NCBI GenBank assembly: GCA_963804995.1
Contig: CAWDSK010000006.1
Location: forward strand, 576,001 to 640,000
Length of the DNA: 64,000 bases
From: an uncultured Acidobacteriota bacterium
GTDB lineage: Bacteria; Acidobacteriota; Terriglobia; UBA7540
Reading direction: 5' to 3'
Part shown: piece after piece, positions 1 through 64,000 of the stretch
Numbering within the stretch: position 1 is the first letter of the stretch
Layout of the letters: each line of letters opens with the position of its first letter
Notes under the pieces: generated by a model
Seen by the model: only the letters and a program-made list of their open reading frames with translations
Databases searched by the model: none
What the model was told of the DNA's origin: nothing
Program-made: the position numbers and the translations under genes

Positions 1-2
1 AC

Positions 3-401
3 ACCGTCATCGAAGCCGGGCAGGGTTTGAGCATCCGCGAGATCTTTGAGAACTCCGGCGAACCCTTCTTTCGCCAGATCGAGCGTGCGGCGTTGACGGA
101 GGCTTCGAAATCCGAGCCGGCAGTTATTGCCCTGGGGGGTGGAACGTTCGCACAACCACCCAACGTCGATTTTATTCGCGATACGGGTGGCGCCACGATT
201 TGGCTGGACTGTCCGCCGGAAGTTTTGCGCGCCCGTTGCGAAGGGTTGGAGAATCGCCCGCTTTTCCGCGATGCCGAGTCCTTTGGCCGGCTGCTGGTCG
301 ACCGGTTGCCGTATTACCGCCTCGCAGAATCGCGCGTCTCGACAGACGGCCTAACACCTCAGCAGGTGGTCGAACAAATCCTGCGTCTGCGGCTCGCCTG
401 A
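3..401 (+). CDS. aroK: Shikimate kinase (5'-truncated by window edge)
   Basis: Motifs SIREIF..GEPFFRQIE, VIALGGG, IWLD and RPL are typical of AroK; the frame is open to the window start. Confidence 0.9.
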   Translation, partial: TVIEAGQGLSIREIFENSGEPFFRQIERAALTEASKSEPAVIALGGGTFAQPPNVDFIRDTGGATIWLDCPPEVLRARCEGLENRPLFRDAESFGRLLVDRLPYYRLAESRVSTDGLTPQQVVEQILRLRLA

Positions 402-418
402 GCTGAAAGGAGTTTCCC

Positions 419-1153
419 CTGGCCTCCCTAAAACGCTGTGTCCTGCTCCTGGCCGTTGCCCTGTTCGCAAGCGGCGCGTGGGCCGCTGACCCCTTGGCAG
501 GCCAAGCTCCAAGTCCCACGCCTCCAGACCTGAATGACCAGGGCACCTTCGAGATTCTTGTCGCCGGCAAGAATATCGGAACTGAGAAGTTTGAGATTCG
601 AACCGGGCCGAAGCAAATTGAAGCTCAGGCCGAGGTTCATCTGCGGATGGAACAAGACGGAAAAACGCTGGAGGTCAGGACCTCACCGCATCTGATCCTC
701 AACCCACAACTCCGGCCTCTTTCCTATACCTGGAGCCAGAAGGGCACACAGTCTTCCCAGCTCTCCATTGACTTCCATTCCTCTCCCGCCCGCGCCCAAT
801 ACAAGACCGTAACCGGTGAATCCGATCGGCGTGACTTCAAGTTAGGCAAGGACGTGATGGTGCTGGATGACAACGTCGTCCACCACTACCAGTTAGTGGT
901 TGACCGATACGATCAGACAAGCAAGGGGAAACAAACTCTTAACGCCTTCATTCCGCAGGAAGCCCTCCCCGGTGAGATCACGGTGGAGGACGTGGGCGCT
1001 GAGCCGGTTAGCGTCAGAGGAGAAAGCCTCAACTTGCGGCATCTCACCCTCACCACGGACTTGGCGCGCGTCGACCTTTGGGTCGATAACCAGGACCACC
1101 TGCAAGTTGTCTCTGTGCCCGTTGCCCAGCTCCAGGCTGTGCGGAAGAAATAA
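419..1153 (+). CDS. Secreted hypothetical beta-rich protein, probable CTG start
   Basis: ORF 494-1153 extends in frame to CTG at 419, preceded by SD AAGGAG; the extension encodes a signal peptide (MASLKRCVLLLAVALFASGAWA). Confidence 0.7.
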   Translation: MASLKRCVLLLAVALFASGAWAADPLAGQAPSPTPPDLNDQGTFEILVAGKNIGTEKFEIRTGPKQIEAQAEVHLRMEQDGKTLEVRTSPHLILNPQLRPLSYTWSQKGTQSSQLSIDFHSSPARAQYKTVTGESDRRDFKLGKDVMVLDDNVVHHYQLVVDRYDQTSKGKQTLNAFIPQEALPGEITVEDVGAEPVSVRGESLNLRHLTLTTDLARVDLWVDNQDHLQVVSVPVAQLQAVRKK

Positions 1154-1159
1154 ACATCC

Positions 1160-2110
1160 ATGGAAAAAATACTCGTTACCGGCGGCGCCGGGTTCATTGG
1201 GTCCCACCTCGTGGAACGCCTGCTCCGGGAAGGAAAGCGCCTCGCGCTTGTCGATAACCTGGACGATTACTATGACCCGGAAATGAAACGGGCTAACCTC
1301 GCGGAAATCCGGGCGTGCGGAAATTTCGAATTCTTCGCCGTGGATATTCGCGAAGACGAGAAGCTGCGCGCGGTGTTTCAGAGGTTCCAGCCGGAGGTCG
1401 TGGTGCACTTGGCGGCCCGCCCCGGCGTGCGCCCCTCATTCCTCCAACCGGACGCGTACGTGTCCACCAATGTCGCCGGCACCGCGCGGTTGCTGGAGGT
1501 GAGCCGGCAATACGGTGTGCCGCGGTTTGTGTTTGCTTCCTCAAGTTCCGTGTACGGGAAAGCCAACCGCGCCCCATTCAGGGAAGACGCTTCGACGGGC
1601 ACTCCCCTGTCCATCTATGCCGCTACCAAAGTTTCCGGCGAAGCCTTGGCATTCACCTACTCTGAGGCCTATCCCCTTTCCGTAGTCTGCTTGCGCCTCT
1701 TCACGGTGTTCGGGCCTCGCCAGCGGCCGGATCTCGCCATCCGCAAGTTTGCAGGCCTGATTCTGGAAGGCGCAGAAGTGCCTATCTACGGGGACGGTAG
1801 TATCCAACGTGATTTCACGTATATCGACAACATCGTGGAAGGCATTGTGCGCGCCCTCAAAACTCCTGGCCGCTTCGACGTTTTTAATCTGGGAAATTCA
1901 CACCCTGTGCGCGTGGACTATATGGTGGATACCCTGGCGCGTGCTCTCGGCAAGCCCGTACAGCGAAAATTCCTTCCCGCCCCACCCGGTGAAATGGTCC
2001 TGACCCACGCGGACCTCACCAAGGCTCGCCAGGTTCTTGGCTACAGCCCCAAAGTTAGCTTCGAAGATGGAATTCTGCGGTTTGCTGACTGGCTGAGAAC
2101 TCGTGCGTGA
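1160..2110 (+). CDS. NAD-dependent epimerase/dehydratase (UDP-glucuronate 4-epimerase-like)
   Basis: VTGGAGFIGSH Rossmann motif, HLAARPGVRPS, SSSSVYG, YAATK, FTVFGPRQRPD. Confidence 0.9.
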   Translation: MEKILVTGGAGFIGSHLVERLLREGKRLALVDNLDDYYDPEMKRANLAEIRACGNFEFFAVDIREDEKLRAVFQRFQPEVVVHLAARPGVRPSFLQPDAYVSTNVAGTARLLEVSRQYGVPRFVFASSSSVYGKANRAPFREDASTGTPLSIYAATKVSGEALAFTYSEAYPLSVVCLRLFTVFGPRQRPDLAIRKFAGLILEGAEVPIYGDGSIQRDFTYIDNIVEGIVRALKTPGRFDVFNLGNSHPVRVDYMVDTLARALGKPVQRKFLPAPPGEMVLTHADLTKARQVLGYSPKVSFEDGILRFADWLRTRA

Positions 2111-2184
2111 GTATCCCACTGCTGGGATGTTAGGGAGACAGAATGAGTTCTAAACAGGAAGGTTTTTAGGGGAAATAAAACGAA

Positions 2185-2220
2185 CGAGCGGCATCCGCAT
2201 CGTTGCTCGGATGCCGCTCG
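2185..2220. terminator. Hairpin between convergent genes, probable bidirectional terminator
   Basis: 13-bp perfect inverted repeat CGAGCGGCATCCG / CGGATGCCGCTCG. Confidence 0.7.
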
Positions 2221-2246
2221 CCCTTTAGATCTCTTGCAGATGGCGC

Positions 2247-3170
2247 CTAACGCCTAACTTGGTGGAAATCGCCTGTAAAGGTGCTCGCTGGGCAATTCAA
2301 ACCTAGGACCGGGCTGACAGTCGCCCCCGCCTCCAAGGCTTCATTGTCGTACTCGCAGGCTGCAATGTTATATGCGGCCGCAGCTTGTGAGTCAGCAGCC
2401 GCAGCAGCTGACTCCCCAGCGGCCGCAGCAGAAGCCGCAGCGTTTGCAGCAGCGGTAGCGGCGCCCGCAGCAGAAGCCGCAGCGTTCGCAGCAGCTTCGG
2501 CCGAAAGCGAGTTAGAACTCGCGTCATTCGCCTTGCTTTCCGCAAGCCCCGCCAGAATAGCAGCCGCGACGGCAGCGCCTAGCGCCCCAACTTCCAGCGC
2601 CGTGTTCCCACCGCCGCTGCCCCAGCCACCGTTGCCACCCTTATCGGCAGTCTTGGGAGCGATAACGATGGTTTGCCCCTTCGTGACGTTCTTGGTTGTT
2701 CCGTGATCATCAACCTGCAAAGCACCTTCCTTTGCCGTGATAACAACGGAGCCATTCAACATGGCGACTTCGCCGAGGGTCTTAAACCCAGCCGTCGGCA
2801 CAATGGAAACGTTGCCGACTTTTACCCGTACCCCAGCTCCGTCGATCGGATGGAACACCGATACGTTGCCCTGGCTAAGCAGGACGGTGACCTGATTGGC
2901 ATCCCTCATGAAGGATGCAACCGTGTCATGGCCAAACACCATGCGGCCGCTAGTTCCCGCGGCTACTACGGCTACACCATCTCTCACTTGCAGGCTGTCA
3001 CCACTGAATATCGTGGTATTCGGCAGAAGCGCCTGGCCGCCTACGGATGCATTCATGCTGCCCGCTACAGATCCGATCACAGCGGAACCGGCTAGCGCCG
3101 GCACAGAAGCAACCATCCCTACAAGGAGCGCAAATAGGCTGACTCGCAAAATTGTGGACTTGGTGGACAT
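2247..3170 (-). CDS. Secreted protein: FecR-like beta domain, Gly-rich linker, hydrophobic helix, Ala-rich heptad tail
   Basis: ATG at 3170 with SD AAAAGGAG; signal peptide ending PALA; TIFSGDSL..VLLSQGNV..AKEGALQV pattern; Ala-rich C-terminus. Confidence 0.7.
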   Translation of the reverse strand: MSTKSTILRVSLFALLVGMVASVPALAGSAVIGSVAGSMNASVGGQALLPNTTIFSGDSLQVRDGVAVVAAGTSGRMVFGHDTVASFMRDANQVTVLLSQGNVSVFHPIDGAGVRVKVGNVSIVPTAGFKTLGEVAMLNGSVVITAKEGALQVDDHGTTKNVTKGQTIVIAPKTADKGGNGGWGSGGGNTALEVGALGAAVAAAILAGLAESKANDASSNSLSAEAAANAAASAAGAATAAANAAASAAAAGESAAAAADSQAAAAYNIAACEYDNEALEAGATVSPVLGLNCPASTFTGDFHQVRR

Positions 3171-3788
3171 CGTTGATACTCCTTTTTGGGCCCGGAACCC
3201 CTCTGACTGCCGCAACCCAAGGTTTCAGTTTTTAATTTGGTCTTTCGTTGCGAACACAGATTAGCTTCTGGCGGAAATGTTGTCAAGTTTTTTTTTCAGA
3301 AAAACCTAACTTTTTTGGTAGGGTACAAGACGGAAAGTCTGAGGTGTCATTATTACCATGTGAAAACTGCAACCAACTACAAATACAGGCCTTAGCTGAA
3401 TGCACGAGAGACCGTGCGAGGGGGCTCGGGGAAACATTAAAAGATTGTTAAGACACGTGTCATTTTAATATCTGGATACCATGTGAGAATCACGTACGCG
3501 CCTAGGCCTTCCATGGCTCCACATCCCTCATCACTGTCCAGCATGGTGGCTTTGGATCTGGTTTCCACAGCGCCGGGATGAAGTCTCCTTCGACACATTA
3601 CTCATGCCCCGAAGGAAGATCCCGCCGCGCCTGCCGAAAAACAGATTGCAACCTGGCGCAACAACGTACCCCAGGTGCATATATACGTTTAGGGCATGAC
3701 CTGCTTAACGAATAAACGACTGGAAATAGTTGTGGGTTCTTATTTTGCCGCAGGGTGAAGACAAACTTCGGCCAGTTGTTCCTTCCGG

Positions 3789-4823
3789 TCAAACGCGGAT
3801 TATAGCCTTCACCACGCCGTCGCGCCGCGCCGAGACGAGTTCGAAGGCCTGGGGGGTTTCCTCGAGCGGAAAGTGATGGGTGACGAGGGGGCGGACGTTG
3901 ATGCGGCCGCTGGCGATGAGGTCAATGGCGGGCGCCACGCATTCGTTCTGGCGGCGCACATGGAGGATCCGCAATTCGTTCCGCCGCAGCAGACTGCTAT
4001 CAAAGCTCACCCGGTCAACTTCTGGAATCCCGATGACCAACAATGCGCCAGCGGGCTTCAAGAGTTCAAGGCCCTGGTCAAGTGTCTCCTGCTCGCCCGC
4101 GCATTCGAATACCGTGTCCAGGCCGAGTGGGGCAAGCTGGCGAATGGCGGCCACCACGTCTTCGTGGCGGGGATTGCCGGTCCAATCAGCCCCGCAGGTG
4201 CGGGCCACGGAGAGGCGCTCGTCAAGAATATCCGTCACATAAACGGTAGCCTGCAGGTGGGCGCGAATCGCCAGCAGTGTGCATAATCCAATCGGCCCCG
4301 ACCCCAGGATTCCAGCCTGTGCGCCGGGAGGCAGTTGGGCCATCGCCGCCGCGTAAAGGCCGATGGATAGCGGCTCAACGATCGTGGCTTCGTCATCATC
4401 GAGCGAGTCGGGCACCGCAAGGCAACACTCCGCCGGCAACACCAGATATTCCACCAGCGCCCCCGGCAACTGTCCGGGATTGCCCAGGAATTTCTGCTTC
4501 CGGCAGGTATGCTTGCGTCCCGCACGGCATTGGTCGCAGCTCCCGCACGGTACCAGTGGGTCAACCGCCACGCGTTGCCCCACGCGCAATTCCCGCACTT
4601 CGGCACCGACTTCAAGAATCGTACCGGCGCACTCATGACCGAGGATATGGGGAAACTCCACGACCTGGGGGCCAATTCGCCCCTGGTTGTAATAATGCAT
4701 GTCCGAACCGCAGACGCCCACGGCGTTGATCCGGAGCATCACTTCGTGCGGTCCTGGCTGGCGGGGGGCCGGCGCCGGGCGGATCTCCACTTGGTTTAGA
4801 CCGGTCAGGTACGCTGCTTTCAT
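3789..4823 (-). CDS. Zn-dependent medium-chain dehydrogenase (sorbitol/L-iditol dehydrogenase-like)
   Basis: GVCGSD, GHE, CxxCxxC..C structural Zn site, EPLS, GSGPIG. Confidence 0.9.
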   Translation of the reverse strand: MKAAYLTGLNQVEIRPAPAPRQPGPHEVMLRINAVGVCGSDMHYYNQGRIGPQVVEFPHILGHECAGTILEVGAEVRELRVGQRVAVDPLVPCGSCDQCRAGRKHTCRKQKFLGNPGQLPGALVEYLVLPAECCLAVPDSLDDDEATIVEPLSIGLYAAAMAQLPPGAQAGILGSGPIGLCTLLAIRAHLQATVYVTDILDERLSVARTCGADWTGNPRHEDVVAAIRQLAPLGLDTVFECAGEQETLDQGLELLKPAGALLVIGIPEVDRVSFDSSLLRRNELRILHVRRQNECVAPAIDLIASGRINVRPLVTHHFPLEETPQAFELVSARRDGVVKAIIRV

Positions 4824-4998
4824 TGCATCTCCAGCCACGATTCCCTCTCCACTTCGGGTTCAACCGATGGTACCATCGATTACCTCAAAGGGTTAGTCAA
4901 CACGTTGAGGAGACATGAGACTGGGCGACGCCCGGCGTGCCCGTGCGCAGGCTGGGCGCAGCGTGGCGGAATGCAGAACTCCAAGGAGGACAACAACC

Positions 4999-5514
4999 AT
5001 GAAGAGAATCATTCTGGCTTCAGGCCTGGTAGTGCTATTCGCGGGCCTGACCTTCGGCAAGATGGCGGCAACCGCCAAGGCGGATCTCTCCGACAGCAAG
5101 GGCCAACACGTCGGAACCGCCAAACTCAAAGGAACTGACCAGGGAGTGAGCGTGGCGATCGAGGTCGCCAACCTTCCCCCGGGAGTGCACGGCTTCCACA
5201 TCCACGCAGTCGGCAAGTGTGAAACGCCAGATTTCAAAAGTGCAGGCGGACACTTCAATCCCGAGGGCAAGAAGCACGGATTGGAAAACCCGGAAGGCCA
5301 CCATGCGGGTGATCTCCAGAATCTGACTGTGGATGCCCGCGGGAAAGCAAAAGTAAAAGTCGTGGTGACAGGTGTCACGCTGGGTGAAGGAGCGAACTCG
5401 CTCTTTCATCCGGAGGGCACGGCCCTTGTCATCCATGCCGCCCCCGATGATATGAAGACCGACCCAGCCGGCAATGCCGGCGCGCGTATTGCCTGTGGTG
5501 TGATTACGAAATAG
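4999..5514 (+). CDS. sodC: Periplasmic Cu/Zn superoxide dismutase
   Basis: HGFHIH, GGHFNP, HHAGDL, VIHA..DD, GNAGARIACG; SD AAGGAGG; signal peptide. Confidence 0.95.
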   Translation: MKRIILASGLVVLFAGLTFGKMAATAKADLSDSKGQHVGTAKLKGTDQGVSVAIEVANLPPGVHGFHIHAVGKCETPDFKSAGGHFNPEGKKHGLENPEGHHAGDLQNLTVDARGKAKVKVVVTGVTLGEGANSLFHPEGTALVIHAAPDDMKTDPAGNAGARIACGVITK

Positions 5515-5529
5515 CTAACCAGCCGGAGG

Positions 5530-5553
5530 CGGGGCGTGGCGGCCCACGCCCCG
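5530..5553. terminator. GC hairpin between convergent sodC and sucA
   Basis: CGGGGCGTGG / CCACGCCCCG 10-bp stem. Confidence 0.6.
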
Positions 5554-5573
5554 AATTCCCTTATCTCGGTGTC

Positions 5574-8022
5574 CTATTCTGCCTTCATGGTCGTGAAGGC
5601 CAGGGTGAGCAATGTTTTCTGCTCGACCTCATGCGCCTTGCCGGAGCCCGTGGCGGGACTGGGACTCGCCGAGCGCTTTACGGAGCGCACCGCGCGGGGC
5701 CGCGCCAAGCGCCTTAACCGTGGCATGAGGAAAAACAGCGCACCCATGTTAGCAGGCTCCTCTTGAACCCAAACCACCTCCCTGACCGCAGGATGCTCAT
5801 TGATTGCGGAAAGCAGTTCCTTGTCCGGAAAAGGATAAAGCTGGTCGAGGGCGAGGATGGCCGTCTGCGTGTCTCCGCGTTTCTTGCGTTCGGCGCGCAG
5901 TTCGTGGACGATCTTGCCTGTGCCCACCAGCAGGCGCCGGGCCTGGGTAACCTCGTGATCCGGGATTACCGGCAAGAAGCGTCCACGGGTGAGGTCCTCG
6001 AAGGATGAAGCAGCGGCCGGATGCCGCAACATGCCCTTGGGGGTAAACACCACCAGCGGCTTACGCCACCGCCGCAGCGCCTGGCGACGCAACAGATGGA
6101 AATATTGAGCGGCGTTGGTGGGCTGGCAGATTTGAATGTTGTCGCGGGCGGCAAGCTGCAAAAAGCGCCCCAGGCGCGCGCTCGAGTGCTCTGGTCCCTG
6201 TCCTTCGTAACCGTGCGGCAACAACAGAACCAGCCCGGAAAGTAATCCCCACTTGTCTTCCCCGGCTGCGATGAATTGATCGATATAGACTTGCGCGCCG
6301 TTGGCGAAATCCCCGAACTGCGCTTCCCAGAGCACCAAAGTCTCTGGATAGTCGCGGCTATATCCATACTCGAACCCTACCACCGCGGCCTCCGAGAGTG
6401 GCGAATCATAAATCTCAAACGCCGGCTGTTGGGGCGCAAGATGGGCGAGTGGCGTGTACGCGGCCTCAGTTTCCGTGTCGAACAGCGTGGCGTGACGCTG
6501 GTTGAAGGTTCCACGCCGGGAGTCCTGGCCGGTCAAACGCACCGCGGTTCCCTGCCGCAGGAGCGTGGCAAACGCCAGCAGCTCCGCGGTGCCGTAGTCG
6601 AGCGCATGGCGGCCCTGCGCCATCTGTAGGCGCTGGTCCAAAAGTTTTTTCACCTTGGGATGAACCGAGAAGCCTGCCGGAACCCGCACCAGCGCCTCAC
6701 CGATAGCGCCTAATTCCTCGACGGGCACAGCGGTCTCCACTTCCAATTCCGGTTTATAGGGTCCGCCGCGGTAGTTGTCCCAATAGGGAGGCAGCTCGCG
6801 CAGCAGCGGATTCTTGCGGATGGTACGGGCATGCTTGAGTGCCGCCTCAAACTCCCCGCGGACTTCCGCACTATGCGGGGCAGGGTCAATCTGGTGGCGG
6901 CGAGCGTAAGATTCCCAAACCGGCGGCAGTGCGGCGATGCGCCGGTAACGCACGGGTTGCGTCGTGGTGGGGTCATCAATCTCGCTGTGCCCGTGGCGGC
7001 GGTAGCCGATCAGATCCACCACTACGTCGCTCGAGAATTTGTAGCGGTATTCCGCCGCCCAGCGCGCCACGCGTACGGCCGCATCCGGGTCTTCCGCGTT
7101 TACATGAAAAATCGGAATCGGCAACCGTTTGGCCACGTCAGCGGCAAAACGCGAGGAGGAGGTATCCTCGGGGTTGGCCGTGAATCCAATCAGATTGTTC
7201 ACCACCACGTGCACGGTGCCACCCACCGCGTATCCCTCAAGGTTAGCCAGGTTAAGCGTCTCCGCGGCGACACCCTGTCCCGCGAAAGCCGCGTCGCCGT
7301 GTAGTAGTACGGGAAGTACGCAGGTGGTGCCTCCCTGGCAAAGACGTGCCTGCTTGGCGCGGGTCCGTCCGACGGCCACGGGATCGACCGCCTCCAAGTG
7401 CGAAGGGTTAGAAACCAGGTGGATCCGCATGGGGCGGCCCTGTGCGGTCCGATAATCGCCGGTCGCGCCCAGGTGATACTTCACGTCGCCACCACCCAGG
7501 AAACTGCGCGGATCAACGTCTTCGAAGCGAGCAAAGATGTCATCCGCGGCTTTGCCCACAATGTGCACCATCACGTTCAGGCGTCCACGGTGGCTCATGG
7601 CCAGCACGGTCTGCTCTGCGCCCAACTCCGCGGCGCGATCCAGAATCTCATCCAGAAGCGGAACGAGCGTCACCACCCCTTCCAGCGAGAAGCGCTTGGT
7701 TCCTGGGTAGCGCGATTGCAGCACCTGTTCGAAGATTCCCGCGCGGGTCAGCCGGTTCGAGCACACGAGGAGTGTCCACCGCCGGAGGGTCCACTTCGAG
7801 GCGCTCCTCGATCCACCGCCGGCGCTCGGGATCGGGGATGTGCATGAATTCCACGCCGATTGTGCCGCAGTAACAACGCCGCGCCTGAGCCGCCGCCTCG
7901 CCATTAATAGCAAGCTCCGGCGGCGCCAGCGGCTTCAGATAGCCAAGCGGATCGAGGTCCGCTGCGAGGTAGCCCCAGTGGCGAAAAGCGTCGAAAACTG
8001 TTTCATCTGTGAGAGAAGCCAT
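5574..8022 (-). CDS. sucA: 2-oxoglutarate dehydrogenase E1 (short form), split by a 1-nt insertion near 7756
   Basis: ORF 7648-8022 (GYLAADLDPL, YCGTIGVEFMHI) joins ORF 5574-7913 (KRFSLEG, MSHRGRLN, HGDAAFAGQG, WEAQFGDF, PHGYEGQGPEHSS) when one base is removed at GTTCGAG 7755-7761. Confidence 0.92.
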
Positions 8023-8179
8023 AGCAGTCTTAGTATAACCTCTTCGGACGGTTCAGCGCGGGTGGGGACCGTGGGCCGTGGGCAGTTACGAGTCATCAGC
8101 TTGCTATCTTCAGCCAAGACCAAAACACCCTCCCACGAGCTCCAACCGACCCCCGAGAATTGGCGACAGGCAGCAGTTT

Positions 8180-8289
8180 GGTAGTGTCTCAGTTTGATGA
8201 TGTAGCGGCGAGTTTACCTCGCCATATGGCGGCGTCCCGATCAGATCGGGATGAATGCCGCCGCCTCTACGTCAAACTGGGACACTACC
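8180..8289. mobile_element. 110-bp MITE with 18-bp TIRs and 8-bp TSD, carrying a GTAG-type REP doublet
   Basis: GGTAGTGTCTCAGTTTGA ... TCAAACTGGGACACTACC (17/18 match); AGCAGTTT flanks both ends (8172-8179, 8290-8297). Confidence 0.85.
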
Positions 8290-8396
8290 AGCAGTTTTGC
8301 TCCTTACGGAACAAACACCCGCTCGGTTATAATCTCCGTGGGCTTTGCCAGGATAAGTGCCAAATCCCCACCGCCATCAGGAGAACGAGCCTGCCC

Positions 8397-8834
8397 ATGA
8401 CCGCATCACCGCAACTCCAGACTGATGAACAAGAGGTTCTAGCTGCCAACCGTGCGTTTTACACTGCCCTACACACGCTCGACTTGCCGATGATAGAGCA
8501 GCTCTGGCTGCATGCGGATTGGGTAATGTGTCTGCACCCGGGCTGGGAACTGTTGGTGGGTTGGGAGGATGTTCGGGGAAGCTGGGAGAGTATTTTCCGT
8601 TCCACCGGAAAGATGATGGTTTCCATCAGCCGGGCTCTGGTGCACGTAATGGGAGAAACCGCCTGGGTTTCCTGTCTTGAAAATGTGACCACCGCTTCCC
8701 CAAAAAACTTTTCCGCGGCGCTCGTTGAAACCACCAACATTTTCGTTCGGCGTGACGGCCGCTGGCTCCTTGTCCACCATCACACCACGCCCCTTGCGGG
8801 TGACGCGCCAGGCGCTACCTCTACCGTGCAGTAA
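8397..8834 (+). CDS. SnoaL-like / NTF2-family protein
   Basis: ANRAFY..W....CLHPGW..L.GW..VRGSW, TNIF....GRWLLVHHH. Confidence 0.85.
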   Translation: MTASPQLQTDEQEVLAANRAFYTALHTLDLPMIEQLWLHADWVMCLHPGWELLVGWEDVRGSWESIFRSTGKMMVSISRALVHVMGETAWVSCLENVTTASPKNFSAALVETTNIFVRRDGRWLLVHHHTTPLAGDAPGATSTVQ

Positions 8835-8955
8835 GTTTAATGCAGCGTTGGGCAAAGGCACGTGGAGCCAACTCCTTCCCGCGAACCTTGCAGCCCCACA
8901 GGGGGGTGTTTGAGTTCAGCGAAAACCCGAGCGAATCTGGTGTCACGAGGGGACT

Positions 8956-8990
8956 AAAAAAACGGGCGGCAATCCGAAGACCGCCGCCCC
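8956..8990 (-). terminator. Rho-independent terminator for the PDZ gene
   Basis: GGGCGGC/GCCGCCC stem followed by a T-run on the minus strand. Confidence 0.6.
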
Positions 8991-9043
8991 AGGGTAGTAT
9001 GCCGAAATAAAATTCATGCGAGGAGAAACCCCGCGGCCGAGCC

Positions 9044-10099
9044 TTAAATCTCACTGTTCGTGGGCTTTAAGGTGAAGAGGTTCTGCTGATTCTTCAATTG
9101 TTCCTTGAGGTTGCGCAACTGCTCGCGTAGTTGGCGCTGCCATTCGCCCTGCATCAGCTCCTTCTGCTTTTCAACTTCTTGCCGCAATTGCGCAGCGTTG
9201 AGCCGAGCCTGCCCCACCAACTCCTGGAGTTGCGCGACATCCCCTGGGTCAAGACCTATCACAGCCCTGGAGGTGCGCCCCTCCCGGGGGACGGAGCGCG
9301 TTAATTCCACGCTCACCGTCTGTTCATGGTGGTCGCGTACGAAGGTCAGGTTCACTTTGCGGGTGTGGTCCGTGAAATTTTCGTTCAGCGCGGCGCGGAG
9401 ATCATCTACGTCACTCACCGCTTTGCCATCCACTTGCACGATCACGTCGCCCGCCTTCAATCCGGCTTTTTCGGCGGCGCTGCCCACCATCACCTCGCGC
9501 ACCAGCACACCCTTCCCCTGCCTCACACCGAAGAATTGCGCAAGCTGCGAAGTGAGGTCGTCACCGGAAATTCCCAAACTGGCGCGCGCCGAAGAATTTG
9601 AAAAATCGAAGTCCGGCAAGGTCATCGGGGGAACGAACATTCCTGGAACAGAAGGGTTGGAGTGCCAATTAGCGGGCGCCCCCAGCTTCGCACTTACGGT
9701 ACGATCCTGCCCATCGCGTTTTACCTTGATCGCCACGGTGCGGCCGGGCGGCGTCTCGCGAATCAAGCGCCGCAACTCGGCGCTGCTGCGGACGTGAATT
9801 CCATCGAATTCCAAAATGACATCGCCCTTCTCGACTCCGGCTTTGGCGGCGGGGCTATTGGCTTCGACGCTCGTGACGATGGCGCCGGCTACGGCGGGCA
9901 ATTTCAATTCCTGCGCCTTTTCCGGCGTCACTTCATCCAGAATGACACCCAGGTGCGCGTTGCCATTGTTGAGCACGTAAACCTGTGGTGAATCAGGCGG
10001 GCCCGGCGGCTCTGGCATCTCCTGGCCCTGGAAAACTCCTGCCGCGGCCGCCAGCAGCGCCAGGGTAATGGCTGTTCCTAAAAGTATCTTGCTGGTCAT
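9044..10099 (-). CDS. Secreted tandem-PDZ protein without a protease domain
   Basis: Signal peptide; two PDZ repeats (HLGV...SPAAKAGVEKGDVI; SLGI...SAAEKAGLKAGDVI); C-terminal coiled coil. Confidence 0.85.
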   Translation of the reverse strand: MTSKILLGTAITLALLAAAAGVFQGQEMPEPPGPPDSPQVYVLNNGNAHLGVILDEVTPEKAQELKLPAVAGAIVTSVEANSPAAKAGVEKGDVILEFDGIHVRSSAELRRLIRETPPGRTVAIKVKRDGQDRTVSAKLGAPANWHSNPSVPGMFVPPMTLPDFDFSNSSARASLGISGDDLTSQLAQFFGVRQGKGVLVREVMVGSAAEKAGLKAGDVIVQVDGKAVSDVDDLRAALNENFTDHTRKVNLTFVRDHHEQTVSVELTRSVPREGRTSRAVIGLDPGDVAQLQELVGQARLNAAQLRQEVEKQKELMQGEWQRQLREQLRNLKEQLKNQQNLFTLKPTNSEI

Positions 10100-10190
10100 G
10101 GGTTTCCTCCGAGTACGAGTGGTTCTCCGGATATTCCGGAGTTCTCTCAACTACCCGTCTCCCTTGGCGGACTGACTGCTTGCTTTCCTA

Positions 10191-10220
10191 TAAGACGTAT
10201 TGCTCCGAGCTTGGTCATCA
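10191..10220 (-). promoter_or_regulatory. Putative ECF-sigma promoter upstream of the PDZ gene
   Basis: Minus strand TGATGACC-N15-CGTCTTA, similar to the motif upstream of the sigma gene. Confidence 0.5.
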
Positions 10221-10291
10221 CGGTTTTCCAACGCACCGACGATGGATGAGCAAATGAGCCGAGGGCTCAATCTTCCTTCGCCGCCGTAAAA

Positions 10292-11083
10292 TTATAGGTC
10301 TGCATCGCGCTGCCCGACCCGAATATTTCCGCGCACAGTCCGGATTTCGACCGGCACGCCCCCCTCGCCCAGGCGCGTTCGGCGTGTGGAATCGCCGGGG
10401 ACGGAACTGACTTGAAAGGCGTAGTCTCCCACGATTTTACCCGCCACAGTCGTCAGCTCCAGGTCAGCGTTAGCCCGCGCGGGCAACAGCAGATCCACGT
10501 TGCCATTAAGGGTTTCGAGCTTAAGTGGAAACTGGGGATCGGGCAGCCTGCGCAGCGTAAGGAGAATATTCCCTGTCAGTGCCCGCGCCACCACGGATCC
10601 TGCCACGTTGACACCTTCGATATCACCGTGCAGGCTGCGGGCCTTTACCGCTCCTTCCACATCCCGCACAGCAATGTCGCCTTCAAGGGTACTAAGTTGC
10701 TCCAGGCGCACTTGGCGAGGCACGCGCAGCCGGTAGTCCACACGGATCTTTTCATCAAGCCCCGCCGGATAGAGTGTGTGAAAGGCCAGGCTGCCGTCCC
10801 CCGCTTCCACAGCCACCTCCACGTCGTCGATGCGGTCGGAAGGGCCCGGACTGCGCATGGCTACGGTAGCTTCCACTTCCGCGCGATCCCATCCCTCCAC
10901 AAGGACACTGCCTTGCACATTCTCCACCGAGACCGAACCTCCCGGCGCGAGCGGGAAATGCTTCGCCCAAACACGCTCCATGGTGTAGGCAGGACTCGAC
11001 ACTCCGGCTATGCCGAAGCTGGCTGCCAAAAGTAGGATGACCTTCAGGCTCGGGCGGAATCCCATGTGGTTACTTGTCGTCAT
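10292..11083 (-). CDS. DUF4097-family beta-strand repeat protein (second)
   Basis: Own signal peptide (KVILLLAASFGIAG); VENVQGSV.VEGWDR, LETLNGNVDL, IRTVRGNIRV repeats; appears fused to the upstream gene only through a frameshift. Confidence 0.8.
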   Translation of the reverse strand: MTTSNHMGFRPSLKVILLLAASFGIAGVSSPAYTMERVWAKHFPLAPGGSVSVENVQGSVLVEGWDRAEVEATVAMRSPGPSDRIDDVEVAVEAGDGSLAFHTLYPAGLDEKIRVDYRLRVPRQVRLEQLSTLEGDIAVRDVEGAVKARSLHGDIEGVNVAGSVVARALTGNILLTLRRLPDPQFPLKLETLNGNVDLLLPARANADLELTTVAGKIVGDYAFQVSSVPGDSTRRTRLGEGGVPVEIRTVRGNIRVGQRDADL

Positions 11084-12445
11084 TGTTGCCTTCACCCCGC
11101 TCCCGCCGGTGTTGCTCCCGTTCCTGATCGCGCTCCACACGGCGGCGCTCCTTTTCCGCGCGGCGATCCTCCAGGATTTCCAGGAGGTCGCTTCGCGCTG
11201 TTTGAGATCTTCCATAGACTGCTCGTCGATCTTGCGGATTTCGATATTGCCCGCCACAGTTCGAATCCTCAGGGTATCTCCCCCACCGTTCAAAGCGCCG
11301 CGGCCGCGCAGGGTGGTGGGAACAAATTCTTCTTTTTCACCCTGAATGGTAAGGGGAAAGTCCGAGACGATCTTGTGGCCCGCCGCAGCGTTGATAGCGG
11401 CATCAATGTTAAGCGGAAGATCCATGGGCAGATAGACGAAGACATCTCCCATGGAGGTCTCGAGCTGCGACGGCCCAAAAGTCTTTTTTGTGGAACTGAA
11501 CTGGGCCAGGATGCGCCCCACCGCGGTGGAAGCTTTGACGGCGCCTTCGAGTTGGAGCAAGTCGATGCTACCGCCGGCGGTTTCCACCACCACACGGCCC
11601 CGCGAGCCTTGCATACGGACGCTGCCACCCGCCGTCTCCGCGTGCACGCTGCTGCCGGTCGGACCAATCTGGATCTGGCCGCCCGCAGTTCGAGCCAAAA
11701 CTCTCCCGGCGGCGCCGCCCACCACAACATCGCCTCCCAACGTCTCGGCTTTCAGTTCGCCCCCCACCGCGCCGGTTACGATTTCTCCGCCACTGGTCTC
11801 GAGGGCAGCATCCCCTTTGACATCACCCACGTGAATGGAGCCTCCCGCCGTGCGCGCGATCAGGTCGCTGCCGATTTTGCCGAGCGTGATGCTGCCCCCT
11901 GCGGTTTCCACCTTAACGGGACCCGCCAGATCCGCAGCCCGCACGTCCCCGCCCGCCGTGGTCAGCCTGGCCTCGCCTTGCAAGGGAGCTTCCACCCAGA
12001 TGTCGCCACCCTGCGTTTCTATATCCAGGTTGTAGCGGGGGGGCAAGGTGATCTGAAACTCCACTCCGAAGTTTTCGCCACGACCGAGGCGTCCCGGAGT
12101 TTGACTGGTAAGGTAAATGCCTCCGGCTTCAACCGAGCGGACGTTCAATTGGAAACGCTCAAACCATTGGCGTGCGGTGGACTCGTTAGAGGTGTGGGCG
12201 CGCAGAATCACGACGCACTTCAGCTTGTCGCCGGGTTCCGGCCGGATGTCCACCGCACCCACATCCGCTCGCAGTAGCAGACGCGCCCCCTCCTTGGCGG
12301 GCGCTTCGAATTCCGAGCGCAGTTCCCAACTGGGCCCGCGGCGCACCGGCGAGCCGTGCTTTATCGAGGTCACGTCCAGCGCCGCAAGGGGCCGGGCGCT
12401 CAACAAAGCCAGAAGCACAAAGCTGTTTACCCACTTCTTTCCCAT
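11070..12445 (-). CDS. DUF4097-family beta-strand repeat protein (first), 1-nt deletion near 11171
   Basis: Many TAGGxI/V repeats; adding one G at TGG(G)AG gives the charged tail WEDRRAEKERRRVERDQEREQHRRERGEGNNDDK-stop at 11070. Confidence 0.8.
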
Positions 12446-12461
12446 GGTTCCTTTCGGGTCC

Positions 12462-13406
12462 TCACTTTCCAAATTTCATCACGGCGTCCGCACACCTCAC
12501 CCGGATACAGGAATTCCGATCCGTGGTGGCCAGCTTCTCCAGGGCCTGCTGAATCGCGGGATCGCGGCCCTCTTCCTCTTCGTGATCCACCAGGGCCTCG
12601 AGCGCCGCCACCCGCACGCCGGCATTCGCATCGTGCTGGAGCGCCGCCAATAAGGCGAGATGCACATCGTCGCCGCACTCCATGCCGCGCACTGCCTCCA
12701 GCGCCTCCAAACGCACCCCGGCGTTGGGATCATGCCGTAGCGCATAGAGCAACGCGCCCCGGATGTTGGGATTGTCAAGGTGTGAGCGCAGGGCGTCGAG
12801 CGTGTCGCGCCGAATGCCCGGATTGTCATAGCTCTTCACGGCGTAGACCAGCACCCGCTGAATCTGCGGGTTGTCAAGGGACCCTTCCAGCGTCATTCGC
12901 CGTTCCGCGTCCATGGTGATGCGCACCCCACCGGTTTGAGGGTCGGCGGCGACGCGGCTGATGCCGCGGATCTGCATGTTCTCGAGGTCAGGGTCGGTTA
13001 GAGCGGCGGTATTGACGCCTGCGGGATTGGACGTCAGCCGCCCGGCGTGAGGCCGTAGCCCCCACCCCAGGCCAAACCCGCACAGCACCATCGTCAACCC
13101 CAAAGCAAAACCGGAAGCAGGTTGCAGTCGAAGCACCGGTAAGCCCTGATGGAGCAGCGCCCGCCAACCGTGTTGCTCGCGTTCCAGCGCTTCGTCGAGC
13201 GCCTGGCGCGATTCCGCCAGCAGCGCGGCGGAGGGTTTCGGGCGCGGTCGTTCCGCCAAGGCGCGATGGAGTTGCTCGGTCTTTTCGAGAGCCGCCCGGC
13301 AATTCGCGCATACTTCAAGGTGCGCCTCACACGCGGCTCGCTCCTCCGCGGAGAGCTCCGCGTAAAGAAACAACGGCAGGATCGCTTCGAACTCCAGACA
13401 CTTCAT
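12462..13406 (-). CDS. Zinc-finger (zf-HC2) anti-sigma factor with TM helix and HEAT repeats
   Basis: HLEVCANC motif, TM segment, repeated D.NAGVR..ALEAL. Confidence 0.88.
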   Translation of the reverse strand: MKCLEFEAILPLFLYAELSAEERAACEAHLEVCANCRAALEKTEQLHRALAERPRPKPSAALLAESRQALDEALEREQHGWRALLHQGLPVLRLQPASGFALGLTMVLCGFGLGWGLRPHAGRLTSNPAGVNTAALTDPDLENMQIRGISRVAADPQTGGVRITMDAERRMTLEGSLDNPQIQRVLVYAVKSYDNPGIRRDTLDALRSHLDNPNIRGALLYALRHDPNAGVRLEALEAVRGMECGDDVHLALLAALQHDANAGVRVAALEALVDHEEEEGRDPAIQQALEKLATTDRNSCIRVRCADAVMKFGK

Positions 13407-13431
13407 AGGGCCTTCCTTCACTTTGAAACTC

Positions 13432-14061
13432 CTAAACCAGATCTCCCAATTCCGAGCGCAGTTTCTGGGTGGCGCGAAAGAGACAATTCTTTACCGTCTG
13501 CTCGCTGGTATTGCACATCTCTCCAATCGCCCGCAATTTCAAACCCTGGTAATGTTTCAACTCAAAAACCATGCGCTCCCGAGGGTTCAGCCGGTCGAGC
13601 GCGGCCTGGATGCGGCGGGCAATCTCTTTGGAGTGCGTGGCGCGTTCGGGATCAAGGGTGGGTCGGTCATCCGGCACATTCTGGAAGTACTCGGGCTTAC
13701 CCTCTTCGGGCTGGGGAACCGCGACCTCCTTGCGCGCGTTCCGCCGGCGCAGGTGGTCTAGGCAAACATTGGTCACCACACGATAGAGCCAGGTGGAAAA
13801 GCGAGCCTCCATGCGGAAGTTGCGCAGAGAGCGATACACCTTCAGAAACGCTTCCTGGTATAAATCGCGCGCTTCTTCGGGGGATCCCACGACTTGGAGA
13901 GCCAAGCGTAATACGTCCTTGTCGTACCGGCGCACGAGCGCGTCGAAGGCAGGATGATCACCTTCCTGGGCGCGGCGAATCAAAGCAAACTCCTCGAGTT
14001 CACTCTCCCGCGAAGGTTGTGAAACCACTTTGCCGGCGATCTCCAAGCAAGCGCCATCCAT
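13432..14061 (-). CDS. ECF RNA polymerase sigma factor
   Basis: AFDALVRRY, DLYQEAFLK, FSTWLYRV..N region 2; region 4 HTH (LRAIGEM..SEQTVKNCLFRA). Confidence 0.93.
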   Translation of the reverse strand: MDGACLEIAGKVVSQPSRESELEEFALIRRAQEGDHPAFDALVRRYDKDVLRLALQVVGSPEEARDLYQEAFLKVYRSLRNFRMEARFSTWLYRVVTNVCLDHLRRRNARKEVAVPQPEEGKPEYFQNVPDDRPTLDPERATHSKEIARRIQAALDRLNPRERMVFELKHYQGLKLRAIGEMCNTSEQTVKNCLFRATQKLRSELGDLV

Positions 14062-14090
14062 TGCGACTATGGTTCGAACCCCTCACTGGG

Positions 14091-14120
14091 CTTAGACGCC
14101 CCCCAAATAAAAGGTAAGCA
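14091..14120 (-). promoter_or_regulatory. Putative autoregulatory ECF promoter
   Basis: Minus strand TGCTTACC-N14-CGTCTAA, about 30 nt upstream of the sigma start. Confidence 0.55.
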
Positions 14121-14792
14121 CCAACACATTAAGATGCAAGGGGGTAGAGGCGCGGGTAGCAGTATTGTATGAAAACCGTGGGCCGATTAGTGATTTTTGG
14201 AATCATAACTCGTCGGCGCTACTTCCACCTGTGTCGACCCTGCGCGGTGCTCAGGGCGGGCTCTATAGATTGGCGATACTTCGCCCCGATTTATGGCGTA
14301 ATCCGCGTATTTTCGGGCCCCAAGTCCGATCGATTGCCGTCCATTCTCACAAAATTCCGGAATTTTCTGCAAAAAGCTCGAATAATAGCCTGACAAATTG
14401 TCACCATATCCTGTGTTTTCATACACATCCCCGGATCGACCTTCATTTTTAACATCTCTACGACCACTAGTTGGTCGCCGCTCGGTGTGATTAACTGATT
14501 TAGTTTCATTCACTTGATTTCTGTGCTGGATCATGAATATTGTCGCTAACTAGCTGTATTATCATGAATATCGCCGGGTTCCTGGGATGTGATCGCGATT
14601 TTCCTGTTTGCCGGCCTGCCGAGCATCTTTACTGGCGCATAAACCCAAATTCCAGCTTCCCATTAGTATACTTTATGGTTAATACCCTTGTCAAGACTAA
14701 ACCGCACCTCGGTCCAGCGGAGTGTCGAAAATCAACGGGACCAGAACTCGGGGATTTACTGTCGTGGCGCCCCGTGCCAAGATGGCAAAGTC

Positions 14793-15695
14793 GTGCCGGA
14801 ACTCCCTGATATCGTCGTTTACATCGAAGCCCTGGAGCAGCGCATCCTCCATCAGCGGCTCGAACGTGTCCGCATTGCCAGCCCCTTCCTGCTCCGCACC
14901 GCGCGGCCCCCTCTCCAGGATGTGGAAGGGAAAACCGTCCAGGTGGTCCGCCGCCTTGGCAAACGCATTGCAATCGGCGTCGAAGAAAACCTCTGGCTTG
15001 TGCTTCACTTGATGATCGCGGGGCGCCTGCACTGGCGAGAGGTGGGAGTGAAGCTCACACCTAAGCGGGCGCTGGCGGCGCTGGATTTTCCGCAGGGCAG
15101 CCTGCTCCTCACCGAAGCCGGCACCCAGCAACGGGCCTCGTTGCATGTTGTCCAAGGCGAAGAAGAATTGCGGATGCTCAACCCCGGGGGATTGGAAGTT
15201 CTGGAGTGCGATCTTGGCGCCTTTTCCGCTCGTCTGACTTCAGCAAATCACACGCTGAAACGTGTCTTGACTGATCCGCGCTCGTTTAGCGGTATTGGCA
15301 ACGCTTACTCCGACGAAATCCTTCACCACGCGCACCTTTCGCCCATCGCCATGACTCAACGTTTGAACGAGGAAGAAATCGAGCGCCTGTTCGCCTCAAC
15401 GCGGTCCGTCCTGGTGGATTGGACAGACCGGCTGCGCGCTGAGGCCCGAGGTAGGTTTCCGGAGAACGTGACCGCCTTCCGCGAGGAGATGGCCGTCCAC
15501 GGAAAATACGGAAAGCCTTGCCCGCGTTGTGGAGCCAAGGTGCAACGCATCCGTTACGCCAGCAACGAAACCAACTACTGCGCCCGCTGCCAGACGGGCG
15601 GCAGACTGCTCGCTGACCGTGCCTTATCGCGATTGCTGAAACAGGATTGGCCCCGCACCCTCGAGGAATGGGAAGCACTGCGGCCCGCCCGTTGA
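14793..15695 (+). CDS. Fpg/Nei family DNA glycosylase
   Basis: GTG start giving MPELPD; RRLGK, HLMIAG, GIGNAYSDEIL (H2TH), C-terminal CPRC..CARCQ zinc finger. Confidence 0.93.
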   Translation: MPELPDIVVYIEALEQRILHQRLERVRIASPFLLRTARPPLQDVEGKTVQVVRRLGKRIAIGVEENLWLVLHLMIAGRLHWREVGVKLTPKRALAALDFPQGSLLLTEAGTQQRASLHVVQGEEELRMLNPGGLEVLECDLGAFSARLTSANHTLKRVLTDPRSFSGIGNAYSDEILHHAHLSPIAMTQRLNEEEIERLFASTRSVLVDWTDRLRAEARGRFPENVTAFREEMAVHGKYGKPCPRCGAKVQRIRYASNETNYCARCQTGGRLLADRALSRLLKQDWPRTLEEWEALRPAR

Positions 15696-15781
15696 TATTG
15701 ATGAGAAATCCCTCATCTTCCCCACCCCCTCTGCCGATGATATGTGTGGAAATGCAATTTCTTTCGATTATAGGAGGCGCC

Positions 15782-16289
15782 ATGCAGTGCAAAGTTTTCA
15801 GTATTTCCCTGGAGTCAGAAGCAGCGCTCAATGGGGAGCAGAAGCTGAATGATTTCCTCGATACGACAAATGTGAAGCGCGTTTTTGCTTCACTTGCCAA
15901 TCAGCCGGAAGGTCCCATGTGGTCCCTTCTCTTCCTCTATGAGGATGGTGCGCAGGTAACACACAAAGCTCCGACCAGCCCGGAGGCCACGGTGAATCCC
16001 GGCACTCCCCTAACCGGCGAGCAGGTAAGATCGATCGTCGCCTTAAAGAAATGGCGAGCTGATGCGGCGGCCCTGGAGGGTGTCCCCCTTTACATGGTGG
16101 CGCAGAACCGATGGCTGGAAGAGATGGTTCAAATGCCGGTGAAGACGCTGGACGATCTCAAAAAGGTCAAGGGATTGGGCGAGTGGAGAGTGCAAAAATA
16201 CCGGAACCAAGATTCTCGAGACCCTGAACGCGGCGAATGCGGCTAGGCGTTCCTGGCCATCCTCTTCCTACTCCGCCGGCCGGGCGTGA
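15782..16289 (+). CDS. Stand-alone HRDC-domain protein, 1-nt insertion near 16201-16205
   Basis: ALKKWR..A..EGVPLYMV..N..L..M....TLDDL..VKGLG..RVQKY; removing one base restores KYGTKILETL...stop 16289; SD GGAGG. Confidence 0.8.
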
Positions 16290-16296
16290 TGCGTGG

Positions 16297-18280
16297 TCAC
16301 GCCACGTCCACCACACCTTCGGCAATCTGCCCCAGGTACTGGCCATCCGCCATGATATCGGCCGCCACGGCCACGCGCGATTTCCCGCGGTCCCAGTCGC
16401 CGGGAATGGTCACGCTGAAACCGGTTTTGCCGTCCTTGCCGGCGGGCACTTCCAGGGTGCCAACTTGCGGCGAGGCCTTCCAGCCCTCCGGTAACACCAG
16501 CGCCGCCTCCAGGCGCATGGTGTGCGAGCGATAGTTACGCACGCGCAATTCGAGTGCCGAGGTCGAACCCGCTTTCGCCGCGAGTTGATAGGGGTAAAGC
16601 CGCGCCCAACTGGGGTTCAAGCCGAAATTGGAATCCCGATCCGCGATCACATCATTGAAATAGTCCCGTTGCTTTTCAAGCCGCCGCTCCCAGTCCTCCA
16701 GATCGCCCTTGTTGGCGATATAGGGTTTGACATGACCCGGGGCGATAATATTCGGCTCGTTGTCCAGGATGGTCCGCACCGACCGGATGTGGCTGTCGTT
16801 CTCCACCCAGTTGCGAAAGATCAGGTTGTGGCGAAGCACGAAGGGGGCCCCCATGGAAGAAATCGCGTCGCCCGTAAATGCCACGCGCGCCCCGTCAATC
16901 TCCGCAAACATCGCCATTTGATATTCCGTGTGGCCGGGAGAATGGCAAACCTTGAATTCAAACTCTTCCCACTTGAAGGTTTCGTTATGGTGGAAGGCGC
17001 GATCCACTTTAATGCGTTCGCCCAACGTGCATCCCAGATTGTTCCCCCGCGGATTCTCCAGAATCTCCACCATGTTGTCGTAACACCAGACTTTGGCGTC
17101 ATAGTGACGAACCAGGTGGGGAAAGCCATTCAAGTGGTCGTCGTGCATATGGCTGGGCATGGCCACGTCAATGGACTTCATTCCGTAGCGAGCTTTGAGC
17201 TCGGGGATCGTGTGCTCCACAAAACGCATGCGGCCGCGGATCGGTGCGGCGTTAATGAGGGTGGTGCAGAAATTGTTACTCGCCGCCCCGTAATCCACGA
17301 AGAGCGCCTTGCCACTGTCGCTGATCACGGTGTAGAAGCACGAGGTCGTCTGGAAGGAAGCGATCAGGTGCGGCGTCACTGCAAAAGGTTTGTTGTCGAG
17401 GGTCAGCGCCGTCCCCGGCATATAGGATTCCACCCAGCCGCGCATTTTGGCGATCAGGTCGTTGAACGCCGCATCCCCACTGACGAAGGGCTCACCGTGC
17501 GAGGGACAAATGAATTGCGGCCCCAAATCCCGCAAGTGGGCGAGAGAGTAAATGGCAAAATCCACGCCATCAGTACTCATATATTGATATTGCAGGTCAT
17601 ACAGAGTGATGACCTTACCGGGGGAATGAATCAGGTCCCCGGTGAAGGCCGTCTTTCTGCCATCCACCGTTCCCACCAGGCTGAGGGAGCCGAGCGTGTG
17701 TCCGGGAGTGGGATAGATCAAAAGCTCATAGGGGCCCCAGCGAAAGGTTTCATAGTCGTGCAGCTCACCTGCCACCGGCAGGTTGCGCGTGACCGTGAAA
17801 AAGTCGTTGCGGAACGTCGTAGAGATGGAAGATGCGCCGATTGCGCCAGAAATTCTCCGCATCCTCGAACAGCTCCCGCTCCTGCACGGGCACGTGAATC
17901 GGGATGCGCTCCGCCACCGCCCGCGCATCGCCCTGGCACTGGTCGCGGTGATGGTGAGTGTGCAGGATGCCCTCCACCTTGGTGACACCGATCTGGCCGA
18001 GCAACTTCAGGATGTGGCCGGAGCCAAAGTCGATGAGCAAGGCCTGGTTGCCATCCTTGAGGACGTAAACGTTGCAAGTGTCACGCAAGACGTATAGGTT
18101 GGGGGATATCTGTGTCAGTCCCGCACGGGGCGCAAAGGCAACCTGTGATTCGGCGGGCGAAGCGGCTGCCACACCAGGAGGGGCCGCAGCCAATTCCGAG
18201 GCAATCAAGCCCGCCCCAGCGCTCTTAAAGAAATCCCTCCGCGACACGCCCCGTCGACCCTTTCCCTTTTGCCTCTTCAT
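16297..18280 (-). CDS. Tat-exported double metallo-beta-lactamase-fold hydrolase, 1-nt insertion near 17813
   Basis: SRRDFFK Tat motif; domain 1 THHHRDQ/TPGHT/GD, domain 2 SHMHDDH/SPGHT/GD; ORFs 17765-18280 and 16297-17988 join at HLYDV-RNDFF. Confidence 0.85.
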
Positions 18281-18345
18281 GGCGACCCTCCTCGATCGGA
18301 CGAAAGACTGCAGTTCTGCACGGGTAATTGTACCGGCTGCTTCCC

Positions 18346-19290
18346 TCAGCGTTCACGAGCTTCGATGTGGTCCAGGAACGCTCGCAGTTCCTGCGGCAAG
18401 GGCGCCTCGAAACTCAAGGGCTGTTTCGTGATGGGGTGAGCAAAAGCCAGCCGGGCCGCATGCAGAAAGGTTCGCGAAAGGGTCGGCGCTTCCCCTCCCG
18501 CCACGCGCAGTTTCGCGGGCGCACCGTAAGTCAAATCTCCAACCACCGGGTGACCCAAGGAAGCCAGATGCACGCGGATCTGGTGCGTCCGGCCGGTGAA
18601 CGGCTCAGCATTGAGGAGGGTGAAATCAGGAAAGCCCTGCAACACTTGGAAGCGCGTCAGAGCCTGGCGAGCGGCAATCCCGCCCACCTTCATGCGCGTG
18701 CGGTGCACCGGGTCGCGACCCACCGGCAGATTGATTTCACCGTTGGCCTTTGCCACCCGCCCATGAACCAACGCCACGTAAGTCTTGTGCACTTGGCGCG
18801 ATTTAAACTGCTCAGCCAGGCGGCGATGGGCGGTATCGTTTTTGGCGACGATGACCAGCCCTGAGGTCATCTTATCCAGGCGGTGGACGATGCCGGGCCG
18901 CGTCTCGCCACCCGCACCGGATAATGTCGCAACGTGATGTAACAGAGCATTTACGAGGGTGCCGGATTTCACTCCCGCGCCGATGTGCACCACCATTCCC
19001 GCAGATTTGTTCACAACCAGAATGTCTGCGTCTTCGTAAACGATAGCGAGCGGCAGGTCCTCGGGCGAGGCACGTAGTTCCTCACGCTCCGCCTGGACTT
19101 TGATTCGCGCTCCCGCTTCGACCTCTTTACCGGCCTTGCGGGGTAGCACTCCGCCCAGCGTTACCAGCCCCTGGCGGATCAGCCGTTGAATCTGGCTGCG
19201 GCTCCAGTCCGGCATCTGGGCGGCGAGATACACATCCAGACGTTCGCCCGCCGCTTCCGCGGGGACAACGAACTCTCGTGTCAGCGCCAT
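18346..19290 (-). CDS. rluD: RluA-family (RluD-like) 23S rRNA pseudouridine synthase
   Basis: S4 domain (RLD.YLA..SRSQIQ), VHRLDKMTSG, TGRTHQIRVH; downstream of lspA. Confidence 0.88.
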   Translation of the reverse strand: MALTREFVVPAEAAGERLDVYLAAQMPDWSRSQIQRLIRQGLVTLGGVLPRKAGKEVEAGARIKVQAEREELRASPEDLPLAIVYEDADILVVNKSAGMVVHIGAGVKSGTLVNALLHHVATLSGAGGETRPGIVHRLDKMTSGLVIVAKNDTAHRRLAEQFKSRQVHKTYVALVHGRVAKANGEINLPVGRDPVHRTRMKVGGIAARQALTRFQVLQGFPDFTLLNAEPFTGRTHQIRVHLASLGHPVVGDLTYGAPAKLRVAGGEAPTLSRTFLHAARLAFAHPITKQPLSFEAPLPQELRAFLDHIEARER

Positions 19291-19364
19291 AAACACTCAG
19301 GGAGGTAAGGCTTCAACTCAGCCCTTTACTCAAGCAGTGATTTTCGAGGTTCAAGACCGGAACG

Positions 19365-19865
19365 TCAATCCGAAAAGATCACCTGGATAATCAGCAAGCC
19401 CGCGCCAACCACGATGGCACTATCCGCCAGATTGAAGGTGGCCCAATGATAGCTGCGGATATAGAAATCGAGAAAGTCGACAACGCGGCCCACGCGGATC
19501 CGGTCGAAGAGATTGGACAGGGCGCCGCCCAGAATCAGCGCGAGGCCCAGACTGGTTTCCCACTGCAGGCGCTGCGTCCTCCACACAATACCCACCACGG
19601 TAACAAGCAGGACAGCAGAAATCACGATCAAGAGCCCAGTCTTCCACGGGGCCGGCGATTCCGAGAAGAGTCCGAAGGCTGCGCCGGCATTCTGGGTGTT
19701 GGTCAGGTTGAAGAATCCAGGCACGACAGGGATGATGGCACGGTCGGGAATGCGACTTGCGACCATTGACTTCGTAGCTTGATCGGCCACGAACACGACA
19801 ACCGCGATTGCGACGGAAAGGATTCGCGTGACGATTCCAACTCGGGCATTCCCAAGTGAAGACAT
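19365..19865 (-). CDS. lspA: Signal peptidase II
   Basis: DQATK, NAGAAFG, GALSNLFDR, VVDF, FNLADSAI. Confidence 0.95.
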   Translation of the reverse strand: MSSLGNARVGIVTRILSVAIAVVVFVADQATKSMVASRIPDRAIIPVVPGFFNLTNTQNAGAAFGLFSESPAPWKTGLLIVISAVLLVTVVGIVWRTQRLQWETSLGLALILGGALSNLFDRIRVGRVVDFLDFYIRSYHWATFNLADSAIVVGAGLLIIQVIFSD

Positions 19866-19929
19866 GAATAAACTCAGGGCGGAACTTCTAAAGCGTGGTG
19901 ACGAGCCGGCCGAGTGCGCGGCGACCGCT

Positions 19930-22767
19930 TCAGCCTGCCGACTCAATCTCCCGCAAGGCGAACGAGCAACGATCACACACTGTGGGGTATTGTGAGTCCT
20001 TCCCCACCTGCTCGGAATAATTCCAGCAGCGCTCACATTTCTGGCCAGAGGCCTTGTCGATTTTCACGCTCAGCCCCGGCAACCCGGTCACGAGTGCGCC
20101 TTCGACAGCCCGCTTCGTGATCTCCACCTGCGATACGATGAAGAGCCCGGGCAGGAAAGCGCGATACTCTTCCAGCAGGGGCAGCAGTTCTTCACCGACC
20201 GAGAGGCGGACCAGGGCTTCGAGAGAACCCCCAATGAATTTTTCCTGGCGAGCAATTTCCAGCGCCTTCAACACCTCATTGCGCACCGCGACCAGCCGCG
20301 GCCAATTCTCCAGGCGCTGCAAGTGGGATTCCGGAATGCCCGCGCGCAACTCAGCGGGAGCCAGGAACCTTGCCAAGTGCACGCTTTTTTCCCGTCCCGC
20401 GAGGGCGGGAAGGTGCGTCCAAACTTCCTCCGCAGTGAAGCTCAGGAGCGGCGCCAGGATACGCACCAACGCATCCGCAATCCGGTAAAGCGCGGTCTGG
20501 GCGGCCCTCCGGCGAACCGAACGCGCCGGCGAAGTGTAGAGGCGATCCTTCAAAATATCGAAATAAAACGCGCTCAAATCCACGGTGGCAAAGTCATACA
20601 CACCACGATAAACCTTGTGAAATGCGTAGTCGTTGTAGGAGGCCTCAGCCCGCTCCAGCAGTTCGGCCATACGCACCAGCACCCAACTATCAATCTCCTC
20701 GAACTGGCTCGCATCCACGGAGTCTTTCGCCGGATCAAAATCGTATAGGTTCCCGAGACAGTAGCGGAACGTATTGCGCAGCTTGCGATAAGCTTCGGAA
20801 AGGCGCGTCAGCATGTCCGGCGAGATTGAGACATCTTCGCCGAACTCAACCGAAGCCGCCCACAGGCGCAGGATCTCCGCCCCATGCGTCTTGATGACCT
20901 CCATGGGCTCAATTACGTTGCCAATCGATTTCGACATGGCTCGGCCCTGCGCATCCAGCACCCATCCATGCGTCAGCACCTGGTGGTAGGGCGCCCGGCC
21001 GTGCGTGCCGAGCGCCACGAGCAGCGAACTGTGGAACCAGCCGCGATACTGGTCGCCCGCTTCCAGATAGACGTCGGCAGGCCAGGGCAAATCCGGGCGG
21101 TAGCCCAGGACCGCATATTGACTGGACCCCGAGTCAAACCACACGTCGAGAATATCGGTTTCCCGGCGCAGATTGCTTCCACCGCATTGCGGGCAACGAG
21201 CCCCGGGCGGCAGAAGCTCCGCATCCGGATGGGCGTACCAGGCGTCCGCCCCTTCCTTGCGGAAAAGTTCGAGCGCATGCTTCGCCAAGTCGGCGTCCAT
21301 AATCGGTTTCTGGCAGTCCACGCAATGAAAGACCGTGATGGGCACACCCCACACGCGCTGCCTGGAAATGCACCAATCCGGGCGCTCCGCGATCATGTTG
21401 GAGATTCGATCTTCGCCCCAGGCGGGGACCCACTTGGTCTTTTTGATTTCATCCAGGGCGCGCTGGCGCAGCCCCTGGTGGTCAATGTCGATGAACCATT
21501 GCTCTGCGGCGCGAAAGATAATCGGCTTGTGGCACCGCCAGCAATGGGGATAGGAATGCGTAAGCGAACCGGCTTGCCCCACCAGCACGCCGCGCGATTT
21601 CAGCAATTCCACGATGGGCTGGTTGGCATCGAAAACTCTCTTGCCGACATACTCAGGCAGACCCTCCGTGATTTTCCCCGACTCGTCCACCGGGCAGTAA
21701 ATATCGATGCCGTATTGCACGCCCGTTTGATAATCCTCGCGCCCATGGCCGGGAGCCGTATGCACGCAACCGGTCCCATCTTCCGCGGTCACATAAGTTG
21801 CCAGCACTCCCAGGAGATCGCGTTCGAGGAAGGGATGTTGAATCTTGATCCGGTCGAGCTTCTTGCCCGGAAGGCGTGCCAGGACGTTCGAAGCCTTGAG
21901 CCCGGTCTCCTCCACCACCGGCCCCTGTCGCCGGCTTTCCAGAATGTAGGCATCGCCTCGGGGATCGTCATCGCCCGCCACCACGTATTCAAAATCGGGA
22001 TGGAAGGCCACCGCCATACTAGCCGGGAGTGTCCAGGGAGTAGTGGTCCAGATCACGACCCAGAGCTTGCGTCCCTTAAGCGCGGGGTCGAGCGCGGCCG
22101 GGTCGGTCAGCACGGGGTAGCGCACGTAGATCGACGGACTGCGATCTTCTTCGTATTCCACCTCTGCTTCCGCCAGCGCGGTCTTGTCCGTGATGCACCA
22201 GTAAACGGATTTCCGCCCGCGATAGACGTAACCGCCGCGCAGGAAAGCCAGAAAGGCTTCCGCAATGCGCGCCTCATATTCAAAGCCCATGGTGAGGTAG
22301 GGCTTCTCCCACTCACCAAAAACTCCCAGGCGAATAAAATCCTGGCGCTGTATGTCCACGTACTTTTCTGCGTACTTGCGGCAGGCGCGCCGAACCTCCA
22401 CAGTGCTCATCTGCGCCTTGCGCGGGCCCAGTTCCTTGTCGACATTGATTTCAATCGGTAACCCGTGGCAGTCCCAACCCGGCAGGTAGGGTGCGTTGAA
22501 ACCCTCCAGCGTCTTCATCTTCACAATGAAGTCTTTCAGGATTTTATTGAGCGTGGTCCCAAGGTGGATGCGGCCGTTCGCATACGGAGGCCCATCGTGC
22601 AGCGTGAATAACGGCGCACTTTGCCGCGCGGCACGAATCTGATTGTAGAGACCTTCCTTCGCCCACCGGGCAAGCCACTTGGGCTCGTTCTGCGGCAGGT
22701 TGGCCTTCATTGAGAATTCGGTTTTGGGGAGATTGATTGTGTGCTTTAGATCCGGACTCTTCTGCAT
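19930..22767 (-). CDS. ileS: Isoleucyl-tRNA synthetase (type 1)
   Basis: HDGPPYANG/HLGT, GWDCHGLPIE, WTTTPWT, WCISRQR, AMSKS, C-terminal KCERCW..CDRC. Confidence 0.97.
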   Translation of the reverse strand: MQKSPDLKHTINLPKTEFSMKANLPQNEPKWLARWAKEGLYNQIRAARQSAPLFTLHDGPPYANGRIHLGTTLNKILKDFIVKMKTLEGFNAPYLPGWDCHGLPIEINVDKELGPRKAQMSTVEVRRACRKYAEKYVDIQRQDFIRLGVFGEWEKPYLTMGFEYEARIAEAFLAFLRGGYVYRGRKSVYWCITDKTALAEAEVEYEEDRSPSIYVRYPVLTDPAALDPALKGRKLWVVIWTTTPWTLPASMAVAFHPDFEYVVAGDDDPRGDAYILESRRQGPVVEETGLKASNVLARLPGKKLDRIKIQHPFLERDLLGVLATYVTAEDGTGCVHTAPGHGREDYQTGVQYGIDIYCPVDESGKITEGLPEYVGKRVFDANQPIVELLKSRGVLVGQAGSLTHSYPHCWRCHKPIIFRAAEQWFIDIDHQGLRQRALDEIKKTKWVPAWGEDRISNMIAERPDWCISRQRVWGVPITVFHCVDCQKPIMDADLAKHALELFRKEGADAWYAHPDAELLPPGARCPQCGGSNLRRETDILDVWFDSGSSQYAVLGYRPDLPWPADVYLEAGDQYRGWFHSSLLVALGTHGRAPYHQVLTHGWVLDAQGRAMSKSIGNVIEPMEVIKTHGAEILRLWAASVEFGEDVSISPDMLTRLSEAYRKLRNTFRYCLGNLYDFDPAKDSVDASQFEEIDSWVLVRMAELLERAEASYNDYAFHKVYRGVYDFATVDLSAFYFDILKDRLYTSPARSVRRRAAQTALYRIADALVRILAPLLSFTAEEVWTHLPALAGREKSVHLARFLAPAELRAGIPESHLQRLENWPRLVAVRNEVLKALEIARQEKFIGGSLEALVRLSVGEELLPLLEEYRAFLPGLFIVSQVEITKRAVEGALVTGLPGLSVKIDKASGQKCERCWNYSEQVGKDSQYPTVCDRCSFALREIESAG

Positions 22768-22926
22768 GCACCCTCCGTCGTGAGGATAAACAAGCCATTA
22801 TAGAGAACGGTGGAAGGAAGTGTCTAGCGGAGAGGGGATTCGGGTATCACGATGGGATCTCAAACAACAACCGGCAAGCAAAAATTCACTACAATATCTG
22901 CCGCGCTGATCCGTCTACACGAATAG

Positions 22927-23514
22927 ATGAAGGACGCGCTCAGCATCGAGTCGATGACCGAAGAGCAAAACGACCGGATCTCGACGGTAATCACGCGGGA
23001 ACAATCCCGCCTGCGCAACTTCATCCGCAAGCGCGTTGAAAACGAAAGTGACGCGGAAGACATCCTGCAAGAGGTTTTCTACGAACTGGTGCAGGCTTAT
23101 CGGCTGATGAGGCCTGTAGAGCAAGTAGGCGCGTGGCTGTTCCGGGTCGCCCGGAATCGCATCACCGACCTCTTCCGCAAGCGCAGGCCTGAGTCATGGC
23201 AAGGCCAGCCTGAAAGAGAGGCGGAAGATGGTGAGGAGCTTTTCTTGGAAGACCTTCTGCCCTCGCCCGAAGCCGGCCCCGAGGCGGCCTACGCACGTGA
23301 GGTACTGCTCGAAGAACTTGACGCGGCTCTGGACGAACTGCCGGCGGAACAGCGCGAAGTGTTTATCGCCCATGAATTCGAGGGACGGAGTTTCAACGAC
23401 CTGGCGGCGGAAATGGGTGTGGGCGTGAATACCCTGCTTTCCCGCAAGCATTACGCAGTGCTTCATTTGCGCCGGCGCTTGCGCGCCATCTACGACGAAT
23501 TTACAAAAGCATGA
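22927..23514 (+). CDS. ECF sigma-70 family factor
   Basis: DAEDILQEVF, AWLFRVARNRITD, LPAEQREVF..HE..G.SF..LA...GV..NTLLSRK. Confidence 0.9.
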   Translation: MKDALSIESMTEEQNDRISTVITREQSRLRNFIRKRVENESDAEDILQEVFYELVQAYRLMRPVEQVGAWLFRVARNRITDLFRKRRPESWQGQPEREAEDGEELFLEDLLPSPEAGPEAAYAREVLLEELDAALDELPAEQREVFIAHEFEGRSFNDLAAEMGVGVNTLLSRKHYAVLHLRRRLRAIYDEFTKA

Positions 23515-23525
23515 GGAGACCCAGC

Positions 23526-23858
23526 ATGAGAGGGAAATGGATATTGAGAGGTTTGAAAATCGCGTTGTTCGTGGCGCTTGCCGCCACGGTGTTCAGCTTC
23601 GTCGTCATGCAGCTCTGGAACTGGCTGATGCCGGTCATCTTCGGCCTGCACCTGATCAGTTTCTGGCAAGCCCTCGGCCTGCTGGTGCTGAGTAAGATTC
23701 TCTTTAGCGGCTTCCGTGGGCGGCCCGCCTTCGCCATGCATTGGCGGCAACGTATGATCGAGCGTTGGGAGCAGATGACTCCGGAAGAACGGGAAAAGTT
23801 CCGAGCCGGCATGCGCGCGGGCTGCGGCCACCCCGATCCCCCCACGACTCAGGCTTAG
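23526..23858 (+). CDS. Small membrane protein co-transcribed with the ECF sigma
   Basis: LWNWLMP.IFGL..ISFWQALGLL.LSKILF; MTPEEREKF tail; SD GAGGAG. Confidence 0.75.
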   Translation: MRGKWILRGLKIALFVALAATVFSFVVMQLWNWLMPVIFGLHLISFWQALGLLVLSKILFSGFRGRPAFAMHWRQRMIERWEQMTPEEREKFRAGMRAGCGHPDPPTTQA

Positions 23859-24241
23859 AAGGACGGGTCCTAATGCGGCGGATGCGCTACTCAGTTCGAG
23901 AGCGCCGCCGGTTGCGTAGGGGGGACGGGCCATAGGCGTTAAAATAAGCCCGACTGAAGGTGCATCGCATTCCTACGCGCTGGCTATTACTAGCCAGGTG
24001 ATTTGTTTCCGAGTGCCCGTCATCCGCCCGGAATGCGTAATTGTAACCAGACTCGTCGATAATCGCTAGCCGACCAGCGGGGATCTATTGCTTTTTCAGG
24101 ATACCTATACACGACCGCCCAATTTCCGATATGGCGACTTACCGTCAAAGTGAACTGCGATACGAAATCCCATGCCGCGCGTAGTCGTAGCATATCGTCC
24201 ACAACTTCTTCTTGCTGCGTTCCTCCCCACTTGTCTGGGCA

Positions 24242-24250
24242 TGCTATGAT
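24242..24250 (+). promoter_or_regulatory. Extended -10 promoter, probably giving a near-leaderless mRNA for the cassette gene
   Basis: TGCTATGAT 9 nt before ATG 24260; no SD present. Confidence 0.45.
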
Positions 24251-24259
24251 TTCGGTTAG

Positions 24260-27200
24260 ATGACAGAGAAATCCCAAGGGCCAGACTACCGGAAATTCAG
24301 GCCGTCCGAATTCATGAGGGCGCGACGACCCCACCTGTTCTCCGACAGCGAGGTGATCGAGCAGGCTCAGCTTGATCCTACGACCTTTGAATACCATCTC
24401 GACACGCTTACTTCCCGAAAGCAGGAACTCGATTTTGAAGGATTCGCCCGCAAGCTGGCTGAAAAAGAAATTTGCCCCAATATTCGACCCCAGACAGGAC
24501 CCACAGGGGGTGGCGATAGCAAGGTCGATTCCGAGACATACCCAGTCTCTCCAGAGATCTCGGATCGCCTGTACTACGCGGATCCAGAGGGCCGCGACGC
24601 TGCGAATGAACGATGGGCATTTGCGTTCAGCGCAAAGGAGGAGTGGCGAGCCAAGGCTATCTCCGACGTCAAGGCCATTGCCGGCACGGGACGGGGTTAT
24701 ACGAAGGCATTTTTTATCACCAGCCGGTTCGCCAAAGACAAGAATCGTGCTGATCTCGAAGACAAGCTCACCAAAGAATACGGGCTCGATGTGCGGATAC
24801 TCGACCGCACCTGGATTGTTACGAAGGTCTTTGAGAACGGGCGCGAAAGACTGGCAATAGAGAACCTAAAGTGTACCGTACCATTGGTTCCAACCCCGAA
24901 GAAAGGGCCGCGCGACCTATCGCGTGAGGCCGAACTGAAGGAACTCGAAGAGCAAATCACCGATCCCAGTCGCTATGTAGGGCTGAGCTACCAACTGGTT
25001 GAGGATGCGTTGCAGGCCGCGCTGCTTGCGCGTGGAATTGAGCTTCCTCGCGCGGAAGTGGAGGCTAAATTCGAGCGTGCGGTTCACCTCGCCGAGAAAC
25101 AAGGCATAAATCAGCAGCAGCTTCGCTGCGCATACAACAAGGCATGGACTTATTTTTGGTGGTATGAAGATTTTCCCTCCTTTATCGGGGCCTACGACAC
25201 CGTTGAGGCGCTTGCACGGGAAAGCTCTCAAGTATCTGATATTGAACTCCTCCAAAACCTGTGGGAACTCCTCTACGCTAGCGCAAAGACCGGAACGTGC
25301 GGTCCAGTCGATGCGCGAACTGATGAGCGCACGGCCACGTTGAGGTCAGCGCTTGAGGCTATTCTAGCGGACACGACACGGCCGAACGCGTCGCTGCGGG
25401 CGCGAGCGAGTCTGCTCCTAATGGATCTCTCGGTCGCCTACGATAAGCCCGAGAAGCTAAAGGAGGTATTTCGAGCGTTTCGCGGTGTTTTCGAAAAAAG
25501 TAAGGGGCTTATCGACTTCCCAGCGAAGCATTTCGTGAAACTGCTCATGGAATTGAGCGATCTTCTGCCTGACGATGAGGAATTCGATGTTACGTTCGAA
25601 TCGGCAATTGAAGTGGCACGCGAGCGCGAGAGCCAGACCGTTTCAGGACGAATGCTCCTCAGGCGGGGCCGCCAGAAACTACAGAGCGGAAAACCATATG
25701 AGGCCATCCGCCTGCTCGGCAGGGCCCAGCAGGATTTGGCGCTCGAGGAGGCTCGCGGAGAAATGGTTATGGCCCTCGGGCTGTGCGGGGCAGCTTACGA
25801 GACCGCAGGACTATTGTGGGCTGCTCGCGGCTGTTTGCTCCTGGCAGTCAATCAATCTCTGAAGGAATTTTGGGAGGAGGGGGAAATAGTTCGGCCCGCA
25901 CTCATCTGCCTGCGCAAAATCATCTGGCTCGAATTACAGCTGGGCCGTGTCCCATGTGTCCTTGCATGGGCCGAGAACTTCCTTATGATGAATAGCGCGA
26001 TCGAACATGATCCTGAAGCACAGAGGCAGCTAGCGGAGGAGTGGACCAATCTCGATGGCGTCCTCGGTCTTCTGCTCCTAAGGACGGACCTCAGAGACCT
26101 CAGGGATCTCGGGTCCCTTCCGACGGTGCTGGAGAAATTTCACCTGGACGGCTCCTGGATGGCTTTGCTTTATGCATTGGGCTATGAGGATAAGCTCCGT
26201 ACCGACAAGGTCATCCCGGTCGATGAGAGTCCAGGAAGCGTCGCAGCGTTCTTCGACAAGTGGTTAAGCCAACCGGCCGGAAACGACCTGCCCTCCGTCC
26301 CTGAATTCATTGACCGGCGTACGGTTGAACTGCGCTCAACTGTCTTAGGCTGTGAGATCCTCGCGACTGTCTCGAACAACAACGAATCGCTGTTCCTGGC
26401 CGAAGGGATACTGGCCGGCGTCGAATCATTTCTGGCGACGAGCTTGGATTTCGCGCTTGTGCCCCACGCTTCGCGCATACATCTCCGGGTCACTCCGTCC
26501 GATTTCCTGGATCAGGTGATCGAGTTCACCGTCAAGTCGGCTCCGCATACCATTATCGATGTCCAACACCGAAAGGACAGCTTGGCGGCCGCGGAGGTCA
26601 CTAGCGCTTTCAAAGACAAACTAGTAGAGATTATTAGCTGGGTCGCGGCACACATCGCGATACCAGCTGAGCCAAGTCTGAGGCATTTGGAGGTTCTAAT
26701 CAGGGACGAACGCGCGCTTGGCAGGGCCATTCTGATCGCCGGGATTGGGACCCTGATCGGTAACGCTTTGGGCGCTAAGCCTAAAATTCGCATTTCGGAC
26801 TGGACCTCGGCGGGAGACCAGGGCGAGAGCTTTCCCCTGCTTCGGACAGAGCCGTGGAGCCATGCGCGGCTGCTAGGCGACTCCGAAGCTGAGAGGGTGC
26901 CCCCGAGTCCTGGAGTTGGGGAGCCCCCGGCCGAACTGTTCAACGTGGAGAGCCTAAAGCATAGGGATCGAAGGGTGTTCTCCATTATCAACCTTGACCT
27001 CTGGGAAAAGGCTCGTTGGGCCGGTACGGGCTATATCTTCCCGATGGAGACAGACTCAGACGAACCGCCGTACCTGACCTTAATTTTCGAAAACCTCCCA
27101 GCCGCAGAGACTATCTTCCAGGGATGGTTGGAGGAGGTTGGTCCAAGAGATTCCAATGAGAGGATTAGGGTATCCATCATTACGGGGATCAGCATCGAAA

Positions 27201-27698
27201 ATCCTGCTCGCTACCGCGTGGTACTAGGATCAAACCCCGACTGGAGCACGATCGCCCCCATGAGCCATTTCGTCATGACATATCGTATTAACACGATGAA
27301 CCCGGCGACCTCGGCAAACTTAGATCGCTTCTTGGAAGCGTATAACGCCCAAAAAAAGTACATGCTCGTTCCAGGCGAGGCGGAGCCGAGCGGGATGGGG
27401 CGTATTGCGCCAGGGCTCGGAATCCTCAAGCACGAGTTGCTTGTCCGCCCAGCTTGGCAGATAGGCGAACATGACCCGGACATCTGCGGCATCGACCTGG
27501 ACGACAAGGTAATTATCCCAGACGGTGTTAAAGACGCTCCGGTTCTCGCAGCGATGGCGAGAAAAAAAGAGACTAGAAGCTGAACCCAATTCATGGCGAA
27601 CGGATGCCACGACTCTCAAACCTAATCGCAAGATGGGCCGAAATGAACTTTGCTACTGTGGAAGCGGCAAGAAATACAAGAAATGCCATGGAATATAG
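24260..27698 (+). CDS. Large cargo protein: Mrr-like restriction-endonuclease-fold N-terminus, helical/TPR-like middle, C-terminal SEC-C motif (ORF stops at 27583 as written; extends to 27698 across an A7 frameshift)
   Basis: [37 protein letters not shown] resembles the Mrr/PD-(D/E)xK layout; +1 frame after 27562-27568 reads ..[26 protein letters not shown]. Confidence 0.75.
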
Positions 27699-28103
27699 AG
27701 CTCGGCTTATCCACATTCACGCCGGTTCCGCTCGCTGGAACATACAGATCCCTAATGTTCACCGATAATTCTCGCATCGCTGATCTCTTTGCCCGCTGGT
27801 GCGGTCGAAATCAATCCACAATGACGTGTAACGGCCTATGCGCGGATGTGGCGCCCGCTGGTTCCGGGCGGATGGTCTGACGCTCGGAAACAATGAGAGC
27901 GCTCGCATTGATGCACAGCCGCCTACACGGGAAGTGCTGACATTCCGGAACATGGACTTCTTCTCGAAGCATGCACCTTGGTCCTGCCAGAACAGTGCGG
28001 CGCCTATTTTAACGCCTATGGGGGGACGGGCCCACTCGTCGGGCGGCAATGTGTCCCCTCACCCACCGTCACTGCGGCGATCATGGGCCGGAGATCTTAC
28101 CGC

Positions 28104-28132
28104 TTGACAAGGCTTTTTCCCGGGTTTACATT
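28104..28132 (+). promoter_or_regulatory. Sigma70 promoter of the TetR-efflux operon
   Basis: TTGACA-N17-TACATT. Confidence 0.75.
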
Positions 28133-28145
28133 GGCCTTTGAAAAA

Positions 28146-28163
28146 TGACTGACTGGTCAGTCA
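28146..28163. promoter_or_regulatory. Probable TetR operator
   Basis: Perfect inverted repeat TGACTGAC-TG-GTCAGTCA just downstream of the promoter. Confidence 0.75.
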
Positions 28164-28180
28164 GAAAGGGTCCAGACGGG

Positions 28181-28831
28181 ATGACGACGAAACGAAAGGT
28201 GCGCGCCAACGCCTCCAAACCCTTACCCCGAGGCCGCCAACCCAAGGCCGAGCGTCAGGAGCAGATCCTGGCGGCTGCGTTTGAGGAATTCTCGCTCCAC
28301 GGGTACGCGGCCACACGTCTGGACGATGTCGCCCGGCGCGCGGGCATCGCCAAGGGCACGATCTATCTCTATTTTCAGGACAAGGAACGTCTCTTTCGGG
28401 CCGCCGTCCGCAGTCTGATTCAAAAGCGAATGGACGTAGTCGTGGGCACTTTAAGCGGGCCTGCGGAGCAACTCCTGCGCGAGCTGTTATCCAGGATGTA
28501 TCTCCAGGTGGTGAGAAACGACCGGGCCCGGGCCATCGTTCGCATGCTGGTGGCGGAGAGCGGAAAGTTCCCGCAACTTTCAGGCATTTACCATCGCGAG
28601 GTCATTGCCCCGGGGATGAAGGCGATGCGCATGGTGCTCGAGAGGGGCATCGCGGCGGGCGAATTTCGCAAAACGGCGGCCGTGGAGTTTCCGCAGATCC
28701 TCGCCGCCCCGGGAATCATGGCCATCCTGTGGAGATTGCTTCACGGAGATCGCTATCGCCTAGACCTGGATGCGTACATGAAAGCGCACATCGAGCTGGT
28801 TTTGGGCAGCTTGCGCCAGGAGCATTCGTGA
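28181..28831 (+). CDS. TetR/AcrR family regulator
   Basis: ILAAA.EEF...GY..T.LDDVARRAGIAKGTIYLYF.DK. Confidence 0.93.
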   Translation: MTTKRKVRANASKPLPRGRQPKAERQEQILAAAFEEFSLHGYAATRLDDVARRAGIAKGTIYLYFQDKERLFRAAVRSLIQKRMDVVVGTLSGPAEQLLRELLSRMYLQVVRNDRARAIVRMLVAESGKFPQLSGIYHREVIAPGMKAMRMVLERGIAAGEFRKTAAVEFPQILAAPGIMAILWRLLHGDRYRLDLDAYMKAHIELVLGSLRQEHS

Positions 28832-28836
28832 AGCTC

Positions 28837-28958
28837 CTGGCGTAGTGTCCGGTAATTAACTGGATAACGTAGCGCCGCCATCTTGGCGGCAATTGCCGGC
28901 AGGATGCCGGCGCTACGGCTAGGACGATTGTCCAGCCATTTCCTGGACACTCCACTAG
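28837..28958. mobile_element. Degenerate MITE (CTAG-ended, IS630-like) carrying a GTAG-type REP doublet
   Basis: Imperfect 31-bp TIRs (22/31) ending GGACACTCCACTAG; internal GTAGCGCCGCCATCTTGGCGGC...GCCGGCAGGATGCCGGCGCTAC. Confidence 0.6.
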
Positions 28959-28991
28959 CGCTCAGAGCCCGCTGAGTAGAGGAGAGAACCC

Positions 28992-30335
28992 ATGAGGGTG
29001 AATCCGGGATGGGTCACGTTGCTGGTATTGGCGTCGTTCGCGGCCGTGAGCCCGGCAGGTGCGCAGCAGGTGACACCGCAGAGGCTGACGATCGAGGACG
29101 CGGTGGGTCTGGCGCTGAAGAAGAACTTGAGCGTGCGGGTGTCTGGTACTCAGGTGGAGGAATCGGCGGGCACGCTTGAAAGGCGGCGCTCTTCCCTGCT
29201 CCCGCACGTCAACGGGAACGCTCTAGCCAACCGCGAAGATATCGATCTGGCCGCCATGGGAATTTCCTTTCCCGGGGCTCCTTCCGTTGTCGGGCCGTTC
29301 GCTCATTATGATTTTCGAGTGTCAGCGAGCCAAACCTTGATCAACCGTCAGGCCTACCATAGTTGGAAGGCGAGCGAGAGACAGGAGCAGGCTGCGAAGC
29401 TCGATTATCAGGACGCGCGTGACTTGGTGGTCCGGCAAACCGCCGCGCTATATCTCGATGCCCAGGCTGCGGCCGCGGAAATTGAAAGCGCCGAATCCCG
29501 CGTCAAGACCTCGGCGGCACTGGAGAAGCTGGCGCGCGACCAACACACCGCGGGGTTGGCAACGGCCGTGGATGAGGTTCGCGCCCAGGTGCAATTGGCG
29601 CGTGACCAGCAGAACCAGCTTGTGGCACGGGACAATTTCCAGACATCCTTGCTGGTCCTTGCGCACTTTCTGGGCTTAAGCCCCGGAACGCCGCTGGAAT
29701 TGGCCGAACCGCTGAACTTCCATCATGTCGAAACGCCGGACGTTGCTCAAACGCTCCCCGGGGCGCTTCAGGCACGCGCTGACTATCGGGCGCTGCTGAT
29801 GCAGAAGGATTCACTCATGGAGCAGCAAAAAGCTTCGCGGGCCCGCTATCTGCCGACCCTCACTCTCAACGGGGATTACGGGGCGATCGGGCGCCAATTC
29901 GGCACCCTGGCAGGCACGGGGGAAGTCCAGGGAACCGTTACCGTAACCTTATTCGATCGGGACCGCAGCGGAGAACAGAAGGAGTTGGAGAGCCGGGTGA
30001 AACGCCTTGGCGCCCAGCTCGATGACCTGAGCCAGGGGATCGAGCAGGAACTGCGCAAGGCGGTATTGGACCTCGAATCCACGGAGAGCCAGGTGACGGT
30101 CACGGTGGCCGCCCAGAATCTGGCGGAGCGCGAGCTGGCACTGGCCCAAGACCGTTTCCGTAATGGCGTGACAGATAACATTGAGGTGGTGACAGCGCAG
30201 AGCACGCTCGCGGGCGCGCAGGATGATCACATCGGGGCGCTGGCACGCCATGCCGATGCGGTCATGGCCTTGGTGCGCGCCCTGGGGGGAAACGAAAAGA
30301 CTTACCGAGCGTACCTCGGTGAACCTGAACATTGA
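28992..30335 (+). CDS. TolC-family outer membrane efflux protein
   Basis: Signal peptide; LTIEDAV.LAL..N; two OEP repeats; RF.NG....EVV.AQ. Confidence 0.9.
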   Translation: MRVNPGWVTLLVLASFAAVSPAGAQQVTPQRLTIEDAVGLALKKNLSVRVSGTQVEESAGTLERRRSSLLPHVNGNALANREDIDLAAMGISFPGAPSVVGPFAHYDFRVSASQTLINRQAYHSWKASERQEQAAKLDYQDARDLVVRQTAALYLDAQAAAAEIESAESRVKTSAALEKLARDQHTAGLATAVDEVRAQVQLARDQQNQLVARDNFQTSLLVLAHFLGLSPGTPLELAEPLNFHHVETPDVAQTLPGALQARADYRALLMQKDSLMEQQKASRARYLPTLTLNGDYGAIGRQFGTLAGTGEVQGTVTVTLFDRDRSGEQKELESRVKRLGAQLDDLSQGIEQELRKAVLDLESTESQVTVTVAAQNLAERELALAQDRFRNGVTDNIEVVTAQSTLAGAQDDHIGALARHADAVMALVRALGGNEKTYRAYLGEPEH

Positions 30336-30403
30336 GCACTCGAAATTCGAAACTCGGTCCGCATTTCGAGTTTCGATTCTTCTGCGGCAGAGGTAAAACA
30401 GCC

Positions 30404-31390
30404 ATGAAACGCATAATTCCGCTCCTGATACTCTTGGCGATCGGCGGCACCGCGGTCTACTTCCATCCGCAATGGTTTCGTAAGCCGGCCCCTGAAAATG
30501 TGCTCAAGCTTTCGGGGAACATTGAAGCGCACGAGAGCCTGGTGAGCTTCAAGGTGACTGGCCGCGTCACTGACCTGCCCGTCGATGAGGGCATGACGCT
30601 GAAAGCCGGCGAGGTGGTGGCGCGGCTCGATAACGATGACTACCGGCAACAGGTGGCCGTGGACGAATCCGTTATTCACGTGCGCAACCGGCAACTTGAC
30701 CTGGGCCTGGCGGGCAGCCGGACACAAGACATCGAGGCCGCCAAGCTCGCGGTCGAGGACGCCAAGGCTGACCTTGACCAGAAGAAGAAGGACCTGGCGC
30801 GCTACCAGGCGCTCTACGAGAAGGACGAAATCCCCGGCCAGACGCGCGATTTGGCAGCCACTAACGTCACCCGCGCCCAAGCTACGTGGGAGCGCGCGCA
30901 GCAAGTCTACAATGAACTTGTGGAAGGAACGCGCAAGGAAGAACTGGCCGTCGACCACGCCAATGTTCACCAAGCGGACCAGAGCCTGGATTTGTCCCGC
31001 ATCCGGCTGGCTTATACCGTGCTGCGCGCGCCCTTCGATGGAGTAATTCTGACCCGCCAGGCGGAACTGGGAGAGGTGGTTTTGCCGGGCACGCCGATTA
31101 TCACGCTCGCCGACCTGGACCATCTATGGGTGCGGGTCTACGTGCCGGAGACTGATCTTGGCAAAGTGCATTGGGGGCAGGCGGTCGAGGTGCGGACTGA
31201 CACCTACCCCAACAAGATTTATCACGGTCGGATTTCCTTCGTCTCTTCAGAGGCGGAATTCACTCCCAAGAGCGTGCAGACTGAGACGGAGCGCGTCACG
31301 CTGGTTTACCGGGTGAAAGTAGACGTGGAGAATCCGAACCGGGAACTGAAGCCCGGAATGCCGGCTGACACCATTATCAAATTGCAGTAG
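30404..31390 (+). CDS. HlyD-family efflux adaptor (YbhG-like)
   Basis: LSGNIEA, lipoyl halves (G.V..LPVDEG; LRAPFDG), AEFTPKSVQT..ER..LVYRVK, LKPGMPAD. Confidence 0.92.
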   Translation: MKRIIPLLILLAIGGTAVYFHPQWFRKPAPENVLKLSGNIEAHESLVSFKVTGRVTDLPVDEGMTLKAGEVVARLDNDDYRQQVAVDESVIHVRNRQLDLGLAGSRTQDIEAAKLAVEDAKADLDQKKKDLARYQALYEKDEIPGQTRDLAATNVTRAQATWERAQQVYNELVEGTRKEELAVDHANVHQADQSLDLSRIRLAYTVLRAPFDGVILTRQAELGEVVLPGTPIITLADLDHLWVRVYVPETDLGKVHWGQAVEVRTDTYPNKIYHGRISFVSSEAEFTPKSVQTETERVTLVYRVKVDVENPNRELKPGMPADTIIKLQ

Positions 31391-31400
31391 CGAGTACATC

Positions 31401-32353
31401 GTGAGCATCCCTCCTGCCATCGTCGTTTCCTCACTCAGCAAGCGCTTCGGCGAAGTACGCGCCGTGGAGGGGCTCAGCTTTGAAGTTTATGCGGGAGAGA
31501 TTTTTGGTTTGGTGGGGCCGGACGGCGCTGGCAAAACCACCGCGCTCCGCATGCTGGCGGGCGTGCTGGCAGTGGATTCAGGCTCGGCGACAGTGGCCGG
31601 CTTCGATGTGGTGCATGACCCGGAGGGCGCCAAGTTTCAGCTCAGCTATATGTCGCAACGATTCGGCCTCTACGAAGACCTTACAGTAGACGAAAATCTA
31701 CGGTTTTATGCGGATTTATTTGGAGTAGTGCGCAAGCAGCGCGAGCGGCGCTCCCAGGAATTGCTGGCGGCCGCCGGCCTGAGCGATTTCCGGAGCCGCC
31801 TGGCGGGGAACCTCTCGGGCGGGATGAAACAGAAACTCGGCCTGGTCTGCGCCTTGATTCACACGCCCAAGGTGATCCTCCTCGACGAACCGACCAACGG
31901 CGTCGATCCGGTATCGCGGCGCGACTTCTGGCGCATACTCTATTCACTGGTGGCCGAAGGCGTGGCCATTCTCACTTCCACTTCCTACCTCAACGAAGCG
32001 GAGCGCTGTCATCGCGTGGGGCTCATCCACCAGGGCCGCATGCTCTTTTGCGATCGGCCGGAGGAATTAAAGCGGAAATTCCCCGGTGAGATTCTGGCCG
32101 TGCATGCCTCGCAGCCGGGGCAGGTGCGGGAGGCGCTGGCGGGGGCGCCGGGTGTGCGTAGTGCCTTGCTGGTGGGCGACCACGTCCATCTGTTTGTGGA
32201 CAATGCGGCCGGCCGCCTCGCGGAGTTGCGCGGGCGCCTGGAGTCCGCCGGAGTCGCCTACGATTCCATCCGCCAGGTTGCGCCGAGTATTGAGGATCTT
32301 TTTGTTTCCGCCGTGGAAAACGAACCCTCGACAACAACTGGAACGAAACCTTC

Positions 32354-32357
<4 letters not shown>
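31401..32357 (+). CDS. ABC transporter ATP-binding protein
   Basis: GPDGAGKTT, LSGGMKQ, LLDEPT. Confidence 0.93.
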
Positions 32358-33306
<949 letters not shown>

Positions 33307-33310
<4 letters not shown>

Positions 33311-34440
33311 GCCTGCGCCGCATCCTGGCCATGACGCGCAAGGAAGTGATTCAGATCCGGCGCGATCCGCGCAGCCTCCTGATCATCATCGCCATGCCGC
33401 TGATCCAGCTCTTCATCTATGGCTATGCGGTGAACCTGGACATCAGGCACATCCCCCTTTGCGTGTACGACCGTGACGCAACCCAGACCAGCCAGGACCT
33501 GCTGAAACGTTTTCAAGCGACCGACTACTTTGACATCGTTCGCGTGTCACCGAACTACCGGGACGTTGTCCGGCACATCGATCAAGGCGCCTGCACGGTG
33601 GCGGTGGTGGTACCGCCGCAGTTTTCGGAAACGTTGCGGTCAAGCGGGCAAGCGAGTGTGCAGGCGCTGCTCGACGCGAGTGACAGCAACACAGCCAACA
33701 TTGGCATGGGCTATACCCTGAGCATCCTGCAGGCCTACTCGCAGCAGGTTCAGATCGATTGGCTGCAGCGGCGCGGTGCGGCCCCGATGGCCCCGGCCGT
33801 CACCTTTCAGCCGCGCACGTGGTTTAACGAAGATCTGGCGAGCATGGCGAACATCATCCCGGGCGTTGTGGCTCTGGTGATGGCGGTGGTGGGCGCCTTT
33901 CTGACCTCGCTCACCATCGCGCGCGAGTGGGAGCGCGGCACGATGGAACAACTCATTTCGACACCCGTGGGCAAGCTGGAAATTGAGATTGGAAAACTTC
34001 TGCCTTACTTCGTCATCGGAATGCTGGACACTGCGCTGTGCGCCGGCATGGGAGTTTGGTGGTTCGGTGTTCCCTTCCGGGGAAGCTGGACCCTCATGTT
34101 CGGCTGCTCGATGTTGTTTCTGATTGTGGTGTTGTCGCTCGGCTACCTGATTTCCGTCGTAGCCAAGTCGCAGCTTGCCGCGAGCCAACTAGCTCTGCTG
34201 ACCACGTTTTTGCCGGCCTTTCTCCTGTCGGGTTTCGTATTCCCCATCGAGCAGATGCCGATCGTTGTGCAATGGATCACCCGAGTCCTGCCGGCGCGCT
34301 ATTACGTCTCGATCTTGCGAAACGTTTTCCTGAAGGGCACCCCGGCACGCTTGATGGCCGGACAAGTGACCGCCCTGGCCATCATTGCGGCAGTATCGAT
34401 CACGCTCGCCACCCGCGCGTTTCAAAAGAGGCTGGAATGA
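33307..34440 (+). CDS. ABC-2 type permease (YbhS-like)
   Basis: KE..QIRRD, AREWERGTMEQL..TP, LSGFVFPI. Confidence 0.9.
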
Positions 34441-35585
34441 GTTTTCGCTCCTCACTCACGCGCATCCGTCAAATGCTGGGGAAGGAATTCATCCAGACGT
34501 TGCGCGATCCCCGCACGCGGTGGATGTTGATTGGCCCCCCGGTCATCCAGATGTTGGTCTTTGGATACGCGGCCACGCTGGATGTGAAGCATGTGGAACT
34601 GGCGGTGCTCGACTTGGACAACACTCAGGAGAGCCGTGAGTTGGTTTCCCATTTCTCCGCCAGCCGCTATTTCGATTTGAAGACGCATGCCGCGCGGCGC
34701 GAGGAGCTCCGCGACGGAATCGACCGCGGCGACGTTCTGGTCGCGCTGGAAATTGATTCCGGGTTTGCCCAGCGCCTGCGCACTGGGCAGGGCGCAACCG
34801 TACAAGCGTTGGTGGATTGTTCAAACTCGAACACGGCCCTGGTGGCGCTCGGCTATCTCAACCAGATCGGCGCCCAATTCGCCCGGGGCATTCAGCTCGA
34901 CCAGCTAGGGCGAACGGCGCCGCAGTTGATGGCTTTTCTGCCCCAGGTCGACCTGCAGGTCCGGCCGTGGTTCAACGAAGCCCTGGACAGCCGCTGGTAT
35001 TTCGTTCCGAGCGTCATTGGCAATCTCACGCTGATTATGGTCATGATGTTGACTGCCTTCGCCGTAGTGCGCGAACGCGAGATTGGCACGCTTGAGCAAG
35101 TCATGGTCACGCCCATCCGCCGCTGGGAGTTCATCCTGGGCAAAACAATTCCCTTCTTCCTGATTGGCTGCTTTGACGCCGCCATGATTTCTCTGGTCGG
35201 GACCCTGTGGTTCGGCGTGCCCTTTCGTGGAAGCCTATGGGTGCTGGCCGCCGGAGTTGTGGCCTTCATCTTCGCCTCCCTGGGTCTGGGACTCCTGATC
35301 TCAACCATCTCCGCTACCCAGCAACAGGCCATGATCACGTCCTTCTTTTTCACCATGCCGATGATCACCCTTTCCGGATTCGCCACGCCCATCAGCAGCA
35401 TGCCGAGGTTCTTCCAGGAGCTGACCTACCTCAACCCCATGCGCTATGTCATGGTGGTCCTGCGCAGTGTCTATCTCAAGGGCGTGGGCTTTGACGTGCT
35501 CTGGCCGCAGATTGCCGCCATGGCAGCCTCGGCGGTGATCCTGCTGGGTATCAGCGTCCTGCGCTTCCACAAATCGCTCGAATAA
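34437..35585 (+). CDS. ABC-2 type permease (YbhR-like)
   Basis: KEFIQTLRD, VREREIGTLEQ.MVTP, LSGFATPI; ATGA overlap with the upstream gene. Confidence 0.9.
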   Translation: MSFRSSLTRIRQMLGKEFIQTLRDPRTRWMLIGPPVIQMLVFGYAATLDVKHVELAVLDLDNTQESRELVSHFSASRYFDLKTHAARREELRDGIDRGDVLVALEIDSGFAQRLRTGQGATVQALVDCSNSNTALVALGYLNQIGAQFARGIQLDQLGRTAPQLMAFLPQVDLQVRPWFNEALDSRWYFVPSVIGNLTLIMVMMLTAFAVVREREIGTLEQVMVTPIRRWEFILGKTIPFFLIGCFDAAMISLVGTLWFGVPFRGSLWVLAAGVVAFIFASLGLGLLISTISATQQQAMITSFFFTMPMITLSGFATPISSMPRFFQELTYLNPMRYVMVVLRSVYLKGVGFDVLWPQIAAMAASAVILLGISVLRFHKSLE

Positions 35586-35629
35586 AGGCACAGCCTTTCC
35601 GCACAGACGCCCCTGCTCCTGCGGCCCAC

Positions 35630-35763
35630 CACTGACGATGAAATTGCGCGCAGCGCTTTGGACTGCGGTAGCAGCAGCTACCGCCTTCCGCCTTGGGTTC
35701 ATACGCCAAATGTGCAGATTGCGGAGGAAGAAAAGCGGTAGCTGCTGCTACCGCACTCCAAAG
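35630..35763. repeat. REP-doublet element, copy 1 (~134 bp)
   Basis: TTGGACTGCGGTAGCAGCAGCTACCGC ... GCGGTAGCTGCTGCTACCGCACTCCAA; near-identical copy at 39966-40098. Confidence 0.85.
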
Positions 35764-36045
35764 TGCCTTCGGCACAGCAATTTTCAGGGCAGCATGCGGC
35801 GGTGCCCCTCGGCGAGCGGATGGTAATTTCGACAAGCTCGGCCAGAGACCGCCGCTCCGGCCACCGCCGCCCCACGATTCTCGCACTGGATTTCCGGAAC
35901 GATGTACAATGGCGCGCCGAGTGGCCGCTCGATCTGTCCTCACCTAAGTTGTACCCGCAGGTTGTCCGCGGAGGCCGTCAAGTGCAGAGGGTTATTGCAG
36001 CGCCAAATTCGAGTCACCCTACAACACGCTGGATGGGAGTCATCC

Positions 36046-38691
36046 ATGACTATCTTGAATCGTCGCGATTTTATTTCGATTATTGCAGCATCACTGGCTA
36101 GCAAAGGTTTCGCCCAGTCGGGGCAAGAAATCCCCATCATCCTTTCTGCTGACGCCGCACCCGTGGAGAAATTCGCCGCCATCGAGCTCGCGAAGTATCT
36201 TCACACGCTTTTCCCCGCCGGCGGGTTCAGCGTAACGGAGGGGGCGCCGCCCAGCGGCCCCTTCATCCGTTTGGGCACGCTCCAGAACTCTCCGCAACTA
36301 TCCAGTTATGTTGCCAAGCCTGATCTTACCCATTCGGATAGCTATGTCGTTACTACCGCGCATGACGGGCAGGCGCCGGTCGGAATCATTGCGGGCCATG
36401 ACCCGCGCGGCACGCTGTTCGCCGTTTACGCGCTGATGGAGAAATTAGGATGCGGCTTTTATCTTTCTTACGACGCGCGGCCTGATGCGCAGTCAGGCCC
36501 CTTCACTTTCGATGCCTGGAAACTCGCGGATACTCCCCTGGTGCAGGATAGGATTATTTTCAACTGGCACAATTTTCTGAGCGGCTGCTCGGGCTGGGAT
36601 TTACCGGATTGGCAGAAGTGGATCGACCAGGCCGCCAAGATGCGCTTCAATTCCATCATGGTGCATGCCTACGGCAACAACCCCATGTTCTCATTCACCC
36701 ACAACGGCCAAACCAAGCCGACGGGTTTTATTACCACCAGCGCCCGCGGCCGCGACTGGGGCGCAGAGCACGTGAACGATGTGCGCAGGGTCTGGGGAGG
36801 CGGCGGAATATTCGAAAACCCGGTGCTGGGGGCGCCCGCCGCACAGGTTCCCGATCAGCAAACTGTCGAAGCGGCGATGCGCCTGATGCAACAAGTCTTC
36901 GCCTATGCGAAAAGCCGGGGCCTGGGCGTGAACTTCGCTCTGGATGTGGATACTCACTCCGCCAATCCGCAGAACATAATTTCGACGCTGCCCGAATCCG
37001 CTCGCATTGCGACGGGGAAATACTTGCTGGCGAATCCGGAGACGCGTGAGGGATTAGCCTATTACGAAAGCCAGGTGCGCCAACTGATGGGGAGCTACCC
37101 GGAGATTGACCGGATTGTTCAGTGGTTTCGCACGCCCGGCAGTCCCTGGAGCCCCTGGCGCGACCTGCCGCCTGCCGATTTCCCCGCGCCCTGGAAGGTG
37201 GAATACCAACAGGCGATGGAGAAGACGCCCTCACTTAAAACTGACCGGGACGCACCCGGCCTTTTCGCCATCAACAAGATCACGCAAGCTTTTCGCCGAT
37301 GCCTGGACAAAATCGGGAAGAAGCACGTGCAACTGGCGCTCGGCAGTTGGGAGTTCAAATATCTGCACGCGGCGGACACCTTCATGAGTCCTGAGATCGC
37401 CATGATTGGCATTCATCAATACCCCACCTACGGAAAGGAGGCCACGCAGGACACGATTCATGCCGTCAGTTCCCATCGCCAGGTTATTGCCCTGCCCTAC
37501 GCGCAGGATGACGATGGCGCGTATGCCGGGCGCCCCTACACGCCTCCCGCGGGGTTTGCCTCGTGGCTGGAACAGAGCGGCTGCGCGGGCTACGGCATAC
37601 TGCATTGGACGACGCGGCCGCTGGACATCTACCTCAAAAGTCTCTCCGTGCAGGTTTGGAAAAGCACCCGCGACCAGCGTCTCGATGAAACTTGCGAGCA
37701 GATGGCGGAGCGTACTTTTGGACGCGCCGGGCGGGCGGCTGGGGCCAAGTATCTTCTGCGCTGGATTACGGAGGCGCCCCTGTTCGGCCGCGATACCACC
37801 GACCGATTCATCGACCGCACCTTGCCTGAAGCCACTGAAGTTGCCATCGCCAGCCGGCAGCGGGTTCAAATATTGGATGAGATGCTGCCCTCATCACTGT
37901 CCGCGCAAGGTGTGGAATGGGTGTCGTACTTCCGGGAGTGGGAGCGCTTCGTTACGGAATTCTTCGCGAGTCATTCCGCGTGGGCACGTTCGGTGAAATT
38001 AGGAAAAGCCGGGGACATTGCTCAGGCACGGGAACAACTCGCCCAGAGCCAGCCCGAGCGGGTGCTGGAGCAATATGCCCGCATGGCGACGCGCCTGGGC
38101 AGCACGCCCGGAGAGAGGGGATTGCTCGTCTCCATGAACCTGCGTTGGCTGCCCTACATTGTTTCCACCCGCCAGGCCCTGGGCGTGGACGCCGTGCGCT
38201 GGAACTTCCAGCCCACCCAGGGCGAGACGCTGGCTCAGCTACCCGGCAGTTTCACTTTCTTCATCGATAGCGAGCACCACCTTTGGCGCGGCTGGGGCGA
38301 AAAAGAGACCAGTCAGCCCTGCTTCGCCAGCACCGAAACGCTGGAGGATCTCCGCGACGCCTACCTGGAGGTTCAAAAGCCATTCTCGTTGTCTCTGCGC
38401 TGCATCATGGGTGAGCCACTTCTGAAAGGAAAGTACAACGCGAAACTCTTTTTCCTTCCCGTGACGCAGCAAGCGCCCGAGGGCAGCGTCGATCTGGAGT
38501 TGCGAGGCTCCGGGCACGCGCCGCCCGTCAGGGACCACGTGGACCTGCGCCAAAAGTCTGCGGATAACTCCGGAGTGGTTACGGCGAGTTACCCTGTCAA
38601 TATCGACCAGGGTTATCTGCAATTGGATATTAAGCCCGTGGCGGGCAAGGTCCACTTGTGCGGCGTCGTGCTTGAGCCGGCTGCGGCGTGA
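36046..38691 (+). CDS. Tat-exported glycoside-hydrolase-like protein (GH20b/GH67N-type N-domain, TIM barrel reminiscent of GH89)
   Basis: NRRDFI Tat motif; EKFAAIELAKYL; GTLFAVY.LME.LG; W...DW..WID...KMRFN. Confidence 0.6.
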   Translation: MTILNRRDFISIIAASLASKGFAQSGQEIPIILSADAAPVEKFAAIELAKYLHTLFPAGGFSVTEGAPPSGPFIRLGTLQNSPQLSSYVAKPDLTHSDSYVVTTAHDGQAPVGIIAGHDPRGTLFAVYALMEKLGCGFYLSYDARPDAQSGPFTFDAWKLADTPLVQDRIIFNWHNFLSGCSGWDLPDWQKWIDQAAKMRFNSIMVHAYGNNPMFSFTHNGQTKPTGFITTSARGRDWGAEHVNDVRRVWGGGGIFENPVLGAPAAQVPDQQTVEAAMRLMQQVFAYAKSRGLGVNFALDVDTHSANPQNIISTLPESARIATGKYLLANPETREGLAYYESQVRQLMGSYPEIDRIVQWFRTPGSPWSPWRDLPPADFPAPWKVEYQQAMEKTPSLKTDRDAPGLFAINKITQAFRRCLDKIGKKHVQLALGSWEFKYLHAADTFMSPEIAMIGIHQYPTYGKEATQDTIHAVSSHRQVIALPYAQDDDGAYAGRPYTPPAGFASWLEQSGCAGYGILHWTTRPLDIYLKSLSVQVWKSTRDQRLDETCEQMAERTFGRAGRAAGAKYLLRWITEAPLFGRDTTDRFIDRTLPEATEVAIASRQRVQILDEMLPSSLSAQGVEWVSYFREWERFVTEFFASHSAWARSVKLGKAGDIAQAREQLAQSQPERVLEQYARMATRLGSTPGERGLLVSMNLRWLPYIVSTRQALGVDAVRWNFQPTQGETLAQLPGSFTFFIDSEHHLWRGWGEKETSQPCFASTETLEDLRDAYLEVQKPFSLSLRCIMGEPLLKGKYNAKLFFLPVTQQAPEGSVDLELRGSGHAPPVRDHVDLRQKSADNSGVVTASYPVNIDQGYLQLDIKPVAGKVHLCGVVLEPAAA

Positions 38692-38694
38692 GTG

Positions 38695-38991
38695 CTAGTG
38701 CGGTGTCCCGTGTTAGAGTTGACAATGGGTAGAACCCCCTCACCCGTCTGGCATCGGCTGATGAGAACGCCTCGGCCAGCCACCCTCTCCCCCAAAGGGG
38801 CGAGGGCAAGAAAATCAACTCCCCCCTCGGTCGCCGCGGCGACCGAGGGGGGAGTTGATTTGCATTTACTACTCGCGTTGGCAAGGCGGGGCGGAGGAGT
38901 GATTCGTATTTACAGCCCTCGGTTGCCGCGGCGACAGAGGGTGGACCGCAACCGGCGTCTTCATCAGCCGGGGCGGGACGGGTGAGGGGGT
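38695..38991. repeat. MITE-derived composite repeat: left end matches the 50390 element, CCCTCACCC-type REPs and a perfect 50-bp palindrome
   Basis: 38695-38825 is nearly identical to 50390-50520; 38812-38861 is a loopless palindrome. Confidence 0.8.
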
Positions 38992-39032
38992 CCATGAGTC
39001 GAAGGGCACAGAACGAAACCCACGACGGGTGA

Positions 39033-39855
39033 TTAATAGAGCGCCTTGCCCGTGGTATCAGGCGCGGCCTTGCCGAGCGGGTCGAGAAGCTGCCGAGCGC
39101 CGCGCGCCATGTACATCAGTTCCGTGGTGGTTTGAAAGAAACGGAAGCCTTGCTCGAACGTACTTTTGGATTTGCGCGGCATCCTTGACCGGCGCTCCCA
39201 GGAATTTCTGATGGGCTTGGCCGGCGGCAATAATTTTCTTCAGCGCCTCTTGCACCTTGGGATGATCCACCTGCCCGCGGCATCCCAGCGAGAATGACAG
39301 GTCGCTGGTTCCCACAAAAATAACGTCAACCCCGGGCGTGGCGGCGATCGCGTCAATCTCTTCCACGGCGCGGGCTTCTTCGACCACGATGATCACCATG
39401 ACGTTGCGATCGGCGAAGTCGTGGTAACCCTCGGGCGCCGGCCAACGGAACGTTGCGAGGCCCGGGCCCGAGCCGCGCCGTCCGTGGGGCGGATACTTGC
39501 ACGCCGCCACCGCCTGGCGTGCCAGCTCCGGCGTGCTGGTGAACGGGAACATCACGCCCAAAGCGCCGGCGTCGAGCACGCGCTTCGCAGTCCACAGCTC
39601 GTTGATGGGAACCCGGGCAAAGGGTATGGCCTTCAGTCCGCGTGTGGCCAGAACCATGTTGCGCAGGGTTTCGAGCGTGATGGGGCTGTGCTCCATTTCG
39701 ATCCAGAGGAAATCAAACCCCAGGTTCGCGGCCTGCGCCGCAATTTCCGGGCTCGCAACCGTGAGGGTAATCCCCACCACCGTGTTCCCTTCCCGCAGAG
39801 ACTTCCGCACAGGATTTTCCCAGACCCCTTGCGGACCCGCATTTTCAGTAGCCAT
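39033..39855 (-). CDS. HpcH/HpaI aldolase family protein, 1-nt insertion at 39153-39159
   Basis: GFDFLWIEMEH, KRVLDAGALGVMFP, YPPHGRRG, GVDVIFVGTSDLS; the C-terminus KYVEQGFRF continues in ORF 39033-39230. Confidence 0.88.
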
Positions 39856-39965
39856 GATGCCTCTCCTTGAAAAGTATGAAAACGGTCACGTGATGATTAA
39901 CCGGACTTCTCAAACCTTGAACCTCGCTGAGATCTTACGAGGACGCCCATGCTTCTGCGACGCAA

Positions 39966-40129
39966 CACTGACAATGAAAATGCGCGCAGCGCCTTGGACT
40001 GCGGTCGCAGCAGCTACCGCCTTCCGCCTTGGTTCATTCGGTAAATGTGCAAATTGCGGAGGAAGAAAAGCGGTAGCTGCTGCTACCGCACTCCAAAGCC
40101 ACCATATGGCGAGGTAAACTCGCCGCTAC
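39966..40129. repeat. REP-doublet element copy 2, plus a 28-bp GTAG REP identical (inverted) to 8202-8229
   Basis: Matches 35630-35763; CCATATGGCGAGGTAAACTCGCCGCTAC at 40102-40129. Confidence 0.85.
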
Positions 40130-40221
40130 GACATCGAGCTGAATCACTACCCGACGGCCCAAGGTTAAGTCATCCCCCCGATGCGCGTCTATCGGAATCT
40201 CTAACCGCAACCGCGGCCCCG

Positions 40222-40279
40222 GTTTTCACTTTTGCCCTTTGCCTTTTGCCTTTTGCATTTTGACTTGTTCTTGCGCCCC
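40222..40279. repeat. Degenerate heptamer (TTTTGCC-like) run ending in a 21-mer shared with 42110-42130
   Basis: TTTGACTTGTTCTTGCGCCCC occurs at both sites after 7-nt periodic runs. Confidence 0.7.
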
Positions 40280-40438
40280 AGCAGCGCTGCCCCCTCGGGA
40301 TAACCAGCCCAAGTTTATCCTGGCAACCCATAATCCGTGTTGCGATTCCGCCGCTTCCTGAGCATACTAGCGCACCGGGTGAGGGCCGCAAGAACCGATC
40401 CGCGGCACCCTCACCCCATAACCACGGAGGCACAAACG

Positions 40439-41267
40439 ATGTCGCGAAATACCTGGTACGCTGTTCTCACTTTGTCATTGTTATTCTCAACGGCCGTATG
40501 GAACGTAACTGCCCAGGAAACCAAGCCGGCTTTCCACTGGCCGGAGGGAAAGCGGGTCGCCGTCAGCCTGTCGTTTGACAACGGGCGCGCGAGCCAAGTT
40601 GATACAGGTTTAGACGTCATAAATCCCACTGGCGTCAAGGTTACCTTCTTCGTTAATCCGCCCGCGGTCAAGGAGCACCTCAACGGCTGGAAGCGCGCCG
40701 TGGCCAGTGGGCACGAAATCGGAAGCCACAGCGTGACCCATCCTTGCACGGGCAACTTCCCCTGGTCGGCCAAGAACGCCTTGGAGGATTACACTCTGGA
40801 CCGGATGTCCAGGCAGCTCGAACGATGCCAGCGCGCAGATTCAGGAGCTGCTAGGCGTCCACCCCACTACCTTCGCTTATCCTTGCGGCCAGAAGTTTGT
40901 AGGCCGAGGACCGCAGATGAAGAGCTACATCCCGCTGATCGGCCAGAAGTTTCTGGTGGGGCGCGGGTACATGGATGAATATTACAACGACCCGCTGGTT
41001 TGCGATCTGGCCCAGGCCGGCGGCATCGCCTTCGATGACATGGATTACATCGACATGGTGAAAAACATCACGAAGGCCGCCCAGCAGGGTGGATGGATTA
41101 TCTTTGCCGGCCACGACATCGGCCAAAAGAAATTTCAGTGTACCGATACCATTGCGCTCGCGGCGCTCTGCCGGTACATGAAGGACCCGGCCAACGGGAT
41201 CTGGATCGACACGGTTGAGAACATCGGAAAATACGTGATCAAGCAACGCGCGGCTCTGGGGAAATGA
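40439..41267 (+). CDS. Secreted polysaccharide deacetylase (NodB fold), 1-nt insertion at 40817-40823
   Basis: VSLSFD(N/D)G, TFFV, GHEIGSHSVTHP; removing one base gives QLDDASAQIQELLGVHPTTFAYPCG, joining ORF 40917-41267. Confidence 0.85.
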
Positions 41268-42168
41268 GGGCGAGCGACGCGAGGCTCTCTTATTTGCGAT
41301 TTGTGATTGGTGATTTGGCTAGTCCTTGCGGCCCTGCCGCTTAAAACACTCCCCTCCTCAGATGAGGAGGGGTGGCGCGACGAGCCCCGATAGCGCGTTC
41401 TTTCCAAATTGATCATCGGGGCCGAGCGCCGGGGTGGTGCTGACCGTGGGGTCACGCCACAGGGCCAGTTTCTACATTTCGACGGAGGGAATTGATACCT
41501 ACGCCTGCAGCGGTCGGTTCCGGCAATCACGGTGCGCTCTCGTGAATTCTTTCTCTCGCCCCCTTGGGGGAGAGGGTGGCGAGCCACCGGCGTTTTCATC
41601 AGCCGGGGCGAGACGGGTGAGGGGGTTAACAACCGTGAATATTGACGTGACCATGAATACCCTGCGACCGCATCGCCCGGCGCGATCCCCCCGCGCAGCG
41701 CGGTACGCTTTGATCGCCCGTGATTTTCGCGACGCGCCGAACCGCAACCGAACCCGTACGCGCCGCTGCACCTTAACTTGCGATGGCGAGCGCGTTCAGT
41801 TCAGACCCCCTCACCCGTCCCGCCCCCGCTGGTGAAAGCGCGGGTTGCGGTCCACCCTCTCCCCCAAAGGGGCGAGGGCTGAGATTCTGCATGGTAGGTT
41901 TTGAAAATGTAGAAACTCCAGCCACGGGTGTCCCGCCCGTGAGCGGCACGGCCAGGACCCCGATGGATCGGGGCAGGTCGGCCGTGGCACGTTGTGGTTG
42001 CAGCCTCCCACTGCACTGTGCTACCGCTTGTTTAGAGGGTCCCATTGAGCAAGATCACGGTAAAAAGTTTAGTTTTTCACTTTTGAGTTTTGCGTTTTGC
42101 GCTTTGCGATTTGACTTGTTCTTGCGCCCCGGCCACACCGCCCGAACAGCAACGGAGGAACGCTTCGC
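41268..42168. repeat. REP-rich intergenic patch
   Basis: Heptamer run at 41291-41317, hairpin CCCCTCCTCA/TGAGGAGGGG at 41350, CCCTCACCC-type REPs at ~41555-41626 (-) and 41805-41878 (+), GCCACGG..CCGTGGC pair at 41921-41989, heptamer run at 42066-42116. Confidence 0.7.
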
Positions 42169-43362
42169 ATGGAACCACCCCCCAAGCCCATTCCCAGCGG
42201 GTCAAGCCGGCAATCCGAGATTTATCAGGACAGCGTAGCAGGCCGGAAGCCTCTGGTCCCGGTTTCCGTCACGCAACTTGAGCAGCGCGCCAAAGAAGTC
42301 CTAAGCCCGGAGGCCTGGGTTTTTGTGAACAGCGGCGCGGGTGGCGAGGCCGCGATGCGCGCCAATCTCGCCGCCTTCGACCGCTGGCGCATCCTGCCGC
42401 GCATGTTACGTGATGTTGCGGATCGCGACTTAAGCGTGGAAATCTGCGGCCAGCGGCTGCCCGCCCCCGTCGTGCTCGGAGCGGCCGGCGCCCAGGGGAT
42501 CATCCACCCAGGAGGCGAAGTCGCAGCCATGCGCGGCGCGGCGGGCCTGGGAATCCCCTTCACCATGGGCACGCTATCGTCCAAAAGCCTGGAGCAGGTG
42601 GCGGAGGCTGCCGCGGGTTCGCCGCACTGGTTCCAGCTTTATCCGAGCCATGATCCTGAGATTACCGCGAGCCTCCTCGGCAGAGCGGAGCGCGCCGGGT
42701 ATAGCGTGGTCGTGATGACGCTTGACGCCCCGCTGCTCGGATGGCGCGAGCGGGACCTTGATATGGGCTCCCTGCCAACCATGCGGGGTCACGGCCATGT
42801 TAACTACTTTAACGATCCCGTCTTCCGCTCCCGGCTCGCCGTCCCGCCGGAGCAAGACCCGGCCGCCGCTACCCAGCTATGGTTGGCCGCGCGCTCCTGC
42901 GGCTCGCTGACCTGGAAGGAATTTGAGCACGTGCGGCAGAACACTCACGTGCCGTTGCTGCTCAAGGGCATTCTGCATCCGGAAGACGCGCGCCTGGCGG
43001 TTGAGCGCGGGGCCGACGGCATCATCGTCTCCAATCACGGTGGCCGCCAGGTGGATGGAACTGTCGCCGCGCTCGATGCCCTGCCCGCCGTCGTCAAGGC
43101 CGTGGGGAATCGGGTTCCCGTGCTGCTCGATAGCGGCGTGCGGCGTGGCGCGGATGCGCTCAAGGCTCTGGCACTGGGCGCGCGCGCCGTGGTGCTGTGC
43201 CGTCCCTACCTGTGGGGATTGGCCATCGCGGGTGAGGCGGGCGTGCGCGAGGTCCTGCGCAACTTCCTCGCCGATCTCGACCTGACCCTGGCCCTCAGCG
43301 GCTACCGCACCTGCCGCGACCTCGACCCGTCATTCCTCATCGGCCCGGAAGGCGAACCCTGA
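42169..43362 (+). CDS. FMN-dependent alpha-hydroxy acid oxidase (lactate 2-monooxygenase-like)
   Basis: WFQLY, GWRERD, LLLKGI, VSNHGGRQVD, DSGVRRG.D. Confidence 0.92.
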   Translation: MEPPPKPIPSGSSRQSEIYQDSVAGRKPLVPVSVTQLEQRAKEVLSPEAWVFVNSGAGGEAAMRANLAAFDRWRILPRMLRDVADRDLSVEICGQRLPAPVVLGAAGAQGIIHPGGEVAAMRGAAGLGIPFTMGTLSSKSLEQVAEAAAGSPHWFQLYPSHDPEITASLLGRAERAGYSVVVMTLDAPLLGWRERDLDMGSLPTMRGHGHVNYFNDPVFRSRLAVPPEQDPAAATQLWLAARSCGSLTWKEFEHVRQNTHVPLLLKGILHPEDARLAVERGADGIIVSNHGGRQVDGTVAALDALPAVVKAVGNRVPVLLDSGVRRGADALKALALGARAVVLCRPYLWGLAIAGEAGVREVLRNFLADLDLTLALSGYRTCRDLDPSFLIGPEGEP

Positions 43363-43783
43363 ATGGCAATCCGATAATTTCTTTTCAGCAAGAGGTTTGG
43401 GCTATTTGTGGTATGCCGAAAATAGGAATGGCTCGATCGCTTGGTCGCAGCTCGACCGCGCGGCGCGCCCTGCTTCGAGCGGCTGATATCCTAATATGGC
43501 AAGAGTTGGCGTGAAAGCCGGAGGTGGAAAATCTGCGCGTCCGGCCGGGCGGGGGGGGGTAGGGAGGCCGGGCTCAGCCTCGCGCGCTCGCCGACGCTAT
43601 TGATGTAAGCTCACGACGTTTTGTCAAAGTGGGACTGTCCCACATGTTGCGCTCCGCGGGGCATAGCGAGCGAGGTCCCACTTAATTTCCCAACTTCATG
43701 CGTTTTCTTCCTATGGCATTTCACGTGCGGCTCCGCCGCATTTCCTTCCAGCTTTACGGCGGTTTGCCCCTCCACCAAGTGGG

Positions 43784-44662
43784 TTAGAGTCCGCTACCGG
43801 TCCGCTCGGTTGCGCGTGATATCCAGACGGCAATGCCCCAAACTAACAGGCCGGCGATGAAACCTTCCACGACTGACCCCACAAGCGCCCCAAGGAGCCG
43901 GTTGGCAACATGCCCTTGGGAGGGATCAAAAAAGTGGGTCTTATAGAACGGTACGAGAGCGCCAAAGACTGTAGCCAGATATACCCAAAAGCGCCACGTC
44001 CATCCCAACCCCAGGGAGGGAAGCAGAAACTCGCGCGCCGATTTCAATCCCAACAGGGGTCCGATGCCACCTATGTAAAGACCGCTCAAAAGAACCAGAA
44101 CGGTCGAACTCCAAGCGGCCGTACGCCAAGCTTCCACTCCCATGGCTTCTGTCCAATAGCGCATGATCACGAATACGCCGAGCATGACACCAGGAGCGAC
44201 CGTTACCGGCCATCGCCACAGAAAATGGACGACTGTCATCAGCAAGAGTATCACCACGAAGAGCACCGCTGTTTCGACTACATGGCCAACCAGGTGCCGC
44301 CCCAGATGCGCCCAATTGCCGAAGTCTTCCTTCTCGGCGAAGTGGCTGCGCCCCAAATGAAAGACCGCGGAAATAACCGTGGCCACGATGACCCAGGCCA
44401 CAGTCCAAGCGGAAAGGAGCAAAGCCGGCAGCAAGAGCTGGGAGAATTTCTGCATGCCGCCGCGCAGGGGAGCCAGTGCGGCGACGTAGAGCGCCACAAA
44501 GAGTAATCCCACCGTGCTCGAAATGTAACGCGCCATGTCGTGGGGCAGGCCGGCAACTTCCATGACGAATCGAGCGACGACCAACACAGCCAGGAAGGCC
44601 ATCGCGCCACGCAACAAATGTGAATAGGTTGTCCTTGCACCAGCGGGAGATTCAGGGGACAT
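43784..44662 (-). CDS. Hypothetical multi-pass membrane protein with an internal duplication
   Basis: Two halves each with RF/RY..E..G....SSTV and a ..SHF/THF motif; SD GGAGGTG. Confidence 0.7.
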   Translation of the reverse strand: MSPESPAGARTTYSHLLRGAMAFLAVLVVARFVMEVAGLPHDMARYISSTVGLLFVALYVAALAPLRGGMQKFSQLLLPALLLSAWTVAWVIVATVISAVFHLGRSHFAEKEDFGNWAHLGRHLVGHVVETAVLFVVILLLMTVVHFLWRWPVTVAPGVMLGVFVIMRYWTEAMGVEAWRTAAWSSTVLVLLSGLYIGGIGPLLGLKSAREFLLPSLGLGWTWRFWVYLATVFGALVPFYKTHFFDPSQGHVANRLLGALVGSVVEGFIAGLLVWGIAVWISRATERTGSGL

Positions 44663-44693
44663 GATCACCTCCGTTTTATTCATGACTCCACGA

Positions 44694-46403
44694 TTAATTC
44701 TTCGCCTCCGGGACTCGCTTCAACATCTCTTCCCGCTTCGCCTTGAACTCCGAACCGGCTTTCCACGTGGGGTAAGTTTTCGCATTGGCGACGCGATAGC
44801 CGACCTCCCCGAGAAGTTGCAGGTCCTCGACCGCGCCACTAAGATCCCAGTCGGGCTTTATCTTATCCGAAGGTTTGTGGTAGTCCTGCGTGGTGAACTT
44901 TTCCCTCATTTGGAGGCCCCACCCCGCGGGCTTGCCGAGGTAATCCACGCCGCTTCCGCGATCGAGCGCAGGCACGCCTTGCTTGGCGAAACTGAAATGG
45001 TCCGAGCGGTAGTAGAAGCCCTTCTCCGGCTCGGCGTCCGGCTTCACCACTCTTCCCTGCTCCGTCGCGACGGCCACGACCAGATCATCCAGCGTGGACT
45101 GCCCGAGGCCGATGACCTCAATATCCTTCGTCCGCCCGAGCATGTTCAGGGCATCCATATTGATCTCCGCCAGCGTCTTCGTAAGCGGATAGAGAGGATG
45201 CTCCGCGTAGTACTGCGAGCCCAGCAGGCCCTGCTCCTCAGCGGTCACCGACAGAAACAGGATCGAACGGCGCGGAGGCGGCTGGATATGCGTGAAGGCC
45301 CGGGCAAGTTCCAGCAGGCCCGCCACACCCGAAGCATTGTCCACGGCCCCGTGATAGATCTTGTCGCCATTCACTTCCGGACCAATCCCCAAGTGATCCC
45401 AGTGCGCGGTATAGATGACGTATTCATCCCGATGCTCGGGGTCCGCGCCCTCAACTTTGGCCACCACGTTCTTCGACTCGATGGTGCGGACCGTGTTCTT
45501 GAGCGCGAGCGACGCCTTGATGCCCAGGTCCACGGGCCGGAAATCGCGACTGACGGCAGCTTTCTCAAGCGCATCGAAATTCTTGCCCGCCATCGCGAAG
45601 AGTTCCTTGGCCCGGTCGTAAGTCATCCAACCTTCCACGGCGCTGCGCGACATGCCCTGGTCACTTGTCAGCAGGCTAAACTGTTCGCCGGAATTACTAT
45701 TCTTGACAACCCCCCACGGGTAACCCGCCGGAGCTGTCTGGTGAACGATCAGGCAGCCCGCCACGCCCTTCGCAGCCGCAATCTCAAATTTATAGGTCCA
45801 GCGGCCGTAGTAGGTCATGGCCTTGCCCTTGAAGGTCTTCTCGTCAAGCTTGGAAGGGTCCGCGGGGTCTGGCACAGGCGGGTCATTAATCAGCATCACC
45901 AAAACCTTGCCCTTCACGTCCACACCCTTGTAATCATCCCACTTGTACTCCGGTGCGACAATCCCGTAGCCAACAAAAACCAGGTCGGCGTCGATGCTGA
46001 CGGCGGGCTTAACGCGTTTGGTCCAGGCCACGAAGTCGTCGGCGTACTTGAGGGTCAACTGCTTTCCGTGCACGGTATCGGCAAACACCAACTGCGCGCT
46101 TGGGTCAGCCGCAATTCCCACCAGGGGGACGTTTTGAAAGTACGTACCCTCCGGGTTGCCGGGCTTCAAACCCAATTCCTTGAATCGCCCTGCGATGAAG
46201 TGCGTCGAAAGTTCCTCACCCTTGGAAGCTGGTGCGCGCCCCTGGTATTCGTCCGAAGAAAGAACTTTGATGTTATCCAGCATCCTCTGGGCGCTGATTT
46301 CGTTCCAGGCGGACTGCCCCGAAAGGTTGGTCATGGCAAAAAGGAATCCCAAAGCGAGTGGCGCCCCGACGGCCATGTAAAAGAGGTGCTTCACTAATTC
46401 CAT
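44694..46403 (-). CDS. M28 family metallopeptidase with PA domain
   Basis: [36 protein letters not shown]. Confidence 0.93.
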
Positions 46404-46645
46404 GTTGTGACTCCCCCGATCTGTGTTGGCGTGAATCCTACTCGAACGTGGGCTACCTTTCAATACGGAGTGTAGATTCCCTCTTGATAGTCAAATCCTG
46501 GCCTGTCAAGCTGGCGAACGCAGATTGGCTTGCGGCGCAGGGTGCCACCATGGTGCGACGCGTTATTGACAGGGTGATTGGCGTGTGCGAAAATTCAACG
46601 TTTTGGAGTGGGACTCTTAGGCATTCCCGTCATCACCTGAGGCCA

Positions 46646-47401
46646 ATGACCGACGAAAAACAGGGGCCGCCACCGGCGGCCGAAGGGGCCGGGACCCCTG
46701 CTCAAAAGACTGCCGCGGAGGGCGGCGGGGCAAGTCCTCAAGCCAAGCCCGAGGCCGCCGCGCCTGCCAAGCCTGTGGCTCCGGCGGGCACGGCTGGTGA
46801 AATGTCCGCACCTCCCAAAGCGCCGGCGGCTGTGCCTGCCAAACCCGCCGCCGCGACTCCGGCCAAGCCCCCAGCGGCAAAAGCTCCCGTCAAACCTGAG
46901 CCCTGGTCGAACCCGCTTCTGGATACTCTGCAGAAGAAGTTCCCTGGTGCGATCAGTGAAGCCGTGATCTTCCGCAACCAGCCCTCGCTGAACGTGGCCA
47001 AAGACCACCTGGTCGCGATGTGCCAATTCCTGAAAGGCTCCGAGGGCGGCGGTTACACTATGCTGACTGATGAAACGGCAGCCGACTACCCCAAGCGCGA
47101 GAAGCGATTCAACGTCGTTTATCATCTTTATTCCTTCGAGAGGAATGACCGTTTACGGCTGCGCGTGCAAGTGGGTGAGGGAGAGAAAGTACCGTCGGTC
47201 ACGGGCGTCTGGGTGACGGCGAACTGGCTCGAGCGCGAAATCTATGACATGTTCGGGGTGGAGTACGAAGGCCACCCGGATTTGAAGCGCATCCTGATGC
47301 CGGACGAATGGGTGGGGCACCCGCTGCGCAAGGATTATGACATCCTCAAACAGGACGAAGCTTGGGTGAAGAACAACCTCGGGATCGAGAGCGCACAGTA
47401 A
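46646..47401 (+). CDS. nuoC: NADH-quinone oxidoreductase subunit C with Pro/Ala/Lys-rich N-extension
   Basis: [13 protein letters not shown]....[20 protein letters not shown]. Confidence 0.93.
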
Positions 47402-47404
47402 ACC

Positions 47405-48517
47405 ATGACGGAAGCCACTTTCCTCAACGCCAATGAGCTGGTCATCAACATGGGGCCGCAGCATCCCGCCACCCACGGAGTGCTGCGCATCAAGTTGAAG
47501 CTCAACGGCGAGCGCGTAATCGGCACGGAGTGCATCATCGGCTACCTGCATCGCGGGGTCGAAAAGATTGCCGAGAACCGCACCTATGCACAATTCGCTC
47601 CCTACGTGGACCGCATGGATTATTGCGCCGCCGTGACCAACGGCATGGGATATGTGGAAGCGGTGGAAAAGCTGCTGGGCGTGGAGATTCCTCCCCGGGC
47701 GCAATACACGCGGATGATACTGGCCGAATTGCAGCGCATTGCCAGCCACCTGCTCTGGCTGGGCACGCACGCGCTCAACCTCGGCGCCATGACCCCGGTC
47801 TTCTACACCTTCCGCGAGCGCGAGGAAGTCCTGAAGATCTTCGAGAAGTATTGCGGAGCCCGCCTCACCACTCACGCCTTTCGCATCGGGGGACTGCAAT
47901 ACGACCTCTACGACGGGTTTGAGAAGGATACGATAAAGTTCTGCGATTATTTCATGCCCAAGATTGATGAGTACGGGCAGTTGCTCACCAAGAATCGTAT
48001 CTGGATTAACCGGACGCGCAAGGTGGGCGTGATCTCAGGAGAAGACGCCATCGCCTACGGGGTTACGGGGCCCGTGCTGCGCGGCTCCGGCGTGAAGTGG
48101 GATATTCGCAAAGCTCAACCCTACGAAGCCTACGACAAGGTAGAGTTTGATGTTCCCATCGGCGAGTTTGGCGACACCTACGACCGGTACATGGTACGTA
48201 TGGAGGAAATGCGCCAGTCCGTCCGCATCACGCGGCAGTGCGTGGAGCGCCTGGCGCCCGGGCCCATCTTTGGAAAAGTTGGCAAGGTCATCAAGCCGCC
48301 GGTTGGCGAGGTCTATCATTCCATCGAGGCGCCCAAAGGTGAGCTGGGCTATTACGTGGTCAGCGACGGGACCGTGAATCCCTATCGCGTGCGCGTGCGG
48401 CCGCCCTCGCTCATCAACCTGCAGGCATTTGACAAGATGGCCCAAGGTCATCTGGTGGCCGATATCGTGGCCATCGTGGGCACGCTCAACATCGTGCTCG
48501 GCGAAGTGGACCGGTAA
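47405..48517 (+). CDS. nuoD: NADH-quinone oxidoreductase subunit D
   Basis: [38 protein letters not shown]. Confidence 0.96.
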
Positions 48518-48519
48518 GG

Positions 48520-48710
48520 AAAGGGTAAAGGGTGAAGAAAGGTTAAAGTGTAAAGGGTAAAGGATAAAGGGTAAAGGATAAAGGGTAAAGGATAAAGGGT
48601 AAAGGATAAAGGGTAAAGGATAAAGGGTAAAGGATAAAGGATAAAGGGTAAAGGATAAAGGGTACTGCGCCGGCTTAAGTTTCAGCCTTTACCCTTTACA
48701 CTTTAAACTT
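48520..48710 (+). repeat. Heptamer tandem array (AAAGGGT/AAAGGAT) with a complementary downstream arm
   Basis: 18 contiguous 7-mers at 48538-48663 plus 2 at 48520-48533; 48686-48710 is the reverse complement of 48539-48563 (1 mismatch). Confidence 0.95.
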
Positions 48711-48717
48711 AGGAAAC

Positions 48718-49932
48718 ATGCTAGAAAGCACACAAAATTTCCTCGTTGCCAATCCGTTGCTTCTCGCCCTCATCAAGATCCTTATTGTTTTCGGGGTGAT
48801 TTCCGGAATTGTTGCCTATTTGGTTTACATGGAGCGCAAAGTTCTGGCGTTTATGCAGGCGCGCCTGGGCCCCATGCGCGTGGGCCCCTGGGGATTGCTG
48901 CAACCGGTGGCCGACGGATTGAAGCTGCTGTTGAAGGAAGACATCATTCCCGCCGGCGCCGACAAATGGGTGTTCCTGTTGTCGCCCGCCATCAGCGTCG
49001 CTGCGGCCTTCACAGTATTTGCCGCCATTCCCTTCGCGGGAAATTTCTACATTACCGACATCAATATTGGCCTGCTTTTTATTCTGGCGGTCTCCTCACT
49101 CGGCATCTACGGAATCATTCTGGGCGGCTGGTCGTCGAACAGTCATTATCCTCTGCTGGGTGCGCTGCGCTCCTCCGCGCAACTGGTCAGTTATGAGGTT
49201 GCGGCGGGAATGGCGCTGGTGGGGGTGCTGCTGATTTCGAACTCCCTCAGCATGGTGGATATTGTAAATCGGCAACTCAGCATGGGCGTTTGGAACGTGT
49301 TTCTGCAGCCGCTGGCCTTCATGATTTACCTCATCGCGGCTGTGGCTGAAACCAATCGTAATCCCTTTGACTTGCCCGAGGCCGAGTCGGAGCTGACGGC
49401 GGGTTTCCATACGGAATACAGCGGCTTCCGCTTCGCGCTTTACTTCATGGCGGAATACACGAACATGGTGGTGGTGTCGTGCGTCGCAGTGACGCTTTTC
49501 CTGGGGGGATGGCTGCGGCCCTTTGCCGGCGTTACCGCCCTGGATTTCCTGAAGTTCACACCCATCCTGGCTTTCCTGGGCGCGGGCGCGTTTGTGCTGT
49601 GGCTGGGGCTGAAGAGTTCGGTCCAGCTTGAACGCTATTTCTTCATAGTCCTGACCGCGGGTTTCGTGGTGCTGGCGATTCTGGTGGCTTACCCGCCGGT
49701 GCTGAATGCCATTCAGGGCATTTTCTGGTTTGGCGCGAAAGTTCTGACGTTCCTTTACGCCTTCATCTGGTATCGTGCAACTTTCCCGCGTTACCGCTAT
49801 GACCAGTTAATGAACGTGGGTTGGCGGTGGATGATCCCCTTGGCCATCGCGAATCTGATTGTGACTGCGGTGGTTCGGTATCTTATGAGCTCGCACGTTG
49901 CGGCGACGCCGCTGGCGTGGCTGGGTAGGTGA
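48718..49932 (+). CDS. nuoH: NADH-quinone oxidoreductase subunit H
   Basis: ERK..A.MQ.RLGP, QPVADGLKL..KE, SYE, ETNR.PFDLPEAESEL, PRYRYDQLM. Confidence 0.96.
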   Translation: MLESTQNFLVANPLLLALIKILIVFGVISGIVAYLVYMERKVLAFMQARLGPMRVGPWGLLQPVADGLKLLLKEDIIPAGADKWVFLLSPAISVAAAFTVFAAIPFAGNFYITDINIGLLFILAVSSLGIYGIILGGWSSNSHYPLLGALRSSAQLVSYEVAAGMALVGVLLISNSLSMVDIVNRQLSMGVWNVFLQPLAFMIYLIAAVAETNRNPFDLPEAESELTAGFHTEYSGFRFALYFMAEYTNMVVVSCVAVTLFLGGWLRPFAGVTALDFLKFTPILAFLGAGAFVLWLGLKSSVQLERYFFIVLTAGFVVLAILVAYPPVLNAIQGIFWFGAKVLTFLYAFIWYRATFPRYRYDQLMNVGWRWMIPLAIANLIVTAVVRYLMSSHVAATPLAWLGR

Positions 49933-49934
49933 GG

Positions 49935-50393
49935 ATGGATTGGAAGGATTTTCTGCGGCGGATATTCCTGGTGGACCTGATCAAAGGTCTGCGGCTGACG
50001 TTTTCCTATCAGCGACCGGACGCAACTTACACGGAGCAGTATCCGCTGGAGCGGCCGCCCGTGGCGGAGCGTTATCGCGGCGCGCCGCGGCTAAACAACC
50101 ATCCGGAATCCGGCGAGACATTGTGCATCGCCTGCAACTTGTGCTCCATCGCCTGCCCGGAGAATTTGATTGTGGTGGGCTGGGCGCGCACGGAGGATCG
50201 CAAGAAGCGGTTGACGACTTTCACCTACGATCTTTCACGCTGCATGTTTTGCGGGCTGTGTGAGGACGCTTGCCCGGTGGATGCGCTGGAACTGACCCAG
50301 GATTTTGAGATCACCAACTACACGCGGGAAGGCATGATCTGGGACCGGCAGGCGCTCGAAGAAGGGCCCCAACCGGCGCGCTATACGCGCTAG
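49935..50393 (+). CDS. nuoI: NADH-quinone oxidoreductase subunit I
   Basis: TEQYP, two CxxCxxCxxxCP ferredoxin motifs. Confidence 0.95.
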   Translation: MDWKDFLRRIFLVDLIKGLRLTFSYQRPDATYTEQYPLERPPVAERYRGAPRLNNHPESGETLCIACNLCSIACPENLIVVGWARTEDRKKRLTTFTYDLSRCMFCGLCEDACPVDALELTQDFEITNYTREGMIWDRQALEEGPQPARYTR

Positions 50394-50600
50394 TGTGGTG
50401 TCCCGCGTTAGAGTTGACAAGGGGTAGAACCCCCTCACCCGTCTGGCCTCGGCTGATGAGAACGCCTCGGCCAGCCACCCTCTCCCCCAAAGGGGCGAGG
50501 GTAAGAAAATTAACTCTCCCCTCGCCCCTTTGGGGGAGAGGGGCTGGGGGGTGAGGGGGTCAAACAGCCTTGTCAAATATTAACCGGGACACCACACTAG
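50390..50600. mobile_element. 211-bp MITE (IS630-like CTAG ends) carrying CCCTCACCC-type REP palindromes
   Basis: CTAGTGTGGTGTCCCG / CGGGACACCACACTAG perfect 16 bp (28/33 extended); the left CTAG contains the nuoI stop codon. Confidence 0.85.
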
Positions 50601-50628
50601 GGAAAGAGACCGAGTCATAGGTTTTTCT

Positions 50629-51138
50629 ATGCTGGAGCTCATCACGTTCGCGATTCTCTCGGCGGTGACGCTGGCTTCAGCCATCATGGTGATTACCCGC
50701 CGCAATGCCATTCACAGCGTGATTTGGCTGGTCGTGACGCTTTTTGGGGTGGGCGGGGTTTACCTGTTGCAACACGCTGAGTTCCTTTTTGCCGTGCAGG
50801 TTATCATTTACGTCAGTGGAATCATGGTGCTGTTTCTCTTTGTGGTCATGCTGGTCAACATCGACGTGGCCTTAACGCAAGCGCGCTTTGCGCGGCAGTG
50901 GCAGGTGGCGTTGCTGACCGCGGTTATCGTGCTTGCGGAGCTCGGCTATGCGCTTTACAACCACGGCCAGGGCCTCCATTTGCCCGCGCGCCCCATGGTT
51001 CCTGCTCCCGTCGGAAATACCCAGGCGGTGGGGATGGCGCTTTACCAGAATTACATGCTGCCCGTGGAGATTGCCTCGATTCTATTACTGGTCGCCATGG
51101 TGGGGGCCGTGATCATGGCCAAGAGGAAGTTGGAATGA
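50629..51138 (+). CDS. nuoJ: NADH-quinone oxidoreductase subunit J
   Basis: AEFL..VQVIIY..GIMVLFLFVVML; PVEIASILLL.AMVGA. Confidence 0.95.
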   Translation: MLELITFAILSAVTLASAIMVITRRNAIHSVIWLVVTLFGVGGVYLLQHAEFLFAVQVIIYVSGIMVLFLFVVMLVNIDVALTQARFARQWQVALLTAVIVLAELGYALYNHGQGLHLPARPMVPAPVGNTQAVGMALYQNYMLPVEIASILLLVAMVGAVIMAKRKLE

Positions 51139-51437
51139 TTCCCACGGAATATTACCTTTTTCTCGGAAGCGGCTTGTTCACCATCGGGGTCATTGGTGTG
51201 CTCACGCGGCGCAACGTTTTGATTATCCTGATGTCGATCGAGCTGATTCTAAATGCCGTCAATATCAACCTGATAGCCTTGTCACAATACTTCCGTTCTG
51301 TCGATGGCCAGGTGTTCGCGATCTTCGTTATTACCGACGCTGCGGCGGAAGCGGCTGTCGGCCTGGGCTTGATCATCGCGTTCTTCCGTAATAAGGAGAC
51401 CGTCAACGCGGATCAAATCGACTTGCTGAAGTGGTGA
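51135..51437 (+). CDS. nuoK: NADH-quinone oxidoreductase subunit K
   Basis: RRN...LMSIELILNA, GQVF, AAEAAVGL. Confidence 0.95.
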   Translation: MIPTEYYLFLGSGLFTIGVIGVLTRRNVLIILMSIELILNAVNINLIALSQYFRSVDGQVFAIFVITDAAAEAAVGLGLIIAFFRNKETVNADQIDLLKW

Positions 51438-51561
51438 AAACATTGATGATTCAGACTGAGGCCACCACCGGACATCCGGTAAGGGTGGCGGACGTAGGCT
51501 AAGAGGAATAAGAAGGATGAAAGAGGGTTGGTAAAGGCAAGGCGCGAGCCAGGTTTTTTTA

Positions 51562-51620
51562 GCCTTTAACCTTTACACTTTAAACTTTTTTACCCTTTAC
51601 CCTTTAGCCTTTAACCTTTA
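51562..51620 (-). repeat. Heptamer array (CCTTTAN), complement of the nuoD-H array
   Basis: CCTTTAACCTTTACACTTTAAACTT...CCCTTTACCCTTTAGCCTTTAACCTTT directly before nuoL. Confidence 0.85.
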
Positions 51621-51626
51621 GATGCC

Positions 51627-53660
51627 ATGCTAGACTACATTTGGTTAATCCCGATCTTCCCCGTGCTGGGAGCGGCTATCCAGCTCTTGTTCGGGCGCCG
51701 GCTTTCGAACCGGGCAGTCTCTGCGGTTTCCGTGGGGTTGCCGGGCCTGTCGTTTTTATGGGCCCTGGGTTGCTTCATTCAATTTCTGGGATTGCCGGAG
51801 TCCTCCCACCACGTTTTCCTTCGGCCTTTGTACACCTGGCTGCCCGCCGGGGCGTTCCATCTGGCGAATGGGTCACTCGGAAATCTCAACGTCAACGTGG
51901 GCATGCAGCTCAACCCGCTCTCCTGCGTCATGATGCTGGTGGTGACCGGTGTGGGTTTCCTGATTCACGTTTATTCCATTGGCTACATGGCGCATGAAGG
52001 CGGGTATTACCGTTTTTTTGGTTACCTCAACCTCTTCATGTTCTCCATGCTGGTCCTGGTGCTGGCTGACAATTACCTGATGATGTTTGTGGGCTGGGAA
52101 GGCGTGGGGCTCTGCTCCTATCTCCTGATCGGATTCTATTTCCTGCGCAAGTCTGCGTCGGATGCCGGCAAGAAGGCTTTCATTGTTAATCGCATCGGCG
52201 ATGCGGCGTTCCTGTTGGGTGTGATGCTCATGGTCGTGACCTTCGGGACGCTGGCCTTTCAGCCCATCACGGAAGCCGCCCGCAGTGGCCGTTTCCCAGT
52301 GGGCGACGGCGTGATTACCGCCATCTGCATTCTGCTCTTCATTGGCGCCACGGGAAAATCAGCGCAGATTCCCCTCTACATTTGGTTGCCGGATGCAATG
52401 GAGGGCCCCACTCCGGTCAGCGCCTTGATTCACGCCGCCACCATGGTAACCGCGGGCATTTATATGGTGGCGCGGTCGAACGCGCTCTTCTCCCTGGCGC
52501 CTATGGCGCTGGCGGTGGTGGCGGCGATTGGCGTGGCCACGGCGATCTGGGCGGCTTCGATTGGCCTCGTGCAAAACGACATCAAGCGCGTGCTGGCCTA
52601 TTCGACGGTCAGCCAGTTGGGTTACATGTTTCTGGCGTGCGGCGTGGGGGCGTTCGGGGCCGGTGTTTTCCACTTGATGACGCACGCTTTCTTCAAGGCT
52701 CTGCTGTTCCTCGCTTCCGGCAGCGTGATTCACGCCCTGAGCGGCGAGCAGGACATGCGCAAAATGGGAGCCCTGAAGAACAAGATTCCCACCACGTACT
52801 GGACCATGGCAGTGGCGGCGCTGGCAATTTCTGGAATACCGCCGCTCGCGGGGTTCGTCAGCAAGGACGAGATTCTGTGGCAATCCTTTGCGGGTCCGTA
52901 CGGGCACACGCTGCTCTGGGCCGTAGGCTGGATTACTGCAGGGCTGACGGCGTTCTATATGTTCCGGCTGATTTTCATGACCTTTTGGGGTGAGTCGCGC
53001 GTGCCCCATGACATAGAACATCACATTCACGAATCTCCCCAGCCCATGCTCATTCCCCTGGTAACCCTGGCGGTCCTCTCGATCGTAGGCGGATTTATCG
53101 GCTGGCCAAAGGCTTTGTGGGGCGGCGAATGGTTTGGAAGGTTTCTGGAGCCGGTCTTCGAGGGCAACCCCCCTGTGCCCATGCATGAAGCCGCGCAAGG
53201 AATGGAATATTTCCTGATGCTGCTCTCGGTGGCGACAGCGGCCGCGGGCATTTACGTTGCCTATCGAATGTATGTGCAGCAGCCGGCGCTTTCCGATCGC
53301 GTATCTTCCGCGTTTGCGGGTCTGCACCGGGTTTTGCTCCACAAATATTATGTCGATGAAATCTATGACGCCCTCTTCGTAAACCGGGTTAAAGATCTGG
53401 GCAGTGCCCTGGCGGCATTTGACCTGGGCGTGGTGGATGGCGGCGTCAACCTCGTGGGCTGGTTCACGCGCGTGACGGCGGAACTATCGCGCTTGTGGGA
53501 CACCTGGGTCATCGACGGCCTGGTCAACGTCATGGCATTCACTGTGAAACTGCTGAGTTATCCGGCCAAGATCTTGCAGACCGGTTTGGTGCAGACTTAT
53601 GCATGGTTTATTACACTCGGTGTTTTGATTTTTATGACTTACTACTTGATGCATTTCTAA
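51627..53660 (+). CDS. nuoL: NADH-quinone oxidoreductase subunit L
   Basis: GWEGVGLCSYLLIG, NRIGD, GKSAQ, WLPDAMEGPTPVSALIHAATMV, THAFFKA. Confidence 0.96.
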   Translation: MLDYIWLIPIFPVLGAAIQLLFGRRLSNRAVSAVSVGLPGLSFLWALGCFIQFLGLPESSHHVFLRPLYTWLPAGAFHLANGSLGNLNVNVGMQLNPLSCVMMLVVTGVGFLIHVYSIGYMAHEGGYYRFFGYLNLFMFSMLVLVLADNYLMMFVGWEGVGLCSYLLIGFYFLRKSASDAGKKAFIVNRIGDAAFLLGVMLMVVTFGTLAFQPITEAARSGRFPVGDGVITAICILLFIGATGKSAQIPLYIWLPDAMEGPTPVSALIHAATMVTAGIYMVARSNALFSLAPMALAVVAAIGVATAIWAASIGLVQNDIKRVLAYSTVSQLGYMFLACGVGAFGAGVFHLMTHAFFKALLFLASGSVIHALSGEQDMRKMGALKNKIPTTYWTMAVAALAISGIPPLAGFVSKDEILWQSFAGPYGHTLLWAVGWITAGLTAFYMFRLIFMTFWGESRVPHDIEHHIHESPQPMLIPLVTLAVLSIVGGFIGWPKALWGGEWFGRFLEPVFEGNPPVPMHEAAQGMEYFLMLLSVATAAAGIYVAYRMYVQQPALSDRVSSAFAGLHRVLLHKYYVDEIYDALFVNRVKDLGSALAAFDLGVVDGGVNLVGWFTRVTAELSRLWDTWVIDGLVNVMAFTVKLLSYPAKILQTGLVQTYAWFITLGVLIFMTYYLMHF

Positions 53661-53711
53661 GGAGCGTTGGTAAGCGAATCTTTGAACTGAACTGCTTTCC
53701 CGAGGTTGACG

Positions 53712-55322
53712 ATGCCGTTCTTCCATGACCATGTTCTGAGCATCATCCTCTTTATTCCGGTGGTGGGGATGATCCCGCTGTTCTTCATCCCACGCGAAAA
53801 CAAGCAGGCCGCTCGTTGGTGGGGCAACGTCGTGATGTTCGTGAATTTCCTTGCCTCCCTGCCCCTGGTCTTCTGGTTTTCGAGCGAGAGTCCGGAGCAG
53901 CAGTTCAAGTTCGTCGAACAACACACCTGGATACCTTCCATCGGCGCGCAGTACCACCTGGGAATCGACGGCATCAGCTTTCTGCTCATCATGCTGACCA
54001 CGGTGCTGGGTTTCCTTGCCGTGCTCTCCTCCTGGACTTCGATTCAGGAACGCGTGAAGGAATATTACGCCATGTTCCTGCTGCTCCAGGCGGGGATGCT
54101 GGGCGTTTTCATGTCGCTCGATTTCTTCCTCTTCTATGTGTTTTGGGAAGTCATGCTGGTTCCGATGTACTTCATCATCGGGGTTTGGGGCGGGCCGCGC
54201 AAACTTTACGCCGCCATCAAGTTCTTCCTTTACACTTTGGCGGGGTCGGTTCTGATGCTGCTCGGCATCCTGACGCTTTACTTCCGCTTCCACGCTGACA
54301 CGGGAGTGTACACGTTTAACCTTCTGGGCTTGATGAATCACAGCCACGCCTGGCCGCTCAATCTCCAATATTGGGTCTTCTGGGCTTTCATGATTGGCTT
54401 CGCCATCAAGGTGCCGATGTTTCCGTTCCATACCTGGTTGCCGGACGCTCACGTGGAGGCGCCCACGGCAGGCTCGGTGATCCTGGCGGGCGTTCTGTTG
54501 AAGATGGGCACTTACGGTTTCGTTCGCTTCTCGCTGCCCCTGCTGCCGCAAGCGAGTTCAAACCCCACGATTGTAAGAGTCATGGTGGCGCTGTCCCTCG
54601 TCGCCATCATTTATGGGGCACTGGTCTCGCTGATGCAGCGTGACATGAAGAAGCTAATCGCGTATTCGTCGGTCAGCCACCTGGGCTTCTGCACCCTGGG
54701 AATTTTCGCGCTCAATCCGCACGGCTTGCAAGGAAGCGTGATTCAGCAAATCAACCATGGTATTTCGACCGGCGCCCTCTTCTTGATTGTCGGCCTGATT
54801 TACGAACGCCGGCACACTCGTGAGATCAAGGAACTGGGCGGGCTTTCAAACGTCATGCCCGTTTATGCGACGCTATTCATGATCATCATGCTCTCTTCGA
54901 TTGGCTTACCGCTTCTCAATGGTTTCATCGGCGAGTTCACGATCCTGCAAGGGGCATACGAAGTGAACTGGCATTGGGCGGCCTGGGCCGTCGCCGGGAT
55001 CGTTCTGGGAGCGGCTTATATGCTCTGGCTCTATCAACGGACCATGTTTGGGGCCTGCGAGAATCCCAAGAACCAGGTCCTCAAGGACCTGAGTTTCCGC
55101 GAGATCATGACCCTTGTTCCGCTCGTCATTTGGGCGTTTTGGATCGGCATTTACCCCAAGCCGTTTTTTGATGTGCTGGAGAAACCGGTCAACGCCATCG
55201 TCCAAAGCGTGAATCCCAATTTCTTTAAGGCGCCGCAAGCGGCACGGGTGATGACGCGATCGCCCCAGACAGCGCAGGCCAGGCTCGAAACTCCCTCGGC
55301 CGCGACAGGAGCGAACCACTGA
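53712..55322 (+). CDS. nuoM: NADH-quinone oxidoreductase subunit M
   Basis: FWEVML.PMY, KVPMFPFHTWLPDAHVEAPT, LLKMG.YG, AYSSVSH. Confidence 0.96.
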   Translation: MPFFHDHVLSIILFIPVVGMIPLFFIPRENKQAARWWGNVVMFVNFLASLPLVFWFSSESPEQQFKFVEQHTWIPSIGAQYHLGIDGISFLLIMLTTVLGFLAVLSSWTSIQERVKEYYAMFLLLQAGMLGVFMSLDFFLFYVFWEVMLVPMYFIIGVWGGPRKLYAAIKFFLYTLAGSVLMLLGILTLYFRFHADTGVYTFNLLGLMNHSHAWPLNLQYWVFWAFMIGFAIKVPMFPFHTWLPDAHVEAPTAGSVILAGVLLKMGTYGFVRFSLPLLPQASSNPTIVRVMVALSLVAIIYGALVSLMQRDMKKLIAYSSVSHLGFCTLGIFALNPHGLQGSVIQQINHGISTGALFLIVGLIYERRHTREIKELGGLSNVMPVYATLFMIIMLSSIGLPLLNGFIGEFTILQGAYEVNWHWAAWAVAGIVLGAAYMLWLYQRTMFGACENPKNQVLKDLSFREIMTLVPLVIWAFWIGIYPKPFFDVLEKPVNAIVQSVNPNFFKAPQAARVMTRSPQTAQARLETPSAATGANH

Positions 55323-56806
55323 TGTGGAACGCCTTCTTTCAACTGACGGACTACCAGGCCCTCAAGCCGGAGATCCTCCTGACCATGTTTGGCCTGGCCG
55401 TCCTGCTGTTTGATTTCCTGCTGGAGAAAAGCGACAAGTATCTGAATGCCGTGCTCGCCCTGATCGGGTTGGCCTTCGCCGCTCTGCAACTCGGAATTTT
55501 CTGGCAAGCGCCGCTGATTCGTCAGGCCTCCTATTCGGGATTTGGCGGGACCTTCACCCTCGACTCCTTCGCGCTATTCGCCAAGATGGTCATTGTGTTG
55601 GCCACCGCCATCGTGGTTCTGATATCCGCAAAATATCTGGAAATTGAGGAAGCCAACCTCGGTGAGTATTACGCTCTGCTGCTTTTTGCCGCAGTGGGAA
55701 TGATGCTCCTGGCGTCTGGCGCCGACCTGATTGTGCTTTTCATCGCCCTGGAACTCATGGCGCTGTGTGAGTATGTGCTGACGGGTTTCCTGCGGGTCAA
55801 TCTGAGGTCCAACGAAGCGGCGGTGAAGTTCTTTCTGCTCGGGGCGTTTTCCTCCGGGTTGCTTCTTTACGGCATGTCGCTGCTGTACGGGATTGGCGGC
55901 TCAACCAAACTGAGTGTCATCGCCCAGCGCCTTTCGGAGCGCCCGGCTTCCGACCCGCTTTCCTGGGTTGCCATGATCACGCTGCTGGCGGGCATCTACT
56001 TTAAGATCGCCGCCGTGCCTTTCCATCAGTGGACACCTGATGTCTACGAAGGCGCCCCGACCTCCATCACGGCCTTCATCTCGGTCGCTCCCAAGGTCGC
56101 GTCCTTCGCTCTCTTCATACGCATCCTGATCACGGCGCTGTGGCCCATGCGGGCGGAGTGGCAGGCGTTGACCATTGGAGTCGCCATCGCCACGATGACG
56201 CTCGGCAATCTCGCGGCAATTACCCAGACGAATATCAAACGCTTCTTCGGCTACTCAACGATCTCCCACGTCGGATATCTATTATTGGGGTTGGTGGCCA
56301 CCGCGGATGGAAATCGCGAAGGGCTGACCGCCATCCTGATCTATCTGCTGGTTTATGCATTTATGAACCTGGGCGCTTTCACCGTGATCATTATGATGCG
56401 GCGCAAGAACCTGATTGGTGACGAGATCGATGACCTCTCCGGCCTGATGGCTCGCGCGCCGGGACTGGCCATCCTGATGCTCATCTTCTTGCTATCGCTG
56501 GCGGGCATTCCTCCCACGGCGGGCTTTATTGGGAAATACTTCATTTTTCTCTCTTTGATTGAGACTGGGCACTACTATTTGGCCGTGCTTGGAGTTGTCT
56601 ATTCAGTCGTGGCGCTCTACTATTACTTCCGGATTGTGGTGGCCATGTTTATGAAGAAGGCCACGGATTCAATTCCCCTCGCGACGAGCCCCGGCCTGAC
56701 GATTGCGCTGGGCGTTACGATCGCCATGACGCTGCTGATCGGGGTTTATCCGGAACCCTTCATTATCTTGGCGCGGGAAGCTGTGCGGCCTTTCTTCTCG
56801 TCGTAA
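55322..56806 (+). CDS. nuoN: NADH-quinone oxidoreductase subunit N
   Basis: GEYY, EAAVKFFLLG, FKIAAVPFHQWTPDVYEGAP, SLAGIPPTAGF.GK. Confidence 0.96.
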   Translation: MWNAFFQLTDYQALKPEILLTMFGLAVLLFDFLLEKSDKYLNAVLALIGLAFAALQLGIFWQAPLIRQASYSGFGGTFTLDSFALFAKMVIVLATAIVVLISAKYLEIEEANLGEYYALLLFAAVGMMLLASGADLIVLFIALELMALCEYVLTGFLRVNLRSNEAAVKFFLLGAFSSGLLLYGMSLLYGIGGSTKLSVIAQRLSERPASDPLSWVAMITLLAGIYFKIAAVPFHQWTPDVYEGAPTSITAFISVAPKVASFALFIRILITALWPMRAEWQALTIGVAIATMTLGNLAAITQTNIKRFFGYSTISHVGYLLLGLVATADGNREGLTAILIYLLVYAFMNLGAFTVIIMMRRKNLIGDEIDDLSGLMARAPGLAILMLIFLLSLAGIPPTAGFIGKYFIFLSLIETGHYYLAVLGVVYSVVALYYYFRIVVAMFMKKATDSIPLATSPGLTIALGVTIAMTLLIGVYPEPFIILAREAVRPFFSS

Positions 56807-56818
56807 TCAGGAGGAATC

Positions 56819-57085
56819 GTGCCCAAGACTCCGGACCAGCGGATGAGTCTCTGGGCGCAAGTTGGCTTTTACACCAGCCTGGGGTTTATAATCCCCGCTG
56901 CCGCGGTGGGCGGGTTTGGGTTGGGTTGGTGGTTGGATCGGTGGCTGCACACCTCGCCGATCATCACACTGGTCATGGGTTTTCTGGGTGCAGCGGCGGG
57001 AGTTGTGGAAATCCTGGCGATCCTCACCCGAGCGGAGAAGCGTGACGACAGAAATCAGTCAAACGATGGATCTGGCGCAAGCTGA
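56819..57085 (+). CDS. atpZ: AtpZ/AtpI-family Fo accessory protein
   Basis: GFGLGWWLDRWLHTSP two-TM motif; SD GGAGG. Confidence 0.8.
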   Translation: MPKTPDQRMSLWAQVGFYTSLGFIIPAAAVGGFGLGWWLDRWLHTSPIITLVMGFLGAAAGVVEILAILTRAEKRDDRNQSNDGSGAS

Positions 57086-57443
57086 GGCGCGATTGCCGCG
57101 CTGGATGGTGGGATGTGGAGTTGCGGCTGCCAGTGTGATTCTCGCCTGCGGCCACGTGCGCCTCGCCCTGGGATTCGCCCTGGGAGCCTTTCTGGCGGTG
57201 CTCGGCTATTATTGGCTGCACGAAGTGATTGAAGCATTGATGTCCGCGGGGCAGGTCAAAATTCCCCGACGCGTCATTGCCAAGTTCGTGGTCCGATATC
57301 CGCTGATGTTCGGTGTGGTCTTTTTATTTTACAAAACCGGCTGGCTGCCAATGGTAGCAATCATAGGGGGGTTGTTCGTCCCTGCTGCCGGGGCGATGAT
57401 CGAAGGCGCAGTTCAGGCCGCGCAAGCGTTTCGAGAATCTTGA
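57042..57443 (+). CDS. atpI: ATP synthase protein I (4-TM)
   Basis: Hydrophobic 4-helix protein with GFALG and VRY motifs, between atpZ and atpB. Confidence 0.7.
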   Translation: MTTEISQTMDLAQAEARLPRWMVGCGVAAASVILACGHVRLALGFALGAFLAVLGYYWLHEVIEALMSAGQVKIPRRVIAKFVVRYPLMFGVVFLFYKTGWLPMVAIIGGLFVPAAGAMIEGAVQAAQAFRES

Positions 57444-57485
57444 GGTTGTGGAAAGTGGCTAGGCTCCTCATACTGGCATTCATTT

Positions 57486-58250
57486 ATGGAACATAAAATT
57501 TGGTTCACGATCATCTTGAACAAACTGCTGGCGTGGTTGGTAACGCCATTACTGACCGTCCTGGGATTTGCGCCCGCCGATCCCGCGCATCCCATTCCGG
57601 ATTACCTGGCGATGCAGGTTCTGGTCATCCTTATCCTCGTCGTGGTCGCGCTGATTCTGCGCGGCAAACTTTCCGTGGAGAACCCTGGAAAGTTGCAGCA
57701 TATTGCAGAGGAAATCGTGGGGTTCGCGAACTCAACGGCGGAGGAAATCATCGGGCATGGCGGCGCTCAGTATACTTCCATGCTCGGCACCCTGTTCATC
57801 TTCGTGGCAGCGTGCAATATGTTGAGCCTGATTCCCACTCTTGCCGTGCCCGATTCCAAATTAGAGATTGAAGTGAGCCCTACGGGCCTGATCCAGGCCA
57901 CGCTCGGCTGCGCGCTGGTGGCGTTCCTTTATTACAACTACCAGGGCATTCGCCATCACGGAGTGGTGGGCTACCTCAAGCACTTGTGCGGACCGCTGAT
58001 GGCCATCGCCATCATTATGTTCCCGATTGAAGTTATCGGAAATTTCGGCCGCCTGCTGTCGCTCAGCGTTCGTCTTTACGCCAACATGCTGGTGGGCGGA
58101 ATCCTGGAGCGGGTGTTCGGAGGGATGATTCCGATTGGCATCCCCGTCATCTTCATGGGGCTGCACCTCTTCGTTTCTTTGCTCCAGGCGTACATCTTCA
58201 TGCTCCTGCCGGCGATTTACATCAGCATGGCAGTGGCTGAGGAGCACTGA
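57486..58250 (+). CDS. atpB: F0F1 ATP synthase subunit a
   Basis: PGKLQ..AE, PIE, SLSVRLYANM (essential Arg), LQAYIF. Confidence 0.95.
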   Translation: MEHKIWFTIILNKLLAWLVTPLLTVLGFAPADPAHPIPDYLAMQVLVILILVVVALILRGKLSVENPGKLQHIAEEIVGFANSTAEEIIGHGGAQYTSMLGTLFIFVAACNMLSLIPTLAVPDSKLEIEVSPTGLIQATLGCALVAFLYYNYQGIRHHGVVGYLKHLCGPLMAIAIIMFPIEVIGNFGRLLSLSVRLYANMLVGGILERVFGGMIPIGIPVIFMGLHLFVSLLQAYIFMLLPAIYISMAVAEEH

Positions 58251-58373
58251 GTTTAGGCACCAATCGCCAATGTGAGCCCCATCTGCACGAGGGATGATGG
58301 GGAACCACCCCCTGGCGACATTTCATCAGGGGCTATGCCCGCTCAGGCGGGGGAGCTCCTCAGGAGGAATACA

Positions 58374-58697
58374 GTGAAACGCAATGCGATTATGTTATTC
58401 GGGAGTCTCTTAGGCTTGCTTCTGGCCGCGCCGGTCTATGCTCAGACCGCACCCGGTGGAGGAGAGGCAGACACCACAAAATGGGTAATTATCACCGCCG
58501 GCTTTGCCATGGCCATTGCTTCCGCGGTCTGCGGCTATGCCCAATCGAAGGCAACAGCGGCTGCCTGCGAAGGATTGGCGCGTAACCCCGGGGCTCGGCC
58601 GGGAATTCAGTTCGCGTTGATCTTGGCCTTGATTCTGATCGAGTCGATGGCGCTCTACACTTTCGCCATCATCTTCCTAAAAGTCAAGTTGGGCTAA
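58374..58697 (+). CDS. atpE: F0F1 ATP synthase subunit c with N-terminal signal-like extension
   Basis: ARNP loop, IESMALY; GTG start after SD AGGAGG. Confidence 0.95.
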   Translation: MKRNAIMLFGSLLGLLLAAPVYAQTAPGGGEADTTKWVIITAGFAMAIASAVCGYAQSKATAAACEGLARNPGARPGIQFALILALILIESMALYTFAIIFLKVKLG

Positions 58698-58722
58698 CAA
58701 GTTCCAACTGCGCCAGATCGGC

Positions 58723-58753
58723 AAGGGGAGGCTTCTGGCCTCCCCTTTGTATT
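58723..58753 (+). terminator. Rho-independent terminator after atpE
   Basis: AAGGGGAGGC-N5-GCCTCCCCTT followed by a T-rich tail. Confidence 0.8.
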
Positions 58754-58890
58754 TGGGGGACACTTCAGGGTGATAGATCCCCCAGGTGGCCCAGAGGCAG
58801 TCCCAAGGAATGAATCGTTCGTGAGGCCGCGTCGTTCTGGAGTTTTCCTAGCCGCGGAGAGGCGCGCGGTAGGGCACGTGTGCGTTACCC

Positions 58891-60342
58891 TCACTTCAGG
58901 TATGGCATGGCTGCGAGCGTGGCCAGGCCCATGAGACTGTCCGGCGCCAGTCCGAGGTAAAAGATCCCGAGAACGCTGACCGCCAAGGCGGTGCGCACCG
59001 GCCAAGACAATACGGCGGTAGCGGTATCGTTTTTCTCCTCGTGTATATACATCGCGACAATAATTCTAAAATAGTAATAAACCGATACAACGCTGTTCAA
59101 TAAAGCCAGAACCGTGAGTCCGATCAGGTGAGAGTGCATCGCCGCCCGGAAAAGGTAGAGTTTACCCAAAAAGCCTGCGGTCGTGGGAAACCCGGCAAGC
59201 GAGAGAAAAAGCACGGCGAGACATGCAGCCACTCCGGGCCGTGCGAACGCCAATCCCCTGTAGTCTTCGATCTGGACCAGGCGTTCGCCTGTTCCCGACA
59301 AATGCGCGATCAGGATAAATGCCCCTACGTTCATCAGCGCGTAGGCCATCAGATAAAACATGACTGCTGACATTCCGCGCGAACCACCTGCCGCCACGCC
59401 CACCAGAATATACCCAGCGTGGGCAATCGAAGAATAGGCGAGGAGTCGCTTGACGTTGGTTTGCCAGAGCGCTGCCAGGTTGCCGAGGCTCATGGTGAGC
59501 GCTGCGGAGATCCAGAGGATAGGGGAACTCACCGCTTCCGCCGAGCCAAAGCTCGCAAGGAAGATCCGGAGGAGGATGGCAAAGGCGGCTGCCTTGGGGC
59601 CGACAGAGAGGAACGCTGTGACTGGAGCCGGCGCCCCCTGGTAAACATCGGGGGTCCAAATCTGGAAAGGAACTGTGGAGAGTTTAAAGCCCAGCCCCAC
59701 AAACATCAGGACTAAGGCTACCCGTGCGAATACGGTCCATTGCAAAGGGTCACTCAGGCGTGCGCCCGCTACCAGCAAATTTGTGGTTCCCGTCAAACCG
59801 TAGACGAAGGCAATCCCGTACAGGAAAAATGCGGTTGCAAACGAACCCAGAAGAAAGTACTTCAGCGCCGCCTCGGTGCAGAGCTTGTCGGTTCGCCGGA
59901 ATCCCGCCAGGATATAAGTTGAGATCGACGAGATTTCGAGCCCCAGGAAAATCATTATGAGATCCGTGGAGGATGCCATGAAACACATCCCCACCGTTCC
60001 CAGCAAGACGAGCGAGTAGAACTCGCCATGTTGAGTGTTTTCGCGTTTGAGGTAATCCATCGATCCGAGGATGACCAGGGCGGCAACCAGCAGGATGAGA
60101 AAAATGAAATAGAAGCTGAATCCGTCAGCGGCAATGGAACCCCCAAACGCCGGCCCGGGATCAAAAGAAGTCCTGACGGTTGCCGCCCCGGCGCCGGCTA
60201 CGCCGAGGAGAGCTATCCAGCCGAGGAGTTTCTTGCGCTCAGGAGGAACGAAGGGCTCCAGAACCATGATCACAACGCCCACCAGAGCGAGAACGATTTC
60301 GGGAAGAATGCGAACCATGTCGGTGGTCTGGAGAGTGATCAT
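58891..60342 (-). CDS. nuoN: NADH-quinone oxidoreductase subunit N (second copy)
   Basis: GEFY, EAALKYFLLG, FKL..VPFQIWTPDVYQGAP, AYSSIAH. Confidence 0.95.
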   Translation of the reverse strand: MITLQTTDMVRILPEIVLALVGVVIMVLEPFVPPERKKLLGWIALLGVAGAGAATVRTSFDPGPAFGGSIAADGFSFYFIFLILLVAALVILGSMDYLKRENTQHGEFYSLVLLGTVGMCFMASSTDLIMIFLGLEISSISTYILAGFRRTDKLCTEAALKYFLLGSFATAFFLYGIAFVYGLTGTTNLLVAGARLSDPLQWTVFARVALVLMFVGLGFKLSTVPFQIWTPDVYQGAPAPVTAFLSVGPKAAAFAILLRIFLASFGSAEAVSSPILWISAALTMSLGNLAALWQTNVKRLLAYSSIAHAGYILVGVAAGGSRGMSAVMFYLMAYALMNVGAFILIAHLSGTGERLVQIEDYRGLAFARPGVAACLAVLFLSLAGFPTTAGFLGKLYLFRAAMHSHLIGLTVLALLNSVVSVYYYFRIIVAMYIHEEKNDTATAVLSWPVRTALAVSVLGIFYLGLAPDSLMGLATLAAMPYLK

Positions 60343-61880
60343 CGCCCACCCCCCAGGTGCCCGGCGGGCGCCCGCTGCGCGTATACCAAAGTTCGCCTTT
60401 CGAGGCGAAGCATAATCGCAGTTACACTGTGATCCATTCGCCGCAAGAACGGCTGCGGGTAAATCCCCATCCCCAGGATAATGGCGGCCATAATTGTGAG
60501 GATCAGTTTCTCGCGGAAGTCGCAATCCGCAAGGGTACGGTTCTTTTCGTTCGTGATCTCACCGTAAAACACTCGTTGATACATCCAGAGCAAATAAACA
60601 GCGGCCAGCACCACTCCCACCGCGGCGAGTGCGGCGTAATACGCATTGCTACGATAAGACCCCACGATGATCAGGAATTCACCGACAAAACCGTTCAACA
60701 TCGGAAGGCCCAGGGAGGACAAGACCACAATCAGGAAAAATGTGCTGTAAACGGGTACCGAGGTGGCCAACCCGCCGAACTCGCTGATCAGGCGGGTGTG
60801 CCGGCGGTCATACAGCATCCCGACCAACAGGAAGAGCGCGCCGGTTGAAACTCCGTGGCTGAACATCTGGTAGATGGAGCCTTCGATGCCTTGCGCATTG
60901 AAAACGAAAATCCCCAGCACGCAGAATCCCAGATGCGCGACCGAGGAGTAAGCGACGAGCTTTTTCAAGTCGGGCTGCACCATGGCCACCAGCGCGCCAT
61001 AGATAATGCCGACGATGGCGAGGGCGCAGACAACAGGGGCAAACTCCCGCGAAGCATCAGGGAAGAGGGGCAGGCAGAAGCGCAGCATGCCGTAGGTCCC
61101 CATTTTGAGAAGGACGCCGGCCAGGATGATCGATCCGGCTGTGGGGGCCTCCACGTGCGCATCGGGCAACCAGGTATGAAATGGGAAGAGGGGAACTTTG
61201 ATGGCGAAGGCAAGGAAGAATGCCAGGAAGAGCCACCGTTCCGCCTGCGGAGACAGTACCGAAGTCGTGGTCAGGTGGCTTAAAATCCGGGGCAAATCAA
61301 AGGACCCCGTGAGGTTATAGAGATAAAGAATCCCCGTAAGCATCAGGGCAGAGCCAGCCATCGTGTATAGGACGAATTTGATGGCTGCGTAAACGCGCCG
61401 CTCGTGCCCCCAGATGCCAATCAGGAAATACATGGGAATGAGCATCACTTCCCAGAAGACAAAGAAGAGGATCAAGTCAAGCGAGGCAAAGACTCCAATC
61501 ATTCCGGTTTCGAGAGCGAGCAGGAAGATGAAGAACTCATTGACGCGATGCGTGATGCTGCTCCAGGAGGCCATAACGGAAATCGGCGTGAGAAATCCGG
61601 CGAGAAGGATCAGGAGCGCGCTCAGACCATCCACCCCCAGGTGGTAATTGACGGGAGGCAGCGGCATCCAGACGTGAAATTCCTGAAACTGCATGCCGGC
61701 ACGATGCGGGTCGAAGCCAAAATAGAGCCAAGCGGTAAACAGGAAGGTCAGCACTGAATTGAGAAGTGCGATCCACCGAACGGCGGACGCCCGCTCGCGT
61801 CCGACGAAAGCGATGACGACGGCGCCCAGCAGCGGGAAAAAGATAATGATCGTGAGGTAGTGCTGCGTGATCCAGGACAT
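60339..61880 (-). CDS. nuoM: NADH-quinone oxidoreductase subunit M (second copy)
   Basis: FWEVMLIPMY, KVPLFPFHTWLPDAHVEAPT, LLKMGTYG. Confidence 0.95.
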   Translation of the reverse strand: MSWITQHYLTIIIFFPLLGAVVIAFVGRERASAVRWIALLNSVLTFLFTAWLYFGFDPHRAGMQFQEFHVWMPLPPVNYHLGVDGLSALLILLAGFLTPISVMASWSSITHRVNEFFIFLLALETGMIGVFASLDLILFFVFWEVMLIPMYFLIGIWGHERRVYAAIKFVLYTMAGSALMLTGILYLYNLTGSFDLPRILSHLTTTSVLSPQAERWLFLAFFLAFAIKVPLFPFHTWLPDAHVEAPTAGSIILAGVLLKMGTYGMLRFCLPLFPDASREFAPVVCALAIVGIIYGALVAMVQPDLKKLVAYSSVAHLGFCVLGIFVFNAQGIEGSIYQMFSHGVSTGALFLLVGMLYDRRHTRLISEFGGLATSVPVYSTFFLIVVLSSLGLPMLNGFVGEFLIIVGSYRSNAYYAALAAVGVVLAAVYLLWMYQRVFYGEITNEKNRTLADCDFREKLILTIMAAIILGMGIYPQPFLRRMDHSVTAIMLRLERRTLVYAQRAPAGHLGGGR

Positions 61881-61912
61881 ATATCGTATCTACAAGCGCT
61901 GCGTTGCCGACC

Positions 61913-63862
61913 TTAGCGAATTACGAATGTATAAAAAAGCCATAATACGGCTCCCAGTAGCACCCAAGCTGCGTAGCTTGGGATATTTCCAGACTGAATG
62001 CGTCGCAGGAGATTTCCGACCGCTGAGTTAGCCTCTCCTGTACCGTTGACCAGCAAGTTGTCGATTGCGCCCACATCAATAACTCGCCACAGAACTTTTT
62101 CCGAGACAACGCGAATAGGTCGCACGACCAGCCAGTTATAGAACTCGTCAACGTAGTATTTGTGGATCAGGATGTTATACAAATCTGCGTAACGCGTGGC
62201 CAATTGTTCGGGAATATCCGTGGATTTCCAATACCACCAGATGCCCAATCCAATTCCGACGAAGGCCGCGAGAATCGAGAATCCCATCAACGCGCCCGGG
62301 CTGAGACCCTGCAAGTGATAGGCGTAAACGTTGCGAAGAGCCTCCTCTGCCGGCTCAAAAACCGGCTCGAGGTACCGGTCAAACGCCTCGCTTCCGCCCC
62401 AGGCGCTGGGCCAGCTCAGGTAGCCAATGACAACCGAAAAGAACGCGAGTACCACCAGCGGTACCGTCATCTTGGAGCTGCTTTCATGAACGTGGTGCTC
62501 GGTCTCCGGGTCGACCCGCGATTTTCCCCAGAAAGTCAGGATAAGCGCACGGAACATGTAGAAAGCTGTGAGCCCGGCGGTGACGGTTCCAAGCCAATAC
62601 AGCCAGGGCCGGCCCAGGAGTCCCTCGTAAGCACCCGCCAGAATCTCGTCCTTGCTGAAGAAGCCTGCAAATCCGGGCACGCCACTAATGGCCAGCGTGG
62701 CAATCAAGAAGGTCGCGTGCGTAATCTTCAACTTGTGACGCAAACCGCCCATCTTGCGCATGTCCAGCTCACCGTTCATGGCGTGCATCACACTTCCGGC
62801 TGCCAGGAAGAGCAGCGACTTGAAAAACGCATGGGTCATCAAATGGAAAATGCCGGCAGCGAACGCCCCCACACCCAGGCCCAGGAACATGTATCCGAGC
62901 TGGCTGATGGTGGAATAGGCAAGCATCCGCTTCAGATCGTTCTGGGTGAGTGCGATGGTGGCCGCGAAGAACGCAGTCAAGCAGCCTATGAAGCCGACGA
63001 TAGCCAGAGCTGCCGGAGCGCGCGCGTAGAGGATGCTTGACCTTGCCACAAGATAAACGCCCGCCGTCACCATGGTGGCAGCATGGATTAACGCGCTTAC
63101 CGGAGTGGGGCCTTCCATTGCATCAGGGAGCCACACGTAGAGTGGAAGTTGCGCCGATTTCCCCACGGCCCCCAGGAAGATGAGCAGACCGATTGCCGTC
63201 AATGTTCCATTCAATTCCCCTGGCGGCAAAGCGGCGATTCGCGCATACACCGTCTGGAAACTCAGGGAGTGAAAAGTCCAGAAAAGCAGGGCCACGCCCA
63301 CGGTGAAGCCTGCGTCACCAATGCGCGTTACGATGAAAGCCTTTTTCCCCGCATCGGAGGCGCTCTTCTTGTGGAAGTAAAAGCCGATTAACAAGTAGGA
63401 GCAGAGCCCGACGCCCTCCCATCCCACAAACATTAGCGGGTAGTTGGCCGCGGTGATGAGGGTCAGCATCATGAACAGAAAAAGATTCAAGTAAGTAAAG
63501 AAGCGGTAGTATCCGCCTTCGTGCTCCATGTACCCGCGCGAATAAAGGTGAATCAGAAAGGCGACAACCGTGACCGTAAGAGTCATGACCAGGGTAAGCC
63601 GGTCGTAATAGAGTGCGTAATTCGCCCTTAAAGATCCCGCTTCGATCCAGGTGAAATAGCTGTAAGAGAAAGGCAGGGGCTGGCTTGCCGAGCGGGAGTA
63701 GACCCATGCCGCAAACATCGCGAAAACCATGGAAAGCCCAGCGCCCCCGCAAGCAATCACGGAGACCACGGTCTGGGAGAAGCGGCGGCCGAGGATTCCG
63801 TTCAAGGCTGCACCCAGGAGCGGGGGCAACAGCATGAGCAGCAGTAGGATTTCCAGGTTCAT
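61913..63862 (-). CDS. nuoL: NADH-quinone oxidoreductase subunit L (second copy)
   Basis: GWEGVGLCSY, GKSAQLP, WLPDAMEGPTPVSALIHAATMV. Confidence 0.95.
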   Translation of the reverse strand: MNLEILLLLMLLPPLLGAALNGILGRRFSQTVVSVIACGGAGLSMVFAMFAAWVYSRSASQPLPFSYSYFTWIEAGSLRANYALYYDRLTLVMTLTVTVVAFLIHLYSRGYMEHEGGYYRFFTYLNLFLFMMLTLITAANYPLMFVGWEGVGLCSYLLIGFYFHKKSASDAGKKAFIVTRIGDAGFTVGVALLFWTFHSLSFQTVYARIAALPPGELNGTLTAIGLLIFLGAVGKSAQLPLYVWLPDAMEGPTPVSALIHAATMVTAGVYLVARSSILYARAPAALAIVGFIGCLTAFFAATIALTQNDLKRMLAYSTISQLGYMFLGLGVGAFAAGIFHLMTHAFFKSLLFLAAGSVMHAMNGELDMRKMGGLRHKLKITHATFLIATLAISGVPGFAGFFSKDEILAGAYEGLLGRPWLYWLGTVTAGLTAFYMFRALILTFWGKSRVDPETEHHVHESSSKMTVPLVVLAFFSVVIGYLSWPSAWGGSEAFDRYLEPVFEPAEEALRNVYAYHLQGLSPGALMGFSILAAFVGIGLGIWWYWKSTDIPEQLATRYADLYNILIHKYYVDEFYNWLVVRPIRVVSEKVLWRVIDVGAIDNLLVNGTGEANSAVGNLLRRIQSGNIPSYAAWVLLGAVLWLFYTFVIR

Positions 63863-63942
63863 GACAGTCTGAACTAAACTTTTGCTTGCTCCGGCCCTTC
63901 CTGCAGGTCACGCGGATCCGCGGGATGGGCACGAGCGCAACT

Positions 63943-64000
63943 TCACATTTTCATCGAATCATGGTCTTCAATATTCAGCGACTCATGATTGCGGTAGAGC
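63943..64000 (-). CDS. nuoK: 3' end of a second NuoK (truncated by window edge)
   Basis: LYRNHESLNIEDHDSMKM-stop directly upstream of nuoL, typical of the NuoK C-terminus. Confidence 0.7.
   Translation of the reverse strand, partial: LYRNHESLNIEDHDSMKM

Follow-up and report, generated by a model that had tools for sequence, protein, structure and literature searches.

The soil acidobacterium examined here carries a genuine transposase-less mobile cassette. It is one of a family whose near-identical ends bear short sites of recombination type exactly at the points where passengers begin to differ from copy to copy, a pattern that suggests a mobile platform whose cargo a second enzyme could swap. 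Within the window (the whole stretch of 64,000 nucleotides analysed), the element is bounded by exact 16-bp inverted ends with zero mismatches and flanked on both sides by an exact 11-bp direct repeat. It encloses one long open reading frame and holds four internal two-armed sites of recombination type, which an earlier sequence-only reading had missed. We assign a probability of roughly 0.6 to a three-layer element made up of an IS4 shell, swap sites, and a defence cargo. The features, in order along the window, are:

23920..23930, + strand: left target duplication, 11 bp, placed from the sequence and sister copies
23931..23946, + strand: left terminal inverted repeat, 16 bp, an IS421/IS231-type CAT end
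23931..24034, + strand: left subterminal end, 74–83% identical over ~104 bp to one sister end class
24005..24034, + strand: outer left site, type B, facing inward; spacer ends CGT and has five bases instead of six
24122..24151, + strand: inner left site, type C; spacer GGCGAC, then TT
24260..27583, + strand: cargo gene, 1107 aa
Cargo residues ~40–205: probable Mrr-like PD-(D/E)xK nuclease head
Cargo residues ~215–680: TPR-like solenoid
Cargo C-terminus: alpha/beta domains
27561..27698, + strand: out-of-frame continuation of the cargo past an A7 run, with a SEC-C zinc motif at 27639–27692
27818..27847, − strand: inner right site, type C, facing inward; spacer GGCCGT
27861..27891, − strand: outer right site, type B, facing inward; spacer TCAGAC; leave-one-out score 10.2
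27887..28020, − strand: right subterminal end, ~73% identical over ~135 bp to the other sister end class
28005..28020, − strand: right terminal inverted repeat
28021..28031, + strand: right target duplication, 11 bp

The inverted ends and direct repeats had been described in the sequence-only reading; both proved exact, and the sisters share the arrangement. By itself the local sequence would also permit a 13-bp repeat with 15-bp ends (family D18), and CAT...ATG ends with 11-bp repeats were settled on because sister copies show them. The single long gene without a transposase was also correctly recognized, as the 1107-aa frame stands alone and a profile search for IS4 transposases matched nothing within the cassette. 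The odd codon usage ascribed to the cargo is real but modest. CTA, AGG, and AGA codons together reach 31.6 per 1000 in the cargo versus 3.1–26.3 in eight flanking genes (26.3 in tetR), and its GC3 is 0.63 versus 0.69–0.74 in flanking genes.

The 16-bp end is present in 10 exact copies in the 7.55-Mb genome versus 0.001 expected by chance. These represent four complete cassettes with unrelated cargo, the kind of sisters that the earlier reading had proposed to look for, along with orphan ends. Cassettes are 1.8–7.6 kb long, with duplications of 11 bp at this element and 9–11 bp at three sisters. Among the sister cargo are HEC-01A/B, a methylase-HNH pair, and a CapP-like operon. HEC-01 did not protect in the paper it comes from, and the passengers of one sister are not defence genes. 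Autonomous IS4 elements with identical 16-bp ends and 11-bp duplications, 1293–1374 bp long, were found in other genomes, one of them in the same genus. They encode a single-ORF DDE transposase with a YREK motif (L021/L172 and L038, the latter with F in place of Y), and their transposases score 115.4 bits (cut-off 115) and 105.2 bits against the IS4 profile NF033592. One such exact-end transposase lies at G018:C24:455169–456472. This assembly, which is 92% complete, yielded no transposase with the exact ends; the ends of the genome's own IS421-like transposases, one of them present in six copies, agree at 13–14 of 16 positions. Mobilization in trans by an autonomous partner, as had been proposed, is favored by the sister cassettes and by exact-end elements elsewhere, but this assembly yielded no such partner.

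IS421 and IS186 belong to the IS231 group of ISfinder. In Table 1 of PMC2266710, ends of the IS231 subgroup read CAT-------AA--TAA and duplications span 10–12 bp; the left end here fits that consensus and the right end reads TAG at its final position. Ends and duplication therefore agree with the IS231-group assignment made earlier, but the nearest named element found was IS421 (34%, tblastn, best plasmid match) and not a Bacillus IS231 element. The exact-end transposases are 34–39% identical to IS421, which shares with this family the end frame CATA-GCG-T-A--TAAG and the YREK motif. The reading of the shell as an IS4-family cassette with CAT ends holds, and on sequence grounds it is almost certainly a non-autonomous one with IS421/IS231-type ends, whereas IS421 and IS186 are both autonomous.

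The cassette sits between a small membrane gene and tetR in a G/C-rich 11-bp target. As to the empty site foreseen between these genes, 15 of the 24 genomes compared within the genus keep the flanking genes in synteny with no cargo between them, 327–2098 bp apart (321 bp expected once the element is removed). These relatives, which are other species, yielded no exact empty allele. Neither the end nor the target motif is present in four intergenic regions of relatives (L003, L008, L013, and L014). A GGG-N5-CCC target preference, claimed previously, did not survive: of 141 distinct flanks at targets, it describes just 5, whereas SSS-N5-SSS fits 66, and the true preference is for G/C-rich sequence at both edges. 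IS186 likewise has a G/C-clamped target, and this insertion is one base off the GGGG-N6-CCCC given in the available sections of PMC5009759, where the duplicated IS186 core is 6–7 bp in contrast to 11 bp here. Many sister IS4 elements lie in repeated hairpins (REP). We make no claim of REP targeting for this insertion because the reconstructed target gives only two spanning matches.

The cargo belongs to a widespread family of more than 1000 homologues that has no profile in Pfam, NCBIfam, or PADLOC. The helix-strand order of its head fits a restriction-endonuclease core, and E56, E60, D86, D90, E92, W129, K132, and D136 are invariant in 111 sequences, with S124-x-K126 near-invariant. Neighbours in the Atlas include Mrr_cat clusters at 0.89–0.90 and a Cap4_nuclease; Mrr_cat itself matched weakly (E 0.011) in only 1 of 40 homologues scanned. 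The gene is patchy, occurring in 5 of 400 class genomes. A 43%-identical homologue in Ca. Sulfopaludibacter lies in a cassette with the same ends, and five other homologues in the class had neither IS ends nor a flanking site in the 1.5 kb inspected. We lean slightly toward an anti-phage nuclease on this sequence evidence, in which the TPR solenoid would sense a phage product and activate the N-terminal Mrr-like nuclease as a stand-alone sensor-effector. Nuclease-TPR defence proteins of the Avs4 and Cap4 types differ from this single-gene cargo, in which neither a STAND NTPase nor a SAVED domain was detected and a C-terminal SEC-C motif is optional.

A scaffold or adaptor with a function other than defence is a somewhat unlikely identity for the cargo. 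It would explain why whole-model structure searches return generic TPR folds only and why the defence library has no match: the cargo matched nothing in PADLOC 2.0 or NCBIfam and nothing above cut-off in Pfam, and PADLOC returned only SEC-C-tail matches for homologue P0002. Pfam scans of 40, 7, and 30 homologues detected no nuclease family above cut-off, PDB profile searches with the cargo were empty or at chance level, no viral contigs matched it, and a single-sequence model of its N-terminus has a pLDDT of 37. However, invariant acidic residues and lysines ordered much as in restriction endonucleases, Mrr and Cap4 neighbours, patchy occurrence, and the defence-type cargo of sisters all argue against a scaffold. 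In this copy, a +1 frameshift at the A7 run (27562–27568) cuts off the SEC-C motif (Pfam E 5.5e-11), which is in frame in the four closest homologues and present in 19 of 120 listed homologues. The frameshift is either real or an assembly indel; among the read pieces listed, none spans the run.

All four inner sites have an 11-6-11 layout, lie just inside the ends, and point inward. The two outer B sites form a 13-bp internal inverted repeat (I14). Several site types stand stacked in tandem, and some inner arms are 13–14 bp long. The spacers are of two classes, told apart by a final GAC or CGT, with members of one class often differing at several positions; opposite classes bracket the cargo here and in independent genomes. 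This copy's own sites have diverged, one having a five-base spacer and two scoring 10.2 and −1.6 in leave-one-out tests, the latter for the inner left site, which is weak on the A/B matrix. The five letters of that inner left site are those flanking one class of recombinase-IS91 elements. The same site occurs in an island without IS ends at C3:567554, and one low-depth contig aligns only from 24134 on, within the site.

Sister ends are ~95% identical as far as the 11-6-11 site and unrelated past it. Over six plus six pairs, identity stands at 0.95–0.96 up to and including the arm, at 0.72 and 0.92 within the spacer, at 0.47 and 0.36 across the 11 bp that follow, and at 0.23–0.30 farther on. 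A site matrix was trained on this genome only and used with a threshold of 10 of our own choosing. Of the ends in other genomes, it matched 7 of 13 from cassettes, 15 of 60 that are unpaired, 2 of 44 from MITEs, and none of 11 from transposase-bearing elements, compared with 3 of 128 for a reversed control. Most matches lie 75–79 bp from the terminus. Among 107 metagenome loci, ~23 of which are a chance match in one coding gene, one upstream class (41 loci) is joined to 20 downstream classes and the recombinase-IS91 module to four upstream classes. These loci were chosen by the site itself, so breakpoints are placed only to within 19 bp, and a confounded downstream-shared profile was left unused. 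The same site pairs also bound islands without IS ends, and a sequence-pattern search of 400 phylum genomes matched three others, none adjoining an IS end. Judged from these sequence patterns, the inner sites are probably true recombination junctions.

An ordinary mobile insertion cassette, whose cargo arrived through deletions and illegitimate joins and whose inner motifs are IS91 landing sites or scars, is an unlikely explanation. Its precedent is MIC231 of the Bacillus cereus group (IS231 subgroup, IS4 family; PMC6199540, PMC2266710), which, as given in the available sections of those papers, shares with this element two IS4-type CAT ends, the lack of a transposase, passenger genes, a 10–12-bp duplication, varied cargo behind conserved (including subterminal) ends, and an expectation of mobilization in trans. 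IS91 elements are also able to insert at short targets without duplication, and neither an excised circle nor an empty platform was seen. No sequencing run contained more than 0.25 of the element's words, no RNA was among the runs listed, and none of the listed read pieces bridges the joint across the element. Against this explanation, sisters diverge at the spacer at both ends, the site is present at cassette ends and absent from transposase ends, many upstream and downstream classes meet at one site, and opposite spacer classes flank cargo in independent genomes. The element also differs from MIC231 in its acidobacterial host, its 1.8–7.6 kb family size range, and ends and transposases nearest IS421; inward two-armed sites at the cargo borders are not described for MIC231 in the available sections of PMC6199540 and PMC2266710.

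Site-specific exchange of the cargo is read from junction positions that are observed and an enzyme that we infer. Evidence for a candidate comes from IS91-family elements, separate from this cassette, that carry an integron-integrase-like recombinase and insert into the two-armed site family. In L199, L204, and L228, a 294-aa recombinase gene begins ~110 bp to the inner side of the site; the gene is paired with an IS91 gene in L199, L204, and L343–L362 (NF033538, 426 bits). The candidate scores 203 bits on TIGR02249, below the cut-off of 265. Right junctions of these elements begin GAC or CGT in 20 of 20 cases and the same five letters are repeated on both sides in 13 of 20; taking the element out restores a site with a score of 15 or more in 4 of 19 cases found independently, compared with 0.09% of background positions at 10 or more. 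Of 20 targets, 15 are of other arm types, low on the matrix. This assembly yielded no recombinase-IS91 element, none of the genome's 11 tyrosine recombinase matches lies inside or beside the element, and its other tyrosine recombinases have no clear flanking site pair. That the IS91-linked recombinase acts on these sites is possible, at slightly under even odds. Two other candidates were set aside. A small catalytic-domain-only recombinase (C4:157227) is not supported because it occurs in few genus genomes (3 of 28) and site-like matches lie near only one of four loci, and a serine recombinase with a GT core was dropped because recombinase-IS91 elements keep GAC and CGT spacers as separate classes.

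The IS91 rolling-circle (Y2 HUH) transposase could itself move modules from and to the GAC/CGT five-letter motifs, with the recombinase guiding it or irrelevant, which we regard as quite improbable. The five-letter sequence at the origin end of the element does act like an IS91 target, and one-ended transposition picks up flanking DNA. However, the element end folds at z −3.8, whereas cargo modules have no origin hairpin (z −1.8 to +1.9 for five inner-site regions on both strands) and the targets here are likewise without hairpins. Two-armed 11-6-11 symmetry, moreover, is typical of tyrosine recombinase sites.

The layers of the preferred three-layer reading would operate as follows. A DDE transposase supplied in trans would insert the shell into its G/C-rich 11-bp target. 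A tyrosine recombinase, for which the integron-integrase-like enzyme of IS91-family elements acting in trans is the best candidate, would then swap modules at class-matched sites through two crossovers, so that one shell may gain different cargo. Acinetobacter plasmid dif modules offer a parallel for the second layer in the available sections of PMC13141974, with inverted 11-6-11 sites around accessory genes, differing left and right spacers, and single modules replaced between otherwise alike backbones. Their exchange requires near-identical spacers (PMC13141974), whereas spacer homology here is limited to the last three letters, both arms come from one family with no XerD arm, and the sites are chromosomal, on a transposon shell, with site types in tandem. 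Use of the inner sites as pdif-like sites by host XerC/XerD is very improbable despite the identical geometry, the Acinetobacter-like module logic, and an outer arm resembling the predicted Solibacter XerC arm, as the conserved XerD arm of the genus dif, TTATGTTAA, is missing from all inner sites (which also rejects canonical dif as their identity), and a genome scan with published arms gave nothing above control; the assembly's own dif is absent.

Integrons provide a second comparison. The candidate enzyme falls in an integron-like recombinase subgroup (available sections of bioRxiv 542381), a transposon carries the platform, and the sites resemble simple attI in pairing a constant outer arm with a variable inner arm. 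They differ in that this element has no intI, its sites face inward from both ends, no attC hairpin folds at the cargo border, and the letters at the crossover read GAC-TT or CGT-TT in place of G-TTRRRY.

Literature searches of titles and abstract openings found no paper describing a transposon shell combined with two-armed swap sites, and the literature found describes no role for IS91-element recombinases, the closest relatives of integron integrases. How mobile insertion cassettes gain varied passengers behind the same ends is unexplained in the available sections of the MIC literature consulted; in this family the presumed point of exchange is resolved to the base, and a candidate for the enzyme is named. 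The system supplies IS91-element recombinases with defined substrates, and its sites offer a tag by which acidobacterial accessory modules, several of them defence-like, can be searched for. We tentatively propose that soil Acidobacteria may possess an undescribed exchange system in which an IS91-carried recombinase swaps modules at non-hairpin, two-class sites and IS4 shells act as reloadable platforms, mostly for defence genes. If this is true, IS91-linked recombinases would gain a function, and the system would serve as a model of integron-like exchange that does without attC hairpins.

The 16-bp terminal repeats proposed for the window cassette are borne out at 23931-23946 and 28005-28020, as are the flanking 11-bp direct repeats (23920-23930 and 28021-28031) and the one long open reading frame of 1107 aa (24260-27583). 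The codon skew reported for this cargo is real, but only modest in size. GC content is 55% in the element versus 59-61% in the flanks. The neighbouring sigma/membrane and tetR genes occur without the cargo in 15 of 24 genus genomes, separated by 327-2098 bp, the spacing expected without the element being 321 bp; no exact empty allele was seen at these loci in genus relatives. Past tetR lies a GTAG-type palindromic repeat (28868-28917) that is abundant both in this genome and in its relatives.

The source assembly (7.55 Mb, 9 contigs, 92% complete) contains ten copies of the exact end against 0.001 expected, and one further copy with one mismatch. They form four complete end pairs, the window cassette with its 11-bp duplication included, and three orphan ends. 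The other complete cassettes are:

C3:136650-144217, complete cassette, 9-bp duplication
C3:837399-841240, complete cassette, 11-bp duplication
C6:1929309-1932096, complete cassette, 11-bp duplication

None of the four cassettes or the orphan ends encloses a transposase, in agreement with the sequence-only reading, and the sister cassettes it proposed looking for are present, with mutually unrelated cargo: a radical-SAM/XRE/CapP-like/papain operon, a BON-domain cluster, and HEC-01A/B (E 4e-154, 1e-73). HEC-01 conferred no protection according to the accessible text of its source paper (bioRxiv 2024.01.29.577857). Orphan-end cargo comprises a LexA-like, methylase and HNH block, and a PIN pair with a PDC-S11-like gene. 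The orphan ends at C5:247302 and C6:1082498, of opposite class and on different contigs, have nearly the same outer flank, from a 240-bp repeat family, and may be the two halves of a single cassette, separated by rearrangement or mis-assembly. Another cargo between IS4-type ends is the gene for a small Y1 (RAYT-like) transposase (C3:146805-147514, and L050/L176 elsewhere).

An end scan of the species-genome collection returned at least 114 stretches; among the matches listed, the same 16 bp stand on both ends of autonomous 1293-1374-bp elements, and MITEs and further cargo cassettes were also found. The exact end occurs in 12 of 28 genus genomes versus none in the reversed control. Exact-end transposases score 115.4 and 105.2 bits against NF033592 (cut-off 115), and among plasmid sequences IS421 comes closest to them (34%), its ends following the same frame. 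Candidate autonomous IS4-family partners therefore occur in other genomes, but none was found in this assembly: its IS421-like transposases, eight copies belonging to three kinds, have ends that agree with the 16 bp at 13-14 positions, and none bears the exact end. A Candidatus Sulfopaludibacter cassette with the same ends holds a 43%-identical homologue of the window cargo. Further same-end cassettes carry, judged by inspection of their sequence, a putative KAP-type NTPase with an inserted IS (L039:2388-6829), a putative GHKL-like ATPase (L087:8001-13235) and a putative ABC-type ATPase (L171:244-6442). In this genome, IS421-like elements and MITEs of 92-93 bp lie in repeated hairpin families, with 23-104 matches spanning the rebuilt site, which suggests repeat targeting:

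C2:95368, C2:410406, C5:237238, C5:647339, C2:726794 and C5:128438, hairpin-sited elements

The ends of the window cassette fit the IS231-subgroup consensus in the available part of PMC2266710, as had been claimed, but subgroup membership is based on the ends only. Judged from sequence, every feature that could be tested places the window cassette among non-autonomous IS4 elements, and it would work like the MIC231 cassettes described in the accessible text of PMC6199540.

Sister ends are 95-96% identical through an 11-bp arm (consensus ACTTCCYMGAA), which a 6-bp spacer follows; identity is 0.47 and 0.36 over the next 11 bp and at background level further in. Read inward, spacers have GAC or CGT last and opposite ends carry opposite classes. 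Cassettes of Bryobacteraceae and of other species in the genus show this opposition too, and there the site stands at 75-79 bp from the cassette terminus. The site types are related and stacked at 25-120 bp spacing, and the order in the window cassette is B site, C site, cargo gene, C site, B site:

24005, plus strand, outer left B site, CGT class
24122, plus strand, inner left C site, GAC class
27847, minus strand, inner right C site, CGT class
27891, minus strand, outer right B site, GAC class

These copies have diverged (leave-one-out scores 10.2 and -1.6). With a matrix trained on this genome and a threshold of 10 that was our choice, scores of at least 10 were reached elsewhere at 7/13 cassette ends (one cassette row being mis-paired), 15/60 unpaired, 2/44 MITE and 0/11 transposase ends, and at 3/128 in the reversed control. 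An island without IS ends (C3:567554-572379), with genes of 799 and 368 aa, has the same B-C order on both sides and ~90 bp of right array in common with the window cassette around different cargo; the site layer is therefore independent of the shell. Other islands or regions without IS4 ends are bounded by these same inward-facing two-armed sites (C1:444998-451111, C3:1368033-1374010, C5:406000-418853). A metagenome scan with one site as query gave at least 120 stretches, reducing to at least 107 distinct loci with both flanks, ~23 of them a chance match in one coding gene. One upstream class (at least 41 loci) is joined to at least 20 downstream classes, and identity in upstream-sharing pairs, among the matches listed, drops across the site from 0.62-0.76 to 0.23-0.34.

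Cargo borders work like two-sided attI and like pdif sites, but qualify as neither: folding the inner sites formed no attC-like hairpin, and they lack the XerD arm that the dif of this genus has. The candidate enzyme is a tyrosine recombinase, for which the data show co-location with the sites and the geometry of the junctions. Its 294-aa gene starts ~110 bp inward of the site at L199, L204 and L228, followed at the first two by an IS91-family transposase. IS91 recombinases are the closest homologues of IntI and lack the IntI insertion, according to the available text of bioRxiv 542381. The recombinase is present in 14 of 28 genus genomes; neither it nor its IS91 transposase was found in this assembly. 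Among 22 recombinase-IS91 elements inspected, two had no readable origin end. The right junction starts with GAC or CGT in 20/20 of the remainder, the same five letters flank both sides in 13/20, and in silico removal restores a site scoring 15-22 in 5/20. The site played no part in finding four of these five; the background rate is 0.09% of 7511 positions at ≥10. The remaining targets have other arm types, some also in stacked arrays. The elements' own right end forms a strong hairpin (z -3.8), and one element begins 165 bp inside an IS4-type end (L018). Recombinase-IS91 elements L343-L362 (genomes G018, G043, G013, G042, G015 and G003) contain an inverted copy of their left-end site ~110 bp in from the origin end, and its spacer class is that of both outer junctions; element subgroups there prefer different arm types, and G018 has 24 recombinase matches. 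We hypothesize that this recombinase exchanges cassette cargo, which would proceed through two class-matched crossovers, as described for dif modules in the accessible text of PMC13141974.

The cargo was found in 1/28 genus and 5/400 class genomes. Its homologues number 1094 among 8000 scored candidates (1173 representatives for the N-terminal profile), and those listed are named nothing beyond hypothetical, SEC-C or TPR. The predicted structure (pLDDT 87) has an alpha/beta head, a TPR-like solenoid and alpha/beta C-terminal domains. Across 111 sequences the head keeps E56, E60, D86, D90, E92, W129, K132 and D136 invariant and S124-x-K126 nearly so; the named Atlas clusters that come closest to it are Mrr_cat (0.89-0.90), which we treat as no more than a lead. 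Defence libraries gave no match, and we lean slightly toward a predicted sensor-nuclease defence protein. In one homologue (P0233) a HicB-like antitoxin domain is fused to the N terminus (Pfam E 1.3e-13). The +1 frame after an A7 run (27562-27568) encodes a SEC-C motif (E 5.5e-11) that is in frame in homologues P0002-P0005, 80-88% identical to the cargo. Because xerC of this assembly (C5:107476-108300) is frameshifted too, an assembly indel and a real lesion are equally likely in the cargo. No dif site was found in this assembly, while most genus members have one; with the xerC frameshift, this suggests indel errors or a gap.

Among the papers that our literature search could reach, we found no account of such cassettes in Acidobacteria or of the inner-site family. 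The window cassette is real as a transposase-less mobile element, and we put at about one in three the probability that an exchange system of integron-like kind, so far undescribed, is at work here.
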